Below, piece after piece: positions 1-64,000 of a stretch of DNA of 64,000 bases (position 1 is its first letter; every line of letters begins with the position of its first letter). The DNA is taken from NCBI GenBank assembly GCA_963707025.1, contig CAVPOM010000007.1, forward strand, positions 352,001 through 416,000, read 5' to 3'. This DNA is from an uncultured Verrucomicrobiae bacterium. GTDB taxonomy: Bacteria; Verrucomicrobiota; Verrucomicrobiia; Limisphaerales; Palsa-1400. A model generated the notes under the pieces. It was given only the letters and a program-made list of their open reading frames with translations. It was not told where the DNA came from and searched no databases. The position numbers were made by a program, and so were the translations under genes.

Positions 1-42
1 AACCAGAACCAAGGCGGTCAAAATCAGGTGGAGACGTTTCAT
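1..42 (-). CDS. 5' end of a secreted protein running off the window (MKRLHLILTALVLV...)
   Basis: ATG at 42 on the minus strand followed by a basic then hydrophobic signal-peptide-like stretch. Confidence 0.5.
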   Translation of the reverse strand, partial: MKRLHLILTALVLV

Positions 43-234
43 GCTTTTTGGATTCTCAGCGCCCCGAAATTAGGACCCTGCGGCGGGCTTGTCAAGGAAG
101 GCCGGCGGGCGAGGCCACGAAGCAAATTAAGATTATGATTAAGATCAGGGGCAGATGCCCAAAAAAGTGAAAAGCGCCTCCCCGGCTCAAAATTAACCTT
201 TTCACCTCCCGCTCCCTCCCTTAGAGTGCCCCTC

Positions 235-2328
235 ATGCAAACCGATTCTGCAAAGGATATACGCAATTTTGCCATCGTCGGCCACGCCTCCTGCGGGAAA
301 ACCTTGTTGAGTGAAGCCATGCTCGCTTGCAGCGGCGTGATCGGCCGCATGGGCCGCATTGCCGACGGCTCCACCGTTTCCGACTACCACCCCAGCGAAA
401 AACAGCGCCAGATTTCCACCCAGGCCTCCCTCCTCCACACCACCTGGTTGGGGAAGAAGTTCAATCTGATTGACACCCCCGGCTACCTGGACTTCGTGGG
501 CGAGGCCCTCAGCGCCTTGCGCGCCGCCGACCTGGCCCTGGTCGCGATCCATGCGCGCGACGGCGTCGGCGTCGGCACCTCGCGGGTCTGGAACTACGCC
601 AGCGAACTGGGCATCCCCAAGATTATTGTGGTCAACGTCGTGGACAAACTCAACGGGCGCTTCGATGAAAGGCTGGCGGCCCTGCGCGAGCAGTACGGGG
701 CCGGGGTTTTTCCCTTGAACCTTCCCGTCAATCCCGGGGCCGGCTTCAACCAGGCCCTCGATGTCCTGCGCAGCGAGGTGGTCACCTATGACACCTCCGA
801 CGGGCGCGGCAAATTCCGCGAGGAGGCCGCCGAGGGGGCGTTGAAGGAGACGGTCACGCGGCTGCACCGCGAGTTGATCGAGCACATCGCCGAATCGGAT
901 GACGCCCTGCTCACCAAGTTTTTCGACCAGGGCGGTCTGACCGAGGAGGAGTTTCGCGCCGGCATTCACGACGCCGTGCTCAAGCAGCATTTCATTCCCC
1001 TGTTTTGCACGGCGGCGGAGACCAGGGTGGGCGTGGCCCGCCTGATGGATTTCATCGCCAAATACGCCCCTTCCCCCGTGGACCGCGACCGCCAGACCGG
1101 GCGGGACGCCAATGACGCGCCGGTCGAGGTGCGCCTGGCCGGGGACGCGCCGGTGGTCCACATTTTTAAAACCATGGCGGAGGAGCACTTTGGCGAGCTG
1201 TCTTTCTTCCGCGTTTACTCCGGCGCCGTCCGTTCCGGCATGGAACTGTTCAACGCCGACCGGAACACGACCGAACGCATCGGTCAAATCTACCTTCTCA
1301 ACGGACGCGAGCGCAAGGCGGTGGACGAGTTGCGCGGCGGCGATATTGGCGCGGTGGTGAAATTGAAGGACACGCACACCGGCAACACCCTCGGCTCGGC
1401 CGCGCGCCCGGTGCGCCTGCCCAAGGTGGAGTACCCGCGCCCCACCATCCATGCCTCCTTGATCTTCAGCGTCAAGGGCGAGGAAGACAAGGTCGCCGCC
1501 GGCCTGGCCGCCCTGCACGAGGAGGACCCCACCTTTGTCCACCGGGTTGATTCGGAACTGCATCAAACCATTATTTCCGCGCAAGGCGAACTGCATCTGG
1601 AGGTGGTGGTGGAGCGGCTGCGCCGCCGTTTCAATGTCCATGTCGAGCTGGGCGAGCCGCGCATTCCCTTCCGCGAAACCATCGCCGCCCCGGCCGATTC
1701 CCGTTACCGCCACAAAAAGCAAACCGGCGGCGCCGGCCAATTCGCCGAAGTCTGGATGAAAATCGAGCCGCTGCCCCGCGATTCCGGCGTTGATTTCACC
1801 GAATCCCTCACCGGCCAGAATGTGGACCGCGTCTTTGTCCCCTCCGTCGAGGAAGGCGTGCAGAACGCCTGCCGCGAAGGCATCCTGGCCGGCTACAAGG
1901 TGGTGGACGTCAGAATTGATTTCTACGACGGCAAAATGCACCCGGTGGACTCCAAGGACATCGCCTTCCAAATCGCCGGCTATTTTGCCTTCAAAGAGGC
2001 CTTTCTCAAAGCCCGCCCCTGCCTGCTCGAACCCATTCACCAGGTCGAGGTCCATATTCCGGAGGACTGCCTGGGCAAAGTCATGGGCGACATTTCCAGC
2101 CGGCGCGGCCGCATTCTGGGGGTGGACACCGACGGCCTGTTCCAGGTGATCAAGGCCCTGGTTCCGGCCCGCGAACTTTACCGCTACTCCAGCACCCTGC
2201 GTTCCCTCACCTCCGGCCGCGGCGTTCACTCCGAAGCCTTCGATCATTACGAGGAAATGCCCCGCGACATGGAACAAAAAGTGATCGAGGAGGCGAAAAA
2301 GCGCAAAGCCGAAACCCATGTCAAGTGA
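235..2328 (+). CDS. fusA: Elongation factor G paralogue (EF-G2-like)
   Basis: IRNFAIVGH..GKT P-loop, DTPG, KKQTGGAGQF, GELHL, LLEP motifs; divergent switch I (RQIST instead of RGIT); not in a ribosomal protein operon. Confidence 0.9.
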   Translation: MQTDSAKDIRNFAIVGHASCGKTLLSEAMLACSGVIGRMGRIADGSTVSDYHPSEKQRQISTQASLLHTTWLGKKFNLIDTPGYLDFVGEALSALRAADLALVAIHARDGVGVGTSRVWNYASELGIPKIIVVNVVDKLNGRFDERLAALREQYGAGVFPLNLPVNPGAGFNQALDVLRSEVVTYDTSDGRGKFREEAAEGALKETVTRLHRELIEHIAESDDALLTKFFDQGGLTEEEFRAGIHDAVLKQHFIPLFCTAAETRVGVARLMDFIAKYAPSPVDRDRQTGRDANDAPVEVRLAGDAPVVHIFKTMAEEHFGELSFFRVYSGAVRSGMELFNADRNTTERIGQIYLLNGRERKAVDELRGGDIGAVVKLKDTHTGNTLGSAARPVRLPKVEYPRPTIHASLIFSVKGEEDKVAAGLAALHEEDPTFVHRVDSELHQTIISAQGELHLEVVVERLRRRFNVHVELGEPRIPFRETIAAPADSRYRHKKQTGGAGQFAEVWMKIEPLPRDSGVDFTESLTGQNVDRVFVPSVEEGVQNACREGILAGYKVVDVRIDFYDGKMHPVDSKDIAFQIAGYFAFKEAFLKARPCLLEPIHQVEVHIPEDCLGKVMGDISSRRGRILGVDTDGLFQVIKALVPARELYRYSSTLRSLTSGRGVHSEAFDHYEEMPRDMEQKVIEEAKKRKAETHVK

Positions 2329-2488
2329 AATGCTTCCGCCGCGTCAGCGCCGGGCGCATCTTGACACTGTTGCTGGCGGAGTGCGGCCGTCCCCGGCCGC
2401 AGCAAGCCGGGGATTCTTTGGGTGCGCAGAAAGATCACCGGCGCCCCATGCTTCCCACGCTGCTGCGCCCGAGGACGGGGAATGGCGC

Positions 2489-2836
2489 TTAAATAAGACC
2501 TAAAACTTTCTTACCCAGCCTCTTACGACGCGGGGGATGCGGGATGGTTTCAAACAAGACCTGACGGCTCAAGCGTTGCATGGCTTTGATGGTGGCTTGC
2601 ACCTCCCGCCACTCGGCAATGGCGTCATGGAGCCACTCATATTGTTCTTTGGAGAGAGCGACACTGACCGTTTTGCCTTTGACCTTGCGGGTCCACTGAT
2701 AACAAGGGCCGCCTGCTCCGGGGCCGCGGTCTTGCACGTAGCCCTCGCTGATCCAGCCGGTTCTGGCCAGCCGGTCGCGTAATTGGGCGTATTGGGCCTG
2801 CCATTGGGCTGGCCGGGTTGTTTTGTGAGTCGGCAT
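2489..2836 (-). CDS. IS passenger protein, DUF6788-like
   Basis: GPCYQWTRKVKGKTVSVALS motif; lies inside the IS, divergent from the transposase. Confidence 0.65.
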   Translation of the reverse strand: MPTHKTTRPAQWQAQYAQLRDRLARTGWISEGYVQDRGPGAGGPCYQWTRKVKGKTVSVALSKEQYEWLHDAIAEWREVQATIKAMQRLSRQVLFETIPHPPRRKRLGKKVLGLI

Positions 2837-2885
2837 AAAGAAAAGAGTAGCAGACGTGTCAATAAGGCGGTATATATACCGCCTT

Positions 2886-4373
2886 ATGCCCGACACCCCC
2901 TTCTTCCCGGCCTGGCGGCCCCGTCTGGCGGCGGCGGGCCGCCGCTGTGCCCACAGCCTGGCGCGCCTCCGTCACGCCACCTTGAGTCAGATCGAGGACC
3001 GCCTGGCTCCCGCCTTGCCCACCGACCTCCTGCGAAAACCGGCCGCCGGCGACTACTCCCGCGAGCAGGTTTACACTCTGGTTCGCACCTGGTGGTGCTG
3101 GGTCTGGCCAGTCTTCCAAGCCAACACTTCCTGCCGCCACGTCGTCCTTCAGGTGCAGGCCCTGCTGGCCTTGGTCCAAGGCCCGGAACCGGAGCCGGAC
3201 AGCAGCGCCTATTGCCAGGCCCGCGCCAAACTCCCCCTGGCCTTGCTGGAGCAAGCCTTCGCGGCCAGCGCCGACAGCGCCGAAAAGCGCGCCCCGGCCA
3301 GTACGCTGCTACAGGGCCGCCCGTTGAAAGCGGTCGATGGCAGCGGCACCCACCTGCCCGACACCCCGGCCAATCGGGCGGCCTTTCCCCCCAGCCAAAG
3401 CCTGCAGCCCGGCGGCGGCTTTCCCCACCTGCGCGTGGTGGCTCTGTTCTCCGCCGCCAGCGGCGCCCTTTTGGCCAAAGCCACCGGCAGCCTGCGCTCC
3501 TCCGAACTGGCTCTGTTTCTCCACGGCTTGCGCTCGGCTTTGCACCCCGGCGACATCCTCTTGGGCGACCGCGCCTATGGGGTTTATATTATCGCCGCCG
3601 TCCTCCAACTCCTGGGCGTGGATTTGCTCGCGCGGGTCTCCGTGCGCAACCGCAAGGTGGATTTCCGCCAGGCCCGCCAACGCCTGGGTCACTGGGACGC
3701 GCTCTTTACCTGGTCCAAACCCGGCCGGCCTTCGCCCCTGCTTTCGTTCCTGGAATGGCTCGGACTGCCGCCGCAGATCACGGTGCGGGTGCTGCGCGCG
3801 CGCCTGAGCCGGGCCGGCTTCCGCACCCGCCACCTGACCCTGGTCACGACCCTGTTGGATGCGGCGCTTTTTCCAGCGGAGGAACTGGCGGCCGCTTATG
3901 CCCGGCGCTGGCGCATGGAACTGTGCCTGGACGATCTCAAAACCACCCTGGGCATGCAGAGCCTGCATTGCCTCTGTCCCCGCATGGTGGAGAAAGAACT
4001 CCTGCTCTTCCTCACCGCCCATAATTTCCTGCGCTGGATCATGGCCGAAGCCGCGCAAAGCCAGAACGTGGACTTGGATCGGATCAGTTTCAAAGGCAGC
4101 CTGGACGCCTTCCGGCAATGGACGCAGGCACTGGCACAACTCGGACACGCCCGGAACAAAGGGGGACGGCGCCGCCAATTATGGCAGCGGCTGCTCCGAA
4201 GGCTGGCGACCGATCTGGTGCCCAGGCGTCCGGGAAGAGCGGAGCCGCGCGCTGTCAAGAAACGATCCAAATACCCCCATTTGAACAAATCGCGGCATCA
4301 ATACCGCCAGCCCTGGAGCCGCAATAAACGCCGCCGTCTGGCCCGGGCCAAAAGAAAGGCTTCCCTTATTTAA
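2886..4373 (+). CDS. IS4-family DDE transposase
   Basis: SAYCQARAKLP, AVDGS, LGDRAY, Y-x2-RW-x2-E-x6-K signature, RPGRAEPRAVK tail. Confidence 0.92.
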   Translation: MPDTPFFPAWRPRLAAAGRRCAHSLARLRHATLSQIEDRLAPALPTDLLRKPAAGDYSREQVYTLVRTWWCWVWPVFQANTSCRHVVLQVQALLALVQGPEPEPDSSAYCQARAKLPLALLEQAFAASADSAEKRAPASTLLQGRPLKAVDGSGTHLPDTPANRAAFPPSQSLQPGGGFPHLRVVALFSAASGALLAKATGSLRSSELALFLHGLRSALHPGDILLGDRAYGVYIIAAVLQLLGVDLLARVSVRNRKVDFRQARQRLGHWDALFTWSKPGRPSPLLSFLEWLGLPPQITVRVLRARLSRAGFRTRHLTLVTTLLDAALFPAEELAAAYARRWRMELCLDDLKTTLGMQSLHCLCPRMVEKELLLFLTAHNFLRWIMAEAAQSQNVDLDRISFKGSLDAFRQWTQALAQLGHARNKGGRRRQLWQRLLRRLATDLVPRRPGRAEPRAVKKRSKYPHLNKSRHQYRQPWSRNKRRRLARAKRKASLI

Positions 4374-4458
4374 GCGCCATTCCCCGAGGACGGGCGCACT
4401 CCTGTAGCCTTCTTGCGCCTGACTTCGGTAGCAGTGTCAAGATGCGCCCGTCAGCGCC

Positions 4459-5832
4459 TTAACGATTCGGGGCGCGGTCAATGGTAACGCGGTTGGTGGA
4501 AATATCACCGGCGTTGGTCAGGATGTCGTCCAGGCGCACGCCGTGAAAGGAACAATCCTCCAGGCGCACGCCGGCAATGGTGGAGTTGGTCGTGCCGATG
4601 ACGGAGAGCACGCGCGGGCTGTTTGCCGCCGTGACGTTCTGCATCACCACGTTGCGCACGACCGGCGGGAACGGCCCGGAGTTGACCCGCGAATAAACCA
4701 GGTCAATGGTCAGCACCTGTTCCTTGACGCTGCCGACCTCGATGTTGCGCATGAAGACGTTGGCAATGACGCCCCCGCGCTGGGCGTTGGATTTCAGGCG
4801 CAAGACGCAGTTCAGGTTCGGGCTGTCCATCCGGCAGTTTTCGGCAAAAACATTGCTCACGCTCCCGGAAACTTCGCTGCCCACCACCACCCCGCCGTGC
4901 CCGTCCTTCATCACGCAGTCCCGCACCACGATGTTTTGCGAAGGGACATGCACGCGGCGGCCATCGGCGTTCTTGCCGGACTTGATGGCGATGCAGTCGT
5001 CGCCGGTGTCAAATGTGCAGTTTTCGATGAGCACGTCGCGGCAGCATTCGGGATCGCAGCCGTCGTTGTTGGGGCCGTGGCTGGAAATGGCGACCCCGCT
5101 CACGGTGATGTTGGTGGAGAGAACAGGATGGATTTCCCACATGGGAGAATTGGTAATGCGCACGTCCGCGATGAGCACATTGCGGCAGCGATAGGGCTGG
5201 ATGAAATTGGGCCGCAGTCCCCCGCCTTCGCCGAAGACGCGTTCCGCCACCGGCAGGCCGGCGTCGGCCTCGTCCATCAGTTTTTTGCTGCCGCCGCCCG
5301 CGCCCTGCGCCCGCAAGCCCCACCACGTCTGCGCGCCGGACCCGTCGAGAGTGCCCGCGCCGGTGACGGCGATGTTTTCCTGCCCGAAGGCATAAATGAG
5401 CGGCGAATAGTTCATGCACTCGGAGCCTTCAAACCGCGTGAAAACAACCGGCAGAAATTTCGCGCGGTCGGGGCTGAATCGCAGCGTGGCCCCCGCGGCG
5501 ATGTGCAGGTTCACGTTGCCCAGCAACTGCACCGCCCCCGTGAGAAAGGCGCCGCCGGCCACCACCACCCGCCCGCCGCCCGCCGTGTGGCAGGCGGCGA
5601 TGGCCTGGGCGATGGCGTCCGTGCAATCGGTCGCGCCGTCCCCCTTCGCCCCAAACCCGGTGATGGGGAAATCGCGCGCCGGGAATTGCGGCGGCTGAAT
5701 GCGGGCGAGAATGGCGGGAACGAAGTTCCACCCGGCCGCGCCGGCCGTGGCGCCGGGTTCCTTGGGCGCAGGATGCAGCGCGCACGAAGTAACGGCGACT
5801 GCCAACAATAAAATAACCGGATGATTCTTCAT
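4459..5832 (-). CDS. Glycoside hydrolase family 28 (polygalacturonase-like), lipoprotein-like signal
   Basis: NNDGCDP, GDDCIAIKSG, GHGGVVVGSE, RLKS motifs. Confidence 0.92.
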   Translation of the reverse strand: MKNHPVILLLAVAVTSCALHPAPKEPGATAGAAGWNFVPAILARIQPPQFPARDFPITGFGAKGDGATDCTDAIAQAIAACHTAGGGRVVVAGGAFLTGAVQLLGNVNLHIAAGATLRFSPDRAKFLPVVFTRFEGSECMNYSPLIYAFGQENIAVTGAGTLDGSGAQTWWGLRAQGAGGGSKKLMDEADAGLPVAERVFGEGGGLRPNFIQPYRCRNVLIADVRITNSPMWEIHPVLSTNITVSGVAISSHGPNNDGCDPECCRDVLIENCTFDTGDDCIAIKSGKNADGRRVHVPSQNIVVRDCVMKDGHGGVVVGSEVSGSVSNVFAENCRMDSPNLNCVLRLKSNAQRGGVIANVFMRNIEVGSVKEQVLTIDLVYSRVNSGPFPPVVRNVVMQNVTAANSPRVLSVIGTTNSTIAGVRLEDCSFHGVRLDDILTNAGDISTNRVTIDRAPNR

Positions 5833-5833
5833 T

Positions 5834-6058
5834 CTAGCGATGAAGCATAAACTCTTCGATTGTCATCCCTATGTCCCTGGCAATCTGGCGCAGCAGAAAT
5901 GGCGAAATATCCCGTCCCGAATGAAACGGCACGGTTGTGCCTCGTCCGTCCGGATGCCGGTATTGTTTATGGGAACCACGCTGCCGCACGACGCTGAAGC
6001 CAGGGTTTTCAAGAATGCGACCGACCTCCCGCGCTTTGAGAACCGGGATCGCGCCCAT
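5834..6058 (-). CDS. hicA: HicA-family toxin
   Basis: [22 protein letters not shown]. Confidence 0.9.
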
Positions 6059-6060
6059 GG

Positions 6061-6270
6061 CTAAGGCACGGTGACGGTTTGTATGCCGAGAAACTCAGCC
6101 TCCAGCCGGGGTTCGCCATCCTCTGTCAACATCGCGATCACTTCCTTTAGATTCTGGTTCATCTCATCCAGCGTCGCGGCTTGCGAATGAGCGCCCGGGA
6201 AACCGGGAACGTAGCCTGCCAGAAGTCCAGTCTCAGGACATCGCTCGACGATGGCAGTGTATGTTTTCAT
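6061..6270 (-). CDS. hicB: HicB-family antitoxin (short, no DNA-binding domain)
   Basis: MKTYTAIVE...[16 protein letters not shown]; directly upstream of hicA. Confidence 0.85.
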
Positions 6271-6384
6271 ATCGCAATCATAGAGTATTCCCAACTTGTG
6301 GACTGTCAACCCCAGCGCTCTTCCGCGCGTCCATCACTCGGCTGGCACTGTGTTTATTGCAAACAAAAAAACTTGGCCGCGCGA

Positions 6385-9300
6385 TCAAAACTCCATCACC
6401 TTTTCCGCCGTGGTCACAAGTTGGACCGGCCCGAGCAGACCCGAAATCATCAAGGGCGTCCGGCGCGTCAGCTTGCGGATGTTGGTCTGTGTCACGCGCT
6501 GGGCGGCGGGCAGGAACTGGTCGCCGATGATGCGATTGGGCCAGAAGTTGGTCACGCGGACGACCAGCCTGTTTTTTCCGGGGCGGGCCGCGCCCGTCAG
6601 GTCCACCCGCCACGGCGGCTTCCACAAGATGCCCAGAGGATGGCCGTTGAGGACAATTTCGGCCAACTCATGAACCTCTCCCAGATCAAGCCAGAGATGA
6701 AGGCCGCTCCCCAACCGGGCCGAGTCAAGATCAATTTCCCGCGTATATTGGAGCGTGCCGGAAAAGTATTTGAGCTTGGGGTCGTCAAACTCCGTCCAGG
6801 ACTTCAACGACGGCAACGGCATGGCTTGGGTTACGGAACTGTCAAGTTCGTGCAGCGGCGCCTCCAGCGTCCAGCCGTCCGCCAGCGCGACGGGATCGGG
6901 CAAGGGCGCAACGATGACCCGGGCAACGCGTCCGAGTGAGTCGGTCAGTTCATAGCGGCCCGGCGCGCCGGTTTGCAGGACAGACTGGCCGCCACGCTCC
7001 GACACCTGCACCGCGCCGGAAAAATCCCGTGCCGAGCCGGTAACGAAAACCGGCTGGCCGTCCTTGCTGGCCCCGATCACCGACGCCCGGGCAGGCCCGC
7101 GAAAGAGGACGAAGGCGGAGCCGTAAGGTTCCAAGCGCAAGGGCACGGCCGTGCGTCCCTCCTTTTCCTCGCAGGCAACGCCGCGGCGGATTTCCCCGCT
7201 GTCCGGCAGCCACAATTCCGGGGCCTTGCCCGCCACCCGGAAGGTGCAGGTGACGTTTTCCCAGTGGTTGGTGGGGTTGGCCACAAAGTAAATCTCCGTC
7301 GCGCCATCGCGGCGATGGATGTAGTCCAGGACCACCCCCGGATTGGCGCCGCTGAACTCGAAGTCCGGACGGACGCCGTCGTCCAGCAGTACCTGGCGCG
7401 CGGCTTTTCCCCAGATGACACGGCCTTTGCCAAAGGAATGCCCGGTTTTGGCGGGGTCGTTGGCGCCGCCCCAAAGTTCCGCGGCCAGCGCGGCCACTTC
7501 CACGTCGCATTGGGGGAAATTTTCCAGGCCGGTGGCCGCGACCGGGCGCGGGCCGATGACGGTCGCGCCCCCGGCCACCAGGGTCTTGACCTTGCGCAGG
7601 ACTGGCAGGGCGATGCGATTGTCATCGGGCAGGACCAGGAGGCGGTAGCTCATGCCATCGGGCAGGACGATGCGCCCATCCCGCGCCGCCATGCGGTTGA
7701 GGAGGACTTCCTCGGTGGCAACGTCGTAGTCGAAACCGGGCAGGACCCTGGCGGTGTTGGCGCGTTTGAGCTGGGTGAAGTTGGGCACGCCATCGCCATA
7801 GTATTGACATGCGTCGGCGACAAAGAGGCCCTGCTGCATTAAAAACTGGCAGCAGTTGAGGTAGGAGACAAAGGGGCCGGAAACGGGCCACCAAGTGGTG
7901 TTGGGATTGATATGGGTGCCGGCGAAGTATTGCTGGCCGGGCAGGCCCATGGCGGCGGGGGAGCAGACAAAGGCATGCCAGACCAGCCGGTTCAAGCCTT
8001 CGCCCAGGGCGCGGTCAAAGGTCGGTTTGAGGTTGTCCCACAGCGTCTCCTGCCAGTGCAGCCCGATGTCGGTAAATCCTTCCCCCACCACCAGACGCCG
8101 CCCGTAGGTGTGCGCCGCGCTGGCGGGTTGCTTGATGAAAAACCGGTCGGTGTCCGCTATCCGATGGATGGGCGACCGCGCCCAGAACTCCGACATGGGC
8201 GCGTCGTCCAGGCCCAGGCATTGCAGCGAGTCCACCGGCACCGAGTGCGGGCCGCCGGACTCGGGGTGAATTTCCATGCCGTGCCGGTGGGCGCCCTCGC
8301 TGAAAAGCTTGAAATGATTGTCAATGGCCAGGTCCCCGATGGTGCGGCGGAAATCGTGCAGAAAGCGGTCGCTCACCCGCCTGCTGTCCACAATGTATCC
8401 CGCCAGCACCGGCAAAAAGGGCAGCAAATCGTAGCCGCGCCGGCGCTGGAATTCCGCCCGCAGGCTGGGCGTCCAGTTGAGCACTTCCACCTCCCAACTG
8501 TCGGTGTGCAGGTACTTCAGGGTCTTGCCCGCCAGCGGCCCGGCGTCGGCGATCAACGGTTCCACCGCCTGGGCCCAGTAGGAACGGAAAATGCCGCCAT
8601 CAATCGGATCCAGCGCGTAGCCCTGCCAGGTCTGGCTGCTGGTGGAAACGCGGCTGTGGTCGTTGAGCGTGTAACCCAGCCGCAGAATCTCCCAGTCGCC
8701 CGCCGGCGCGTCCCAGCGCAACACCCCGTCGCCGCCCAGCCCGGCCGTGATGTCAATAACTTTTTGCGAATGGGTGTCCTCCTCGCCCGCAATGTCCGGC
8801 CATTCCTGCAACAGCGGCGCGCAATCCGGGGTGGACCAGCCCAGGCCCTTGATCAGGGCCTTCTCGCTCCAGTTCTGGAGGGGCGGCCGCGGATGGGCCG
8901 CTGGGTCCACCGGAAAGGCCAGCACACAGACCTCGCGGTACAATTCGGGGGCGTGCTTCGGCAGGGCCAGCGAGTTGCTAAACGAGAGCGAGCCGTGGAC
9001 GCGGGTTTCCGACCAAGTGAGCTTCTTGGGCGCGTCTTCCGCCTTGATCATCGGCCCGCCCAGATTCCAGCCGCTCTGGATGTTCAGGCTCATCTCCAGG
9101 CCCAGCCGGCTGGCTTCCTGGAGGGTGAATTTAAAAAGCGCGCGCCATTCCGGGCTGAGGTAAGCGGGACCGGCCGGGACCTGGGCGTTGCCCTCCTGGT
9201 CCGCGCCGCCGGCGTCGGTGATGATGGCGCCGCCGAAACCCTTGGCTTTCATCTCTTCCAGATCGCGGGTGATGGCCGCCTTGGTGACATTGCCATTGAG

Positions 9301-9435
9301 CCACCACCAATAAGCCCTCGTGCGGGCCTCCGGCGGCGGATTGGCAAACCCGGCCGCCAGCGCGTCCTCCGCCCGCGCCCCCAAGCTGGTCGCCAGCAGA
9401 ATCACGAGCAAAAGCAGTGATATCCTTGGGATCAT
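6385..9435 (-). CDS. GH106 alpha-L-rhamnosidase-like glycoside hydrolase
   Basis: FANPP..RAYWWWLNGN, HTDSWE, C-terminal LDLGEV..W..P..N.W.NR..GD, SGLLGPV. Confidence 0.85.
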   Translation of the reverse strand: MIPRISLLLLVILLATSLGARAEDALAAGFANPPPEARTRAYWWWLNGNVTKAAITRDLEEMKAKGFGGAIITDAGGADQEGNAQVPAGPAYLSPEWRALFKFTLQEASRLGLEMSLNIQSGWNLGGPMIKAEDAPKKLTWSETRVHGSLSFSNSLALPKHAPELYREVCVLAFPVDPAAHPRPPLQNWSEKALIKGLGWSTPDCAPLLQEWPDIAGEEDTHSQKVIDITAGLGGDGVLRWDAPAGDWEILRLGYTLNDHSRVSTSSQTWQGYALDPIDGGIFRSYWAQAVEPLIADAGPLAGKTLKYLHTDSWEVEVLNWTPSLRAEFQRRRGYDLLPFLPVLAGYIVDSRRVSDRFLHDFRRTIGDLAIDNHFKLFSEGAHRHGMEIHPESGGPHSVPVDSLQCLGLDDAPMSEFWARSPIHRIADTDRFFIKQPASAAHTYGRRLVVGEGFTDIGLHWQETLWDNLKPTFDRALGEGLNRLVWHAFVCSPAAMGLPGQQYFAGTHINPNTTWWPVSGPFVSYLNCCQFLMQQGLFVADACQYYGDGVPNFTQLKRANTARVLPGFDYDVATEEVLLNRMAARDGRIVLPDGMSYRLLVLPDDNRIALPVLRKVKTLVAGGATVIGPRPVAATGLENFPQCDVEVAALAAELWGGANDPAKTGHSFGKGRVIWGKAARQVLLDDGVRPDFEFSGANPGVVLDYIHRRDGATEIYFVANPTNHWENVTCTFRVAGKAPELWLPDSGEIRRGVACEEKEGRTAVPLRLEPYGSAFVLFRGPARASVIGASKDGQPVFVTGSARDFSGAVQVSERGGQSVLQTGAPGRYELTDSLGRVARVIVAPLPDPVALADGWTLEAPLHELDSSVTQAMPLPSLKSWTEFDDPKLKYFSGTLQYTREIDLDSARLGSGLHLWLDLGEVHELAEIVLNGHPLGILWKPPWRVDLTGAARPGKNRLVVRVTNFWPNRIIGDQFLPAAQRVTQTNIRKLTRRTPLMISGLLGPVQLVTTAEKVMEF

Positions 9436-9475
9436 GGCGGGAGCCTGGTATTAGTTGAAGAGACCGGGCACATGG

Positions 9476-12400
9476 TCATTTGAGCGGCCAACCGCCATGC
9501 CGTTCGATGCTGGCGTCTATTTCTCCCATGAACCGCCGGGTTTCCGTGAGCGCCCAGATGATGCGTTGATATTCCGCCTGTTCGTCGTAGCCGAGCGTGC
9601 GGCCGATGCGGTCTTTCAGCCAGCGTTGGGCAGGCAGGTAGCCTCCGATGGGAAATGTCCAGGCAGTCTCCGGAACAGGCTCGAAATACTGTTCGTCATT
9701 GATCCAAACACGACCAGCCTTAATATCAGGCCAAGAACCCGTTTCAACCCGACCACAGGGTGTGGAGCTTCTCATTTTTTTTGCTCCGGAAAGAACCAAG
9801 GATGCAACAGGTTGGAACCGAATGTCGGTGACCTTGTCTGTTCCTTTGACTGGATGAAGCACCGGAGTGTTATTGCCCTGTCCGCGCGCGTGCAAATCCA
9901 CCAGCCAGCCTCCCAACCCCGACAATTCTTGAAAAAGGTTCAAATTGCTCGTAAGTGGGAGACGTGGAAAATCTGCGCGGAGGAATTCCACGTAACGTTC
10001 CCGATAGGCCGGACTGTGAAAGACCGCGTAGGCGTAGTTGAAAATACAATCCGGACCGACTTCCCTTTTGGACGGGCGACCAAAATCGTCCGGCACGAAC
10101 TTGACCTGCAACTTCTCGCAAGCATCCTTAATGAACGCGGCGCTCAAGTTCGGGCGGCGACCGTTGTCGTGCGGGAACAGGTCTTCCGCTGGCAGCTTGC
10201 CATTCGGGTAGAGATAAAGGGGAAAGGCAGAATTGATGTCATAAGCAGCAACAGATTTATGGGCAATGAGCGTCTCCGCCGAAAACGCAGCCCAATTGTC
10301 GCGTGTTTGCCTCGTGAGAATCATTGCGAGATTCCTCCCTGCAATCATGTGGGCCATTACTTCGTGTCTCGGCATACAAAGGAACCCACGAGTCGTTCCG
10401 CTGTAATAGGTCCAACGCCGATCAAACGGGCGATAAAGAATGTTCTTTATTTTAGTGGAATCAAAACCTGTATTGTTTATGTCCTCTTGCGCGAGGTGAA
10501 CTTTCCAGTCGCGAGCGTCAGGCCCAAGCTTAAATTCGGCACGGGCCTTTTCAACAGAATAGGAAGCAAAACTTTTGACACGAGGTCCCACTTCGGACTT
10601 ATTCCAACAAATGGTCAGCGCATCACGCGCCGTAACTATTCCAGCGCTGTTCACCGGCATCATTTCCGTGACTTTCCAACCGGCCTCGTATTCCTTGAGC
10701 CGTCGGGTGTGTTGCGGAATGAACAAATATTGCGGCGCAGTTGGTTCGAGCCTTTTCCAAACTGTGCTCTCCAACTGGCTGGCGTCCAGCCAATCGTACT
10801 TCGTCTGACGCTGGGCGCCCCAAAGATGACAATGACGCACAATCGCATTTGCTTTCTCCTTCTTGTTTGCCCGCGCGTCGGACGGCAGTTTTACGAAGAT
10901 TCCAATTGCCACGCCTTGCTGGATGTCGAAAACATTCTTGTCCGCTTCGCCGCTGTTAGGAACGGTTTCCTTTTTGTTTGTATTTCCGTGTAAATCGAGG
11001 ACGTAGATCTCATCGAAGGTTTGCATGAGATTCTGTCTCATGCCGCGGAAGGTCGGGTTGTCGAGATAACCGTGGTTGGTGATGAAGGCCAGCACGCCCT
11101 GTCCAGTCTGCTCAATACGCCATTGGCCCCAGCGCAGGAACTTGACGTAATCATCCTGCAACCATTTGGGATTGCGCTCGCCAAGCGGCTGGCCGTCGCA
11201 GAAGTAGTAATCGCGGACCAGCTTGGAAATCCATTCGCCCGTGTTCGCGCTGTGGCCGGCGTAAGGCGGGTTGCCCAGCACCACAAGAACGGGCTTGTGC
11301 TTCTTGACCTCGTAGGCGGAGTTGGCCTCGTTGCTTAAGGCGCGCAGCGGGCCAAGCTGTTCGGCGGTGTGTTCCAGGTCCTCCAGCGTGTTGGTGAGAA
11401 AAATGTTCACGCGCTCGTTGCCCTGCGGTTCGTAGCTCCATTGCTGGCGGAAGAGCGGCTCCTCATCCATCGCCGCCAGGGCCAGGCCGATCTTGAAATG
11501 CGCCACCGCGTATGGCGCCATCAGCAGTTCAAAGCCAAAGAGCCGCGGCAATAAATGTTCGTGAACATAACTGCCCCACTGGCCCGCGTTTTTCCTGGTC
11601 TTGAACTGTGAACGGATGAAATCGAGCACCGTGTAAAGAAATGTGGCCGTGCCGGTGGCGGGGTCAAGAATGAGCACGCGATGGGTCTCGTCTGTGATCT
11701 CGCGCTCACCCTCCTTGCGCTTCACGGTGATTTTCTGGTGGTCGGCAAGCCCGGCCTTGATGCCGAATTTGTCCTTCAGAAGGCGGTCAATGCTCTGGAC
11801 GATGTAGTTCACCACCGGCTCGGGCGTGTAATAAACACCCCGCAGTTCGCGCAGCTTGGGATCGTAGGCTTGGAGGAAAGTCTCGTAGAAGTGAACCACG
11901 GGATCGCGGCGGCGGCCATGTTTGCCAAAGTCTTCCATCACCCGCCCCATGTCCGCGTGGTCAAGCGTCTGGATCAAATCCTCAACAAACCCGGCAAACG
12001 GCTCATCATCCAGCGCCGCGCCGGTGATCTGCTCAAAGAAGGTGCGAAGAAAAGGATTGGTGCGCGGGATGAGTTTTTGAGCTTTCTCGCGAGTGAACTT
12101 GGTGCTGCCGCTGGCAGCGCGGGCGCTGAACAAACCATAGGCCAGTGTCTGCGCAAACATGTCGGCGAATTCGCTTACGGCTTCGGCTTCTTTCGTGGCG
12201 TCGGGGTGCTGTGCGAGTTCGGGCAAGAGCGTGGCGGCGAAGGCCCCGCGCCAGTCGCGGAGTTGCTGCGAAGCCTGCCCGGTGAGAAACGCGCGGATGA
12301 TGATGTCGCGCATAATGTGCGTGAGATTGGCCAGACGCCGCGCCAGTTGCTCGGCGGAGACTATGTCCGCCGGCTTTTGCGAAGTAAAACCCAGCAGAAG

Positions 12401-12922
12401 AAGGCGGGCACGTTCCATTTCGTCCGCTGCAACCGGCGCAAGTTTGCCACTCGGGGCGACGTTGGCCAGTCGGAAGGTTTCGCGCTTCTCGCCCTCCACA
12501 AACCAGCGGAACTCGAGATAATCGGTCAGCAGCAAATTGGGCATCCCGGGGAGATAGCGCTTGAGCTGATCGCCGCCCTCGTGGTCAGCGAGCTCCGCGC
12601 CGATGTTCTTGGCCTCGATGTAGCCGATGATAAGTTGGTCGCGCTTGCGGGAAACGACGTAATCCGGCGCACCGCAGGAGGATCGCTTCGGTTCGTTGGT
12701 GCAGATGACGTTTTCGTCAAGGGCTTCGATCAACTCCTTGAGCGCAGGGCGATGGGTATGTTCGGTGGCATCGCCGCGTTTGAGGGCGCGTTCGAGTTTG
12801 CGCAGATATTCCGTGATCGGATCGGGTTTGCCGCCGCCCCCGTATGCTGGGGGTTCTTCGTGAAGAAAATCGGCGCCGGTCATCATGGCATGGTGATTCG
12901 TTCCAGGCTGTTTGACGACCAA
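9476..12922 (-). CDS. Single-chain restriction-modification enzyme (type IIG / type ISP-like: PD-(D/E)xK + N6-adenine MTase + TRD); true start may be near 12886
   Basis: PDYVV..GYIEAK nuclease motif, GVYYTPEPVV, ILDPATGT, GNPPY, LDNPTFRGMR; no helicase domain. Confidence 0.88.
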   Translation of the reverse strand: MVVKQPGTNHHAMMTGADFLHEEPPAYGGGGKPDPITEYLRKLERALKRGDATEHTHRPALKELIEALDENVICTNEPKRSSCGAPDYVVSRKRDQLIIGYIEAKNIGAELADHEGGDQLKRYLPGMPNLLLTDYLEFRWFVEGEKRETFRLANVAPSGKLAPVAADEMERARLLLLGFTSQKPADIVSAEQLARRLANLTHIMRDIIIRAFLTGQASQQLRDWRGAFAATLLPELAQHPDATKEAEAVSEFADMFAQTLAYGLFSARAASGSTKFTREKAQKLIPRTNPFLRTFFEQITGAALDDEPFAGFVEDLIQTLDHADMGRVMEDFGKHGRRRDPVVHFYETFLQAYDPKLRELRGVYYTPEPVVNYIVQSIDRLLKDKFGIKAGLADHQKITVKRKEGEREITDETHRVLILDPATGTATFLYTVLDFIRSQFKTRKNAGQWGSYVHEHLLPRLFGFELLMAPYAVAHFKIGLALAAMDEEPLFRQQWSYEPQGNERVNIFLTNTLEDLEHTAEQLGPLRALSNEANSAYEVKKHKPVLVVLGNPPYAGHSANTGEWISKLVRDYYFCDGQPLGERNPKWLQDDYVKFLRWGQWRIEQTGQGVLAFITNHGYLDNPTFRGMRQNLMQTFDEIYVLDLHGNTNKKETVPNSGEADKNVFDIQQGVAIGIFVKLPSDARANKKEKANAIVRHCHLWGAQRQTKYDWLDASQLESTVWKRLEPTAPQYLFIPQHTRRLKEYEAGWKVTEMMPVNSAGIVTARDALTICWNKSEVGPRVKSFASYSVEKARAEFKLGPDARDWKVHLAQEDINNTGFDSTKIKNILYRPFDRRWTYYSGTTRGFLCMPRHEVMAHMIAGRNLAMILTRQTRDNWAAFSAETLIAHKSVAAYDINSAFPLYLYPNGKLPAEDLFPHDNGRRPNLSAAFIKDACEKLQVKFVPDDFGRPSKREVGPDCIFNYAYAVFHSPAYRERYVEFLRADFPRLPLTSNLNLFQELSGLGGWLVDLHARGQGNNTPVLHPVKGTDKVTDIRFQPVASLVLSGAKKMRSSTPCGRVETGSWPDIKAGRVWINDEQYFEPVPETAWTFPIGGYLPAQRWLKDRIGRTLGYDEQAEYQRIIWALTETRRFMGEIDASIERHGGWPLK

Positions 12923-12926
12923 ATTA

Positions 12927-14795
12927 TCACTTGAAATCCAGTTCGGGCCGAAGCTGGTTGAGAATGGGCATGTCCAGGCCCGCCACCTCGGGCTTTTCCG
13001 GGCCGGGCAAGTCCAGGATCACCACTTCATTCTGGCCGGACTTGAGCCAGGGACCGGGGACATACAGGGTTTGCGCCGGGCCAATGTTCCAGAATCGTCC
13101 CAGGCAATGTCCATTAACCCACGCCACGCCCTTGCCCCAGGGGCGCATGTCCAGAAAAGTGTCGCCCGGATGCGCCACCTCCACGCGCGCCCGCCAAAAC
13201 GCCGGCCCCGGTTTTTCCCGCGCATCGCGGTATTTCAGGCCGGCCAGCATCTTCGCGTCGAGCGGCAAGTTATAGACCTGCCAGCCGGTCAACGGCGTCG
13301 TCCCCGCTGCGCCGGCCAGCGTAAATCCGCCAATCACGCCTTTGTGATCGTGAATCTCCACTCCAAAATTCACCCGCCCCGCCGCTTCGACCAGGATGTC
13401 CAGCCGGGCCGGATTCTTGCGCTCCGGCAGCCGGACTTTATAGCTGCGGTTGCGGCGGTCCATGAACCCCACCCGTTCGCCGTCCAGATAAACAAACCCA
13501 TAGTCATGGATGGCTTCCGCCGCCAGCGTGGCCTCCGGGCCGGGCGGCAGCGTGGTCCTGTAAAGAATACAGCCGTAACCCTGGCCGTATTCCTCCATGG
13601 CCCTGGCGTGCGCGTCCGTCCTGGGCGAAGGCAGATTGGCAAAAACCGGCGCGCATTGCGTGGCGGCGGCGGGCGCGATGGCAATGACCGGGTTTTTCGG
13701 AGGCGGCTCGGGGATGGTTTCGCCGGGAAGAAGATGCCGGGCGAACAATTCACGCGTCTTGAAAAATTTGTCAGTCGTCCAGCCCGCTTCGCTGATGGGC
13801 GCGTCATAATCGTAGGTGGAAGTGTCCGGCTTGAACGGATGATCCGCGCCGGACCACAGGCCGAAGGTCGTGCCGCCATGCGCCATGTAGATGCTGAAGG
13901 AAGCGCCGGCGTTGAGCATGTAATCCAAATCCCGCAGGTAATTGCTCGTGTTGCCGGTGTGATGCGGCGCGCCCCAGGTATCGAACCAGCCCGGATAAAA
14001 TTCCCCGCACATCAGCGGCCCCTTGGGCAGAATGTCCCGCAGGGCCTTGAAGCTGCCCGCCGGATCGGCCCCGAAGTTGACCACCGGGAAAAGGTCCGCC
14101 CGGTATCCGTTCTTCAGATCCCCGGTTGGATTGCAGGCAAAGAGCGGCACGTCAAAACCGGCCTCGAGCAGGCTCTGGCGCACCGCGCCCATGTATTCGG
14201 CGTCCTTGCCGTAAGAACCGTATTCATTTTCCACCTGCACCATCAGAATCGGGCCGCCATGCGTTATTTGCAAAGGCCCCAGGACTCGTCCCACTTGCTT
14301 GAGATAGAGCCGGGCCGCGTCCAGATAGAGCGGGTCGCGCGTGCGCAATTTGACCCCGTCATTTTTCAGCAGCCACCAGGGCAGGCCGCCCATTTCCCAT
14401 TCCGCGCAGGCGTAGGGGCCGGGCCGGAGAATGACCCACAGGCCCTCCTTCTGGGCCAGCCGGCAAAACTCGGCGATGTCCGCCTGGCCGCTCCAGTTGA
14501 ATTTGCCCGGCTGTGGTTCGTGCATATTCCAGAAAAGATAGGCGCAGACCGTGTTCAAGCCCATCGCTTTGGCCAGGCGCAGCCGGTGCTGCCAGTATTC
14601 GCGCGGCACGCGGGCGGCGTGAATCTCCCCGCAGCGGATTTGCAGCCGCTGTCCGTCCAGCAGAAAATCATCCCCGCCGATGGCAAAGGTATGTGGCGCC
14701 GGCGCGGCGGGGGGCGGCGGAGGATGAAAACATCCGCCGCCCAGGCAGAGCAAAGCGGCAGTCAGCCCCATGGTAAACAGGCTTTTCAGTTTCAT
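12927..14795 (-). CDS. GH35 beta-galactosidase
   Basis: LRPGPYACAEWEMGGLP, QVENEYGSY, EFYPGWF, YMAHGGTTFG, TYDYDAP. Confidence 0.93.
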   Translation of the reverse strand: MKLKSLFTMGLTAALLCLGGGCFHPPPPPAAPAPHTFAIGGDDFLLDGQRLQIRCGEIHAARVPREYWQHRLRLAKAMGLNTVCAYLFWNMHEPQPGKFNWSGQADIAEFCRLAQKEGLWVILRPGPYACAEWEMGGLPWWLLKNDGVKLRTRDPLYLDAARLYLKQVGRVLGPLQITHGGPILMVQVENEYGSYGKDAEYMGAVRQSLLEAGFDVPLFACNPTGDLKNGYRADLFPVVNFGADPAGSFKALRDILPKGPLMCGEFYPGWFDTWGAPHHTGNTSNYLRDLDYMLNAGASFSIYMAHGGTTFGLWSGADHPFKPDTSTYDYDAPISEAGWTTDKFFKTRELFARHLLPGETIPEPPPKNPVIAIAPAAATQCAPVFANLPSPRTDAHARAMEEYGQGYGCILYRTTLPPGPEATLAAEAIHDYGFVYLDGERVGFMDRRNRSYKVRLPERKNPARLDILVEAAGRVNFGVEIHDHKGVIGGFTLAGAAGTTPLTGWQVYNLPLDAKMLAGLKYRDAREKPGPAFWRARVEVAHPGDTFLDMRPWGKGVAWVNGHCLGRFWNIGPAQTLYVPGPWLKSGQNEVVILDLPGPEKPEVAGLDMPILNQLRPELDFK

Positions 14796-14860
14796 CTCCA
14801 AAAATGATTCCGCCTGAGAAATGCAAGCCAGCCGGCCGTTTGTCAAGGACGCCAGCTAAA

Positions 14861-15043
14861 GGATGCATCTTGACGCTGCTGCCGGCGGAGTGCGGCTGTC
14901 CCCGGCCGCAGCCAGCCAGGGATTGTTTGGGCGCTCTGGGAAATCACCGCCGCGCCGTGTTTCCCACGCTGCTGCGCCCGAGGACGGGCGCGCTCCTGTG
15001 GCAATCTTGCGCCTGACGCTGGCAGCGGTGTCAAAATGCGCCC
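14861..15043. mobile_element. Second, degenerate copy of the 183-bp MITE
   Basis: Co-linear with 2352-2479 plus 4395-4449, same length, imperfect TIRs, no visible TSD. Confidence 0.8.
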
Positions 15044-15216
15044 CGACGGCCTCGGCCTTTCTGCCATTACGGCGCGACAGTCCTGCCTGCCCGGCCATTC
15101 TCATTCGCCCCCGTGGCGGCACGGTTTGCTGATCTTCAACGGTTGGCGGGCCTTTGCAGCCCTTTGCGATTACAAATCTTCTCGCTTCTCGCCGTGGTAT
15201 TTTCAATGCTGGGGGC

Positions 15217-15874
15217 GTGCCGAAGTGGGTGAAAATGTTCGTCGGGATTCTGCTGCTGCCGGTCTGCGCCGCAACGGCCAAGGCGGTCTGGCTGGTCCTG
15301 GCCCAGACCAGCGGCGGGGCGGACCGCGTTCTGGCTCCCCATGCTGGCCGGGGCGGCCTGCTGGATTGTCTTGTTCCTGCTCCTGCCCAAGCCCATGTGG
15401 GTCTATGTCTTCGGCCATGAATTGACCCACGCGGTCTGGACCTGGATTTTCGGCGGGAGCGTGAAAAAATTCAAAGCCGGGGCGGAGGGCGGCCATGTGG
15501 TGACCACGAAAAGCAATTTTCTCATCGTGCTGGCCCCGTATTTCTTCCCCTTGTACGCCGTGCTGCTGGTGGTGGTTTTTGTGGTGTGCATCCTGGTTGG
15601 GGCCTGGCATCGGGCCTACGTGCCGTGGTTTTATCTGCTGCTCGGCGCGGCCTGCGCTTTTCACCTCACCCTGACCTGGCACATTTTGCGGACCCGGCAA
15701 ACGGACATCACCAGTCAAGGCTATATTTTTTCCGCCGCCGTGATTTTCCTGGGCAACGCCTTGGTGCTGCTGATCGGGGTGCCGCTGCTGACCCGGCACA
15801 GTTTGCTGGACGCGCTGATTTCGTGGCTGAAATGCAACCAACAGGTGCTGCACCGCATCGCGCAGTGGATTTAA
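15217..15874 (+). CDS. Membrane metallopeptidase-like protein (HExxH, M50B-like), frameshift near 15335
   Basis: YVFGHELTHA, LAPYFFP; N-terminus VPKWVKMFVG is in another frame. Confidence 0.7.
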
Positions 15875-17751
15875 GGGATGGTCTTGAGACGGAGCAGGGT
15901 CGCGCCTTTGGCCCGGCCTGGAAGGGAGGCTTCGACCACATAGTTTTCCCGCAGCCAAGGCAGGATCTTTTCTCCCAACTGGCCGGGGGCGCCAAATTGG
16001 GCGATGTTATGTTCCCGCAAATCGCGCGAGATGATAATGACGTAATCCGGCGGCGTGCGGGCCAACTCTTTGACATATAAATCTTCCTGGGAGAAATCCT
16101 CCGGCAAGGGCCTGCGATGGCGGGAGAGGTAGTTGATCATCACTCCCTCCGGCAAAACTTGCAGGGTGGCCTGCGGCGGAATGGTCCGCAGGCGCTCCAC
16201 CGCCCAATTGACCAGCAACCCCGTTTCATCCACCTCGGGATCGAAGGCGTAAAAGCGGTCGCGGCCGGCTGCGACCGGCTGGGTTTGGTCCGCCCGGATG
16301 ATGGCCGATTGCGCCACGAAGGAAGAGCAGGCCGTGCCCAGCACGAGCAGGCTGCCGAGCGCCGCCAGACGCCGCCCCCACAAGCCCGGGCCGGTCCATC
16401 GCGGAATCTCCGCCACCATTACGGCCGAGGCCACCATGCCCGCCAAGGCCGCCTGGGAAAAACCAAAATGATCAATCCGCGCCCGCAAGATCATGCGGGC
16501 CAACATCGCCCCCGCCAGCAAAACCAGCGCCAGCGCCATGAGGGCGCGCTTTTCCGCGCGTCCGTTTTGCCGCCACTCGCGCCGCAGCCGCACCGCCACG
16601 ATCACCAAGGCGATGGCCATCAATCCCGGCAGGCACCGGCCCGCATAAGAGTCAAAATGAATGGAACGGATGACGGCCAGGGCATTAGCGAGGCTCGGGT
16701 GCAAAACCCAGGAGGCGATTGTCTTTCTCTGTATGAAACAGACTGCGGCCAACGGGGCCAGCGCGGCGACCCAGCGCAACGCGCGCGAGCGGAACCGGTT
16801 GACCAACCATCCGGCCGCCCAGATGGTCCCGATCACCACCACGGCGCGGCAGGCGGCCTGCAATTCCAACCCGGCATTGCGCCAGGGTTGGTCAAAGCCC
16901 GTGAAAAGCGACTGGTGAACCAAGTCGGCGCGTTTTTCGTGTTCCACCAGCACCAACCACCAGGCCTGGCAGGAATCCACCAGGGCGGCCGGCCACGCTT
17001 CGCCGCGGGCCAGCCAGGCCGCGCATCCCAGGGTGGGCAGCGCCACCCCGCCCAGGATCAGCGCATACTCCGCCGGGCGCACCGGCGGTCCTTGGCGGCG
17101 GCGCACCAGCCAGCCGGCGATGGCCAAAATTCCTGCCGCCAGCATGAACTCCGGTTTCAACACCGCCGCCACCCCGCCGCACAGGCCGAGGAAAAAGGCC
17201 AGCGGGCGCGAGGCTTGCCGGCACCATCGCACCAGCACCAAGGCCGTCACCAGCAGGAGCAGGATGCCGTGGGTGGCTTCATGGGTGTAGGGCGTGGCAT
17301 AATTATAATTGCCCACCCCGTTGAGAATGGAAAAAGAGAAAACCGAAATGAAAACCGCCAAAGCGGCGAAGGCGGCCAGCCGCCCCCACGCCGCGCGAAA
17401 GGCAAGGTAAGCCAGCACGACAATCGCCCCATAAACCACCAGGTTGGCCGTGACCAACACCATCATGCCCGGGCCAAAGCACTTGAAGAGAAGGCCGTTG
17501 CACAGCAGGGACAGCGGCCCATAGTTCCAGACAAAGTCATGATAAGGCGCCGCGCCCTGCGACACCCGCCAGATGTCATACCATTGCGCCCCGGTGTCCA
17601 CGATGGCGTCCGGCCACTTGCGCCAGGACAGATGGAGGAAGCAGGCCGCCAACAGCGCCAGGACCAACAGGCCAACCCACTCACCAACCCCCGCCCGCGG
17701 GAACAAAGCCGGCTGGTCTGCGCTGTCATTGCGTTCCGGGCCTGTTGCCAT
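15871..17751 (-). CDS. Multi-pass membrane protein, probable GT-C fold glycosyltransferase
   Basis: Many TM segments, D.G..Y...R...G..PY.D...YGP N-terminal loop, KPE motif. Confidence 0.6.
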   Translation of the reverse strand: MATGPERNDSADQPALFPRAGVGEWVGLLVLALLAACFLHLSWRKWPDAIVDTGAQWYDIWRVSQGAAPYHDFVWNYGPLSLLCNGLLFKCFGPGMMVLVTANLVVYGAIVVLAYLAFRAAWGRLAAFAALAVFISVFSFSILNGVGNYNYATPYTHEATHGILLLLVTALVLVRWCRQASRPLAFFLGLCGGVAAVLKPEFMLAAGILAIAGWLVRRRQGPPVRPAEYALILGGVALPTLGCAAWLARGEAWPAALVDSCQAWWLVLVEHEKRADLVHQSLFTGFDQPWRNAGLELQAACRAVVVIGTIWAAGWLVNRFRSRALRWVAALAPLAAVCFIQRKTIASWVLHPSLANALAVIRSIHFDSYAGRCLPGLMAIALVIVAVRLRREWRQNGRAEKRALMALALVLLAGAMLARMILRARIDHFGFSQAALAGMVASAVMVAEIPRWTGPGLWGRRLAALGSLLVLGTACSSFVAQSAIIRADQTQPVAAGRDRFYAFDPEVDETGLLVNWAVERLRTIPPQATLQVLPEGVMINYLSRHRRPLPEDFSQEDLYVKELARTPPDYVIIISRDLREHNIAQFGAPGQLGEKILPWLRENYVVEASLPGRAKGATLLRLKTIP

Positions 17752-17939
17752 AACTGATTCTGGTCCGGCCACTATACGGGGGCCACGAGGCCGGGTGTCG
17801 AGCAAATACGTGACATGGCCATTGGGTCATGCAATCCTCGGGCCGTCACGGAAAAACAGATCAAGCCACGGACGCGGATCTTTCACCATTCACTATTCAC
17901 CATTCACCATTCACCATTCACTGTTCGTAATTCCAGTCT

Positions 17940-18617
17940 TCACTGCCATCCATGCATGGAATCGTAGCGGAAGGTCATTTCGGCGGGATTGTAGGCCTTG
18001 TACCATTTGACGTGGCTGTCGGTGAAAAGAATGTTTTGGCCGCCGCTGTGGACCTGCCAGCCCTCCGCCGGGTTTCCATTGGTGGCGCCGCCCACGCAAT
18101 TCTGCGAGTAATCATCCTTGTCCGCGTCCGCCGCGCTGCCGATGGTCCAGAGCGTGTCGCCGGAGAGCACCTGGGCGGCAGGGAATTGAACCAGTTTGGT
18201 GTCCACCGATCCGAAAGTGCCATAGAAAATGTAAGCGGCCCGCGCGCCGTTGAAGTAGCTGAACTGACTTTGCAAATCCGACGGGCAACGGAAGATATTG
18301 CTGCTTTTGGTGAAAGGCAGGATTTGCTCCATCCAACTCTGCTCGTGGGTATTGGGATCGGTCTGGTCCCACAGAATGGTGCCGCCCGACTCCGGGTAAA
18401 AGCCTTTGAACTCGTCGCCATACATGACCATGCCCAGGCCAATTTGGTGGAGATTGGAAGCGCATTTGGTTCGGATGGACCACTGTTTGGCCCCCGCCAG
18501 GGCCGGGAGCAACAGGGCCGCGAGAATGGCGATGATGGCAATGACCACCAGCAATTCGATCAGCGTAAACGCCCGCCGGTCGCGCCTGGCCAAAGTTGCA
18601 TAAGTCGGCTTCTTCAT
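17940..18617 (-). CDS. Prepilin-type N-terminal cleavage / H-X9-DG (DUF1559-like) protein
   Basis: AFTLIELLVVIAIIAILAALLLPAL; HSGGQNILFTDSHV. Confidence 0.9.
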   Translation of the reverse strand: MKKPTYATLARRDRRAFTLIELLVVIAIIAILAALLLPALAGAKQWSIRTKCASNLHQIGLGMVMYGDEFKGFYPESGGTILWDQTDPNTHEQSWMEQILPFTKSSNIFRCPSDLQSQFSYFNGARAAYIFYGTFGSVDTKLVQFPAAQVLSGDTLWTIGSAADADKDDYSQNCVGGATNGNPAEGWQVHSGGQNILFTDSHVKWYKAYNPAEMTFRYDSMHGWQ

Positions 18618-18730
18618 CGTAGCCATGCTACCCGCCGGGCGCGCTCCTGTCGAGAACTGGTTCGGGGGAATTCGCCGTGGAGCGCTCGGAAAAAAATTGC
18701 CGGAGCGGGGGGATGGGACAATAATGGGCG

Positions 18731-19600
18731 GTGATGCAGGATCCGAAAGCCACCGCCGCGCTGCTGAAAAAGGAGACGCGGTTGCGCCCCGCCCTGGCCA
18801 TGGTGCTGGGGAGCGGTTTTCAACACGCCCTGGGCGAGTTTGACCCGGCCTTTGAAATGGCCTACGGCCAGTTGCCCGGCTTCTCCACCGTCGGCGTGAC
18901 CGGCCACGCCGGCAAGGTGGTCTTCGGACACTTCGACCACATCCCCGTCGTCGTGCTCAAGGGCCGGGCCCACTATTACGAAGGGCACGACCTGGAGCGG
19001 GTGACCTTCCCGGTGCGGGTGCTGGCGGAACTGGGCGTGCGAACATTATTGTTGACAAATGCGGCCGGGGCGGTCAACCGCCTGTTCCGCTCGGGCGATT
19101 TCATGGTGCTGGAGGACCACATCAATTTGATGGGGGCCAATCCCCTGCGCGGGCCCGGCCTGGCCGGGCTGCCGCGTTTTGTGGATTTGTCGCGGGTCTA
19201 TGATGCCGGGCTGGTGAAGCTGGCCAAAAAAGCGGCCAAGGCGAGCAAGCTGCGCTGGCACGCAGGCGTGTATCTGGCGGTGTCCGGCCCCAATTATGAG
19301 ACGCCGGCGGAGATTCGGGCCTTTCGGCGGCTGGGAGCCGACGCGGTGGGAATGAGCACCGTGCCGGAGGCGATCGTGGCGCGGCAATGCGGGCTGGCGG
19401 TGGCGGCCATTTCGTGCATCACCAACCTGGCGGGCAGCGACCCGGAGTCCGGCCCGGTGGCGCATCAAGACGTGCTGGCGATGGGCGAAAAAAAAGAAGG
19501 ACGCGGTCGCCAAATTCCTCAAAGTTTTCGCCCAACTTTATGCGGGCCGATAGCGGGGGCAATGGCCCTTGGACGATCGGATCACGTTTGGACGGTGTAA
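18731..19600 (+). CDS. punA: Purine-nucleoside phosphorylase (probable 3' frameshift in the A-run near 19490)
   Basis: VLGSG, GRAHYYEG, TNAAG, GPNYET.AE, GADAVGMSTVPE, ITN. Confidence 0.9.
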   Translation: MMQDPKATAALLKKETRLRPALAMVLGSGFQHALGEFDPAFEMAYGQLPGFSTVGVTGHAGKVVFGHFDHIPVVVLKGRAHYYEGHDLERVTFPVRVLAELGVRTLLLTNAAGAVNRLFRSGDFMVLEDHINLMGANPLRGPGLAGLPRFVDLSRVYDAGLVKLAKKAAKASKLRWHAGVYLAVSGPNYETPAEIRAFRRLGADAVGMSTVPEAIVARQCGLAVAAISCITNLAGSDPESGPVAHQDVLAMGEKKEGRGRQIPQSFRPTLCGPIAGAMALGRSDHVWTV

Positions 19601-19642
19601 GAATTGATTGACCCGGCACGGCGGGCGTGAGATGTTACAGTA

Positions 19643-20002
19643 ATGAGCGGATGTCTCGCGCAATCAGATTTTCAAGAGTTGGGTGAGTCGTTTCTGCACG
19701 AATTTGATGTTCGTGTCCCCGAACTTTCACCTGGTTTGTGCAACCCGTTTAATCAAGAAGCGCGGCAGTTGGAAGCGCATCTGACCACCCTGTACAAAAT
19801 AGTGGCAAAGCTGGCCCGTTCGGAGGAAGACATGGAACGTGTTGCGGCCTTATGGGGCATGATGGTTCACTTTTGCGATGAGGCGGCGCAGAGAATCTGC
19901 AAGCTTTCCAGCGAGCACCCACACTGTTCAGCCGGCCAATACTTTGACAGAATTTGTGATATGGGGAAAAAATGCCAGCGCCTCGCCATGATGCATTCGT
20001 AG
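19643..20002 (+). CDS. Hypothetical protein, lower GC, Cys-rich
   Basis: Clean 119-aa ORF with GC lower than neighbours. Confidence 0.65.
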   Translation: MSGCLAQSDFQELGESFLHEFDVRVPELSPGLCNPFNQEARQLEAHLTTLYKIVAKLARSEEDMERVAALWGMMVHFCDEAAQRICKLSSEHPHCSAGQYFDRICDMGKKCQRLAMMHS

Positions 20003-20243
20003 ATCATATCTCCAGGGCGAGGTTCGACGCCCTTGTTGGTCTGTACGACAGATTTGCTCATGCTATTGGCCCAACGACCCTGGCGCGGACGATGCGGAGC
20101 GGGCCTTTGAGGCTGAATTAACAAGTTGTTACGATAATCTACCCGAAGGTCCGAAGCCACCTTACAAGAATTTTCAAAGGGCCGTCATTTGGAGGTGCAA
20201 GCAGCAAATCATAAAGTCCCTCAAAAAGCCAGGCTCCATTTGA
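19972..20243 (+). CDS. Hypothetical ~90-aa protein split by a 1-nt frameshift near 20070
   Basis: MPAPRHDAFVDHISRARFDALVGLYDRFAHAIG joins PNDPGADDAERAFEAEL...KKPGSI* if one C is restored. Confidence 0.5.
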
Positions 20244-20285
20244 TGTGTTCCGCGCTGGAAAACAATAGGGAAGCCCACCATGGAC

Positions 20286-21411
20286 CTACTCTTGATTGGC
20301 GGCGGTGGTTGGGCCGGCGTGGACCTGGAGGTTGGCCTCGAAGACCAGTTTGGCCGGGGAAAACACTTTGGCCGAGGCCAGGTCAGGCTGATGGTGGGCG
20401 GAAACGGCCTGGACGATCGGCAGATCCAGCCCCCAGAGGCCGAGCAGACAGGCTCCCACCTCCGCGTGAGAAAAGCCCAGGACTTGGGTCTCCGGCTTGC
20501 CAAAGGGGCTGGGGTTGTCTTTTGGCCAGGGCGAGGATGCCGGCGTAGGTTTCCGGGGAATTGGCGGCCAGCATGACTTTGCCGACGTTGTGCAAAAGCC
20601 CGGCGATGAAGGCGAACTCGATGATGGCCGGTTTGCCGTGGTGCTCCCGGGCCAGCTTTTCGGCGGTGCGGGCCACGGCCAGGGCATGTTGCCACTCGGC
20701 GGCAGGACTGAATCCGCGGCACATTTTCTCGTCGGCAAAGGAAAAGGCCCAGGCGGACATGACCAGGGATTGAAGGCGGGCGGCGCCCACCAGGGCGATG
20801 GCGTCGGGAATGGAGTGGATGGGGTGGGCCAATCCCAGGGCGGCCGAGTTGACGATTTTAAGCAGGTGCGCCGTCAGGCCCACGTCCTGGGCGACCAGGC
20901 GCGCCACCCGATCCAGTTCAAATTGCGGGTCGTGCAGGGCTTCCACCACGAGGCGATGGGACTCAGGCAGGCTGGGAATGTTGCGCAGACGGAGCAGGAT
21001 CGTGCGAAATGCCGGCCGGGCCAGCCACTGGTTGACCAGCACGGCCCGTTCGATGCGGTCGGCCCAGGTTTCGGAGGATTCTTCCTCTCTTAAGATGGTG
21101 GGGGGAAATCCCTCGAAGGTTCGATACGGCCCGTCATTCAGCCGGGAGCAAACCACGAAGCGCGAACAGGCGGGACATTGCTCCTCCAGAAGGTGCAGGG
21201 TGATTTTGACGACGGAGACTTTTTCGGAGTAGAAAATGATGCCGTCCATGCGCTCGGCCTTGATCAGGTCGGCCAGTTCCTGGCCCTGACAAGAAGTCGC
21301 CAGCAGCGACCGGCGGAATTGGGAGAGACGGGTTTCGATGTGATGGCGCCGCTCCGGGGTTTCCACCCAGAGACACAAGCGTTTTGCACCGGTGGCTTCT
21401 TTGGCCGTCAT
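20286..21411 (-). CDS. HDOD domain protein with degenerate receiver-like N-terminus, frameshift near 20495
   Basis: [43 protein letters not shown]. Confidence 0.85.
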
Positions 21412-21553
21412 GTCTTGACAGGGCGTGAAAAAGCCGTCGCGCGATTTTCCGCCTTCTGCTTGAGGCAATACCTTGGCACGACCGGCTTGGCGGAGCAAGG
21501 GAAAATGGCATTTTCCTTCCCTTTGCCCAAGCGGGGGGTAAGTTTTCCGTGGC

Positions 21554-22753
21554 ATGAAACTTGAATTTGACCCGATTGAATCGGTGGTGGCCGAGTTGCG
21601 CCGGGGACGGATGGTGGTGGTGGTGGACGATGCCGATCGGGAGAACGAAGGGGACCTGATCATGGCGGCCGAATGCGTCACCCCGGCGGCGGTCAATTTC
21701 ATGGCCAAGCACGGGCGCGGTCTCATCTGTGTGCCCACCACTTACGAACGGCTCAAGCAGTTGGGCATCGAACAAATGGTCACGCAGAGCGCGGACAATT
21801 TCCGCACCGATTTCCAGGTCAGCGTGGACGCGGCCCAGGGCATCGCCACGGGCATCAGCGCGGCGGACCGGGCCAGGACCATCAAGGTCATGGCCAACCC
21901 GACGGCCGTGCCGGACGATTTGGCCCAGCCCGGCCATGTCTTTCCGCTGCGGGCCAAGCCGGGCGGGGTGCTGCAACGGGCCGGCCACACCGAAGCGACA
22001 GTGGATCTGGTCAAGCTGGCGGGAGCGCGGCCCATGGGGGTGTGTTGCGAGATCATGAGCGATGACGGCTCCATGGCCCGATTGCCCGAATTGAAACGAT
22101 TTGCCCGCGCCCACAAACTCAAGATTTGCACGGTCGAAGACCTCATCCATTACCGCCGGGCGCGGGAGAAACTGGTGCAGCACCTGGAAGTGGTGAAGAT
22201 GCCGACCGCCTACGGAGACTTTGAATTGCATCTTTATGTTTCCCAGACCGACGGCCAGCATCACCTGGCGCTGGTCTGCGGCCAGGTGGCGGGGAAGAAA
22301 AATGTCCTGGTGCGGGTGCATAGCGAATGTCTGACCGGGGATGTCTTCGGCTCGCGGCGCTGTGATTGCGGGCCGCAACTCCACCAGGCCATGCGGCAGA
22401 TCGCGGAGGCGGGGCGCGGGGTCATTGTCTATATGCGGCAAGAGGGCCGGGGCATTGGCCTGCCCTCCAAGATCAAGGCTTACAAGTTGCAGGAGCGCGG
22501 CTACGACACGGTGGAGGCCAATCTCAAACTGGGCTACGGCAAGGACTTGCGCGAGTATGGATTGGGGGCGCAAATCCTGGTGGATCTGGGGTTGAAAACC
22601 ATCTGCCTGCTGACCAACAATCCCAAAAAAGTCGTCGGCCTGGAAGGTTACGGCCTGGAAATCGTCAAGCAGCTTCCCATCAAGGCCGGCGCCAACCGCC
22701 ATAACCGAAAATATCTCCGCACCAAGCGGGACAAGCTGGGGCATCTCCTGTGA
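21554..22753 (+). CDS. ribBA: Bifunctional DHBP synthase / GTP cyclohydrolase II
   Basis: [43 protein letters not shown]. Confidence 0.97.
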
Positions 22754-22763
22754 GTTTTTATTC

Positions 22764-23231
22764 ATGTTGACACCGGTCAAAAGCAGAAAATGGAGCGCGC
22801 AGGGCAGCGCCTTTGCCATTGTCGCCTCGCGTTACAACTCCCGTTACGTGGACGCGATGCTCATCGCCGCGGTGCGCGAGTTGAAACGGGCCGGCGCGGA
22901 ACGCATCCAGGTGGTGCGGGTGCCGGGGGCGTATGAAATTCCGGTGGCGGCGGCGGGACTTTTGCAGGGGCGGCGGGCGTGGGCGGGGATCATCTGCCTG
23001 GGCGTGATCATTCGCGGCGAGACGGTCCATGCGCGGCAGATAGGCGATGCGGTGAGCGCGTCGCTGGCGCGCCTGCAAATCGAGCACGTCGTGCCGGTGA
23101 TTCACGAGGTGCTGCTGCTGGAAAACGAGGCGCAGGCCCGGGCGCGTTGTCTGGGCAAAACCCACAATCGCGGCGCCGAGGCCGCCCAGACCGCCCTGGC
23201 CATGGCCCGCGTGATGGCGACGCTGGAATAG
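22764..23231 (+). CDS. ribH: 6,7-dimethyl-8-ribityllumazine synthase
   Basis: VPGAYEIP, LGVIIRGET.H; follows ribBA. Confidence 0.95.
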   Translation: MLTPVKSRKWSAQGSAFAIVASRYNSRYVDAMLIAAVRELKRAGAERIQVVRVPGAYEIPVAAAGLLQGRRAWAGIICLGVIIRGETVHARQIGDAVSASLARLQIEHVVPVIHEVLLLENEAQARARCLGKTHNRGAEAAQTALAMARVMATLE

Positions 23232-23319
23232 TCTTGTCTTAAAGAAGTTCAATTGCTCAGAGAATCATGAGGATTGCCAGGAAGCCGGAGGAAATCAGAA
23301 TTGTTGAAGGAGTCGGCGA

Positions 23320-23739
23320 ATGAAAGTTGTGTTCGACACTAATGTGTTGGTCGCGGCGGCACGATCCCGGCACGGAGCCTCGCATGCGTTGCTCTCGCGC
23401 TTGCCCGACCCTTGCTTTTAGCCGGTGATCTCCAACTCCCTTTTCTTCGAATATCGTGCCGTCCTCCTCCGTGAGGAGAATCTGCTCCAGCGTCCAGCCT
23501 CTCAGGCTGAGGGTTTTCTCGATTACCTTCTCGCGGCTGGCGATCTACAGGAGGTCTTCTTCCTCTGGCGACCCTTCTTGCCGGACCCGGATGACGATCT
23601 TATTCTTGAACTGGCAGTTGCGGCCGGTTGCAGCTATATTGTGACGCACAATCTCCGGGATTTCCGGGGAATGGAAAGATTTGGAATCGAAGCGGTTACC
23701 CCGTCCGATTTCCTGAAACTGATTGGGGAAAAAACATGA
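23320..23739 (+). pseudogene. PIN-domain toxin with in-frame TAG at 23419-23421
   Basis: MKVVFDTNVLVAA...F*PVISNSLFFEY...DPDDDLILELAVA..IVTHNLRDF. Confidence 0.8.
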
Positions 23740-23972
23740 GCACATTGACCATCCAAATGCCCGAAAGTCTGGCCCGGCAACTCCGGGAATGCGCGGCCAA
23801 AGAGGGCCTGACCTTGGACCAATTGCTGTCCTCCGCCGCCGCGGAGAAATTAAGCGCCCTGATGACGCTGGAACACCTTCGCCAGCGCGCCCTTCGGCCC
23901 AAGCGGGAGGATTTCGCCGCCTTTCTGGACGGCTCGCCGGATGTCCCGCCCCTGCCCGGAGACGAAATATGA
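23736..23972 (+). CDS. RHH/HicB-like antitoxin
   Basis: MSTLTIQMPESLARQLRECAAKEG; ATGA overlap with the PIN gene. Confidence 0.75.
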   Translation: MSTLTIQMPESLARQLRECAAKEGLTLDQLLSSAAAEKLSALMTLEHLRQRALRPKREDFAAFLDGSPDVPPLPGDEI

Positions 23973-24102
23973 TTGTCGTTGGGCGAACGCGCCGCCGGGC
24001 AGGCGGAAATTGCTGCGCAAGCCCCAACTGTGGTCGCAACATTTGGCGGCCAAACTGTTCTGCAACCTCGTAAAAGGAAAAGAAAAAGGGGTCAAAAGAA
24101 AA

Positions 24103-24237
24103 AGGGGTCAGTTAATGGTATTGTCATATCGCACGGCATGTCGCACGGTCGAAACATCAGCCGGCGAGACAACGCGGCTACTCTCGCCAACTGCTCAGGA
24201 GTCAAGAATTATATTACAATACCATTAACTGACCCCT
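24103..24237. repeat. Non-coding inverted-repeat element
   Basis: 27-bp IR AGGGGTCAGTTAATGGTATTGT(C/A)ATAT with 1 mismatch, 81-bp interior. Confidence 0.8.
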
Positions 24238-24264
24238 GCTTTCAGTCCATGTAAAGCGCAACAC

Positions 24265-24582
24265 TCACTCAACCTGGAGCCGCGCCTGCAACGCCGCCCG
24301 GGTCAATTGTCCGGCGGTTTCACTCCGCCGCCGGCGGTAATTCTCCAACTGACCCTCCATTTGGCCGTCCAACTCGGTCTTGTGGTCGTGGTAATAGGAC
24401 AAGGCCGCGTGGAGCTGGGCCAGCGAGAGATGAGGATGGGCCGCGTGCATTTCCTCCGCGTCCCAGTCGTATGCGGCGTGGTCCATGGCGACTTCAATCA
24501 CCTTCACATTGCTGTCCGCGATCCAGGCCACTCCGCGCTCGTCCAGCCGGATATGGGTAATGGGTTCAACGACTAACATCAT
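24265..24582 (-). CDS. DUF433 antitoxin; partner DUF5615-like PIN reduced to MSVALYMD* (24242-24268)
   Basis: HPHLSLAQLHAALSYYHDH; overlapping GTG start of the truncated partner. Confidence 0.8.
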   Translation of the reverse strand: MMLVVEPITHIRLDERGVAWIADSNVKVIEVAMDHAAYDWDAEEMHAAHPHLSLAQLHAALSYYHDHKTELDGQMEGQLENYRRRRSETAGQLTRAALQARLQVE

Positions 24583-24722
24583 CCCATTGTAGCCGCTTTC
24601 CCATGGCTGGCAAGCGATTGTGCGGCAGTTGAAACAGCCGGGCGCATCCATCTTTGCCTCCCAAAACAACCGCGGAGAACACAGCGCGGCCGGCCGCCCC
24701 GCCAAAATCCCGGAACTTTCCG

Positions 24723-24751
24723 TTGACAGGTTCTGACTTAACCACTACTAT
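24723..24751 (+). promoter_or_regulatory. Sigma-70-type promoter upstream of intron copy 1
   Basis: TTGACA-17 nt-TACTAT. Confidence 0.55.
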
Positions 24752-25016
24752 TCGCTCAGTGATGACGGATCGCGCAAAGGGCGGGCGATGCGGCACGGCA
24801 GTTGGCCGCGCCCCCACCATCACTCCATCACTCCATCACTCCAGAATCCTTCAATACTCTACCAACTTACTGTACTTTATGATTCCCTGCGCATTCCCTG
24901 TCCTCCGCAGCTTTCAGCGAAGGAGAATGAGCCTTTCTGTGGAGAACCGTTCCAAGATACTGTCCATGAACAATTTACATATAATACGGAGCTTCCAAGG
25001 TCAAACCAGGTCAAAC

Positions 25017-26974
25017 GTTGCGCCAGTGAAGTTGGTTGGAACGCGGGTGAAAGTCCCGCCCGTCGAATTAGGCTGTTCACGACGGAACACGACCTCAACA
25101 GCGCCGCCGCGAGGCGGGGTTGGAAGCTGAGGGAGATGAACAGACGGGCCGTAATGAAAATGAACCACATCCAATGAGCCTCGATAAGTTTAGAACCGGA
25201 GACAAGCCGAGCCGCTGTTTGACCGGCGAAGGCCGCAGGGAGGAGGCAGGGCAACAGTCAGAGCCTTCTCAACGCTCCGGCGGGGTCGGCGTGGACGGCA
25301 CGTCTGGAAGTTCAACCAAGGTAAGCTGGGAGAACTCCGGCGGCGGGCGGCCAGCCCAACCGCCCGCGCAAGCTGGCAAGACCAGTCAGGCGAGCGGCCC
25401 TGCCGGAGAAGTCGGAGTTCCTCATAGTAGCGTGGACTTGTTTGCGCTCCAGGCGGATTTCCGCCGGGAGTTGCGCGAGCGAACGCAAAGGGGGAACACT
25501 TGCTCAATGCGTGGAGGCGAAGCGAAGGATGCGGGGATGGCCGGGGCGACCCGGATAGCAACCCCGGAGAAAGTTCGGCAGCTTCAAATCGCGCTCTATC
25601 GGAAAGCCAAAGCAGAGCCGAAGTATCGGTTCTGGAGCCTGTATGGGGAATTGCTGCGCAAGGACGTGCTCGAAACCGCCTTGGCAGCGCAACAGCGCAA
25701 CGGCGGGGCCGCGGGAGTGGACGGACAGAGTATGGAGTCCATCACCGCCGACCCGGCCCTGCGCCAGCAATGGCTCGACCGCCTGCAAGCAGAACTCAAA
25801 GCCAAGACGTATCGGGCCAGCCCGGTGCGGCGGGTGATGATTCCCAAGAGCAGCGGAGGGGAACGGCCGTTGGGCATCCCGACGGTCAAGGACCGGGTGG
25901 TGCAAACGGCGGTGTATCTGGTGCTGATGCCGATCTTGGAGGCGGACTTTCATCCGCGCTCCTACGGCTTTCGGCCCAAACGCCGGGCACACCAAGCCAT
26001 TGCGGAAATCCAACAAGCAGTGCAGCAAGGCTACGTGGAAATCATCAACGCGGACCTGACGAAATATTTCGACACGATTCCGCACCGGGAACTGATGAAG
26101 GCCGTGGCCCGGCGGGTCAGCGACGGCAGCGTGCTGCGGCTCCTCAAGAGCTGGCTGCGCGCCCCGGTCGCGGAGGAAGACCAGGACGGCACCAAGCGAG
26201 TGATCCCCAACCGGCGCGGCACGCCGCAAGGCGGGGTCATCTCGCCGCTGCTGGCCAACCTCTACCTCAACCCGCTGGATCACGGGGTGAACGAGAAAAC
26301 CTCCGGCCAAGCCCGCATGGTGCGCTACGCCGATGACTTTGTCATCGCGTGCGCGGCGGGGTGCGGCGGAGGGCTGATAGCGCGGCTCAAGAAATGGCTT
26401 CGAGCCAAAGGGCTGACCCTCAACGAAGTCAAAACCCGAATTGTGAACATTCGCAAGGAAGGGATCAACTTCCTGGGCTTCAACCTGACCTGGCGCAAGT
26501 CCTTTGGAGGGCGCGGCTACCTGCACGTTCAACCCAGCCAGAAAAGCCGGGGGCCCTGCGCGAGAAACTGGGCGGCATCCTCAACCACTGGACGCAGGGG
26601 CGTCCGATACAGGAGGTGGTCAAAGAGGTCAACCAAGTCTTGCGCGGATGGGCGGGCTACTTCCACTACGGCAACAGCGTCTCGGTGATGAACCGGATGA
26701 AACACTACAGCCAAAACCGCTTTCGGCGCTGGCTGTGGCGCAAACACGGTTGCCGCCGCAGCCTGTGGGAACACTACGTTCCCGAGCAGTTGCACCAGCG
26801 TTATGGACTCTATGAACTGCCGACCACGGCGAAGTGGAAGGCGGCCCGATGAATGAGTTCGGAGAGCCGAATATGGGAAATCCGTCCGTTCGGTTCGATG
26901 AGGGGCGAAGTGGCAGCGCGAGACTGACAACTGCGGTCAGTTCAATCCGCCTCCTTCCACTTCGCCTACTCTAC
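25017..26974 (+). mobile_element. Group II intron, copy 1
   Basis: Domain V GAGCCGAATATGGGAAATCCGTCCGTTCGGTTC, domain VI ending CTACTCTAC, EBS1 loop GTTTGAC (25217-25223) complementary to the upstream exon GTCAAAC. Confidence 0.92.
25537..26852 (+). CDS. ltrA: Group II intron reverse transcriptase/maturase without endonuclease domain; frameshift in G-run 26549-26553
   Basis: RPLGIPTVKDR, SYGFRP, GTPQGGVISPLLAN, RYADD, FLGF; X domain (LRGWAGYF) continues in another frame. Confidence 0.93.
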
Positions 26975-27285
26975 CAGGTCAAACCATATTCATGAACCTT
27001 GACCATCCCCAACACCCCAAGACGGAAAAGCTCAGTTACTCTATCATTTTACTATAGATTAAGTGTCTCGTGCGGCAAACCAGCTCCCAATTCCCGGTTA
27101 ATCTCATTTCTGACATGACCCAAAATCCGGCCCTCTTTCTGGCGCTGCCGGACGGGAAAGGCAGGGTCCCGGCCCGCCGGGACTGCCCGCCGCCGGACAT
27201 TGGCAGAAGAAGCAACGTCGTGCTGCGGTCGCGCAATTTTCGGGGATGGTTGTTTCCCGCGCCTTGTTTACGGCTAACGATTGGT

Positions 27286-28451
27286 TTAGGCAGGCGGCGG
27301 CAGGACTGGGCTTTGCGGCGGCAGCCCATAGGCGGCGCGGGTTGGGGCAAACGCCTTGATGAATTCCGGATCGCTCAAGCTGTAGGAACGCGGATCATCG
27401 AACAAGGCCTGCACCGCGTCGGAGTGCCTGAGGTTGCCGCTGTCGCTGGCCCAAGTCATCCACCAGCACCATTTGGGCTGCTGGGCCAGGACAGCCAGCG
27501 TCGGGGGCGGCCCCACTTCGGCCAGGGTGATGGGCTTGCCGTTGGCCAGCTTGAGCAAGTCCTCGTAGAAAGACTGTTTGAAGTCGCTGCCATAGACATC
27601 CAAGGCGGCAATATCAACGTACTGAGAGCCGGGAAAACATTCGGCGAACTGCAAGGAGGGCGGGTTGGCCCTGTCAACACTCCAAATCCAGATGAGATTG
27701 TTGAGTTTGTGGTGATTGACCAGCCGGTCGTAGATTTGGATGTACAGGTCTTTGGTTCCCTTGATGCCCTTTGCCGGGTCGGCCCGGCGTCCGCCCCGCC
27801 AAAACCATTGGCCGTTCATTTCATGGTAGGGCCGCCACAACACCGGGATGTGCGCGTCCTGAAGCTGTTTGAGGAAACCGGCGATGACGTCCACCTGGGC
27901 GCACCAATGCTGGAACAGATCGGTCCCGGGCGTCGTCACATCCTGCCACTGCGCATCGGTCAGCCGGCCCTGCACACTGGCGAGCAGCGGGGCCGGCCCG
28001 CCTCCGCGTTGGTGGCGGCGGCGGCGCGTCCGCGTCTGGGCGGTTGGAAGGTCACCGGTTCATCGGCGGTTGGAGGCACGGCGTGCCAGCACAGGGCGAT
28101 GATCGAGCCATTGGCAAACTGCCGTTTGACCTCGGCGATCATGTCGGGCCGGGAGGTGTAGGCGTCTTTTCGGCCGGGAGAGTCGAATCCGAAATCCTGG
28201 CCAAAGATGACCGGGACTTTATGGTAGGCGCGGGCGGCGCCTTGGGTGGAGGCGTCCTTGGTGGCCGGGAAGTTGTGCTGGCCGGTCAGGATGTGGTTGC
28301 CGGATATGCTGTAGATAAAGTTGAGGAGGGCCCGGGCTTCCGGGGTGGCGTTTGGATTGACGGGCGGCAGGGGAGCATCGGACCCGCGGGCCAGGGTTGC
28401 GGCGCAGAGCGCGGCCGCCAAAAGCCAGGATGGGGTGCCATTAAGTTTCAC
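27286..28451 (-). CDS. GH26 beta-mannanase-like protein, frameshift near 27990
   Basis: PVNPNATPEARALL..ILTGQH; VLWRPYHEMNGQWFW; LAEVG. Confidence 0.85.
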
Positions 28452-28777
28452 AGCCTGAATTTCCTTTTTGCGGTGAAGGCGGAAGGATGCGGCGTTTTGT
28501 TGTCTGCCAGGCCTGGCCGCTCCCGGCAACAGACATCGGACAACTTGTCGCTTATAGGAAAACCAGCCCCAGATCTATGTGGGGATTCGAGGCATTTGGC
28601 GCAGGGGTCAGGCACGGCAGCAGCCTGTTGCGCCACGATAAGAATGTCAATTGACAAACAGGAAACGACCCGTGACGCCGGGATCATCGGTCCATTGGCC
28701 ATCCACGACGAAGCGGAATTCGCACCTGCCAGGCCTGAGCGCCAAGTCCAGCAGCCAGCGCCCCCTTGCGCAAGGCT

Positions 28778-29200
28778 TCAATGGCGTGGGGGCGGGCGGC
28801 CAGTTATGGAAGGCTCAGAGGGCAGGGACAGGGACTTGTGTTTTGGCCGGGTTCTCGCCGCGGTGGCGGTTGCTTCGGCGTAAACTTCCCGGAGTTCGTT
28901 GCGCCCATCGCTGGGCAGATAGAGGTAACGGCCGCAATTGTCGCACATTTGAATGTCGTCGGCATGCATCAGCCTGATGACGGCGCCAATGGGAATACGC
29001 ATGTGGCAGCCCATGCAGACCTGATGACGCACGGCGGCCATTCCTGTTTTGCCCCGGGCGGTCAGGCGATCGTAGTGCTCGAGGATGGGCAGGGGGATTT
29101 TTCGGCGCAGTTGGGAAATGGCCGCTTCCACGCTGCCGTTGCTGAGTTCGCCGAACTCCAGCTCCTGGAGCCGGAGCAGATTCTGAAAAAGTTCTTTCAT
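28778..29200 (-). CDS. C4-type zinc-ribbon domain protein (DUF164-like)
   Basis: CMGCHMRIP...CDNCGRYLY. Confidence 0.8.
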   Translation of the reverse strand: MKELFQNLLRLQELEFGELSNGSVEAAISQLRRKIPLPILEHYDRLTARGKTGMAAVRHQVCMGCHMRIPIGAVIRLMHADDIQMCDNCGRYLYLPSDGRNELREVYAEATATAARTRPKHKSLSLPSEPSITGRPPPRH

Positions 29201-29317
29201 GGGACTGATTTGATTTGCGGGAGGCAATGTTTTACTGGAAAAGGAACCGACGCCGGTTCCTCCAAACTTTCGGCGCCGATTCCCAGATTCATTGGAGGTG
29301 AGTCGAGGCGGATCGGC

Positions 29318-29494
29318 TCAGTGCTGTTTACGGGTTTGGCGTTTAAAGCCTTTTTGTGTGGGCGGCGCGGGTGCCGGCGTGCTGGCGGGTTGGGCCTGGG
29401 GTTGCTTTTGGGCATCGGCACACGGGGTGGGTTTGCACCCGCAGCCGGTTGGGGCGGCGGTGGCAGTGGACGGAATGTTTGCGGATTCACTCAT
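29318..29494 (-). CDS. 58-aa small protein (CGC..C, Pro-rich, basic tail)
   Basis: AAAGGAATT RBS before ATG; first ORF downstream of a consensus sigma-54 promoter. Confidence 0.55.
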   Translation of the reverse strand: MSESANIPSTATAAPTGCGCKPTPCADAQKQPQAQPASTPAPAPPTQKGFKRQTRKQH

Positions 29495-29545
29495 AATTCC
29501 TTTTGTTTGTTGGCGTGCAGTTGAATGCAGCCAGGCAGACTTATC

Positions 29546-29560
29546 GCAAGAGACGTGCCA
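29546..29560 (-). promoter_or_regulatory. Sigma-54 promoter
   Basis: TGGCAC-GTCTC-TTGC, a consensus -24/-12. Confidence 0.8.
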
Positions 29561-29640
29561 GCCCGATTTGCCGGCGGCAAATGAATGCAAGACGTTGTGT
29601 TGCAGCAGGATGCAGCGAAAGAATGGAAAGGCGTTTCGCC

Positions 29641-29684
29641 TGCGATAATTCGCAACTTGCGAACTATCGTTTGCAAAGGCCGCA
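29641..29684. promoter_or_regulatory. Putative activator binding sites (UAS)
   Basis: TGCGATAATTCGCA plus a degenerate copy 17 bp later; same motif recurs at 31787-31817. Confidence 0.65.
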
Positions 29685-29856
29685 ACCGGGTTGGCAGCCA
29701 GGCGCAAATTCAATGAAGAGGTTGGCAACAAATGGTGAGCATTACTCGCTTGCGGCGATAGCTTGGGAGGTATGTTGAAGCGCGGTGGAACAACCGCAAG
29801 GGGTGAGGAGAAGGACCGGACCTTGCGCGCGTTGCGCCACTGCCGAGCGATGACTT

Positions 29857-31512
29857 ATGCCATTGGCACCTGATTATGAACCGGAGTTCGATTCGTTGAG
29901 AGATCTCCTGCTGGAGATTGCTCCGGAGCGATCGGTCGAGCACCTGCTGCAGAAGGTGGTGCAAAAGCTCGCCGAACGTCCCCACGCGTTGGTGGCGCGG
30001 CTGTGGCTGCTGGAAAAAGGGGATCTTTGCGCTGCCTGCCCCATGCGTCCCCGGTGCCCGGAGCAAACGCGCTGCCTGCACCTGGTGGCCAGCGCCGAGT
30101 CGTCGGTTGGGGAGCCAAGGGAAGAGCCGCGGCCAGCGGAGCGGGAACTGCGGCGGATTCCGGCGGGCGTGGGAGCGATTGGGCGCATTGCGGCCACGGG
30201 CCAGCCCATGGTGAGCAACCACCCCGGCGAAGACGTTGACGGATTCGGTGAGCCGGGATGGGCGGGTCGCCAGGGCATTCGCGGATTTGGCGGGCAGCCG
30301 ATTATTTTTCAGAACGAGGTTCTGGGGGTGATCGCCCAATTCAACCGCATTCCGACTCCGGATCACAGCCCGGCCTGGCTGAGGATATTTGCCGATCATA
30401 TCGCCGCCGCCATCGTCAATGCGCGCGCTTTTGAGGAGATCGAGCAACTCAAAGCGCATCTGGAATTGGAGAATACGTTTTTGCAGGAGGAGGTGCAGGA
30501 GGCCAAGGCGCTGGGCGAAATGATTGGGCAGAGCGCGGCCTTGAAGAAGCTGCTGCGCCAGGTGGAGATGGTGGCGCGCACGGACGCCACGGTGTTGATT
30601 CTCGGCGAATCCGGCACGGGCAAGGAGTTAATCGCCCGCGAGATTCACAAGAACAGCCGGCGCGGCCAGCGGCCCTTGATCCGGGTCAATTGCGCTTCGA
30701 TTCCCCGGGAGCTTTACGAGAGCGAGTTTTTCGGGCACGTCAAAGGCGCCTTCACCGGCGCGGTCAAGGACCGGGCGGGCCGCTTCGAGGCGGCGGCGGG
30801 CGGCACCTTGTTTTTGGATGAGGTGGGCGAAATTCCATTGGAGCTGCAAAGCAAGTTGCTCCGCGTGTTGCAGGAAGGCCAATATGAGCGGGTGGGCGAA
30901 GAGAGAACCCGCACGGTGGACGTGCGCATCATTGCCGCGACCAACCGGGACCTGCCCAAGGATGTGGAGGCGGGGCGCTTTCGCCAGGACCTTTATTACC
31001 GGCTCAATGTTTTTCCGGTCAAAGTGGCCCCGCTGCGCGAACGCAAGGAGGACATCGCTCTGCTGGCGGCGCATTTCCTGGATAAAGCAATTCGCAAACT
31101 CAAGCTGCCGCCAGCCCGGCTCACCCAGGCGCATATCGCCCAGTTCCAAAACCATGATTGGCCCGGCAACGTGCGCGAATTGCAGAACATGATCGAACGC
31201 GCCTTGATCCTCGCTCAAAATGGAGTGCTCTGGTTTGACCTCCCGGACAGCCAGCGGACCACGGCGGCCGGGCCGGTGGCGCCGGGGGTGGAGGACGGAG
31301 TGGCGCCGGCCATTCTGAGCGACGCCGAGCTGCGGCAGCGTGAGCGCGATAATGTGCTCGCGGCCCTCAACAAAACCGGCTGGAAAATTCATGGGCCTGG
31401 CGGCACCGCCGAACTGCTCGGTGTCAAGCCCACGACCTTGATCTCCCGTCTCAAGAAACTGGGACTGAAAAGGCCCGCGGCAAAAGCGGCCCTTGCAGCC
31501 GCGGGCATTTGA
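29857..31512 (+). CDS. Sigma-54-dependent activator (GAF-AAA+-HTH, FhlA-like)
   Basis: [30 protein letters not shown]-terminal HTH. Confidence 0.95.
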
Positions 31513-31786
31513 CGCTGGCGGCTGTTCTTTCCATGAACCCTCACCTCACCCTAACCCTCTCCCCTCCCATCGGATGGGAGCGGCGAGGGAAGAGCAGACG
31601 GACACGAATTGATCCAGGAGATCTGTCGAGCAGCGGCGGGTTCATGGTCCCATTGCTCGCCAGAATTCTGCGTGGAGGCTAAACCATTGCCAGGGGGAGC
31701 CGGTGGCTCGAAATCGGCGCACAGCGCCCACTCTACAACAGTCAAATTAAGAGACTGCCCTTTGCGACGAGAAACCGCAGTCCGGT

Positions 31787-31817
31787 TGCGAGAAGTCGCA
31801 ATCTGCGAACCTTCGCA
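31787..31817. promoter_or_regulatory. Putative activator binding sites (UAS)
   Basis: TGCGAGAAGTCGCA and TGCGAACCTTCGCA, starts 17 bp apart. Confidence 0.7.
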
Positions 31818-31886
31818 GAGAGCCGGGAGGGGGGCCGCCGTTGTGCATCGTCTTAAACGCCAGCGACTTGGGTTTTCACAACCTTT

Positions 31887-31901
31887 TGGCACAAGGATTG
31901 A
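31887..31901 (+). promoter_or_regulatory. Sigma-54 promoter
   Basis: TGGCAC-AAGGA-TTGA upstream of the AhpD-like gene. Confidence 0.65.
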
Positions 31902-31959
31902 TAAAGGACGGGTATCAATGATGCCAGCCGACAACCACTTTTGAGAAAACCGAATCGTT

Positions 31960-32538
31960 ATGTTGCGCCTGAATCCCATCCAAGCCAATGAGTTTGGCAA
32001 GGAATTGCAAGAATTGCTGGCCAGAGGCCACCCCGACTTTGAGGCACTCCCGAACTTTGTGAAAATCCTGGCTAAATCCCGCGCGGCGGCGGTGGCCTAT
32101 GTGCTGGCCGACGACGCCCTGGCGGAAGGCCGGCTTTCGCAACGACAGCGGGAACAGATCGCCCTGGCGGTAGCGGAAATAAATGGCTCCCAGTATTGCC
32201 TGCGGGCGCATGCGCTGGCCGGCAGGAAGGCCGGGTTGAGCGGGGAGGAGATCCAGTCGGCCCGCCGGGCGGCGGCACCCGAAGGGAAAGCCGATCAGAT
32301 GTTGCGTTTCACCCAGTCCCTGGTTCTGCAACGCGGGGACATCAGCGATGAGGACCTGAACGCCTTGCGCCAAGCCGGTTTTTCGGATGCGGAGATGATT
32401 GAAATCGTGGCCAATATCGCCCTGAATGTTTTCACCAATTATCTGAATATTCTGTCCAAGACGGAGGTGGATTGCCCCGCCATTACGGACGGGCAGCCGA
32501 ACGTCCTCCCGGGTAAATCCACACCCGTGCCTGCCTGA
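31960..32538 (+). CDS. AhpD / carboxymuconolactone decarboxylase family protein
   Basis: REQIALAVAEINGSQYCLRAH, IVANIALNVFTNY. Confidence 0.88.
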   Translation: MLRLNPIQANEFGKELQELLARGHPDFEALPNFVKILAKSRAAAVAYVLADDALAEGRLSQRQREQIALAVAEINGSQYCLRAHALAGRKAGLSGEEIQSARRAAAPEGKADQMLRFTQSLVLQRGDISDEDLNALRQAGFSDAEMIEIVANIALNVFTNYLNILSKTEVDCPAITDGQPNVLPGKSTPVPA

Positions 32539-32826
32539 AGAATGGTTCGCATTCAGACTCTATTTCCTGCCCAGGGCTTCGATCACGGCGGCTTGGATTT
32601 CTTCCGGTTTGAGCTTGGCGGAAAGGTATTTTCCATCCGGGCCGATCAGGAAAATGGCCGGAAGAATGGGTGGGCCGAATGGCCCGGGAGGACGGGGCGG
32701 ACAATTGTGCCTCGCTTGGACGGGGGAAAGCTGGAACGGAGTCTCGTCCCTGTGTTCCCAAGGGTATTTCGTTCATCGCTTTCAATACCATTGCCGAAGC
32801 CCCGCCCGTGAAGTAGGCTGGCGCGC

Positions 32827-34440
32827 GTGAACCGGCGCGATTTTTTCAAGACCGGCCTGGCCGGCGGCGCGGCGGCGTGGGCGATTTCGGCCACCGCCAG
32901 CGCCGGCGCGGCGCCCCAACCGTCCTCCCGTTTGCCCGCCTTCGAATGGGAGGAAGTGACCGTCCGCCAATTGCAGGCCGCGATGCAGGCGGGACGGCTC
33001 ACGGCGTCCGCCATCACGCGCCAATATCTTCGCCGCATTCGCGACCTGGACCAGCGCGGCCCGAAGCTCAATTCGGTCATCGAACTGAATCCGGACGCGC
33101 TCGGGATGGCCCAGGCTCTCGACCGGGAGCGAAAAGAGCGCGGGCCGCGCGGGCCGCTGCATGGCATACCGATCCTGATTAAGGACAACATCGCCACGCA
33201 CGACAAAATGATGACAACCGCCGGTTCGCTGGCGCTGGCCGGGGCGGTTCCGCCCGCCGACGCTTTTGTGGTGCAACGACTGCGCGCGGCGGGGGCCGTC
33301 ATTTTGGGCAAGACGAATCTGAGTGAATGGGCCGATTTTCGCTCGACCCACGCCACCAGTGGCTGGAGTGGGCGGGGGGGCTTGACCTTGAGCCCCTACG
33401 TCCTGGATCGCAATCCGTCCGGCTCCAGTTCCGGTTCCGGCGCGGCGGCCTCGGCCAACTTGTGCGCGGTCGCGGTCGGCACGGAGACCGACGGTTCCAT
33501 CACCTCGCCCTGCTCCTACAATGGCCTGGTGGGCCTCAAGCCAACCGTCGGCCTGGTCAGCCGGTCCGGCATCATTCCCATTGCCCACAGCCAGGACACG
33601 GCGGGTCCGATGGCGCGGACCGTGGCGGACGCGGCCGTTCTCCTGGGAGCCCTGGCCGGAGAGGATGCCGATGATCCGGCCACCGCCGGCGCCGGGGGAA
33701 AAATGGCGCCCGACTACACCGCGTTCCTCGACGCGGCGGCACTGCGGGGAGCGCGCCTGGGCGTGGCGCGAAAGTTCTTTGGAATTATGGACGCGGTGGA
33801 CAAATTGATGGAAGAGGCGATTGCGGCGATGAAAAGCCACGGCGCGCTGATCAGCGATCCAGCGGATCTGCCCAGCCACGGAAAGTACGGCGACAACGAG
33901 GACGAGGTGCTGGCCTGCGAATTCAAGGCCGACTTGAATCAATACCTGGCGTGGCTCGGTCCGTCCGCGCCGGTGCATTCGCTGGCCGAAATCATTGCTT
34001 TCAATGAACGCAACAAGGCCAGGGAAATGCCGTGGTTCGGCCAGGAGCTTTTTCTCAAGGCGCAAGCCAAGGGCCCGCTGACGGAGCAGGCTTATCTGGA
34101 CGCGCTCGCTCGCAACCACCGCCTTTCCCGCGAAGAAGGGATTGACGCGGTCATGGACCGCCTGCAACTGGACGCGATCATCGCTCCGACGACCGGCCCG
34201 GCCCAACGGACCGACCTGCTCTGGGGAGATCGCGATACGGGGGGCTGCACGACGCCCGCCGCCGTCGCGGGCTATCCGCACCTCACCGTGCCGATGGGCT
34301 TGGTGGACGGACTGCCGGTCGGCATTTCCTTTTTTGGCCGCGCTTGGAGCGAAGCGAAGCTGCTGGGCCTGGCCTTCGCCTTCGAACAGATGACCAAGGC
34401 GCGCCAACCGCCGCGCTTCCTTGCTTCGCTTCCGGGCTGA
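32827..34440 (+). CDS. Tat-exported amidase (amidase signature family)
   Basis: RRDFFK Tat motif, [27 protein letters not shown]. Confidence 0.92.
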
Positions 34441-34458
34441 GGCCGGCCATCAAATCAC

Positions 34459-35498
34459 TCAAGGATTGGCCGCCAGCAGTTCGTTGACTTTGGCCATCAC
34501 CGCGAAGGCGTCGGCCACATAAAGCACGTCGGCTTTGCCGCGCGCCCAGCCGCAGTTGGGGTCCAGGCTGATGGCGCGGCGCTCGCCGATGAAACGCCAG
34601 CCGACGGTGTGCGGCTCTTCGCCGTGGCAGCAGGTGCTCAAACCTTTGGCGTGCCGCGGGGTCGCGCCGGTCTGGCCGATCTGGTTGAGATGGGAGAGGA
34701 ACGGCAGCACCGCCTGGCCTTCGCCGCCCTGATCCACCAGCGATTTGCTGCTGCCCAGCGAGGCGCGTGTGAGCTTGAGAAAATCGAGGATCAACTTCTC
34801 CGCCTCCGGCAGATGCGTCTGGCCATCGGCCTGTTTCTTCGTCCAGCCCGCGCCGGTGACGAAGAGCAGTTGCGCGTCGGGCCGGATCGTTTGCGCATCG
34901 GCCTTGGGCTGGCGGATGCCAATCACCGTGGTGCGCTGCGCGGCATCGGGCAGAGGCACCGGAACCAGTTCAACCGCCGCCGCGCCCGCGGCCGCAATCG
35001 CACGCCGCCTGGCTGCCGGGGTCAATGAGCATGAACCACGGACGCTGCGTTCTGGTCAACGCGCGCTTCCATGCGCTGGCGATAATACCAGCGGTTGACC
35101 GCGGGCTTTCCACCGGCGTCGCTGAGGCCGGTGACATGGGTATCCACGCGTCCGCCGAGCCGTTGCGCGACGCCGGGCAAAACGCGATTCCAGCGCGAAG
35201 TGGCCGGAGCGACGACCAGGGTGGCCTGCGCCGCTTTGCAGATGGCTTCCGCCGCCGCCGCGTCGGTGGCATAGCGCGACTGGGCAAAATCCGCGCCCAC
35301 CACGCCGAAATACTTTGTGGCGGGACAGGCGGCGATGGAATTCGCGGCCGCCTGAACATTTTCGCCGATCAGCCCAACGAACAGTTTGGATCCGGCGATG
35401 GATTTGTTCAGGGCGCGGGCGGCGTGCAATGCTTCGCGGGCGGACTTGGCGAGCGAGCCGCCGGCTTCGGAGTGAGCGAGAAGAAGAATGGTTTCCAT
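34459..35498 (-). CDS. Electron transfer flavoprotein alpha subunit-like (frameshifted near 35025-35050)
   Basis: Two adjacent frames; QIGQTG, KADVLYVAD; position in the ETF operon. Confidence 0.75.
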
Positions 35499-35598
35499 GG
35501 GAAGGGGGAGGGCTGGGTTAATGGAGTGTTGGAGTGTTGGAGTGTTGGGTTGAAGCAAAGGAAGTTCACTACTCCATTACTCCATCACTCCGTTATGT

Positions 35599-36409
35599 TT
35601 ATTTCTTGATCCACTCGACGATTTCCTTCGCGATGTCGTCCGGCGATTTGTCCTTCACGATTTTGGTTTCGCGAAGTCTGTTTCGGCAGCGCCACGCTCG
35701 CGAAGCTCAATCCTTCGCCGGCGAGCTTCGCCGGCTTGGCCTTTTGCAACGCCGGCATCACCGTGCGCATGTTGACCATGCCAACCTGCGGATTGTTTTT
35801 CGGTTCCGGCAGATTGCCCGTGGCCCAGCCGAGCAACGCCGGCGCGCCCGCGCATTTTGAGACCTGATGTTTGCCGCCTTCGATGCGTTCCAGAATTTCC
35901 AGCGAACCATCGGCGTTCACCGTGAGCTGATCCACGCCTTGAAATTGATCGACGATGCCCAGCCGTTCGCCGACCATTTGCATCGTCGCGCCCGCGCCGC
36001 GCGAGGCGGATTCCCAGCCGCCGAAAACCAGCAGTCTGGATTTGTCGAGACCGGGAATGGTCTGGATGGCCTCGGCCAGCGCAGCGGCGACTTCCGCCGC
36101 CTCGGTGAAACCGCTGGCCGGACCGTCGAGCGCCACCAGTTCAAACGGCACTTTTTGCGCGACGGTCATCATCACCTGCTGGAGCTTGGCCTTCGGGCCG
36201 AGGCTGACGAGCCAGACTTTGCTGCCGGGCGCGTTCCTGGCCAGGTTCGCCGCTTCATAAAGCGCGTGGCCCGCCCACGGATCGAGGACGGCGGGCAGCA
36301 TCATTTCATTTTTCAACGCCGGGCCGGCCGGCGACGCGACCGGTTCAAGCGTCTGCAACGGATCGGGCACGATGCCGGCGCAAACGACGATTTGGTATGC
36401 GATGCTCAT
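35599..36409 (-). CDS. Electron transfer flavoprotein beta subunit (frameshift near 35675)
   Basis: IVVCAGIVPDP, ERIEGG, C-terminus ...IAKEIVEWIKK* in a shifted frame. Confidence 0.8.
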
Positions 36410-36416
36410 AAACGTT

Positions 36417-37028
36417 TCATTTCTTCAAAGTCATCTTCGACGGAAAACAACCGGCCACAGCAGCCCGCACTTCCTGCAACCAGGCGGCGCGCTGCGGGGC
36501 CGTGCTGGTGATCACCACGGCAAACGTCCGCCGCTGGACATTCTTCACGCCGCACAAATCAAACACGCATTTCTTCCACAAATTCTCCAGCGGATCGCCG
36601 AAAATCTCGCGCTCGCGATCCTGCGCCGTGTTGGCGGTGTTGAAAACAATCGCCGCCTTCGCTTTGAGCAGGCCGACGGGCACACCTTCGCCTTTGTCGT
36701 TGGCCACGAAACGATAGGCGATTTCCATCCGCAACACGCGGTCAATCCAGCCCTTCATAATCGCCGGCGGCATGCCCCACCAGTTCGGATGCACGATGAT
36801 AATCCCGCCGGCCTGGGCGATTTCCTGGCAATGGCCGGCGATGACCGGATCGAGCTTGGCGTCCGGTTGCAATTCAGCGGCGGAAAACAGCGGCGGAAAT
36901 TGTTCCTGGTAAAGATCATGCAGGGCGACTGTGTGGCGGTTCCGGCGCAGCGCTTCCGCCGCCGTGTTGGCGATGGCGTGGTTGAAACTCTCGGGATTCG
37001 GATGGGCGAGGATGATGGAGATGTTCAT
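36417..37028 (-). CDS. Flavodoxin-fold NAD(P)H-dependent oxidoreductase (MdaB/KefF-like)
   Basis: AHPNPESFNHA, HPNWWGMPPAIMKGWIDRV. Confidence 0.88.
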   Translation of the reverse strand: MNISIILAHPNPESFNHAIANTAAEALRRNRHTVALHDLYQEQFPPLFSAAELQPDAKLDPVIAGHCQEIAQAGGIIIVHPNWWGMPPAIMKGWIDRVLRMEIAYRFVANDKGEGVPVGLLKAKAAIVFNTANTAQDREREIFGDPLENLWKKCVFDLCGVKNVQRRTFAVVITSTAPQRAAWLQEVRAAVAGCFPSKMTLKK

Positions 37029-37083
37029 CAATTTTCGGCTGAACGCAGGCCGCCAGCGCCGGCGCGGAAGGCGACGGCCATGT

Positions 37084-37500
37084 TCACGGTGTCAGCAGCG
37101 CAACCTTGGGGAAATACTTTCTGAACCGCTCTTGGTCGCGGGTGGCAATCTTCCAGTGCATGATCTCCGCCTGGGCGCCGATGAAGAAGTCCGGCAGCGG
37201 CATTTTAGGCGCTGCACCGCCGCCCGAACCGCGCCGCGCGGTGACATATCGGCGATAAGCCTTGCCACAAAGGACCGCCACCCCGGCAGGCACATCATGC
37301 ACGGTGAGTCCCAGGCGTTTTATTTCCGGTTCCACGTCTTCCGGGTCGCGTGCTCCAGCGCACAATTCCGCCAGCGTCACCACACCAATTCCACCGCCTT
37401 CCGCTACCACCGCGTCCTCAATCTGCCTTTTGGACCACGCATGGTGTTGCTGGGTCGTATCGAGGGCATCCACAACGACGTTGGTGTCCAACAGGATCAT
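37084..37500 (-). CDS. vapC: VapC PIN-domain toxin
   Basis: MILLDTNVVVD...PLPDFFIGAQA..ATRD. Confidence 0.88.
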   Translation of the reverse strand: MILLDTNVVVDALDTTQQHHAWSKRQIEDAVVAEGGGIGVVTLAELCAGARDPEDVEPEIKRLGLTVHDVPAGVAVLCGKAYRRYVTARRGSGGGAAPKMPLPDFFIGAQAEIMHWKIATRDQERFRKYFPKVALLTP

Positions 37501-37727
37501 GGCTCGCGCGTCATCGCGCGCAGCTCGTCCCACGACATGTCAAACTTCATCTTGGAAGCCGCGATGGCCTTGCGCACCTCCGCCCGGGTTTTTTTCTTCG
37601 GCGGCGCAGGTTTGTTCAGGCGCACCAAAAGGAAATGGCCGTTGCCTTCGTCCTCATAGGCGAACACGTCACCCGGCTTGGCGCCTGGCATGACCACCCG
37701 CTTCTTGCTGTCGGCGATTACTGTCAT
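37497..37727 (-). CDS. AbrB/SpoVT-like antitoxin
   Basis: MTVIADSKKRVVMP..PGDVF; ATGA overlap with vapC. Confidence 0.7.
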   Translation of the reverse strand: MTVIADSKKRVVMPGAKPGDVFAYEDEGNGHFLLVRLNKPAPPKKKTRAEVRKAIAASKMKFDMSWDELRAMTREP

Positions 37728-37775
37728 GGTGGGATAATCCCACATTCACGGCTGGGTGGCAAGGGCGGTTCCCGC

Positions 37776-39653
37776 TCAATTCTCCGCCGAGTGCAGGCCG
37801 CCGGCGCCGGCGCGGAAGATGATCCCGACCTGTCGGGACTCCGGATTTTCCGGAGAGGCGGACGGGCAGTTCCACAGGCAGGCGCCGCAGTGAACGCATT
37901 TCTCGCGGTCAAAAGCCGGCACGCCGTTTTGGCCGGGGGTGATGGCCTGGCCGGAACAGACTTCGACGCACAGCTTGGTGCCGCATTGCTGGCATTGGTT
38001 GGGAAAAACAAACGCGACATGATCGGCGTAGCCGGGCGGAGCCTGCACCTTCCCGCCCATCAGCAAGGCGTCCTGATGGGAGACGAGCAACTGGCCGTCG
38101 TACGGCACGGCCGGCCAGCCCGCGCGTTCCAGGAGGGCGGCGTGGGCGGAAACGCCGCGCGCGTAACAGTCGTCGCGAATCCGGCGCACTTCGCCGGGAG
38201 GAATGCGGCCGCGAAAATAATCTTCGAGCGGGGGAATGCGCTGCCACGGACGCAGCGGCTGGCCGGGCAGGACGAGCCGTCCGCCGCTCAAACCGGCCAG
38301 GGCCATGCCGAGCAGCCCGGTGACGACGCCGTGTTGAAAGCCGTCGCGCGATTTTTCGGCGGCGCGGGCTTCCTCTTCCACCCAACTGCCGCGGCGGCGT
38401 TGCACATAGGCCGCTTCGAGGTTTTCCTTGGTAAAAGGTTTCTTCGCCTTGAGCAGTTCGAGCACAGCTTGGGCGAGTTGCGTGCCGGTGGCCCAGGCTT
38501 CGTCCACGCCCGATCCGGTGAGGATGTTGGTGCTGCCGCTGCCTTCGCCGATTCGCGCGTAGCCGTCGCCGGCGAGATGCGGCTCGCCGCGGCGGCCGGA
38601 TTCACCGAGTGTCTTGGCGCCCCAGGACCGGAGTTTGCCGCCCTGGAGAAGATGCCAGAGATACGGGTGCATCATCCAATGCTGCAGGTAGCGGTAGGCC
38701 GTGCGCACCGGGCTGTCGAACCACGACGGGACGAAGATGCCCAGGGACGCGACGCGGCCGGGATGCACATAGAAGAATCCGAAGATTTCCGGCTCGGGGT
38801 AGCCGAAGGTGTGCAGCACCGTGCCCGGCTGGAGCGGGGTGTCGTCCGGCAAATCCACGACGAATTTCATCCCCACCGCCCAGTCGCTGGTGTGATGGTC
38901 TTCCGGCAAACCGAAAAGGTCATCCAATTGCCGGCCGACCGGGCCGACCGGGCCATCCCCCACCACGGTCAGCGCGGCGTGAATGTCCATGCCCGGCGTG
39001 AAGCCGTCAGCGGGCGCGCCCTGCCGGGTCACGCCCTGATCGAGCAAGCGGACGCCGGCCACTTTTCCGTTTTCGATGAGCGCCTGGGAGACGGGCATGC
39101 CGGGCCAGATTTGCACGGCGCCTGTGCTTTGCACCTGCGCGCCGACCCATTGCATAAATTGTCCCATCGAGAGCACCATGCCGCCGCGCTTGTGGAGGAA
39201 GCCGGGCGTCCAGGGCAGCTTCAAGGCCGCGCGCTCCAATGGCAGCGCCCAGCGGAAAGCGTGGATGAATTTGTCGGCGAGCCGCAGCATGGCCGAACGC
39301 CGGCTTGCTCCGGCGGGATCGAGCAGGTAAAGCACTTTCTCTTCGCCGACCGGCGCGGCCATGGGGATGCCGGCCTTGTCCATGTCCGGAAAGCTTGCCC
39401 GCAAGGCGCGGGCTTTGCTGACGACGCCGGAAACACCGAAGCCGATGTCGTCGGCGCGTTCGTAGCAAAGCACCTGGAGCGGCAGGCCGGGCGCCACGGC
39501 GCTTTCCACGGCGGGCGTGCCGTCGGCACGGACAAGTTGTTTGGACAGCGTGAAGAGAAAGCCCGCCGTGGCCGGGCCGAACCCGACGCACACGATGTCC
39601 GCGTCCATGCGCGGGCGGTCAATGGTGGGGGTTTCTGATGCTGGCTGCGACAT
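37776..39653 (-). CDS. ETF-quinone oxidoreductase-like flavoprotein with C-terminal ferredoxin (FixC/FixX-like)
   Basis: DIVCVGFGPA FAD motif, CVEVCSGQA, CVHCGACLWNC. Confidence 0.85.
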   Translation of the reverse strand: MSQPASETPTIDRPRMDADIVCVGFGPATAGFLFTLSKQLVRADGTPAVESAVAPGLPLQVLCYERADDIGFGVSGVVSKARALRASFPDMDKAGIPMAAPVGEEKVLYLLDPAGASRRSAMLRLADKFIHAFRWALPLERAALKLPWTPGFLHKRGGMVLSMGQFMQWVGAQVQSTGAVQIWPGMPVSQALIENGKVAGVRLLDQGVTRQGAPADGFTPGMDIHAALTVVGDGPVGPVGRQLDDLFGLPEDHHTSDWAVGMKFVVDLPDDTPLQPGTVLHTFGYPEPEIFGFFYVHPGRVASLGIFVPSWFDSPVRTAYRYLQHWMMHPYLWHLLQGGKLRSWGAKTLGESGRRGEPHLAGDGYARIGEGSGSTNILTGSGVDEAWATGTQLAQAVLELLKAKKPFTKENLEAAYVQRRRGSWVEEEARAAEKSRDGFQHGVVTGLLGMALAGLSGGRLVLPGQPLRPWQRIPPLEDYFRGRIPPGEVRRIRDDCYARGVSAHAALLERAGWPAVPYDGQLLVSHQDALLMGGKVQAPPGYADHVAFVFPNQCQQCGTKLCVEVCSGQAITPGQNGVPAFDREKCVHCGACLWNCPSASPENPESRQVGIIFRAGAGGLHSAEN

Positions 39654-39671
39654 TGGCGATTTTGTTTCGGT

Positions 39672-40271
39672 TCAATGTTTCCCGGCGGGCCGGCGGCCGG
39701 ATGGTTTTGCCTGGATTTCGCCGCGGACATGAAATCCAATTTCACCGCGCTTCGGTTCCGGCTGGGGTGGCAGCGGCTCCATGAGCTTTTTGATTTCGCC
39801 GAGGATGTGGACGATGGCTTTTTCGTGAACGTCCAAACGTCCTGTCAATCGCCGCTCCAACTCCGCCAGTTTTTCCGCCAGTTGCACGTTTTGTCCCAGC
39901 ACCTCGCGCATCTTCACGAACGCCCGCACGACAAACACGCTCATCTGGACGGCGCGCGGACTGTTCAGGACATTGGCCGCCATGATCGCGCCGTGCTCGG
40001 TGAAGGCGAAGGGGAGTTTTCGCCGCCCACCGCGTCCTTTCTTTGATGTTGCAATTTGCAACATCAAACCGGCGAACTCGTCCGCCGTGAGTTGAAAAAC
40101 AAAATCCTCAGGGAATCGATCTATGTTGCGATTCACCTGCTGGTTAAGGCGGGTCGTGGTCACGTCGTAAACTCTTGCCAGGTCGGCATCCAAAATGACT
40201 CTCTGGCCGCGAATGATCCGAATGAGGTGTTCGACAGGCTGCCGGAGAATTACCGAGGTCTTGGTTTTCAT
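39672..40271 (-). CDS. ORF6N domain DNA-binding protein
   Basis: IRGQRVILDADLARVY..NIDRFPEDF.FQLT..LPFAFTEHGAIMAANVLNS. Confidence 0.9.
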   Translation of the reverse strand: MKTKTSVILRQPVEHLIRIIRGQRVILDADLARVYDVTTTRLNQQVNRNIDRFPEDFVFQLTADEFAGLMLQIATSKKGRGGRRKLPFAFTEHGAIMAANVLNSPRAVQMSVFVVRAFVKMREVLGQNVQLAEKLAELERRLTGRLDVHEKAIVHILGEIKKLMEPLPPQPEPKRGEIGFHVRGEIQAKPSGRRPAGKH

Positions 40272-40632
40272 GTGGTTGCGAGCGGATTGGAAACCGCAAA
40301 TCCCTGTTGATAAGACGGTTGGCATCTTGAGGTCACAATTTGTGACCTCAAACCGAAAGCCGAGGCGAATGCGACGCAAACGATGTCCGCGTCCATCCGA
40401 TGGCGGCTAATGTTGGTTTGATCGATCATGGAGAATTGGCCCCGTTTCAAGGTCGCAGTTTGCGACCTTGAACGCCGAAAGTCATCCGTCGCCTTTGATA
40501 TCGCAATTTGCGAGCTCAAACCGAAAGCCGCATCGAAGCCAACGCAAACGATGTCCGCACACATGTGCTGGTCAGCGGTGAGCCGAGATCCATGGCTTGG
40601 GCGGGGCACCTTCATGAAATGCGGGGCGCTCC

Positions 40633-41424
40633 TTAAGTTCCACCGAAATCGCGGTAACGCTTCGCCATGCGTTTTAAGATCCTCTCCTTCTGCGTCAACC
40701 AACTCTTGGCATTGGTTAACGTCACTCCGTCCCAATTATCGTCATCTTTCCTCCACCAGAGATTGAGGAAGGTACGGCGCAAAGTCAGCCCACCGATCAA
40801 GCGGTTTTTGCATTTGTAGCGAACCTGAACTCCGTTCCCGGCTGGAACAGCTTCCATGTCCTGTCCAAGCTTCTTGATGTCGGAGTGGACTTTGGTACAT
40901 GTCGTTTTCACATCAGGAAGATTGACATACGCGAAAACACTATCAAGCGACGCGGGCGCTGAATACTCAGTTTCAGACTCAAATGGGACTTCTTTGCAGT
41001 ACAAACCTTTTTCACCGCTGTTCGTTGCAAGATAGGAGTATTCTCTAAGCGAAATGTCCGGCTTGAAGTGGCGTACCGCTCGTTTCAACCGTTCACTGAA
41101 ACTGGATGCTACGAGAATGACGCGAGGATCCTCCTCCGCGACAACTTTCGCCAATTTTTCATACTCCTTGGCCAAGCGGTCGCGATTGCTCGAAACATAA
41201 TCGTAGTATCCAATGCTTGTAATAACATCCCGTCGTCCTCGCCAACCTTTAGTTCGATCACGACGAGAACGCCGTCCCCGTCGGCTGCCAAGAACGTCAA
41301 TGTACTTTCCGTTCGCACGGCGTTGATGTGTCAAGCAGGTTAAGCCATCCTCAATTGATTCCGGCTCCTTGAGCACGAGCGATTCAAGCTCCCGTTCTTG
41401 GTCTATTTCGATTTTCTTGAACAT
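40633..41424 (-). CDS. NucS-like PD-(D/E)xK endonuclease (two compensating frameshifts ~41220-41290)
   Basis: ERELE...IDVL..D.DGVLVVIELK...QAL.Y reconstructed from two frames; lower GC. Confidence 0.7.
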   Translation of the reverse strand: MFKKIEIDQERELESLVLKEPESIEDGLTCLTHQRRANGKYIDVLGSRRGRRSRRDRTKGWRGRRDVITSIGYYDYVSSNRDRLAKEYEKLAKVVAEEDPRVILVASSFSERLKRAVRHFKPDISLREYSYLATNSGEKGLYCKEVPFESETEYSAPASLDSVFAYVNLPDVKTTCTKVHSDIKKLGQDMEAVPAGNGVQVRYKCKNRLIGGLTLRRTFLNLWWRKDDDNWDGVTLTNAKSWLTQKERILKRMAKRYRDFGGT

Positions 41425-41451
41425 AGTTGGTAGGTGTTGATCCTTATCTAT

Positions 41452-43694
41452 CTACGCCGGATAATCCAGCGCCTCGCGCGTCATCACTTTGGTCAGCGCT
41501 TCGGCGGCGCGGTCTTTGGCCAGCCGGCAGCCGGTGAGGCAGCCGTCCAGTTTGGCGCGGAGGCGGACGAACGTCTTCCAGGCCGGCAAATCTCACGCAC
41601 GGGCCGGCTTTGAGCGGATGCGCTTCGCCGGCTTTCGGACACGTCGGAATAGGCGCGGGCCGAGCCGTCAATGCCGGGAATGATGCCTTCGAGCGTTTCC
41701 AGTTCCTCGGCGCAGTAGCAGGCGTGGCAACTCGCTTCGTCCCAGGCCGGATGGCGGTTGTAGCCGTGAACGATTTCGGCGCAGATGCGGCCCGACTTCG
41801 CCCGCGGCCCGCGCCGCTTGCACATGGCAAAGGTCGGTGAAGAACGCCACCGTGCCGGCCAGTCCGTCGGCGAGCGCGGGATTTTCCGCGCCCTTGGTTT
41901 CCAGTTCGATCACGTCAAGGATGAATTGCCGCGCGGCCAGCAACCAGCAAAGCGCGTCGGCCAGCGGGAAGGTCACGCCCTGGCGCGATCTTGTGGTAAA
42001 GCTTGGCGCCGTCGGCATCGGTGGCGGTTTGAACATGGTTGAGCGTCCAAAGCCAGAGTTGCATGGCGGTGGCCAGCGTGCAGGCGCCGGTGCCGGGGCG
42101 GTCGGAGGCAATGCGCCTCATTTCGGCAATCCAATGCTGGAATTGCGCGAGGAACAGCTCGTTGGTCATGGTGATGGAAAGCTGCAATCGCTGCACCGCC
42201 TCCGGGCCTTCGTAGGTGGCTTCCAGTTGCGCGTCCATCCATTTCTGGCCGAGGAAACCGGGGCAATCCTCCGTGATGCCGTAGCCGCCCATGAGGCTGA
42301 CGGCTTCGCGCATCATGTTCGCGCCGTGGCCGGTGTTCCAAAGCTTGCACGCGGGGCACAGGACATTGGCCAGCGAATCGAGCATGGACGAATTGCACGA
42401 GCGGGTCGGCCTGCAATTCCTCTTCGCGCTTCTGATCGCGCTCGCCACCGGCTGGAGGTGATTTGCAACAGTTCCAGGGCTTCCTGCTGCTTCTTCGGCA
42501 ATTCCTTGAACGCGGCGCGGCCGGTCAATTTTTTCTCCGGCGAGCCATCGGTCCTTTTGCTTTTCCAGCGGATCCAGTTCGTCGAACAGCCGCGCGGCGG
42601 CAAAGCCCAGCGACGCGCTGGCCTCGCCGGTGGCCCAGATGTCCACCAGCCGGTGCAGCGCGTCCTCCTTTTGCTGGATGCCCAGTTCGTAACGCGGCGT
42701 GCCGGGCGCGCCTTCGCCGCCGCGAAACCGGCGGCGCTGATAAAGAATCACCGGCTCAACGGCGGAAAGCAGTTTGGCCGCGGTCATCAAGCCGACGGTC
42801 ACGCGCGTGCGGCGGAAGACCGCCTCGATGATTTCGCTGTGCGAATAGTTCGGGATGATGACGCCGTCCTTGATCGTGTAGCCGCCGACGATGCGGCTGG
42901 CGGGCACTTTCAGGTTGAAGACCGGATCGTTGGTCGAGGAAAGCTGGTGAACGAGTTTCTTTGTCGGCGTGCCGCGGTCCCATATGCCCGGATCGCCTTC
43001 CTCCAAAATCACCATGCAACTGCCCTTGAGCCTGGGGTCGTCGGAATCCACGGCGGCGGTGACGACGTTGGCAAAACCCATGTTGGTGATGAAGCGGCCG
43101 CGTTTGTCCACTTGCAGCAGCGGTTCCCGTCCGTCCTTCCATTCGGCGATGCGCACTTTGCCGGCCAACATGCCGGTCTCGACGCCGACAAACGGAATCG
43201 GTTCGGTCAGCGCAAACGCGGCGCGAACCTGTTTGCGGCTTTCTCCGGGCTTGAGCGGAGCGGCGTCGGCGACGTATTTGGCGCGTTGCTCCGGCGTGCC
43301 GCGCTCGTGAATCGGGGCCAGGCCGAGATTGCCCGCCAGACTGCCCGTGGCCGCGCCCGCGTCCACCCAGGCCAATTCAAAGGCGATCAGCGCCAGCGCC
43401 AGATTCTTTGGCCCGGCGATGAACCCGCCCTGTTCCGGATCCAGGAAGGCGGCGGTGATGCCGCTCTCGTCGAAGTGCGGGCAGCAGACTGGCTTTGGCC
43501 GGCGTCCACTCGTGCGAATTGCGGCCGCCGTTGGCGACGAGCCGGGCGACCGGCCCGCGCGCCACGCCGCGCGCGCCTTGCACAAGCATGTGCAGTTCGT
43601 AGCGGTCGGCAAAGCGCCACATGATCTGGCGCAGGTCGTCGGAGGGCAGCGTGGTCAGCCCCGGTGACAGTTTTTCTTCAGCTATGGCACTCAT
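41452..43694 (-). CDS. Acyl-CoA dehydrogenase family protein (several frameshifts)
   Basis: AFALTEP, FITN, MGGYGITED, ATYEGPEAVQR. Confidence 0.85.
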
Positions 43695-43929
43695 ATTCTT
43701 TATCAGAGGTTTTCGCCCGGCAAGTTCTTCCATCGGCCTCCGGGCGGATAGGTTCGGCGAGCCAGCCGTGAGAATCAATCTTATTTCGCCGCGCGCCCCT
43801 CATTTTGCTTCCTGGAACGTTCCGGCAAAGCTCTGGCTTGACCCGCCTCGGGCCAGGGGCCATTTTTGACGGCATGAAACGTGCGACTGATTGCGGACGG
43901 CGGATTGGGTAATCCTCAGCCACCACCCC

Positions 43930-44727
43930 ATGATCCATCCCACCGCCATCGTCCACCCCAGGGCCCAATTGGATGCCAGCGTGGAGGTCGGCCCGTACGC
44001 GGTGATTGACGGGGATGTCGCCATTGGCCCGGAGTGCCGCCTCGGGCCCTACGTGTATCTCACCGGCCACACCACCATTGGCAGGGGGAACCGCTTTTAC
44101 GCCGGGTGCGTCATCGGCGAGGCGCCCCAGGACGTAAAGTACAAGGACCAGCCGGCCCGGCTGGAAATCGGCGCCCATAATCTTTTCCGGGAAGGATTCA
44201 CGGCGCACCGTTCCGCCAAAGAAGGGGAAGCCACCGTCATCGGCTCGCACAATTTTCTCATGGTCAACTCGCATGTGGCCCACAACGTGCGCCTGGGCGA
44301 CCACGTCATCCTGGCCAACGGCGCGCTTCTGGCGGGACATGTCGAGGTGGCCGACCGCGCCTTTATTTCCGGCAATTGCATGGTGCATCAGTTCACGCGC
44401 GTCGGCACGCTGGCCCTGATGCAAGGCGGGGCCAGCATCAGCAAGGACCTGCCGCCCTTTACCATCGCGCACGGGGTCAACCGGCTGGGCGGCTTGAACA
44501 TCATCGGGCTGCGCCGGGCCGGCTTCACCGCTGCGGAGCGCCTGGAGCTGAAAAAACTTTATCATCAACTGTTGCGCCGGCGCGGCAATTTCTCCGACGC
44601 CCTGGCCGACGCCCGGAAGAATTTCTCCAGCGCGCCCGCCCGGACGCTGCTCGATTTTGCCGCTTCCTCCCAACGGGGGCTTTGCCTGGATTTGGGCGGG
44701 CGGGAAAGCGAGGCGGAGATTGACTAA
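43930..44727 (+). CDS. lpxA: Acyl-ACP-UDP-GlcNAc O-acyltransferase
   Basis: IHPTAIV hexapeptide repeats, PQD.KY, HVAHN, VHQFTRVG, LNIIGLRRAG. Confidence 0.92.
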   Translation: MIHPTAIVHPRAQLDASVEVGPYAVIDGDVAIGPECRLGPYVYLTGHTTIGRGNRFYAGCVIGEAPQDVKYKDQPARLEIGAHNLFREGFTAHRSAKEGEATVIGSHNFLMVNSHVAHNVRLGDHVILANGALLAGHVEVADRAFISGNCMVHQFTRVGTLALMQGGASISKDLPPFTIAHGVNRLGGLNIIGLRRAGFTAAERLELKKLYHQLLRRRGNFSDALADARKNFSSAPARTLLDFAASSQRGLCLDLGGRESEAEID

Positions 44728-44787
44728 CGCCGCCCGCCCGGTGCAATTTCTACCGCACAAACAATAACCTTTAAAACTAACGACGTT

Positions 44788-45861
44788 ATGGCCCCAAAAA
44801 CGGAAAAACCCGCCGACAAAACCGCCGACAAAGCTGCCGAATCCAAGATTTCCGCCGGCCGGCAGCGCGATCTGGACGCGGCCATTTCCACCATCACCAA
44901 GACTTACGGCGACGGCAGCATCATGCGCCTGGGCGATGCCCGGGCCAAGGTGGGCATCGGCTTCATTCCCACCGGCGCGCTCTCGGTGGACCTGGCGCTG
45001 GGGGTGGGCGGAGTGCCGCGCGGGCGGGTGGTGGAGATTTTCGGGCCGGAATCGTCGGGCAAAACCACCCTCATGCTCCACGTCATCGCCAATGCCCAGA
45101 AGGCCGGCGGCCTGGCGGCGTTCATTGACGCCGAGCACGCCCTGGACCCGGCCTACGCCAAAAAACTCGGCGTCAACCTGGACGAACTGCTCGTGTCCCA
45201 GCCCGACAGCGGGGAGGAAGCCCTGAGCATTTGCGAAACCCTGGCCCGCTCCAACGCGCTCGATGTCATTGTGATTGACTCGGTGGCCGCCCTGGTGCCC
45301 AAGGCGGAACTGGAAGGGGAAATGGGCATGGCGACGATGGGCATGCAGGCGCGCCTCATGAGCCAGGCCCTGCGCAAGCTGACCGCCGTGCTGGCCAAAT
45401 CCAAGACGACCTGCGTCTTCACCAACCAATTGCGCGAGAAAGTCGGCATCATGTTCGGCAATCCGGAAACCACGCCCGGCGGCAAGGCCCTGAAATTCTA
45501 CGCGAGCATTCGCATTGACATCCGCCGGCGCGACACCCTCAAGGACGCCGCCGGCGTGGCCATCGGCAACGCCGTCAAGGTGAAGGTTGTCAAGAACAAG
45601 GTAGCGCCGCCCTTTGCCGAGGCCGAGTTTGAGATCATCTACAATCACGGCATCAACAAGGAAGGCAGCATCATAGACGTGGGGCTGACTCACGGCGTGG
45701 TCGAGAAAAAGGGCGCCTGGCTGCAGTTCAACGGCGAGCTGATCGGCCAGGGCAAGGACGCCGCCCGCCAGGCTTTGGTGGACAAGCCCGAACTGGCCCA
45801 GAAAATAGTGGACGCCGTGATGGCCAAGCGCAACGCCCCGCCGCCGGCGGCGGCGGAGTGA
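44788..45861 (+). CDS. recA: Recombinase A
   Basis: [49 protein letters not shown]. Confidence 0.99.
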
Positions 45862-45873
45862 CGGTTTGCGAGG

Positions 45874-46185
45874 ATGGACACATTGCTTCGCATTCTTCCG
45901 TTCGCAGCAGCAGAGTCCTTGCTGATTTGGGGCATCTGGCGACTTCGGTTGGTTGCTTTTATTGGTTCGTTCCTCGCCCTCCTGCTGGCCATCCTTTATG
46001 CGGTCGAGAGTGAAGGCTCGTCAGAAGTGTTCGGCCTCATCGGAATTTGTGTCATCGTGTTTGGCCTCACCTGTACTTTTCTCGCTGAGAGAGTCGGCAA
46101 AGCAGCATTCATTTCTCGGACTGGCTTGCTCGCGATTGGAGCCTTATTGCTTTTTCTCGGCACTTCCAGCTTGTTTATTTTGTAG
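45874..46185 (+). CDS. Small hypothetical membrane protein, lower GC
   Basis: About 4 hydrophobic segments. Confidence 0.55.
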   Translation: MDTLLRILPFAAAESLLIWGIWRLRLVAFIGSFLALLLAILYAVESEGSSEVFGLIGICVIVFGLTCTFLAERVGKAAFISRTGLLAIGALLLFLGTSSLFIL

Positions 46186-46190
46186 GCAGG

Positions 46191-46613
46191 TCAGTCTTCG
46201 CAATACTCCTCGGTCATCTGTTCTCCGCCGTGGGCGGGGTTGCCCACCAATTTTTGGCCGCGCGAGTCCACTACGAAATCAAGCACCTCCAAGGGCACCT
46301 GTCCGATAAGATTGGGCACCTCCTCCGGCACTTCCACCACATCGAAGTTCTCGTGCCGCCCCATCAGTTCAAGCCGAACCGGCTCGTATTTGTAGCGGAT
46401 GACGTTGCCGTTGGACGTGCGTGAGAGCAATCTATCGGTCCGTTCCAAGCCCAGCTTCCTGATGACCGTGGGCTTGAGATAAAGCCTGGTTGCGCCCGTG
46501 TCCACCAGCGCCTCGACTTCAACTTCGCGGGGCTTGGCCTTGCGGGCGCCGGCTGTTTTGAGAAAAGTGTCCTTCAGATTGGTGAGTTTGATCTTGACGA
46601 TGACTTTGCCCAT
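46191..46613 (-). CDS. Clan AA (retropepsin-like) aspartic protease
   Basis: ALVDTGAT, LIGQVPLEVLD. Confidence 0.85.
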   Translation of the reverse strand: MGKVIVKIKLTNLKDTFLKTAGARKAKPREVEVEALVDTGATRLYLKPTVIRKLGLERTDRLLSRTSNGNVIRYKYEPVRLELMGRHENFDVVEVPEEVPNLIGQVPLEVLDFVVDSRGQKLVGNPAHGGEQMTEEYCED

Positions 46614-46702
46614 GTCCAAAACCTCGCAGATATTTAGCCAGGGGTCAATGCTGCAATGGCGTTCTGCTTGCGCGGAAGGCCCCGGCAGCACATGTTGATC
46701 TC

Positions 46703-46906
46703 ATGCTGCTGGATGAACAGCCCGGTTCGGAACAAATGAATGTCCTTCGCACCCTGTCCGGCCAGGAACGGTGGCGGGTGGCGGAGCGCCTTTATTGGTC
46801 GGCGCGCAAAATGAAGGCTGCCGGACTTCGCGCCCAACATCCCGGCTGGCCGGAGACGCGGGTTGAGGCCGAGGTCCGGCGCATTTTCTCAAGTGGCCGA
46901 AGTTGA
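46703..46906 (+). CDS. Small protein of the kind paired with nucleotidyltransferase-like genes; partner truncated (VAEVDLILLFVRPL...*)
   Basis: ERW..A..L...AR..K..GLRAQHP.W; overlapping downstream GTG ORF stops after ~20 codons. Confidence 0.55.
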   Translation: MLLDEQPGSEQMNVLRTLSGQERWRVAERLYWSARKMKAAGLRAQHPGWPETRVEAEVRRIFSSGRS

Positions 46907-47111
46907 TCTCATCCTGTTGTTCGTGCGCCCGCTCCAGCAACCGGGCTTCGGTTAAGCGGTCTCCATTCAAGGTGCCGGAAGAATTTCAACGCAAAGGCGC
47001 AAAGGCGCAAAGAAGAGACAAAATCTTGGCGTCTTTGCGTCTTTGCGCCTTTGCGTTTAATTCTTCATTTTGCATTTTGCACTGCCCCCGATCTCCGTCT
47101 GCGTCTTTGCG

Positions 47112-50100
47112 TTAATCCTCCGCGAAGAGGTATTCCAAGTCGGCGGGGGTGAGGTTGGTGGCGAAGCCCCGCTCGCCCAGCACGTCGGCGATGGTCTGGG
47201 CCTTGCGCTGCTGCAGTTCCCAGATTTTTTCCTCCACCGTGCCGGGGGCGATGAGGCGGAAGGCGTTGACGGTGCGAAGCTGGCCGATGCGGTGGGAACG
47301 GTCAATGGCCTGGGCCTCGACCGCCGGGTTCCACCAGGGATCGTAGAGCACCACGTTGCTGGCGGTGGTCAGGTTCAGGCCCGTCCCGGCGGCGCGCAGG
47401 CTGAGGAGAAACAGACAGGCGGCGGAATCGTTCTGAAAGGCCTCGGTGACTTGCTGGCGGTCCTTGGTTTCGCCGGTCAGGATATGGGTGCGGATTTGCC
47501 GGGCGGCGCAATCGGATTCCAGGATGCGCAGCATCCGCACGAATTGGCTGAAGACCAGGACCTTCTGGTTGCCGGCCAGCAACGGCTCCAGCAATTCAAA
47601 GAGGGTCTCGGTTTTGCCGGAGGGGGAATCATTGTTGACAAGCTGGGGATGGCAGCAAATCTGGCGCAGCCGAGTGAGGGCGGCCAAAACGTGGATGGTG
47701 CTCCGGTTCAACCCGCGCTCGGCCACGGTGCTCATGACCTGCTCCCGGCTGCGGCGCAGTTCGGCCAGGTAGAGTTTGCGCTGGGCCTCGCCCAGTTCGC
47801 AGTCGCGGCGCTGCTCGATGCGGTCGGGCAGGTCGTCGGCCACTTCCACCTTGAGGCGGCGGAGCAGGAGCGGGCGCAGTTTGGAGGAGAGGCGGCGGCG
47901 GGCGATGCGCTGTTCGTCGGCGGCATTTTCGCCGCGCGGCTCGTATTTTTCCCGGAACTTTTGCTGGCTGCCCAGATAGGCGGGCTGGACAAAATCCACG
48001 ATGCTCCACAGATCCAGCAGGCGGTTTTCCAGCGGCGTGCCGGTCAGGGCCAGGCGCTGGCCGGCGCGCAATTGTTTGACGGACTGGGTGATTTGGGCGT
48101 CGGGGTTCTTGATAAACTGGGCCTCGTCCAAAATGACGGCGCGGAAGGCGAATTTTTGCAGGGCCTCCAGATCGCGGCGGAGCAGGGCGTAATTGGTCAC
48201 GATCAAATCGAAGGCGGGAATTTGCTTGCGCAGGTTGTGGCGGGCCGCGCCGCTTTCCAGCACCAGCACTTTGAGGGCGGGGGTGAAGCGGTTGGCTTCG
48301 CGCCGCCAGTTGTGCAGGACGGACGCCGGGCAGATGACCAGGGCGGGCTTTTGCTGCCCGGTGCTGGCGCGCATCCAGGCCAGCCAGACCAGGGTTTGCA
48401 GGGTTTTGCCCAGGCCCATGTCGTCGGCCAGAATTCCGCCCAACTGGTGGCGGGTCAGATGACAGAGGAAATCGAAGCCCGCCCGCTGGTAGGGACGCAA
48501 TTCCGCAAAAATGCCCTCCGGCAGCGGCGTGGCGGGAATGCCGCGAAATTCGGCCAGGCTTTGCCGCAGCATTTTGGCCTGGGGCGTGTCGCCGAAGGTT
48601 TGCAGGCCGGCTTCGTCCAAATGCGCGGCTTGCGCCAGGCTCAGACGCTGGGGAACGGGGATCAGCCCCTCCACGCCCAGGCCGGCCATCGCTTCGTGGG
48701 CGGATTGAACCGCCGCGGCGTCCAGCTCCAGCCAGCCGGCGTCGGGCAGTTTGATGAAGCGGCCGGTGGCGGATTGGAGGCGCTGCAAATCGGCGGGGGT
48801 CAGTTTAATCCCCTCGGCTTCCCATTCCGCGGAAACGGCAAACCAATCAATGCCGCTGCCTTTGACCAGGAGGCGGGGGCGCAAAGGGCGGGAGGCGAGG
48901 AAGAGCCGGTGAAAGGCGGCGTTGCCCAGGTATTCGGCCTCGGCCGGCCGGTCCGGCCAGGCGGCGGCCAGGGAGGCAAGGAAGTTCTCATTGGCATCGC
49001 CGTGCCAGAGGCCGGGCTCGGGAGTGAACCAGTCCAGGCGGCGCAACCACTGCACGGCGCTGTCCAGCCGGGGGTCGTCCAGGATGGTGGGCCGGGGGTC
49101 GGGCGGGGAGGGCGGGTCGTCCGCGCGCCATTCGCTGTTGTTCCAATGCCAGAGGCGCTGGTCGGTCTCGCTTTTGGCCAGGAGCCGGACGCGCACGACA
49201 TCTTCGGCCAATTCGAAGGTAAAGCGCGGGAGGGCTTTTTGCACCTCGCACAATTGTTCCCAGGCCGGGCCGTTGGCCGACTGGGTTTTGCGCAGTTGGG
49301 TGAGGAGGCGGCGGCTGAGTTTGTGAACGGGCAGGGCCTGTTGTTGGGCCCAGGCATTGAGCAGGTCGTCCGGCGGGGCGCTGCGCAGCAAATAAAAAGT
49401 GTTTTCCACCAGCGCCAGGCAAGGCCGCCCGGCAAAGAATTTGACCTCGCCCAAGGAATGAAACCGGCCGGAAGGGAGGGCCAAATGATGCGTGAAAAAA
49501 AGATGGCCTTTCACATCTTCCAGGCGCGGCTTTAACTCGGCCAAAGCGCCGTGAAAGACGGCGGGCTGGCCGGCCGGGCCGAGGAGGAGCCGGGGTTTGT
49601 CGCCCCATTGCACCAGCCATTGCAGCAATTCCAGGCCGGTCAAGACCATGGAGTGCCAGAGGCCCTCGGGGTCGGCATGGCTTTCCGCCAGCCACTGGAT
49701 GAATTCCCAATCGGCGAAGGAAAACAGTTCCTGTTCGTGGGTGGCGCGGTTGGTCAGGTCCACCACTTCGCCCAGGGTTTTCACCTTTTCCCCCGTGCGC
49801 TGGCGGAAGATGTGAAAGGAGACGGTCAAGCCATGCAGGGCGGAGTCTTCCGCCACCGGGCTGGCCTGGCAGGCCACGCGCATGGCGGCGCGCGGGGAAT
49901 CCAGATGGGTGGGCGCGCTGGGAAAGAGCCAGTGTTCCAGGCGCTGCACCAGGCGCTGCTCTTTTTCCGTTTGCTCGATTTCAGCAAAACGGGCGGGGTT
50001 GGCGTGCGTGAGCAACTCGGTGGGGAGCGGACGGCTGGCGCGGAGGAAGAGGATGGCGGTTTCTTCCAGCCGCTTTTTGCCCCGGGCGGAGAGCACGCGC

Positions 50101-50374
50101 GGCCACCAATCGTGGCTGGCGAAATCTTTGCGCGACAGGGAAAGCTTTTCAAAGTAATCCTCCAGCAGCAGCCAGGCGCGCTGCGGGTCGTTGCACTCGG
50201 CGAAGATGTTGAGGATTTCGGTGCGCTCGGCGATGGCCGCCTTGGAGTCGGACAATTCGCGGCGCAGCCCGGCCTGGGCGCCGTAGGTTTTGGCCAGCAC
50301 CGTGTGATGGGCGTCGTACTGGTCGTGTTGCCCGATCCGCCGCCGGCCAACCTTTTTCGCGAATTCTTGAACAT
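47112..50374 (-). CDS. SNF2/DEAD-like helicase (5' frameshift in the A-run near 50355)
   Basis: LADDMGLGKT, DEAQ, LTGTPLEN, WWNPAVEAQAIDRSHRIGQ. Confidence 0.93.
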
Positions 50375-50726
50375 GCTGTGCGGCCCGTTAAGGCTGCGTT
50401 TAAACACGCGTCGTTCATCTCGACACAACTTGGCGCTTTCGTCAATGGAAAACCGGTGGTTTTTGGCCCCGCCGCCCTTCGCACCGGGCATTAAGGGCGA
50501 TTACGTGAAAAGGACGGCCATGGTTTTGGGCCGCGCATGGCACGAATTCCCGCGAATCCCGAACCAAAAAATCCTTCTGTGAAACCAGATGCAAACGCCG
50601 GTTGGTGCGGCGACGCGGCTGAGAATTACGGCGGGTTGGCGCCGGCCGTTTTCACAGGGGCGGGCGGCGGGCCTTTGATGCAGCGGCAGGCGAATTTGAA
50701 AAAGGCGGGCCAGGATGAAGCTGTTT

Positions 50727-51110
50727 TCATTGCACGAGCCGGATCGTCAGCGGATAACGGTAGCACCCGCCATCCGAGGCTTTTATCGTCGCCACAATGG
50801 CAAAAATAAACAGGCCAAGCACCAGGATTGCGTGCAAGACAATGCCGATGAAAATAAAGTACAGAGGGAGGCAGCAAAGCCCATAGAGCAGGAAAGAAAG
50901 GTGAAAATTCAACGCCTCCCTGGCATTGGCCGCCACATATTCCGACTCATCCTTCATCGCCAGATAGACCACCAACGGCACCAGGATGAAACCGATGACC
51001 AGAAAAACGGAGAGATGGCTGAACATGCTCCAGATTTTGTCGTTGCCCCTGGCGGCAGAGCCGGGTTGGGATTGGGGTGGAAGGCTGATGGGTGGAGGCG
51101 GCGTTTCCAT
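50727..51110 (-). CDS. DUF4870 membrane protein
   Basis: W.MFSHLS..PLVVYL..AREALNFHLS..YRYPLTIRLV. Confidence 0.85.
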   Translation of the reverse strand: METPPPPISLPPQSQPGSAARGNDKIWSMFSHLSVFLVIGFILVPLVVYLAMKDESEYVAANAREALNFHLSFLLYGLCCLPLYFIFIGIVLHAILVLGLFIFAIVATIKASDGGCYRYPLTIRLVQ

Positions 51111-51123
51111 ATCTTCGGCCGGG

Positions 51124-51849
51124 TCATTTCAGGACGGCGTTCGGGCCGTTTTTGAAGTTGTCGGATATTTGGGCGGCGCTCAGGGCGGCGTTGTAAATTC
51201 GGAATTCGTCAATGGAACCGTTCAGCCCGGGGTCGGTGTTGAAGAGGGAATGGCCCAGGTAGAAGCGGTTGGTGGCGACGCTTCCCAGGGAGGTGAGGTT
51301 GTTGGTGAAGACAGCCAGGCTGCCGTTGGTGTAAATTCCCATAAAGCCGGAGGGGGGATCCAGAACGCAGGCGACGTGCAGATTGGTCTGGTTGTCCAGA
51401 TTGCCGCGCACGCGGATGACACGCTCGGTTGGATTGGGGTCCATCACGGTGAGGCGAAAATCCCCGGCTCCGCTGTGGGGTGAGAAATAGAGATCAAGCC
51501 GGCCGTTGTTGACGGGGGTTTCGGTGCCCTGATCGAAGACGCGGCACCAACCGCGGTTGGCGCCCAGGCTGGCCCAGAATTCAAAGGTCACCGCCTTGTC
51601 GCCGGCGATCAGGCCGCCCGGCAGGTTGACGTAAGTTCCACGAGTTCCGTCGAGGTGGACCTGGCCGTCGCTGATGGTGGCTGCGCCTTGCAGGGTGCCG
51701 TCGGCGTGGCCCACCGAATCCCTGGCGTCGCCATTGAAACTGTAGCGATGTTGCAGCGCCGCGCCCGGCGAGGCCGGCGGCTGGGCGATCACCGCCGCCG
51801 GAAGAGCAGCCACGCAAAAACCGGCAAGGAAGCGAGTCAAACGATTCAT
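51124..51849 (-). CDS. Secreted LamG-like jellyroll protein
   Basis: HRYSFNG..DSVG, GSIDEFRIYNAALS. Confidence 0.85.
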   Translation of the reverse strand: MNRLTRFLAGFCVAALPAAVIAQPPASPGAALQHRYSFNGDARDSVGHADGTLQGAATISDGQVHLDGTRGTYVNLPGGLIAGDKAVTFEFWASLGANRGWCRVFDQGTETPVNNGRLDLYFSPHSGAGDFRLTVMDPNPTERVIRVRGNLDNQTNLHVACVLDPPSGFMGIYTNGSLAVFTNNLTSLGSVATNRFYLGHSLFNTDPGLNGSIDEFRIYNAALSAAQISDNFKNGPNAVLK

Positions 51850-51940
51850 ATCAGATAAAGGTGGTTGACATCGGGCCGAGGATGAAACGGCGGAGCGGAA
51901 AAGTCAATCACACGCCGAAAGCAATGCGTCCGTCACGGTT

Positions 51941-51978
51941 GGTAGGGCGGGTCCCGAATTATCGGGACCCGCCCTGCC
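51941..51978. repeat. GTAG-type REP-like hairpin
   Basis: GGTAGGGCGGGTCCCGA-ATTA-TCGGGACCCGCCCTGCC. Confidence 0.65.
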
Positions 51979-52061
51979 TTTCACGCCCACCCATGACTGA
52001 GGCGTCACATTCTTTGAAAATCTGCTAAAGAATGTCCGCCTTGCCTTTTGGCGGGCATGCG

Positions 52062-53126
52062 TCAGGCAAAAGGATCGGATTTGCGGGCACGGATGCGCAG
52101 GCCGAATTTTTCCTTGGCGGCGGCGAAGGAGAGGATTCCATTCTTGACAGTCGGGCCGGTGAAGGGATCGTTGCGGACGAGGAGATTGCCGTCCAGATCA
52201 AGGTAATCGGCCAGTTCAGCCAGGTGCATCCCGGCGCTGGTGCTGATGCTGGTTTCCACCATGCAGCCGATCATGGTTTTCAGCCCGGCCCGGCGCGCCG
52301 CCTTCAACGCTTCCGCCGCCTGGAGGAGGCCGCCGGTTTTGATGAGCTTGACATTGACGCCGTGGTAGCATTCGGCGCATCGGGCGGCGTCGCCGGCATG
52401 ATGATAGGATTCGTCGCCAAAAACCGGCAGGGGGGAGCGTTGCTTCAACCAGGCCAAATCCCGGGGCGGCGTGGCGGCGGGCATGGGCTGTTCGATGTAT
52501 TCGATATGGGGGTCCTGGGCCAGCCATTCGATTTTCCGCAAGGCCTCCTCCTTGGCGGGCCAGGCCTCGTTGGCGTCCACCCGGACGGTTTTGAGCGGGG
52601 CGGCTTCGCGCAGGGCGGCCAGATTCTTGCGGTCGCTGGCCGCGCCCACCTTGAGTTTAAGAACGGGAAAGGAGTCCGCTTCCAAAACTTTGTCGCGGAT
52701 TTTTGTCGGCGTATCCAGGCCGATGCTGAGGGAGGTCAGGTGTTTGCCTTCGGTAAAGCCGAGGTTGAGAAAATCATAAACCGCCTGGCCGGCCAGGCGG
52801 GCCGCGCCGTCGGCCAGGGCGACGTTGACCGCGCCTTTGGCCGAGTAATGGCCCGGCGCCAGCTTTTCCAAATAGTCCATGCTGGCCGGCAGGTTGGCGA
52901 AGGAAAGCTGCTCCGCCTGAACGCGCCCCAGAAAAGCGGCGATGGAGGCCACCGTCTCCTGGTAGCGCGCGGTGGCGGGCGCCTCGCCCCAGCCGCGGGC
53001 CGCGCCCTCGGTCAACCGCACCAGCACCACCGCCGTCCGGCTTTGATCGTGGCCGGACTGGGGGCCGCTGGAGATGGCCCATCGGTGTTTCAGGCGCAAA
53101 TCGAACGGGAGAAAATCCAGTTTCAT
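52062..53126 (-). CDS. Dipeptide (L-Ala-D/L-Glu) epimerase, enolase superfamily
   Basis: KLKVG, VDANE, EQP, DES, NVKL.K.GG, MIGCMVE, DLDG. Confidence 0.9.
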   Translation of the reverse strand: MKLDFLPFDLRLKHRWAISSGPQSGHDQSRTAVVLVRLTEGAARGWGEAPATARYQETVASIAAFLGRVQAEQLSFANLPASMDYLEKLAPGHYSAKGAVNVALADGAARLAGQAVYDFLNLGFTEGKHLTSLSIGLDTPTKIRDKVLEADSFPVLKLKVGAASDRKNLAALREAAPLKTVRVDANEAWPAKEEALRKIEWLAQDPHIEYIEQPMPAATPPRDLAWLKQRSPLPVFGDESYHHAGDAARCAECYHGVNVKLIKTGGLLQAAEALKAARRAGLKTMIGCMVETSISTSAGMHLAELADYLDLDGNLLVRNDPFTGPTVKNGILSFAAAKEKFGLRIRARKSDPFA

Positions 53127-53342
53127 GACGGCAAGGACAACCTAAATGGGCGCTGATTGCAAGCGGGGAAAAGGCGGGCGTTTTTGGGCAATTGCGGATT
53201 GTGGATTGCGGATGGCGGCTGGCGTCGGACAGCCTTGCCGCCTGCTCAGAGGGATCGGACGGATCGGACGGATGGGTCGGACCTGGCCAGAATTCCGCCG
53301 GGCCGCCCTTGTTATTTTCATGGCTTCAGCTACTGTTAAGGC

Positions 53343-54350
53343 ATGTTCAAAATAGTTTTATGCGCGGCGTTGCTTCTGGGCGGGTGGGCCGTTCCCGGCG
53401 CCACCGTGCAATTGCGGGACAAGGCCTCGGTCAGCGGCACCATTCTGGCGCAGAAGCCGGATGAAGTTGTGATTGACATCGGCTACACCGTGCTGGTCAT
53501 TCCCCGCAGCCAGATTCTCAGCCTGCTCAACGACAAAACGCCCCCGGCAACAATCACCGCCCCGGCCCTCCTGGCGGCGGCCGTGCCACCACCGCCCGCA
53601 GCGCCGCCACCGGCGGCTTCGCTCCGGCCCGGCTCCGCCGCGGAGCAGGGATTCTATTTCACCGGGGCGAGCCTTCTCAAGGAGCGCAGCGTGCGCGAAT
53701 TGGCCGCCGAACTGGGCGCGGCGGTCGTGCAGGTGCGCACGCCCGGCGGGCTGGGATCGGGGTTTTTCATCAACGAGGACGGGTTTCTCATCACCAATTT
53801 TCATGTGACGGAAGGCGAAACGCAGATTTCCGTGGAGGTTTTCCAGCAGAAAAACGGGGAGTTGGAGCGGATGGTCTATAAACAGGTCAAAATAGTTTCG
53901 CTCAACAAATTTGGCGACTTGGCGCTGCTCAAAGTGGAGGACAAGGACGCGCCGAAATTTGTGCATGTCGTTCTGGGCGACTCGGACGCGCTGGCCGTGG
54001 GGGAACGGGTCTTTGCCATCGGCAGCCCGCTCGGTTTGGAACGGAGCGTGACCGAGGGCATTGTCAGCACCAAGACCCGGCAGTTGCAGGGCGAACTGTA
54101 TTTACAGACCACCGCCCAGATCAACCCGGGCAACAGCGGCGGCCCTCTGTTCAACCTGCGCGGCGAAGTCGTCGGCGTGACCAACATGAAAATCACCTCG
54201 GGCGAGGGCCTGGGTTTTGCCATTCCGGTGGCGGCGGTGGCCTTCTTTTTGAACCACCGGGATTCTTTTGCCTACGACAACGACAATCCCAGCAATCCCT
54301 ACCGTTACCTGGAACCGTCTCACCGCCTCAAGAAAACCGCCTCCGATTGA
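53343..54350 (+). CDS. Trypsin-like S1C serine protease
   Basis: GSGF..TNFHV, DLALL, INPGNSGGPL. Confidence 0.9.
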   Translation: MFKIVLCAALLLGGWAVPGATVQLRDKASVSGTILAQKPDEVVIDIGYTVLVIPRSQILSLLNDKTPPATITAPALLAAAVPPPPAAPPPAASLRPGSAAEQGFYFTGASLLKERSVRELAAELGAAVVQVRTPGGLGSGFFINEDGFLITNFHVTEGETQISVEVFQQKNGELERMVYKQVKIVSLNKFGDLALLKVEDKDAPKFVHVVLGDSDALAVGERVFAIGSPLGLERSVTEGIVSTKTRQLQGELYLQTTAQINPGNSGGPLFNLRGEVVGVTNMKITSGEGLGFAIPVAAVAFFLNHRDSFAYDNDNPSNPYRYLEPSHRLKKTASD

Positions 54351-54369
54351 CCCGCCCTCCTGCCGCCCC

Positions 54370-56265
54370 ATGAGAATTCACTGCTTTTGGCTGATGGCCG
54401 CGCTGGCGGGCCTCTGCCCGGCGGGCGCGGCCGAACCCCCGGCGCAAAAGTTGCTGCCCAAAGACACCGTGCTGGTGCTGGCCGTGCCGGACGCCGGCAA
54501 GGCCCTGGCCGTTCTGACCAATTCCGCCATGGGCCGGTTGTGGCGCGATCCGGCGGTCAAGGCCTTCCGGGATAAATTCACTGACAAATTACAAACCGCC
54601 GCCCTGGCGCCGTTGCAACGCCAATTGGGCATCCATTTCGCCGACTACCAGGGATTGGCCCGCGGCCAGATGACCTTCGCCATCCTCCCGGTGGATCAGG
54701 CCGACAAGCCCGACGAACATTACGCCGCGGTTTTTCTGCTCGACGCCGGGGACCATGCCCCCCAACTCGCCACCAACCTGGCCGCGCTCAAGAAGACATG
54801 GATTGATGCCGGGAAAACGCTCAAAACCGGGAAAATCCGCGAGACGGAGTTCGCCACCTTCCTGATGACCTCCGATGATCTGTCCGTGCAGAAACTTCTG
54901 CCCAACCTCACCGACACCAACGACCCCGCCAACGCCCTGCCTAAACCGGCGCCCGAAAAAGTGGAGCTGACCTTCGGCCAATCCGGCTCGCTCCTCATCG
55001 TCAGCCAGTCCAGCCAGGCCATTGAAAAAATTCTGGCCCGGCAAGCCGGCGGCCTGCTGGCCGGTTTGGATGAGCAACCGGCCTTCCAAAACGATTTTGC
55101 CGCGCGCCTGCAGGGCGCGCCCTTTTTCGCCTGGTTCAATGCCAAGGCCCTGCTGGCCGATCTGGCAAAACCGCAGGCCCCGCCCGCAGGTTCAGGAGCG
55201 GCCCCTCTCCCCGACCCCGTGGCCGGGGATGGAATTCTGGCAACCCTGGGCTTCACCGGGCTGACTTCCGCCTCCCTGGCCTGTCGCGACACCCCGGACG
55301 GCATGAACCTCCAGTTCTTCCTGGGTGCGCCGGAATCCAGCCGCCGCGGGCTTTTGAAAGTCCTGACCACCGAGGCCAAGGACTCCGGGCCGCCGCCCTT
55401 CGTGCCGGGCGACGCAGTCAAGTTCAGCCGGGTGCGCCTGGATCTTCCCAAAAGCTGGCGCCTCCTGGAATCCACCTTGAACCAAATCTATCCCTCCGCC
55501 AGCCAGTCCTTTAACTACTTCCTGGACCTGGCGGGCAAGGCCCAGGATGAGAAATATGATTTGAAAACGGAATTGCTCGACAACTTGGGCGACGACATCA
55601 TCAATTATGAAAGGAATCCTGTCAACACTACGCTGGGCGACCTGCGGGAGGCCCCGGAGATTTACCTGATCGGCTCCCCCAGCCCGTGGAAACTGGCCTC
55701 GGCCGTCAAAGCGGCCATGAGCCTGCTCACCCCGGCCGACAAGATCAAGGACCGCGAGTTCCTGGGGCGCAGAATCTACTCGGCGACCCTGCCCCCCACT
55801 CTCGGCGGCCGGACGTATCATTTTGCGGCCAGCGCCGGCTACCTCGCCCTGACCAGCGACGTGGAGATGCTGGAGGAATTCCTGCGCAGCAACGACAGCG
55901 ACAAACCCGGCTTGAGCCAGACCCCCGGACTGGGCGAGGCGGCGCAAAAAGCGGGAGGCGGGATGAGCACCGGCATTTTTTCCTTCAGCAACGACAAGGA
56001 GAGCACGCGCACGCTGCTGGAGACCCTGCGCAAGGAAACCATTTCCGGCCCCGACCTGCTCGGTCTGCTCGGCTTGGAAATGCGGATGAACAAGATCTCC
56101 ACCGTGGAGGAAGCCAGCCAGTTCAAAGATTGGTGCGATTTTTCCCTCCTCCCGCCCGTGGACACACTGACCAAATACTTCAATTATTCGGTCTGGGTCG
56201 GCGGCTTCACCCCGGACGGATTCACCCTCAATGGATTCACCCCGGCGCTGCCCGCCCAGCAATAG
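54370..56265 (+). CDS. Secreted hypothetical protein
   Basis: Signal peptide; long ORF with host-like codon usage. Confidence 0.75.
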   Translation: MRIHCFWLMAALAGLCPAGAAEPPAQKLLPKDTVLVLAVPDAGKALAVLTNSAMGRLWRDPAVKAFRDKFTDKLQTAALAPLQRQLGIHFADYQGLARGQMTFAILPVDQADKPDEHYAAVFLLDAGDHAPQLATNLAALKKTWIDAGKTLKTGKIRETEFATFLMTSDDLSVQKLLPNLTDTNDPANALPKPAPEKVELTFGQSGSLLIVSQSSQAIEKILARQAGGLLAGLDEQPAFQNDFAARLQGAPFFAWFNAKALLADLAKPQAPPAGSGAAPLPDPVAGDGILATLGFTGLTSASLACRDTPDGMNLQFFLGAPESSRRGLLKVLTTEAKDSGPPPFVPGDAVKFSRVRLDLPKSWRLLESTLNQIYPSASQSFNYFLDLAGKAQDEKYDLKTELLDNLGDDIINYERNPVNTTLGDLREAPEIYLIGSPSPWKLASAVKAAMSLLTPADKIKDREFLGRRIYSATLPPTLGGRTYHFAASAGYLALTSDVEMLEEFLRSNDSDKPGLSQTPGLGEAAQKAGGGMSTGIFSFSNDKESTRTLLETLRKETISGPDLLGLLGLEMRMNKISTVEEASQFKDWCDFSLLPPVDTLTKYFNYSVWVGGFTPDGFTLNGFTPALPAQQ

Positions 56266-56320
56266 GCGCGCGCGCAGACGCCGCCTTTCACTTTTTGGCT
56301 ATTTGCTCCTAATCTTAATT

Positions 56321-56453
56321 TAGAGCGTTTTCAAGAAAACTGTAGCCGCAGCACGCGGTAGGGTCCCGGCAGGCCGGGACTGCCCGCCGCGGCGCGCACG
56401 GAGTGCGCGCCCTACCTCCCTTGTTTCGGCTACATCATTTCTTAAACTGCCTA
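56321..56453. mobile_element. Degenerate MITE enclosing a GTAG REP doublet
   Basis: Imperfect TIR TAGAGCGTTTTCAAGAAAACTGTAGCCG / CGGCTACATCATTTCTTAAACTGCCTA; inner GGTAGGG...CCCTACC. Confidence 0.55.
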
Positions 56454-56528
56454 ATCTCCTTCGACGCAGATTACGATTAAGATCAGGATTAAGATTAGGA
56501 TTGGTTCGCCAAGGACCAATCGTTCCCG

Positions 56529-58853
56529 TTACTCCTGCGGATAGACCAGGATGCGGTCGTGGACCAGCACGATCAAATCGTTCTTGCCGCGGCCGGTCAC
56601 GTCGGCCGCCAGGGCCTCGCGCGGTTCGAACGTGTCGTTGCGGCGGGAACGGAAGGTGCGCTCTTCAAACACCTGCCAGCGATTGCCCGGCACCAGCTTG
56701 TGCGGCGGCACGAAACTCACCAAATCCAAATAGTTCTTGGCCGTCTCCAGAAACACCAGGTCTTTGCGCCTGTTATGGTTCAGGTCGCCCGAGATGACAT
56801 CCCTCAGATACCCGTCTTGAATGGGCGTCTCGTAGCCGTCCAACTCGGCCAGTTCCCACACCTCCCCGCGCAGCGCCATCGTCCCCACCGCGTTCAGGCC
56901 GATGAACGCCAGGCTGTTGGCTTGCTTGTCCCCCAGTCCGATGGCCTGCAGGCGAGAAAAATCGGTCACGGGCAGGGGCAGGTTGCGCACCACCTGCCAG
57001 ACCCCCGCGGCGTCGCGCTCGCACAAGGTCAGCGCCTTCTGCTCTGAGTCCAGTAGAAATAACGACGCCACCGCGTCGCTCCCGTTGCGCAACGGCGCCG
57101 CCCCCGCAATGCGCGAACTGCTCGAGGCCCCGTTGATTTGCACTTTGACGTGGAAGGTCCACACCGGCTTGCCGTTGGTGGCGTTGCCGCTTTCCGCCTG
57201 CAGCACCACCGCCCGGATGAAATTCTTTTGCGCCAGCAGCAATTCCTGCTTGCCGTCGCCATCCACGTCGGCCGCGCTCAGCCAGGGCTGCTCCTGTTCG
57301 CTGCTCCCGCCGGGGGGCAGGACGTCTTCCTCATCAAAGCCGTTGCTCGGCGTCTGGATCAGCACTTTGATCTTTTCGTACGGTATCAACACCACTAGGT
57401 CGGCCAGTCCGTCCTGATTGGCATCGAACATGGTCATGGAGGCGGGGTTCGCTTTGAATTCCGCGCTCAAGCTCTGCGTGCGCGTTTTTCCGTCCGCCGT
57501 GCGCGTGGCCAGCACCCGTTTGCCGTCCTGGTCCAAAATCACCGCCAGGGTGGGCGGGGCGCCGGCCTGGAGCGGCCCGACGGCCATGGCCAGGGGCCGG
57601 CCGGCAAATGGCAGAATGGCCGGAAAGGCGATGGACCCGTTTTTGTCCAGCGCGGTCACTCCGATTTGATGCTCCTCGCTGCTGAGCAGGAAAATCTCCG
57701 GCGTGCCGTCCTGGTTCCAATCACTCACCGCCAGGTCGGTCACGCCGCTCAAGGTCGGAAAGGTCTTGGGGGAGCCGAGCTTGCCGTCGGCCTGTTGCAG
57801 ATAGAGCGTCAACTGCCCGCTGTCCGGTTCGGCCACCAGCAGGTCCGGCAGCCCGTCGCCATTGACGTCGGCCCACAAGATGCCGCGGCGGGCCTGCGTG
57901 GTTTTCTTGAGCGGCAAGACTTGGAATTGCCCGCTTTTGAAAGCGCCGGAGAGCGGCTCGGCCGGTTTGCGGCTCAGCCCGGAGATCTGGGCGCGGCCGG
58001 ATTTTTCCGCGATGGTAATCAACTCCATTTTGTGGTCCTCCAACAAATCATCCGCCAGAAAGGCGCGGATGGCGGGAAAAGTAAAATGCACCTCCGGCTC
58101 CAACTGCCCCTGGGCGTCCTGCAGGCGGAAGCGGAACGGGTTGGGGCTTTGGTCATTGATGAGCAGCAGATCATCCCGGCCGTCGCCGTTGATGTCCACC
58201 ACTTGCAGGCTGTTGACCGCGCCGGAGAAGGGGATTTTTTCCGGCTCGGCCAGAAGGTGGTCCGCATTCTGGGCGATGTAATAAAGATTATTTTCGCCCA
58301 GCAAAACCAGGCCGGGCCGCCCGCTGCCGTGCAGATCGCCGGTCGTCAGGGCGTTGGCCACGGGCTGGCCGTCGGCAATGGGAAAGCGCTTGGGCGCGCT
58401 CCAGCCATTGCTGCCCAGGTTGTATTGCACCACCAGCTCCTTGGGGTCGCCGTAGTAGGCCAGATCGGGGCGGCCATCCCCGTTCAAATCCGCCACCACC
58501 AGCGAGGTGATCCTTTTTTCCGAGGCGATGGAGGTGATTCTAAAGCGGGCATCCGGCGGCAGTTGGTTGATTTCTTTCTTCTGGCCGTCGTCGGCCGGGG
58601 GGGTGTTGGTTTTGCCCGTCCGGTTGTAGAGGATGTTGATTTTCGAGCGGGCATTGTTCACCACGATCAGATCGTTCAGCCCGTCGCCGTCCATGTCGGC
58701 GGCATGCAACAGGGTGATGGCGCTGTCCAGCGGATAAATTTCCGGGCCGGTGAAACCGAAGGTATTGGTTTCCCCGCTCCCGCCCCGGGCGGTTGCGACA
58801 CACGCCGCGCAGGCCAGCACACCCCAAAAGCGTCTCAGTGCAAGATTCATCAT
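56529..58853 (-). CDS. FG-GAP/VCBS repeat protein
   Basis: Repeated D(L/V)NGDG.PDL motifs. Confidence 0.88.
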   Translation of the reverse strand: MMNLALRRFWGVLACAACVATARGGSGETNTFGFTGPEIYPLDSAITLLHAADMDGDGLNDLIVVNNARSKINILYNRTGKTNTPPADDGQKKEINQLPPDARFRITSIASEKRITSLVVADLNGDGRPDLAYYGDPKELVVQYNLGSNGWSAPKRFPIADGQPVANALTTGDLHGSGRPGLVLLGENNLYYIAQNADHLLAEPEKIPFSGAVNSLQVVDINGDGRDDLLLINDQSPNPFRFRLQDAQGQLEPEVHFTFPAIRAFLADDLLEDHKMELITIAEKSGRAQISGLSRKPAEPLSGAFKSGQFQVLPLKKTTQARRGILWADVNGDGLPDLLVAEPDSGQLTLYLQQADGKLGSPKTFPTLSGVTDLAVSDWNQDGTPEIFLLSSEEHQIGVTALDKNGSIAFPAILPFAGRPLAMAVGPLQAGAPPTLAVILDQDGKRVLATRTADGKTRTQSLSAEFKANPASMTMFDANQDGLADLVVLIPYEKIKVLIQTPSNGFDEEDVLPPGGSSEQEQPWLSAADVDGDGKQELLLAQKNFIRAVVLQAESGNATNGKPVWTFHVKVQINGASSSSRIAGAAPLRNGSDAVASLFLLDSEQKALTLCERDAAGVWQVVRNLPLPVTDFSRLQAIGLGDKQANSLAFIGLNAVGTMALRGEVWELAELDGYETPIQDGYLRDVISGDLNHNRRKDLVFLETAKNYLDLVSFVPPHKLVPGNRWQVFEERTFRSRRNDTFEPREALAADVTGRGKNDLIVLVHDRILVYPQE

Positions 58854-58893
58854 GCGATGTGCAAACTGCCATCGCGCAGAGGTTTGTGCCAGA

Positions 58894-59313
58894 TTATTCA
58901 CCAAGAAAATGGGCCAGGATGCGCCGTTCATGCGCGACCAGCCGGTGTTCCCAAAGATAAATGCCCTGCCAGGCGCCCAGCCCCAGTTCCCCGCCGGCGA
59001 TGGGAATGCTCAGATGCGCCGACGTCAAAGCCGACCGGACGTGGGCCGGCATGTCATCCGCCCCTTCCGAAACATGACGCCAGAGCGGGTCGCCATCGGG
59101 AACCAGGCGGGCGAAAAAGCGTTCCAAGTCGCGCCGCACCTCCGGGTCGGCATTTTCCTGGATGAGGAGCGAGGCGGAAGTGTGTTGCACAAACAAGGTG
59201 GCCAGGCCGCTGTGCAGGCCCGTCGCGCGCAGCCGCCTTGCCGCCTCGCCGGTGAACTCATAAAAACCCCGGCCGCGCGTGGGGATGATGATCAACTCGG
59301 AGTGTTGTCGCAT
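58894..59313 (-). CDS. yjbQ: YjbQ (UPF0047) family protein
   Basis: HTSASLLIQENADP, DDMPAH, LG.WQGIYLWEHR. Confidence 0.9.
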   Translation of the reverse strand: MRQHSELIIIPTRGRGFYEFTGEAARRLRATGLHSGLATLFVQHTSASLLIQENADPEVRRDLERFFARLVPDGDPLWRHVSEGADDMPAHVRSALTSAHLSIPIAGGELGLGAWQGIYLWEHRLVAHERRILAHFLGE

Positions 59314-59514
59314 GGCAGTGATGGAGTCGTGCAAGGGTCGTCTCTGTCAATGAAAGATTTTGGCATGGGTCGTGCCAAAGCCCGGCCGCCACCGCAAATT
59401 TTTTTGGAAAAATCGCTTGAATTATTTTTGGTTTTGGCGATAATAAGATCAAGCCAGCCGTCCGGCGGAGACCGGAGCGCGCCTTTGTTCTTTGGAATTA
59501 TTGGCAACGGTTTT

Positions 59515-59691
59515 ACCCTGCCATGCTCGTGATTAAAAACAAAGTCCTTGAACCTTAAATTAGTCAACCCGGAACCCTGATCTCGGTTGTGGCCGACAGG
59601 CCTTAACTGGAAGCCGAAAGCAATCGTCCCGGTTCCATCCTGTTCCTAACAAGTTCAGAGGCACTGTTTATACACGGCATTACGGCGGGGT
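59515..59691 (+). ncRNA. ssrS: 6S RNA
   Basis: ~177-nt rod: closing stem ACCCTGCC..ATGC..CGTG / CACG..GCAT..GGCGGGGT, A-rich central bubble, CCTTGAAC / GTTCAGAGG inner stem, followed by a T-run. Confidence 0.75.
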
Positions 59692-59802
59692 TATTTTTTG
59701 CGCGCATGGCCGGATTCTAGGTCGTGTTTCAATCGCCTGGCCAATGTTCCACAGGTCGTGAACGCCTCTTGCGGGTTTGTCCCTGCACAAGTAATCTTTC
59801 CA

Positions 59803-60003
59803 ATGAGCGTTGAGGAGATCAAAAAGGCGGTGCAACACCTCAGCCTGGGGGAACGGGCGGAAGTCGCGGCCTGCCTTCATTCGTGGAATGACGACGACTG
59901 GGATGAACAGATGAAACGCGATTTGGCCTCCGGCAAACTCGATATAATTCTGAGCCGGGTGGACGCCGACATAGCAGAAAACAAAATTCGTGGCATGCCG
60001 TGA
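59803..60003 (+). CDS. Putative antitoxin
   Basis: MSVEEIKKAV..L...WDEQMKRDLASGKLD; GTGA overlap with the toxin. Confidence 0.7.
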   Translation: MSVEEIKKAVQHLSLGERAEVAACLHSWNDDDWDEQMKRDLASGKLDIILSRVDADIAENKIRGMP

Positions 60004-60212
60004 TTTCGCGGACACACGCTCAGTTTTGGGAATGTTTCGACGCCTTGCCGGAGGACCTCCAACGGATCGCGCAAGAGAAGTATCGGCTATGGCAGCAGGA
60101 CTGCTTTCATCCATCGCTCCATTTCAAACCATTGAAGGATGATGTCTGGTCGGTCAGAATCAACCACAGTTATCGGGCTTTGGGCCGACGCAAAGCAGCG
60201 TTGATGGTGTGA
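60000..60212 (+). pseudogene. RelE/ParE-like toxin, apparently C-terminally truncated
   Basis: FWECFDALP..HPSLHFKPL..WSVRI..YRALG; stops where this family usually continues W.WIG.H..Y. Confidence 0.65.
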
Positions 60213-60541
60213 AAGGGTCAAGCCCGGAAAGCTGAATATGGGTTTGACATTGGGGGAAACGCAACACTGCCACGCCTTGATTGTGAATATCATTCCGAAT
60301 GCCGGGCTTGACCCCTGCTACTAGGAACGCCATTGCATTTGATCCAAGCACCCGACTAAACTTCCCGCGTGAACACTCGTCGGCTGATTGGAATGATGCC
60401 ATGCATTTGCCTTTTGTTATACGGACGATTCGTTTCGGCGGCTGAAACCGCCACGCCGGACTACACGGCATGGAATTCCGCTTTTGGAAGCTGGACGAAC
60501 GTGACGAATTGGTCCGCCGGATTGCCCAATCCGTAACGCCC

Positions 60542-61366
60542 TCAATTCGCTGCGCCGGAGGGAAAAAGGAAGTCGGGTCCCAACAACATGACCGTTTGGC
60601 GCGTCCTGGCTGTTTGGGCAACATGCCAGTTCATCCTCCCCAGACCGGCCAAGGCCGACTGCACCGGCTCGATGGTTTCGCGAGGAAGCTGTTCCACGGA
60701 TTGCACTCTGTCAACGCTCAGGGCGTACTGTTTGGCTCCGTTGGTGACCACAATGGCGATTTCACGACGGGTTTCCCTTAGAATCTGACGGGATTCCTCG
60801 AACAGCTTGACCAGCGTGGCCAATTCGCAGTTCCGGCGCTCTTCCAGGTTGGCCAGGGCTTTCTCGAATTTTCCCCCCTCCGCCATCTTTAACACTTCGT
60901 CCGCGGAGGCGTGGATGATCTGGTGCGGCGCATCCATCTTCCTCAGCGCCATGCGAAAGATGGCTGCCTGGATCGTCTGCTCCTCGTTCTTGTACTGATC
61001 ATACCACAGGCCAAATTTGCACTTGTGCGGGTCCCGGGCGAGATTGAACGGCCGCCGCTCCCGCACGCATGCTTCCAGCTCCTTCAGCCAGTTGCGGTGG
61101 TCCTGCTCCCGATCGTGCAGCAATTGAATGAGACTGTTCAAGTCTGATTGTGCCGAGGCCAGCCCCAGCACAATGCGCAGGTCAACCAGCTTCAAGATGC
61201 TGCCGCGAATATTGATCACCCCTCTTATTTCCGGCCGCTGGTTGGGAACATGCACCACCGCAGGCAATATCAGCATCTCCCGCACAAACTCCGCCGACAC
61301 GGCATACTGGCCGTTGCCCGCCTCGAACAACACGAACGGCATCTTGTCTTTTCGCAACGCTATCAT
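60542..61366 (-). CDS. CheW protein with an inserted CZB zinc-binding domain
   Basis: VP...IRGVINIRG..LVDLR..LG; H..W, CKFGLWY, PH..IH; LSVDRV.SV. Confidence 0.8.
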   Translation of the reverse strand: MIALRKDKMPFVLFEAGNGQYAVSAEFVREMLILPAVVHVPNQRPEIRGVINIRGSILKLVDLRIVLGLASAQSDLNSLIQLLHDREQDHRNWLKELEACVRERRPFNLARDPHKCKFGLWYDQYKNEEQTIQAAIFRMALRKMDAPHQIIHASADEVLKMAEGGKFEKALANLEERRNCELATLVKLFEESRQILRETRREIAIVVTNGAKQYALSVDRVQSVEQLPRETIEPVQSALAGLGRMNWHVAQTARTRQTVMLLGPDFLFPSGAAN

Positions 61367-62181
61367 GGCACTGTTTTCCGCTTTAAAATCCGGCGGTTTC
61401 GCCTCTCCTCTGGTTTGTCTGAATTCACTCGCGCCGTTATCGGCATTTTGTGGCCGCGGCTTAATGCTCAATCTTCCCGCCATCATTAACAAAAGCCGTT
61501 GTGCTAAAGGGAACGCCGGGGATTCGAAAAAGAGCGCAAGTATTGTATGGAGAATGACAAGAAATGCCTCGTCAAAGCGGCAAAACCATAGTTTCGCCCC
61601 ATTGCAAGTGCAAATGATTGCGCTGCAAGCGCTTGAAACCTTTCTTCCCTCTCTGTTGTCTCAGTTGCCTCCTGTTGAACCCCCTTCTTCATTCCCTGTC
61701 CTCCGTAGGCCAGGAGGATGCATTTTTCTTCCAACCGGAGCTTGACAAAAGTTAGAACCTATGGTTAAATCGTCAGAGTGAGAAACGTAGGCTCAGTCCA
61801 AACCACATCCGGGAGAAGGCGGCCAGCCCAGGCGCGGAGGGCGGGGATATGAAAATGCAAAATGCAGAATTCCAAATCCGTGAAATCCGCGAAACCTGTG
61901 GTTCAATTCCTTTGGTCCCGGCTGGCCGCTCAACCTGGCAAACCATGGCCAATTCGCGGTGTTGCCGCAACCCAGCGGCGGGCGATTCAACCGTCGCCTC
62001 CAAAAGGACCTGGCACGGTCGAATCGTGCCAAGCGGACCCATCCGGTCAAACCGGTCAAACCGGTCAAACCCAACGCTGTCCAGTAAAGTGAGGGATAAA
62101 AATGTGGAAGACCCTCACCTGCAAGGTGTTGCTGAGCCATTTGGATGTGATCGAAGCAGAGGCGGTCAAACCAGGTCAAAC

Positions 62182-64000
62182 GTTGCGCCAGTGAAGTTGG
62201 TTGGAACGCGGGTGAAAGTCCCGCCCGTCGAATTAGGCTGTTCACGACGGAACACGACCTCAACAGCGCCGCCGCGAGGCGGGGTTGGAAGCTGAGGGAG
62301 ATGAACAGACGGGCCGTAATGAAAATGAACCACATCCAATGAGCCTCGATAAGTTTAGAACCGGAGACAAGCCGAGCCGCTGTTTGACCGGCGAAGGCCG
62401 CAGGGAGGAGGCAGGGCAACAGTCAGAGCCTTCTCAACGCTCCGGCGGGGTCGGCGTGGACGGCACGTCTGGAAGTTCAACCAAGGTAAGCTGGGAGAAC
62501 TCCGGCGGCGGGCGGCCAGCCCAACCGCCCGCGCAAGCTGGCAAGACCAGTCAGGCGAGCGGCCCTGCCGGAGAAGTCGGAGTTCCTCATAGTAGCGTGG
62601 ACTTGTTTGCGCTCCAGGCGGATTTCCGCCGGGAGTTGCGCGAGCGAACGCAAAGGGGGAACACTTGCTCAATGCGTGGAGGCGAAGCGAAGGATGCGGG
62701 GATGGCCGGGGCGACCCGGATAGCAACCCCGGAGAAAGTTCGGCAGCTTCAAATCGCGCTCTATCGGAAAGCCAAAGCAGAGCCGAAGTATCGGTTCTGG
62801 AGCCTGTATGGGGAATTGCTGCGCAAGGACGTGCTCGAAACCGCCTTGGCAGCGCAACAGCGCAACGGCGGGGCCGCGGGAGTGGACGGACAGAGTATGG
62901 AGTCCATCACCGCCGACCCGGCCCTGCGCCAGCAATGGCTCGACCGCCTGCAAGCAGAACTCAAAGCCAAGACGTATCGGGCCAGCCCGGTGCGGCGGGT
63001 GATGATTCCCAAGAGCAGCGGAGGGGAACGGCCGTTGGGCATCCCGACGGTCAAGGACCGGGTGGTGCAAACGGCGGTGTATCTGGTGCTGATGCCGATC
63101 TTGGAGGCGGACTTTCATCCGCGCTCCTACGGCTTTCGGCCCAAACGCCGGGCACACCAAGCCATTGCGGAAATCCAACAAGCAGTGCAGCAAGGCTACG
63201 TGGAAATCATCAACGCGGACCTGACGAAATATTTCGACACGATTCCGCACCGGGAACTGATGAAGGCCGTGGCCCGGCGGGTCAGCGACGGCAGCGTGCT
63301 GCGGCTCCTCAAGAGCTGGCTGCGCGCCCCGGTCGCGGAGGAAGACCAGGACGGCACCAAGCGAGTGATCCCCAACCGGCGCGGCACGCCGCAAGGCGGG
63401 GTCATCTCGCCGCTGCTGGCCAACCTCTACCTCAACCCGCTGGATCACGGGGTGAACGAGAAAACCTCCGGCCAAGCCCGCATGGTGCGCTACGCCGATG
63501 ACTTTGTCATCGCGTGCGCGGCGGGGTGCGGCGGAGGGCTGATAGCGCGGCTCAAGAAATGGCTTCGAGCCAAAGGGCTGACCCTCAACGAAGTCAAAAC
63601 CCGAATTGTGAACATTCGCAAGGAAGGGATCAACTTCCTGGGCTTCAACCTGACCTGGCGCAAGTCCTTTGGAGGGCGCGGCTACCTGCACGTTCAACCC
63701 AGCCAGAAAAGCCGGGGGCCCTGCGCGAGAAACTGGGCGGCATCCTCAACCACTGGACGCAGGGGCGTCCGATACAGGAGGTGGTCAAAGAGGTCAACCA
63801 AGTCTTGCGCGGATGGGCGGGCTACTTCCACTACGGCAACAGCGTCTCGGTGATGAACCGGATGAAACACTACAGCCAAAACCGCTTTCGGCGCTGGCTG
63901 TGGCGCAAACACGGTTGCCGCCGCAGCCTGTGGGAACACTACGTTCCCGAGCAGTTGCACCAGCGTTATGGACTCTATGAACTGCCGACCACGGCGAAGT
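62182..64000 (+). mobile_element. Group II intron, copy 2 (runs off the window)
   Basis: Appears identical to 25017 onward at offset +37165; ORF translations match. Confidence 0.92.
62702..64000 (+). CDS. ltrA: Group II intron RT/maturase, copy 2, same frameshift (63714-63718)
   Basis: Same translation as copy 1. Confidence 0.92.

Follow-up and report, generated by a model that had tools for sequence, protein, structure and literature searches.

The window, a stretch of 64,000 nucleotides from an uncultured Verrucomicrobiae bacterium, includes one complete copy of a group II intron and the first 1819 nt of a second copy, which is present in full in the genome and identical to the first over all 1958 nt, as the original prediction had stated of the two (Table 1). 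Rfam matches covered domain I (RF02005) at 25050–25295 and 62215–62460, and domains V and VI (RF00029) at 26862–26974. Both copies are preceded by the same 18 nt, GGTCAAACCAGGTCAAAC, at 24999–25016 and 62164–62181, and copy 1 ends with CTACTCTAC at 26974, followed by CAGGTCAAACC. Removal of the intron leaves three 10-nt units, so that the predicted restoration of a 10-bp array was confirmed. The span proposed earlier, 24997..26985, was too wide, the intron covering 25017–26974.

The genome (6.96 Mb in 18 contigs) contained 16 full-length intron copies with 99.8–100% identity, any two of them differing by at most five substitutions, which indicates a recent burst. One further partial match of 66% in the same genome was another RT. 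All 16 copies start with GTTGCG and end with CTACTCTAC, the final bases being AC. The base at -1 is C in 15 copies and T in one, and the base at +1 is C in all 16. Empty sites read GTCAAAC|C without a G at the junction, and in the relatives the base at -1 changes together with the first base of EBS1 (eight cells with both sides changed). Together with the covariation of +1 and EBS3, these observations place the intron start at GUUGCG and the 18 nt in the exon. A 5' end at TTGCG with the G left in the exon was ruled out by the same empty sites and by the covariation of -1. Also the alternative that the 18 nt are a part of the intron was ruled out: the 18 nt differ among the copies, are present at empty sites and covary with the EBS loops in relatives.

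Compared with GUGCG, the start in both Ni.ha.I1 and the sister clade, GUUGCG has one additional base. It departs from the GUGYG of group II introns in all 16 own copies and in 73 of 73 accepted ends of relatives, for which the search pattern fixed TTGCG and left only the first G free. Since exceptions to GUGYG are known (PMC4424553), GUUGCG marks a variant. A literature search for this motif produced unrelated papers only.

In nine of the 16 copies, both window copies included, the G run of the RT/maturase ORF is one base short and the ORF ends at 383 aa. Short-read contigs covered the G run in two of four runs (X1 and X3) and had the extra G in both, so that the frameshift at 26548 is probably an assembly error. 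Pfam analysis of two pieces of the window-copy ORF found RVT_1 and GIIM and no endonuclease domain. One short-read contig covers the entire intron and a repeat flank. No spliced or empty-allele junctions spanning the intron exactly were found in the contigs of the four public runs, and RNA run X20 included only diverged relatives, thus giving no evidence of intron expression.

Table 1. Features of the intron copies and their surroundings in the window.
Feature	Position	Strand	Basis
Putative sigma70-like promoter TTGACA-17-TACTAT, aimed at the insertion site	24723..24751	+	10/12 consensus matches, consensus match only
5' exon of copy 1, two 10-nt-period units; IBS2 25000-25006, IBS1 25010-25016	24999..25016	+	
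Group II intron copy 1, 1958 nt, GTTGCG start, CTACTCTAC end	25017..26974	+	Rfam, 16 genomic copies, EBS1/EBS3 covariation
Alpha (25071-77) and alpha' (25253-59), the latter forming the loop of a stem-loop 3' to the EBS1 hairpin, as in IIE/IIF	25071..25259	+	Fold and covariation
EBS2: GTTT (25188-91) pairs with -14..-11; unpaired A; then GA, which may pair with -15/-16	25188..25194	+	Covariation
Delta U (25216) with delta' A (25177)	25216, 25177	+	Pairing inferred
EBS1 GTTTGAC, loop of stem 25211-14/25224-27	25217..25223	+	7/7 pairs with both-side changes; 92.6% of cells paired
EBS3 (G), partner +1 C	25288	+	Covariation in relatives
RT/maturase ORF, YADD, in domain IV; 438 aa in 7/16 copies; frameshifted in the window copy at G run, 26548	25537..26852	+	
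Domain V, AGC triad, 5-nt terminal loop	26864..26896	+	
Domain VI, bulged A at 26968	26900..26971	+	Fold z = -4.1; bulge in MFE and centroid
3' exon: IBS3 C at 26975, third repeat unit, AT-rich tract, AACCTTGACC motif of the repeat family	26975..27004	+	
Promoter-like module TTGAC..AGTGAG, ~400 nt upstream of copy 2	61744..61782	+	Pattern match
Empty 9-nt-period array (CCGGTCAAA)n, repeat-family member, out of EBS2 register	62043..62071	+	
5' exon of copy 2, 18 nt as at copy 1	62164..62181	+	
Group II intron copy 2, incomplete at window end, whole in genome	62182..64000	+	Genomic copies

Target sites and their occupancy

When the 16 introns were removed in silico, the genome contained 535 GTCAAAC|C sites. 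Those with GTCAAA exactly 10 nt upstream (GTCAAA-N4-GTCAAAC|C) were occupied in 14 of 41 cases and the other GTCAAAC|C sites in one of 494 (p = 3e-16), and none of 23 sites with a 9-nt period was occupied (p = 0.001). The tandem arrays are not a product of chance, as 0.18 were expected per spacing from the half-motif frequencies and 41 were found. Among intergenic sites alone the corresponding numbers were 11 of 38 for the 10-nt period and 0 of 170, and among family-like sites with a downstream TGACY motif 8 of 26 and 0 of 22 (p = 0.005). The 22 unused family-like sites include upstream units mismatching EBS2, namely GTCACAC, GTCAAGC and GTCATAC. Altogether 27 of the 41 matching sites were still empty, and so were all the pattern sites of other 10-mer variants in the genome (9 with TCAAGC, 22 with TCAAGG and 4 with TCGTGC).

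Collection of all the genomic copies with their flanks showed 14 of the 16 at GTCAAAC tandems with a 10-nt period. The 15th copy is in a different 10-nt repeat array, in which the same loops pair in another phase and the downstream motif is absent, and the last one at a non-repeat, non-family site in a 120-aa ORF without a Pfam match, approximately 29 nt short of its end. The original prediction of homing to an intergenic tandem repeat was supported, and neither of the two outcomes named in it as refuting was encountered, but the unit is degenerate and belongs to a family as one of its modules. The exact repeat (CAGGTCAAAC)n was too narrow as a target: CAGGTCAAAC|C covers four of the 16 insertions, and four of 15 such sites were occupied. 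Also the array at 62043–62071 is real and empty, as predicted, but it does not form a matching target because of its 9-nt period. Reading of the site by EBS2 and EBS3 as well explains the requirement for a tandem with a period of exactly 10 nt.

A crude gene caller based on codon usage placed 12 of the 16 insertions and 38 of the 41 sites between genes, and two of the four 'coding' insertions, counted as one event, fall within a low-complexity tail, that of a gene of 216 aa which is duplicated. The insertions are presumably harmless. One copy pair shares a 100% identical duplicated upstream gene and is not independent; about 15 independent sites are left. The remaining flank pairs have only partial modules in common, with 72–95% identity. 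Targeting of the attC or terminator type was unsupported by the exon pairing and by the site scan, in which no terminator-like site was found on the plus strand in 24550–25050 (copy 1 only). The GC skew flips sign repeatedly within contigs and was too noisy for detecting a lagging-strand bias.

Exon pairings in the intron and its relatives

The core of a group II intron was recognized in the domain I core, the catalytic domain V, the bulged A of domain VI and the 3' AY, and the EBS1, EBS2 and EBS3–IBS3 pairings of IIB introns were all indicated by covariation. EBS1 pairs with one repeat unit (-7 to -1) and EBS2 with the unit that lies 10 nt farther upstream; the base at +1 is the partner of EBS3. 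The predicted EBS1 hairpin GCCG-CTGTTTGAC-CGGC was found at 25211–25227, its loop covarying with the target. EBS2 and EBS3 were absent from the original prediction. The alpha–alpha' pairing had 99.5% of cells paired and both-side changes in two of seven pairs.

Relatives were sought from 60 related genomes, the GTDB collection and metagenomes, with at least 125 matches to the 5' pattern. Similarity extending past this pattern qualified 73 of the matches listed as intron ends. A few genuine but truncated ends may be among the rejected rows (L114 and L147, for example), and near-duplicates from related samples are present among the accepted ones. With periodicity defined as at least 5/7 bases shared by -7..-1 and the heptamer that precedes it by 10 nt, among the matches listed 47 of the 69 accepted ends with enough flank were 10-periodic and 22 fell below the threshold, whereas only two of 52 rejected matches were periodic; any other shift from 7 to 14 gave at most four of 69. 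Loci L003, L035, L168, L191 and L205 are not tandem targets. The repeat variants of the relatives were GTCAAAC, ATCAAAC, ATCAAGG, GTCGCAC and ATCGTGC, in all of which TC is fixed.

The loops were readable in 35 rows other than the own copies, and there the four variable bases of EBS1 formed 120 of 140 Watson-Crick pairs against 80 when shuffled, and those of EBS2 111 of 140 against 70. The EBS2 register had a single peak at -11, the runner-up register reaching 57 of 140. The covariation of both loops persisted after collapse to 12 and 8 loop types, respectively, and cognate loops and targets paired in 187 of 224 cases against 142 of 224 when swapped. The named structure, with 93.5% paired, exceeded all 500 shuffles and all slid controls (maximum 45%) in a test of 28 of the 35 rows and the window, the seven left-out rows being mostly near-duplicates; L182 and the second L213 intron, both among those left out, pair poorly at EBS2. 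The rows are related and partly redundant, and the shuffle p-values are therefore overstated. In EBS2, both-side changes were present in four of six pairs and 83% of cells were paired; the GA extension never changed on both sides, and TC at -16/-15 is conserved with no compensatory change. The base at +1 changes with EBS3: of 21 relative rows with both ends 20 were paired (15 G-C, 4 A-T and 1 G-T), the remaining one being A-C. In an EBS-masked tree with modest support, the EBS2 types CTTT and GTGC were each present in more than one part, with mostly matching targets.

The EBS pairing is retained on the non-repeat targets of L035 and L191, and the sister RT clade L038–L042 reads MITE-like terminal inverted repeats with a similar geometry. 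The EBS1–EBS2 spacing therefore predates the use of the repeat as a target, and what is derived is the match of both loops to one repeat unit. A tRNA target for L191 was rejected, as a search of 22 rebuilt sites with ARAGORN yielded 0 genes. A homologous stretch of 387 nt (89% identity) is empty in the source genome G000, whereas in L187 an ORF-less derivative of 691 nt occupies the same junction; the two alleles differ by one repeat unit. In L213 the introns are head-to-tail with one unit between them.

Host repeat family, mechanism and alternatives

The repeat unit forms a module within mosaic tracts between genes, in which 7-, 8- and other 10-mers are also present. Half of the host-family genomes examined (15 of 30) had the repeat pattern, among them G023, whereas 30 genomes representing other families in the same order all lacked it. 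The intron flanks include further modules, common to many genomic sites with 70–90% identity. The flanks of the two window copies were described earlier as otherwise unrelated; BLAST indeed detected no match of at least 50 nt between them, but they are members of a single mosaic repeat family and have a promoter-like module upstream and AACCTTGACC downstream. The target is a degenerate module of two to four units in a larger promoter-linked mosaic family and not a free-standing (CAGGTCAAAC)n microsatellite.

The promoter pattern TTGAC-N17-19-TANNNT was found within the 700 nt upstream, in sense orientation, at 11 of 16 occupied sites, 20 of 27 empty sites and 53 of 2000 random intergenic positions of G000, and in antisense orientation at 0 of 16 occupied and 0 of 27 empty sites. 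Both genes flanking copy 1 are on the minus strand, and the promoter-like motif there is sense to the intron. In the relatives, the strict pattern derived from G000 had one sense and one antisense match in 51 loci; such a motif is discernible by eye in L187. A tie between the repeat and a particular family of upstream genes, checked with 49 accepted ends having at least 1 kb of upstream DNA, was rejected with two of the 16 own copies and two relative loci only; the protein of that gene had no Pfam match.

The boundaries, the copy number, the period-specific occupancy, the covariation of EBS1, EBS2 and EBS3 and the sense orientation behind promoter-like motifs were all established from sequences and statistics. 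The three pairings define the site, and the EBS1–EBS2 offset is equal to the repeat period. It is very probable that EBS1 and EBS2 guide homing into consecutive units of the host 10-nt repeat by ordinary RNA–DNA pairing. The near-identical EBS1 and EBS2 would be held by the ribozyme to read -7..-1 and about -16..-11, 10 nt apart, so that two consecutive 10-nt units would form the full site, and EBS3 would check the base at +1. Dozens of such sites are present in the host family, in mosaic and mostly intergenic tracts. By analogy with the endonuclease-minus introns RmInt1 and RmInt2 (PMC4615759), the RNP would reverse-splice into transiently single-stranded DNA, and reverse transcription may be primed by the nascent strand at the replication fork. 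The upstream promoters could transcribe the inserted intron, splicing would restore the repeat RNA, and the lineage could be retuned to other repeat variants by point mutations in the loops. Mobility itself is suggested by the 16 near-identical copies and the filled and empty allele pair.

A wider reading can be offered tentatively, with doubts somewhat outweighing confidence: the lineage may have specialized on a promoter-driven, family-specific 10-nt repeat, with both loops converged on one unit and their fixed spacing serving as a ruler of the period. The loops would repeatedly be retuned with the variable tetramer in a chase between guide and target, the promoter of the host element would express the intron, and the 5' end extended by one nucleotide would be spliced with branch point and EBS2 intact. 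If true, the lineage would parallel, in bacteria, the repeat-specific retrotransposons, and a transcribed repeat system not described before would come to light.

It is rather unlikely, although largely compatible with EBS-guided homing, that a larger host element, mobile or transcribed, is what the intron actually targets, which would make the intron a parasite of a parasite like RmInt2. The loops would then read only the tandem, and the context (transcription, a downstream hairpin, RT-read bases) would co-determine the site. The flank modules shared by many genomic sites, the strong sense-promoter bias, the downstream TTGACC able to pair with GGTCAA and the MITE-like targets of the sister RT clade are all in line with such an element. 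Within the family, however, use is confined to sites with a matching unit 10 nt upstream, the promoter pattern is present at similar rates at empty and occupied sites, two copies are situated in another 10-mer array without the downstream motif and at a non-family site, and a non-exhaustive search identified neither terminal repeats nor a transposase for the mosaic tracts. Recognition of the upstream unit by an intron-encoded or host repeat-binding protein instead of EBS2 is quite improbable: the four bases that vary in EBS2 show covariation with -14..-11 among eight loop types and in one register only, even though the TC at -16/-15 is conserved without compensation, the 10-nt period is about one helical turn, and the EBS2–IBS2 pairing of IIE/IIF introns is dispensable for self-splicing in vitro, with a role in homing only proposed (PMC3753933).

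The repeats could also have been made by the intron, which would have duplicated its target or switched templates and later been lost, as might be thought from the co-occurrence of repeat and intron in one host family and from the single unit between the L213 introns. This is very improbable with 27 of 41 sites empty and with 9-period and other untargeted variants in existence. In addition, genome G023 (95% complete) has 34 repeat sites and no DNA match to the intron, though multi-copy elements can drop out of assemblies, and the one-unit allele difference fits slippage, though it is consistent with intron origin as well. The least credible explanation, segmental duplication or mis-assembly of a long-read bin, was largely refuted: the homopolymer indels do suggest long-read errors and two copies share an identical upstream gene, but the other flank pairs share only partial modules, the same arrangement is present in independent genomes and metagenome contigs, and a short-read contig runs across the whole intron with its repeat flank.

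Comparison with known introns

The intron is of group IIB type, endonuclease-minus and class F-like, which is less than proven membership of class F. Among the matches listed, the closest RT relatives were from Verrucomicrobiae with 86–87% identity. The RT is 48% identical to that of Ni.ha.I1, a class F/g3 intron (Table S2, PMC3552965). In a quick tree of 74 RTs, the intron was placed in a 15-row clade of Verrucomicrobiota and metagenome sequences (SH-aLRT 100), which joined weakly (SH-aLRT 86) the F/g2/g3 references Ni.ha.I1, A. caldus g3 and B.th.I3, the tree including no class E or C reference and one of class D. Variety g2 has the motif FADD (PMC3552965), and the present intron, with YADD, is therefore not g2. 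The class F/g2–g4 introns Ni.ha.I1, D.a.I1, Ge.ur.I1 and Pe.th.I2 (PMC3552965, PMC3753933) are alike in having only RT-X, approximately 440 aa and an intron of about 1.95 kb. They also share alpha' at the tip of a stem-loop (DId3) and a 5-nt domain V loop, features common to IIE and IIF (PMC3753933) and both present here. The Verrucomicrobiota intron differs from them in its own clade, YADD, GUUGCG in place of the GUGCG of Ni.ha.I1, and the repeat target.

Short tandem repeats are added to the niches of bacterial group II introns, and the 10-nt and 9-nt periods provide a natural control. The occupancy and covariation, as genomic evidence, indicate that EBS2 acts in the homing of an F-like intron, which bears on the role proposed for it in PMC3753933. 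The natural loop and target variants are ready-made constructs, in a small endonuclease-minus lineage with naturally retargeted guides of 7+4(+2)+1 nt and an unusual 5' end. The results also point to an uncharacterized promoter-linked mosaic repeat family in Verrucomicrobiota. No report of a bacterial group II intron reading consecutive short-tandem-repeat units, or of this repeat family, was found in the titles and abstract starts of open-access papers.

The SART/TRAS non-LTR retrotransposons have a telomeric short tandem repeat as their niche; they are eukaryotic and take their specificity from a protein endonuclease, and the likeness is one of analogy only. The TeI introns of Thermosynechococcus elongatus belong to a different RT lineage, the chloroplast-like class. 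They resemble the present intron in being present in many copies, in having diverged in target specificity, in giving rise to ORF-less derivatives and in using non-essential repeated DNA, but their targets are other introns and IS elements (PMC2882425), whereas here the divergence tracks variants of one 10-nt repeat family. RmInt2 of Sinorhizobium meliloti, inserted in the inverted repeats of ISRm17, is likewise an endonuclease-minus IIB intron with EBS1/2/3 pairing, a multi-copy non-essential target, tolerance of EBS2 mismatches and head-to-tail copies (PMC4615759). It differs in belonging to class D and in targeting an IS end, whereas the Verrucomicrobiota intron appears to read two consecutive short tandem units; lineage-wide tracking of repeat variants by EBS does not appear in the available text of PMC4615759. 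Multi-copy niches, target divergence and ORF-less derivatives are therefore already known from RmInt2 and the TeI family.

Introns with a shifted 5' site (fungal rRNA introns, C.te.I1; PMC4424553) also have their 5' boundary moved from GUGYG by one or more extra nucleotides, but they are reported to have lost EBS2 and the branch site, whereas here EBS2 covaries and the bulged A of domain VI is kept. The class C introns at terminators and attC (PMC4424553) similarly use a dispersed intergenic motif as a niche of many sites; they are without EBS2 (PMC3753933) and read a hairpin motif, in contrast to the three pairing elements with a covarying EBS2 found here, and the present intron is also set apart from class C/IIC by having no terminator-like plus-strand site near copy 1. 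Of the three target specificities recognized for group II introns, homing sites, terminators and attC (PMC4424553), the Verrucomicrobiota intron belongs to the homing-site type and differs in the nature of the site. It probably represents ordinary EBS-guided retrohoming to a new kind of target, in which both guides change together with the repeat in relatives as a new twist on the known habit of landing in multi-copy sites.

Repeat tracts and other features of the window

The 10-nt tandem pattern had 218 matches in G025, one of the related genomes, and far fewer in all the other genomes searched. Mosaic intergenic tracts of 7-, 8- and 10-nt repeats were headed by a promoter-like module, TTGAC..AGTGA[TG], for which the pattern search gave 51 matches across the genome. 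The tracts with this module possibly form an undescribed transcribed repeat family. The apparent split of the GH26 gene may be another assembly frameshift, and the V_AS9 match is probably mere coding-sequence similarity.

Locations of the features in the window and at the loci L131 and L138
Feature	Location	Strand	Remark
Duplicated gene, copy 1	L131:463-1500		first 216 aa identical between copies
Duplicated gene, copy 2	L138:529-1500		
Promoter-like module	window 24723-24770		conserved pattern
Promoter-like module	window 61744-61790		conserved pattern
GH26 glycoside hydrolase gene	window 27286-28529	-	seemingly split across two frames
6S RNA gene	window 59512-59695	+	
V_AS9	window 21657-21760	-	Rfam match; overlaps long ORF

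Duplicated gene and head-to-tail introns

No Pfam match was found for the duplicated gene upstream of the intron, the low-complexity tail of which continues into the repeat and then into the intron. The downstream flanks differ between the two gene copies, which suggests either recombination between intron copies or mis-assembly.

At the locus L213, a full-length and an ORF-less intron copy lie head-to-tail with exactly one 10-nt unit between them. Also the introns at L193 are head-to-tail, the end of one directly abutting the start of the next. ORF-less derivatives of ~680-690 nt, with EBS variants of their own, were present at L007, L028, L129, L154, L157, L161, L168 and L187, and these were probably mobilised in trans.

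Related introns at other targets

A close relative with different EBS loops (L191:2230, - strand) was inserted at a T-loop-like site, between GGTTCGAGT and CC, where ARAGORN called no tRNA; the L218 flank resembles this T-loop-like flank. The sister intron (L038-L042:966) was found in five copies, each within MITE-like terminal inverted repeats. It starts with the canonical GTGCG, and three of the five copies showed, as judged by eye, an EBS2 match of 8 bp.
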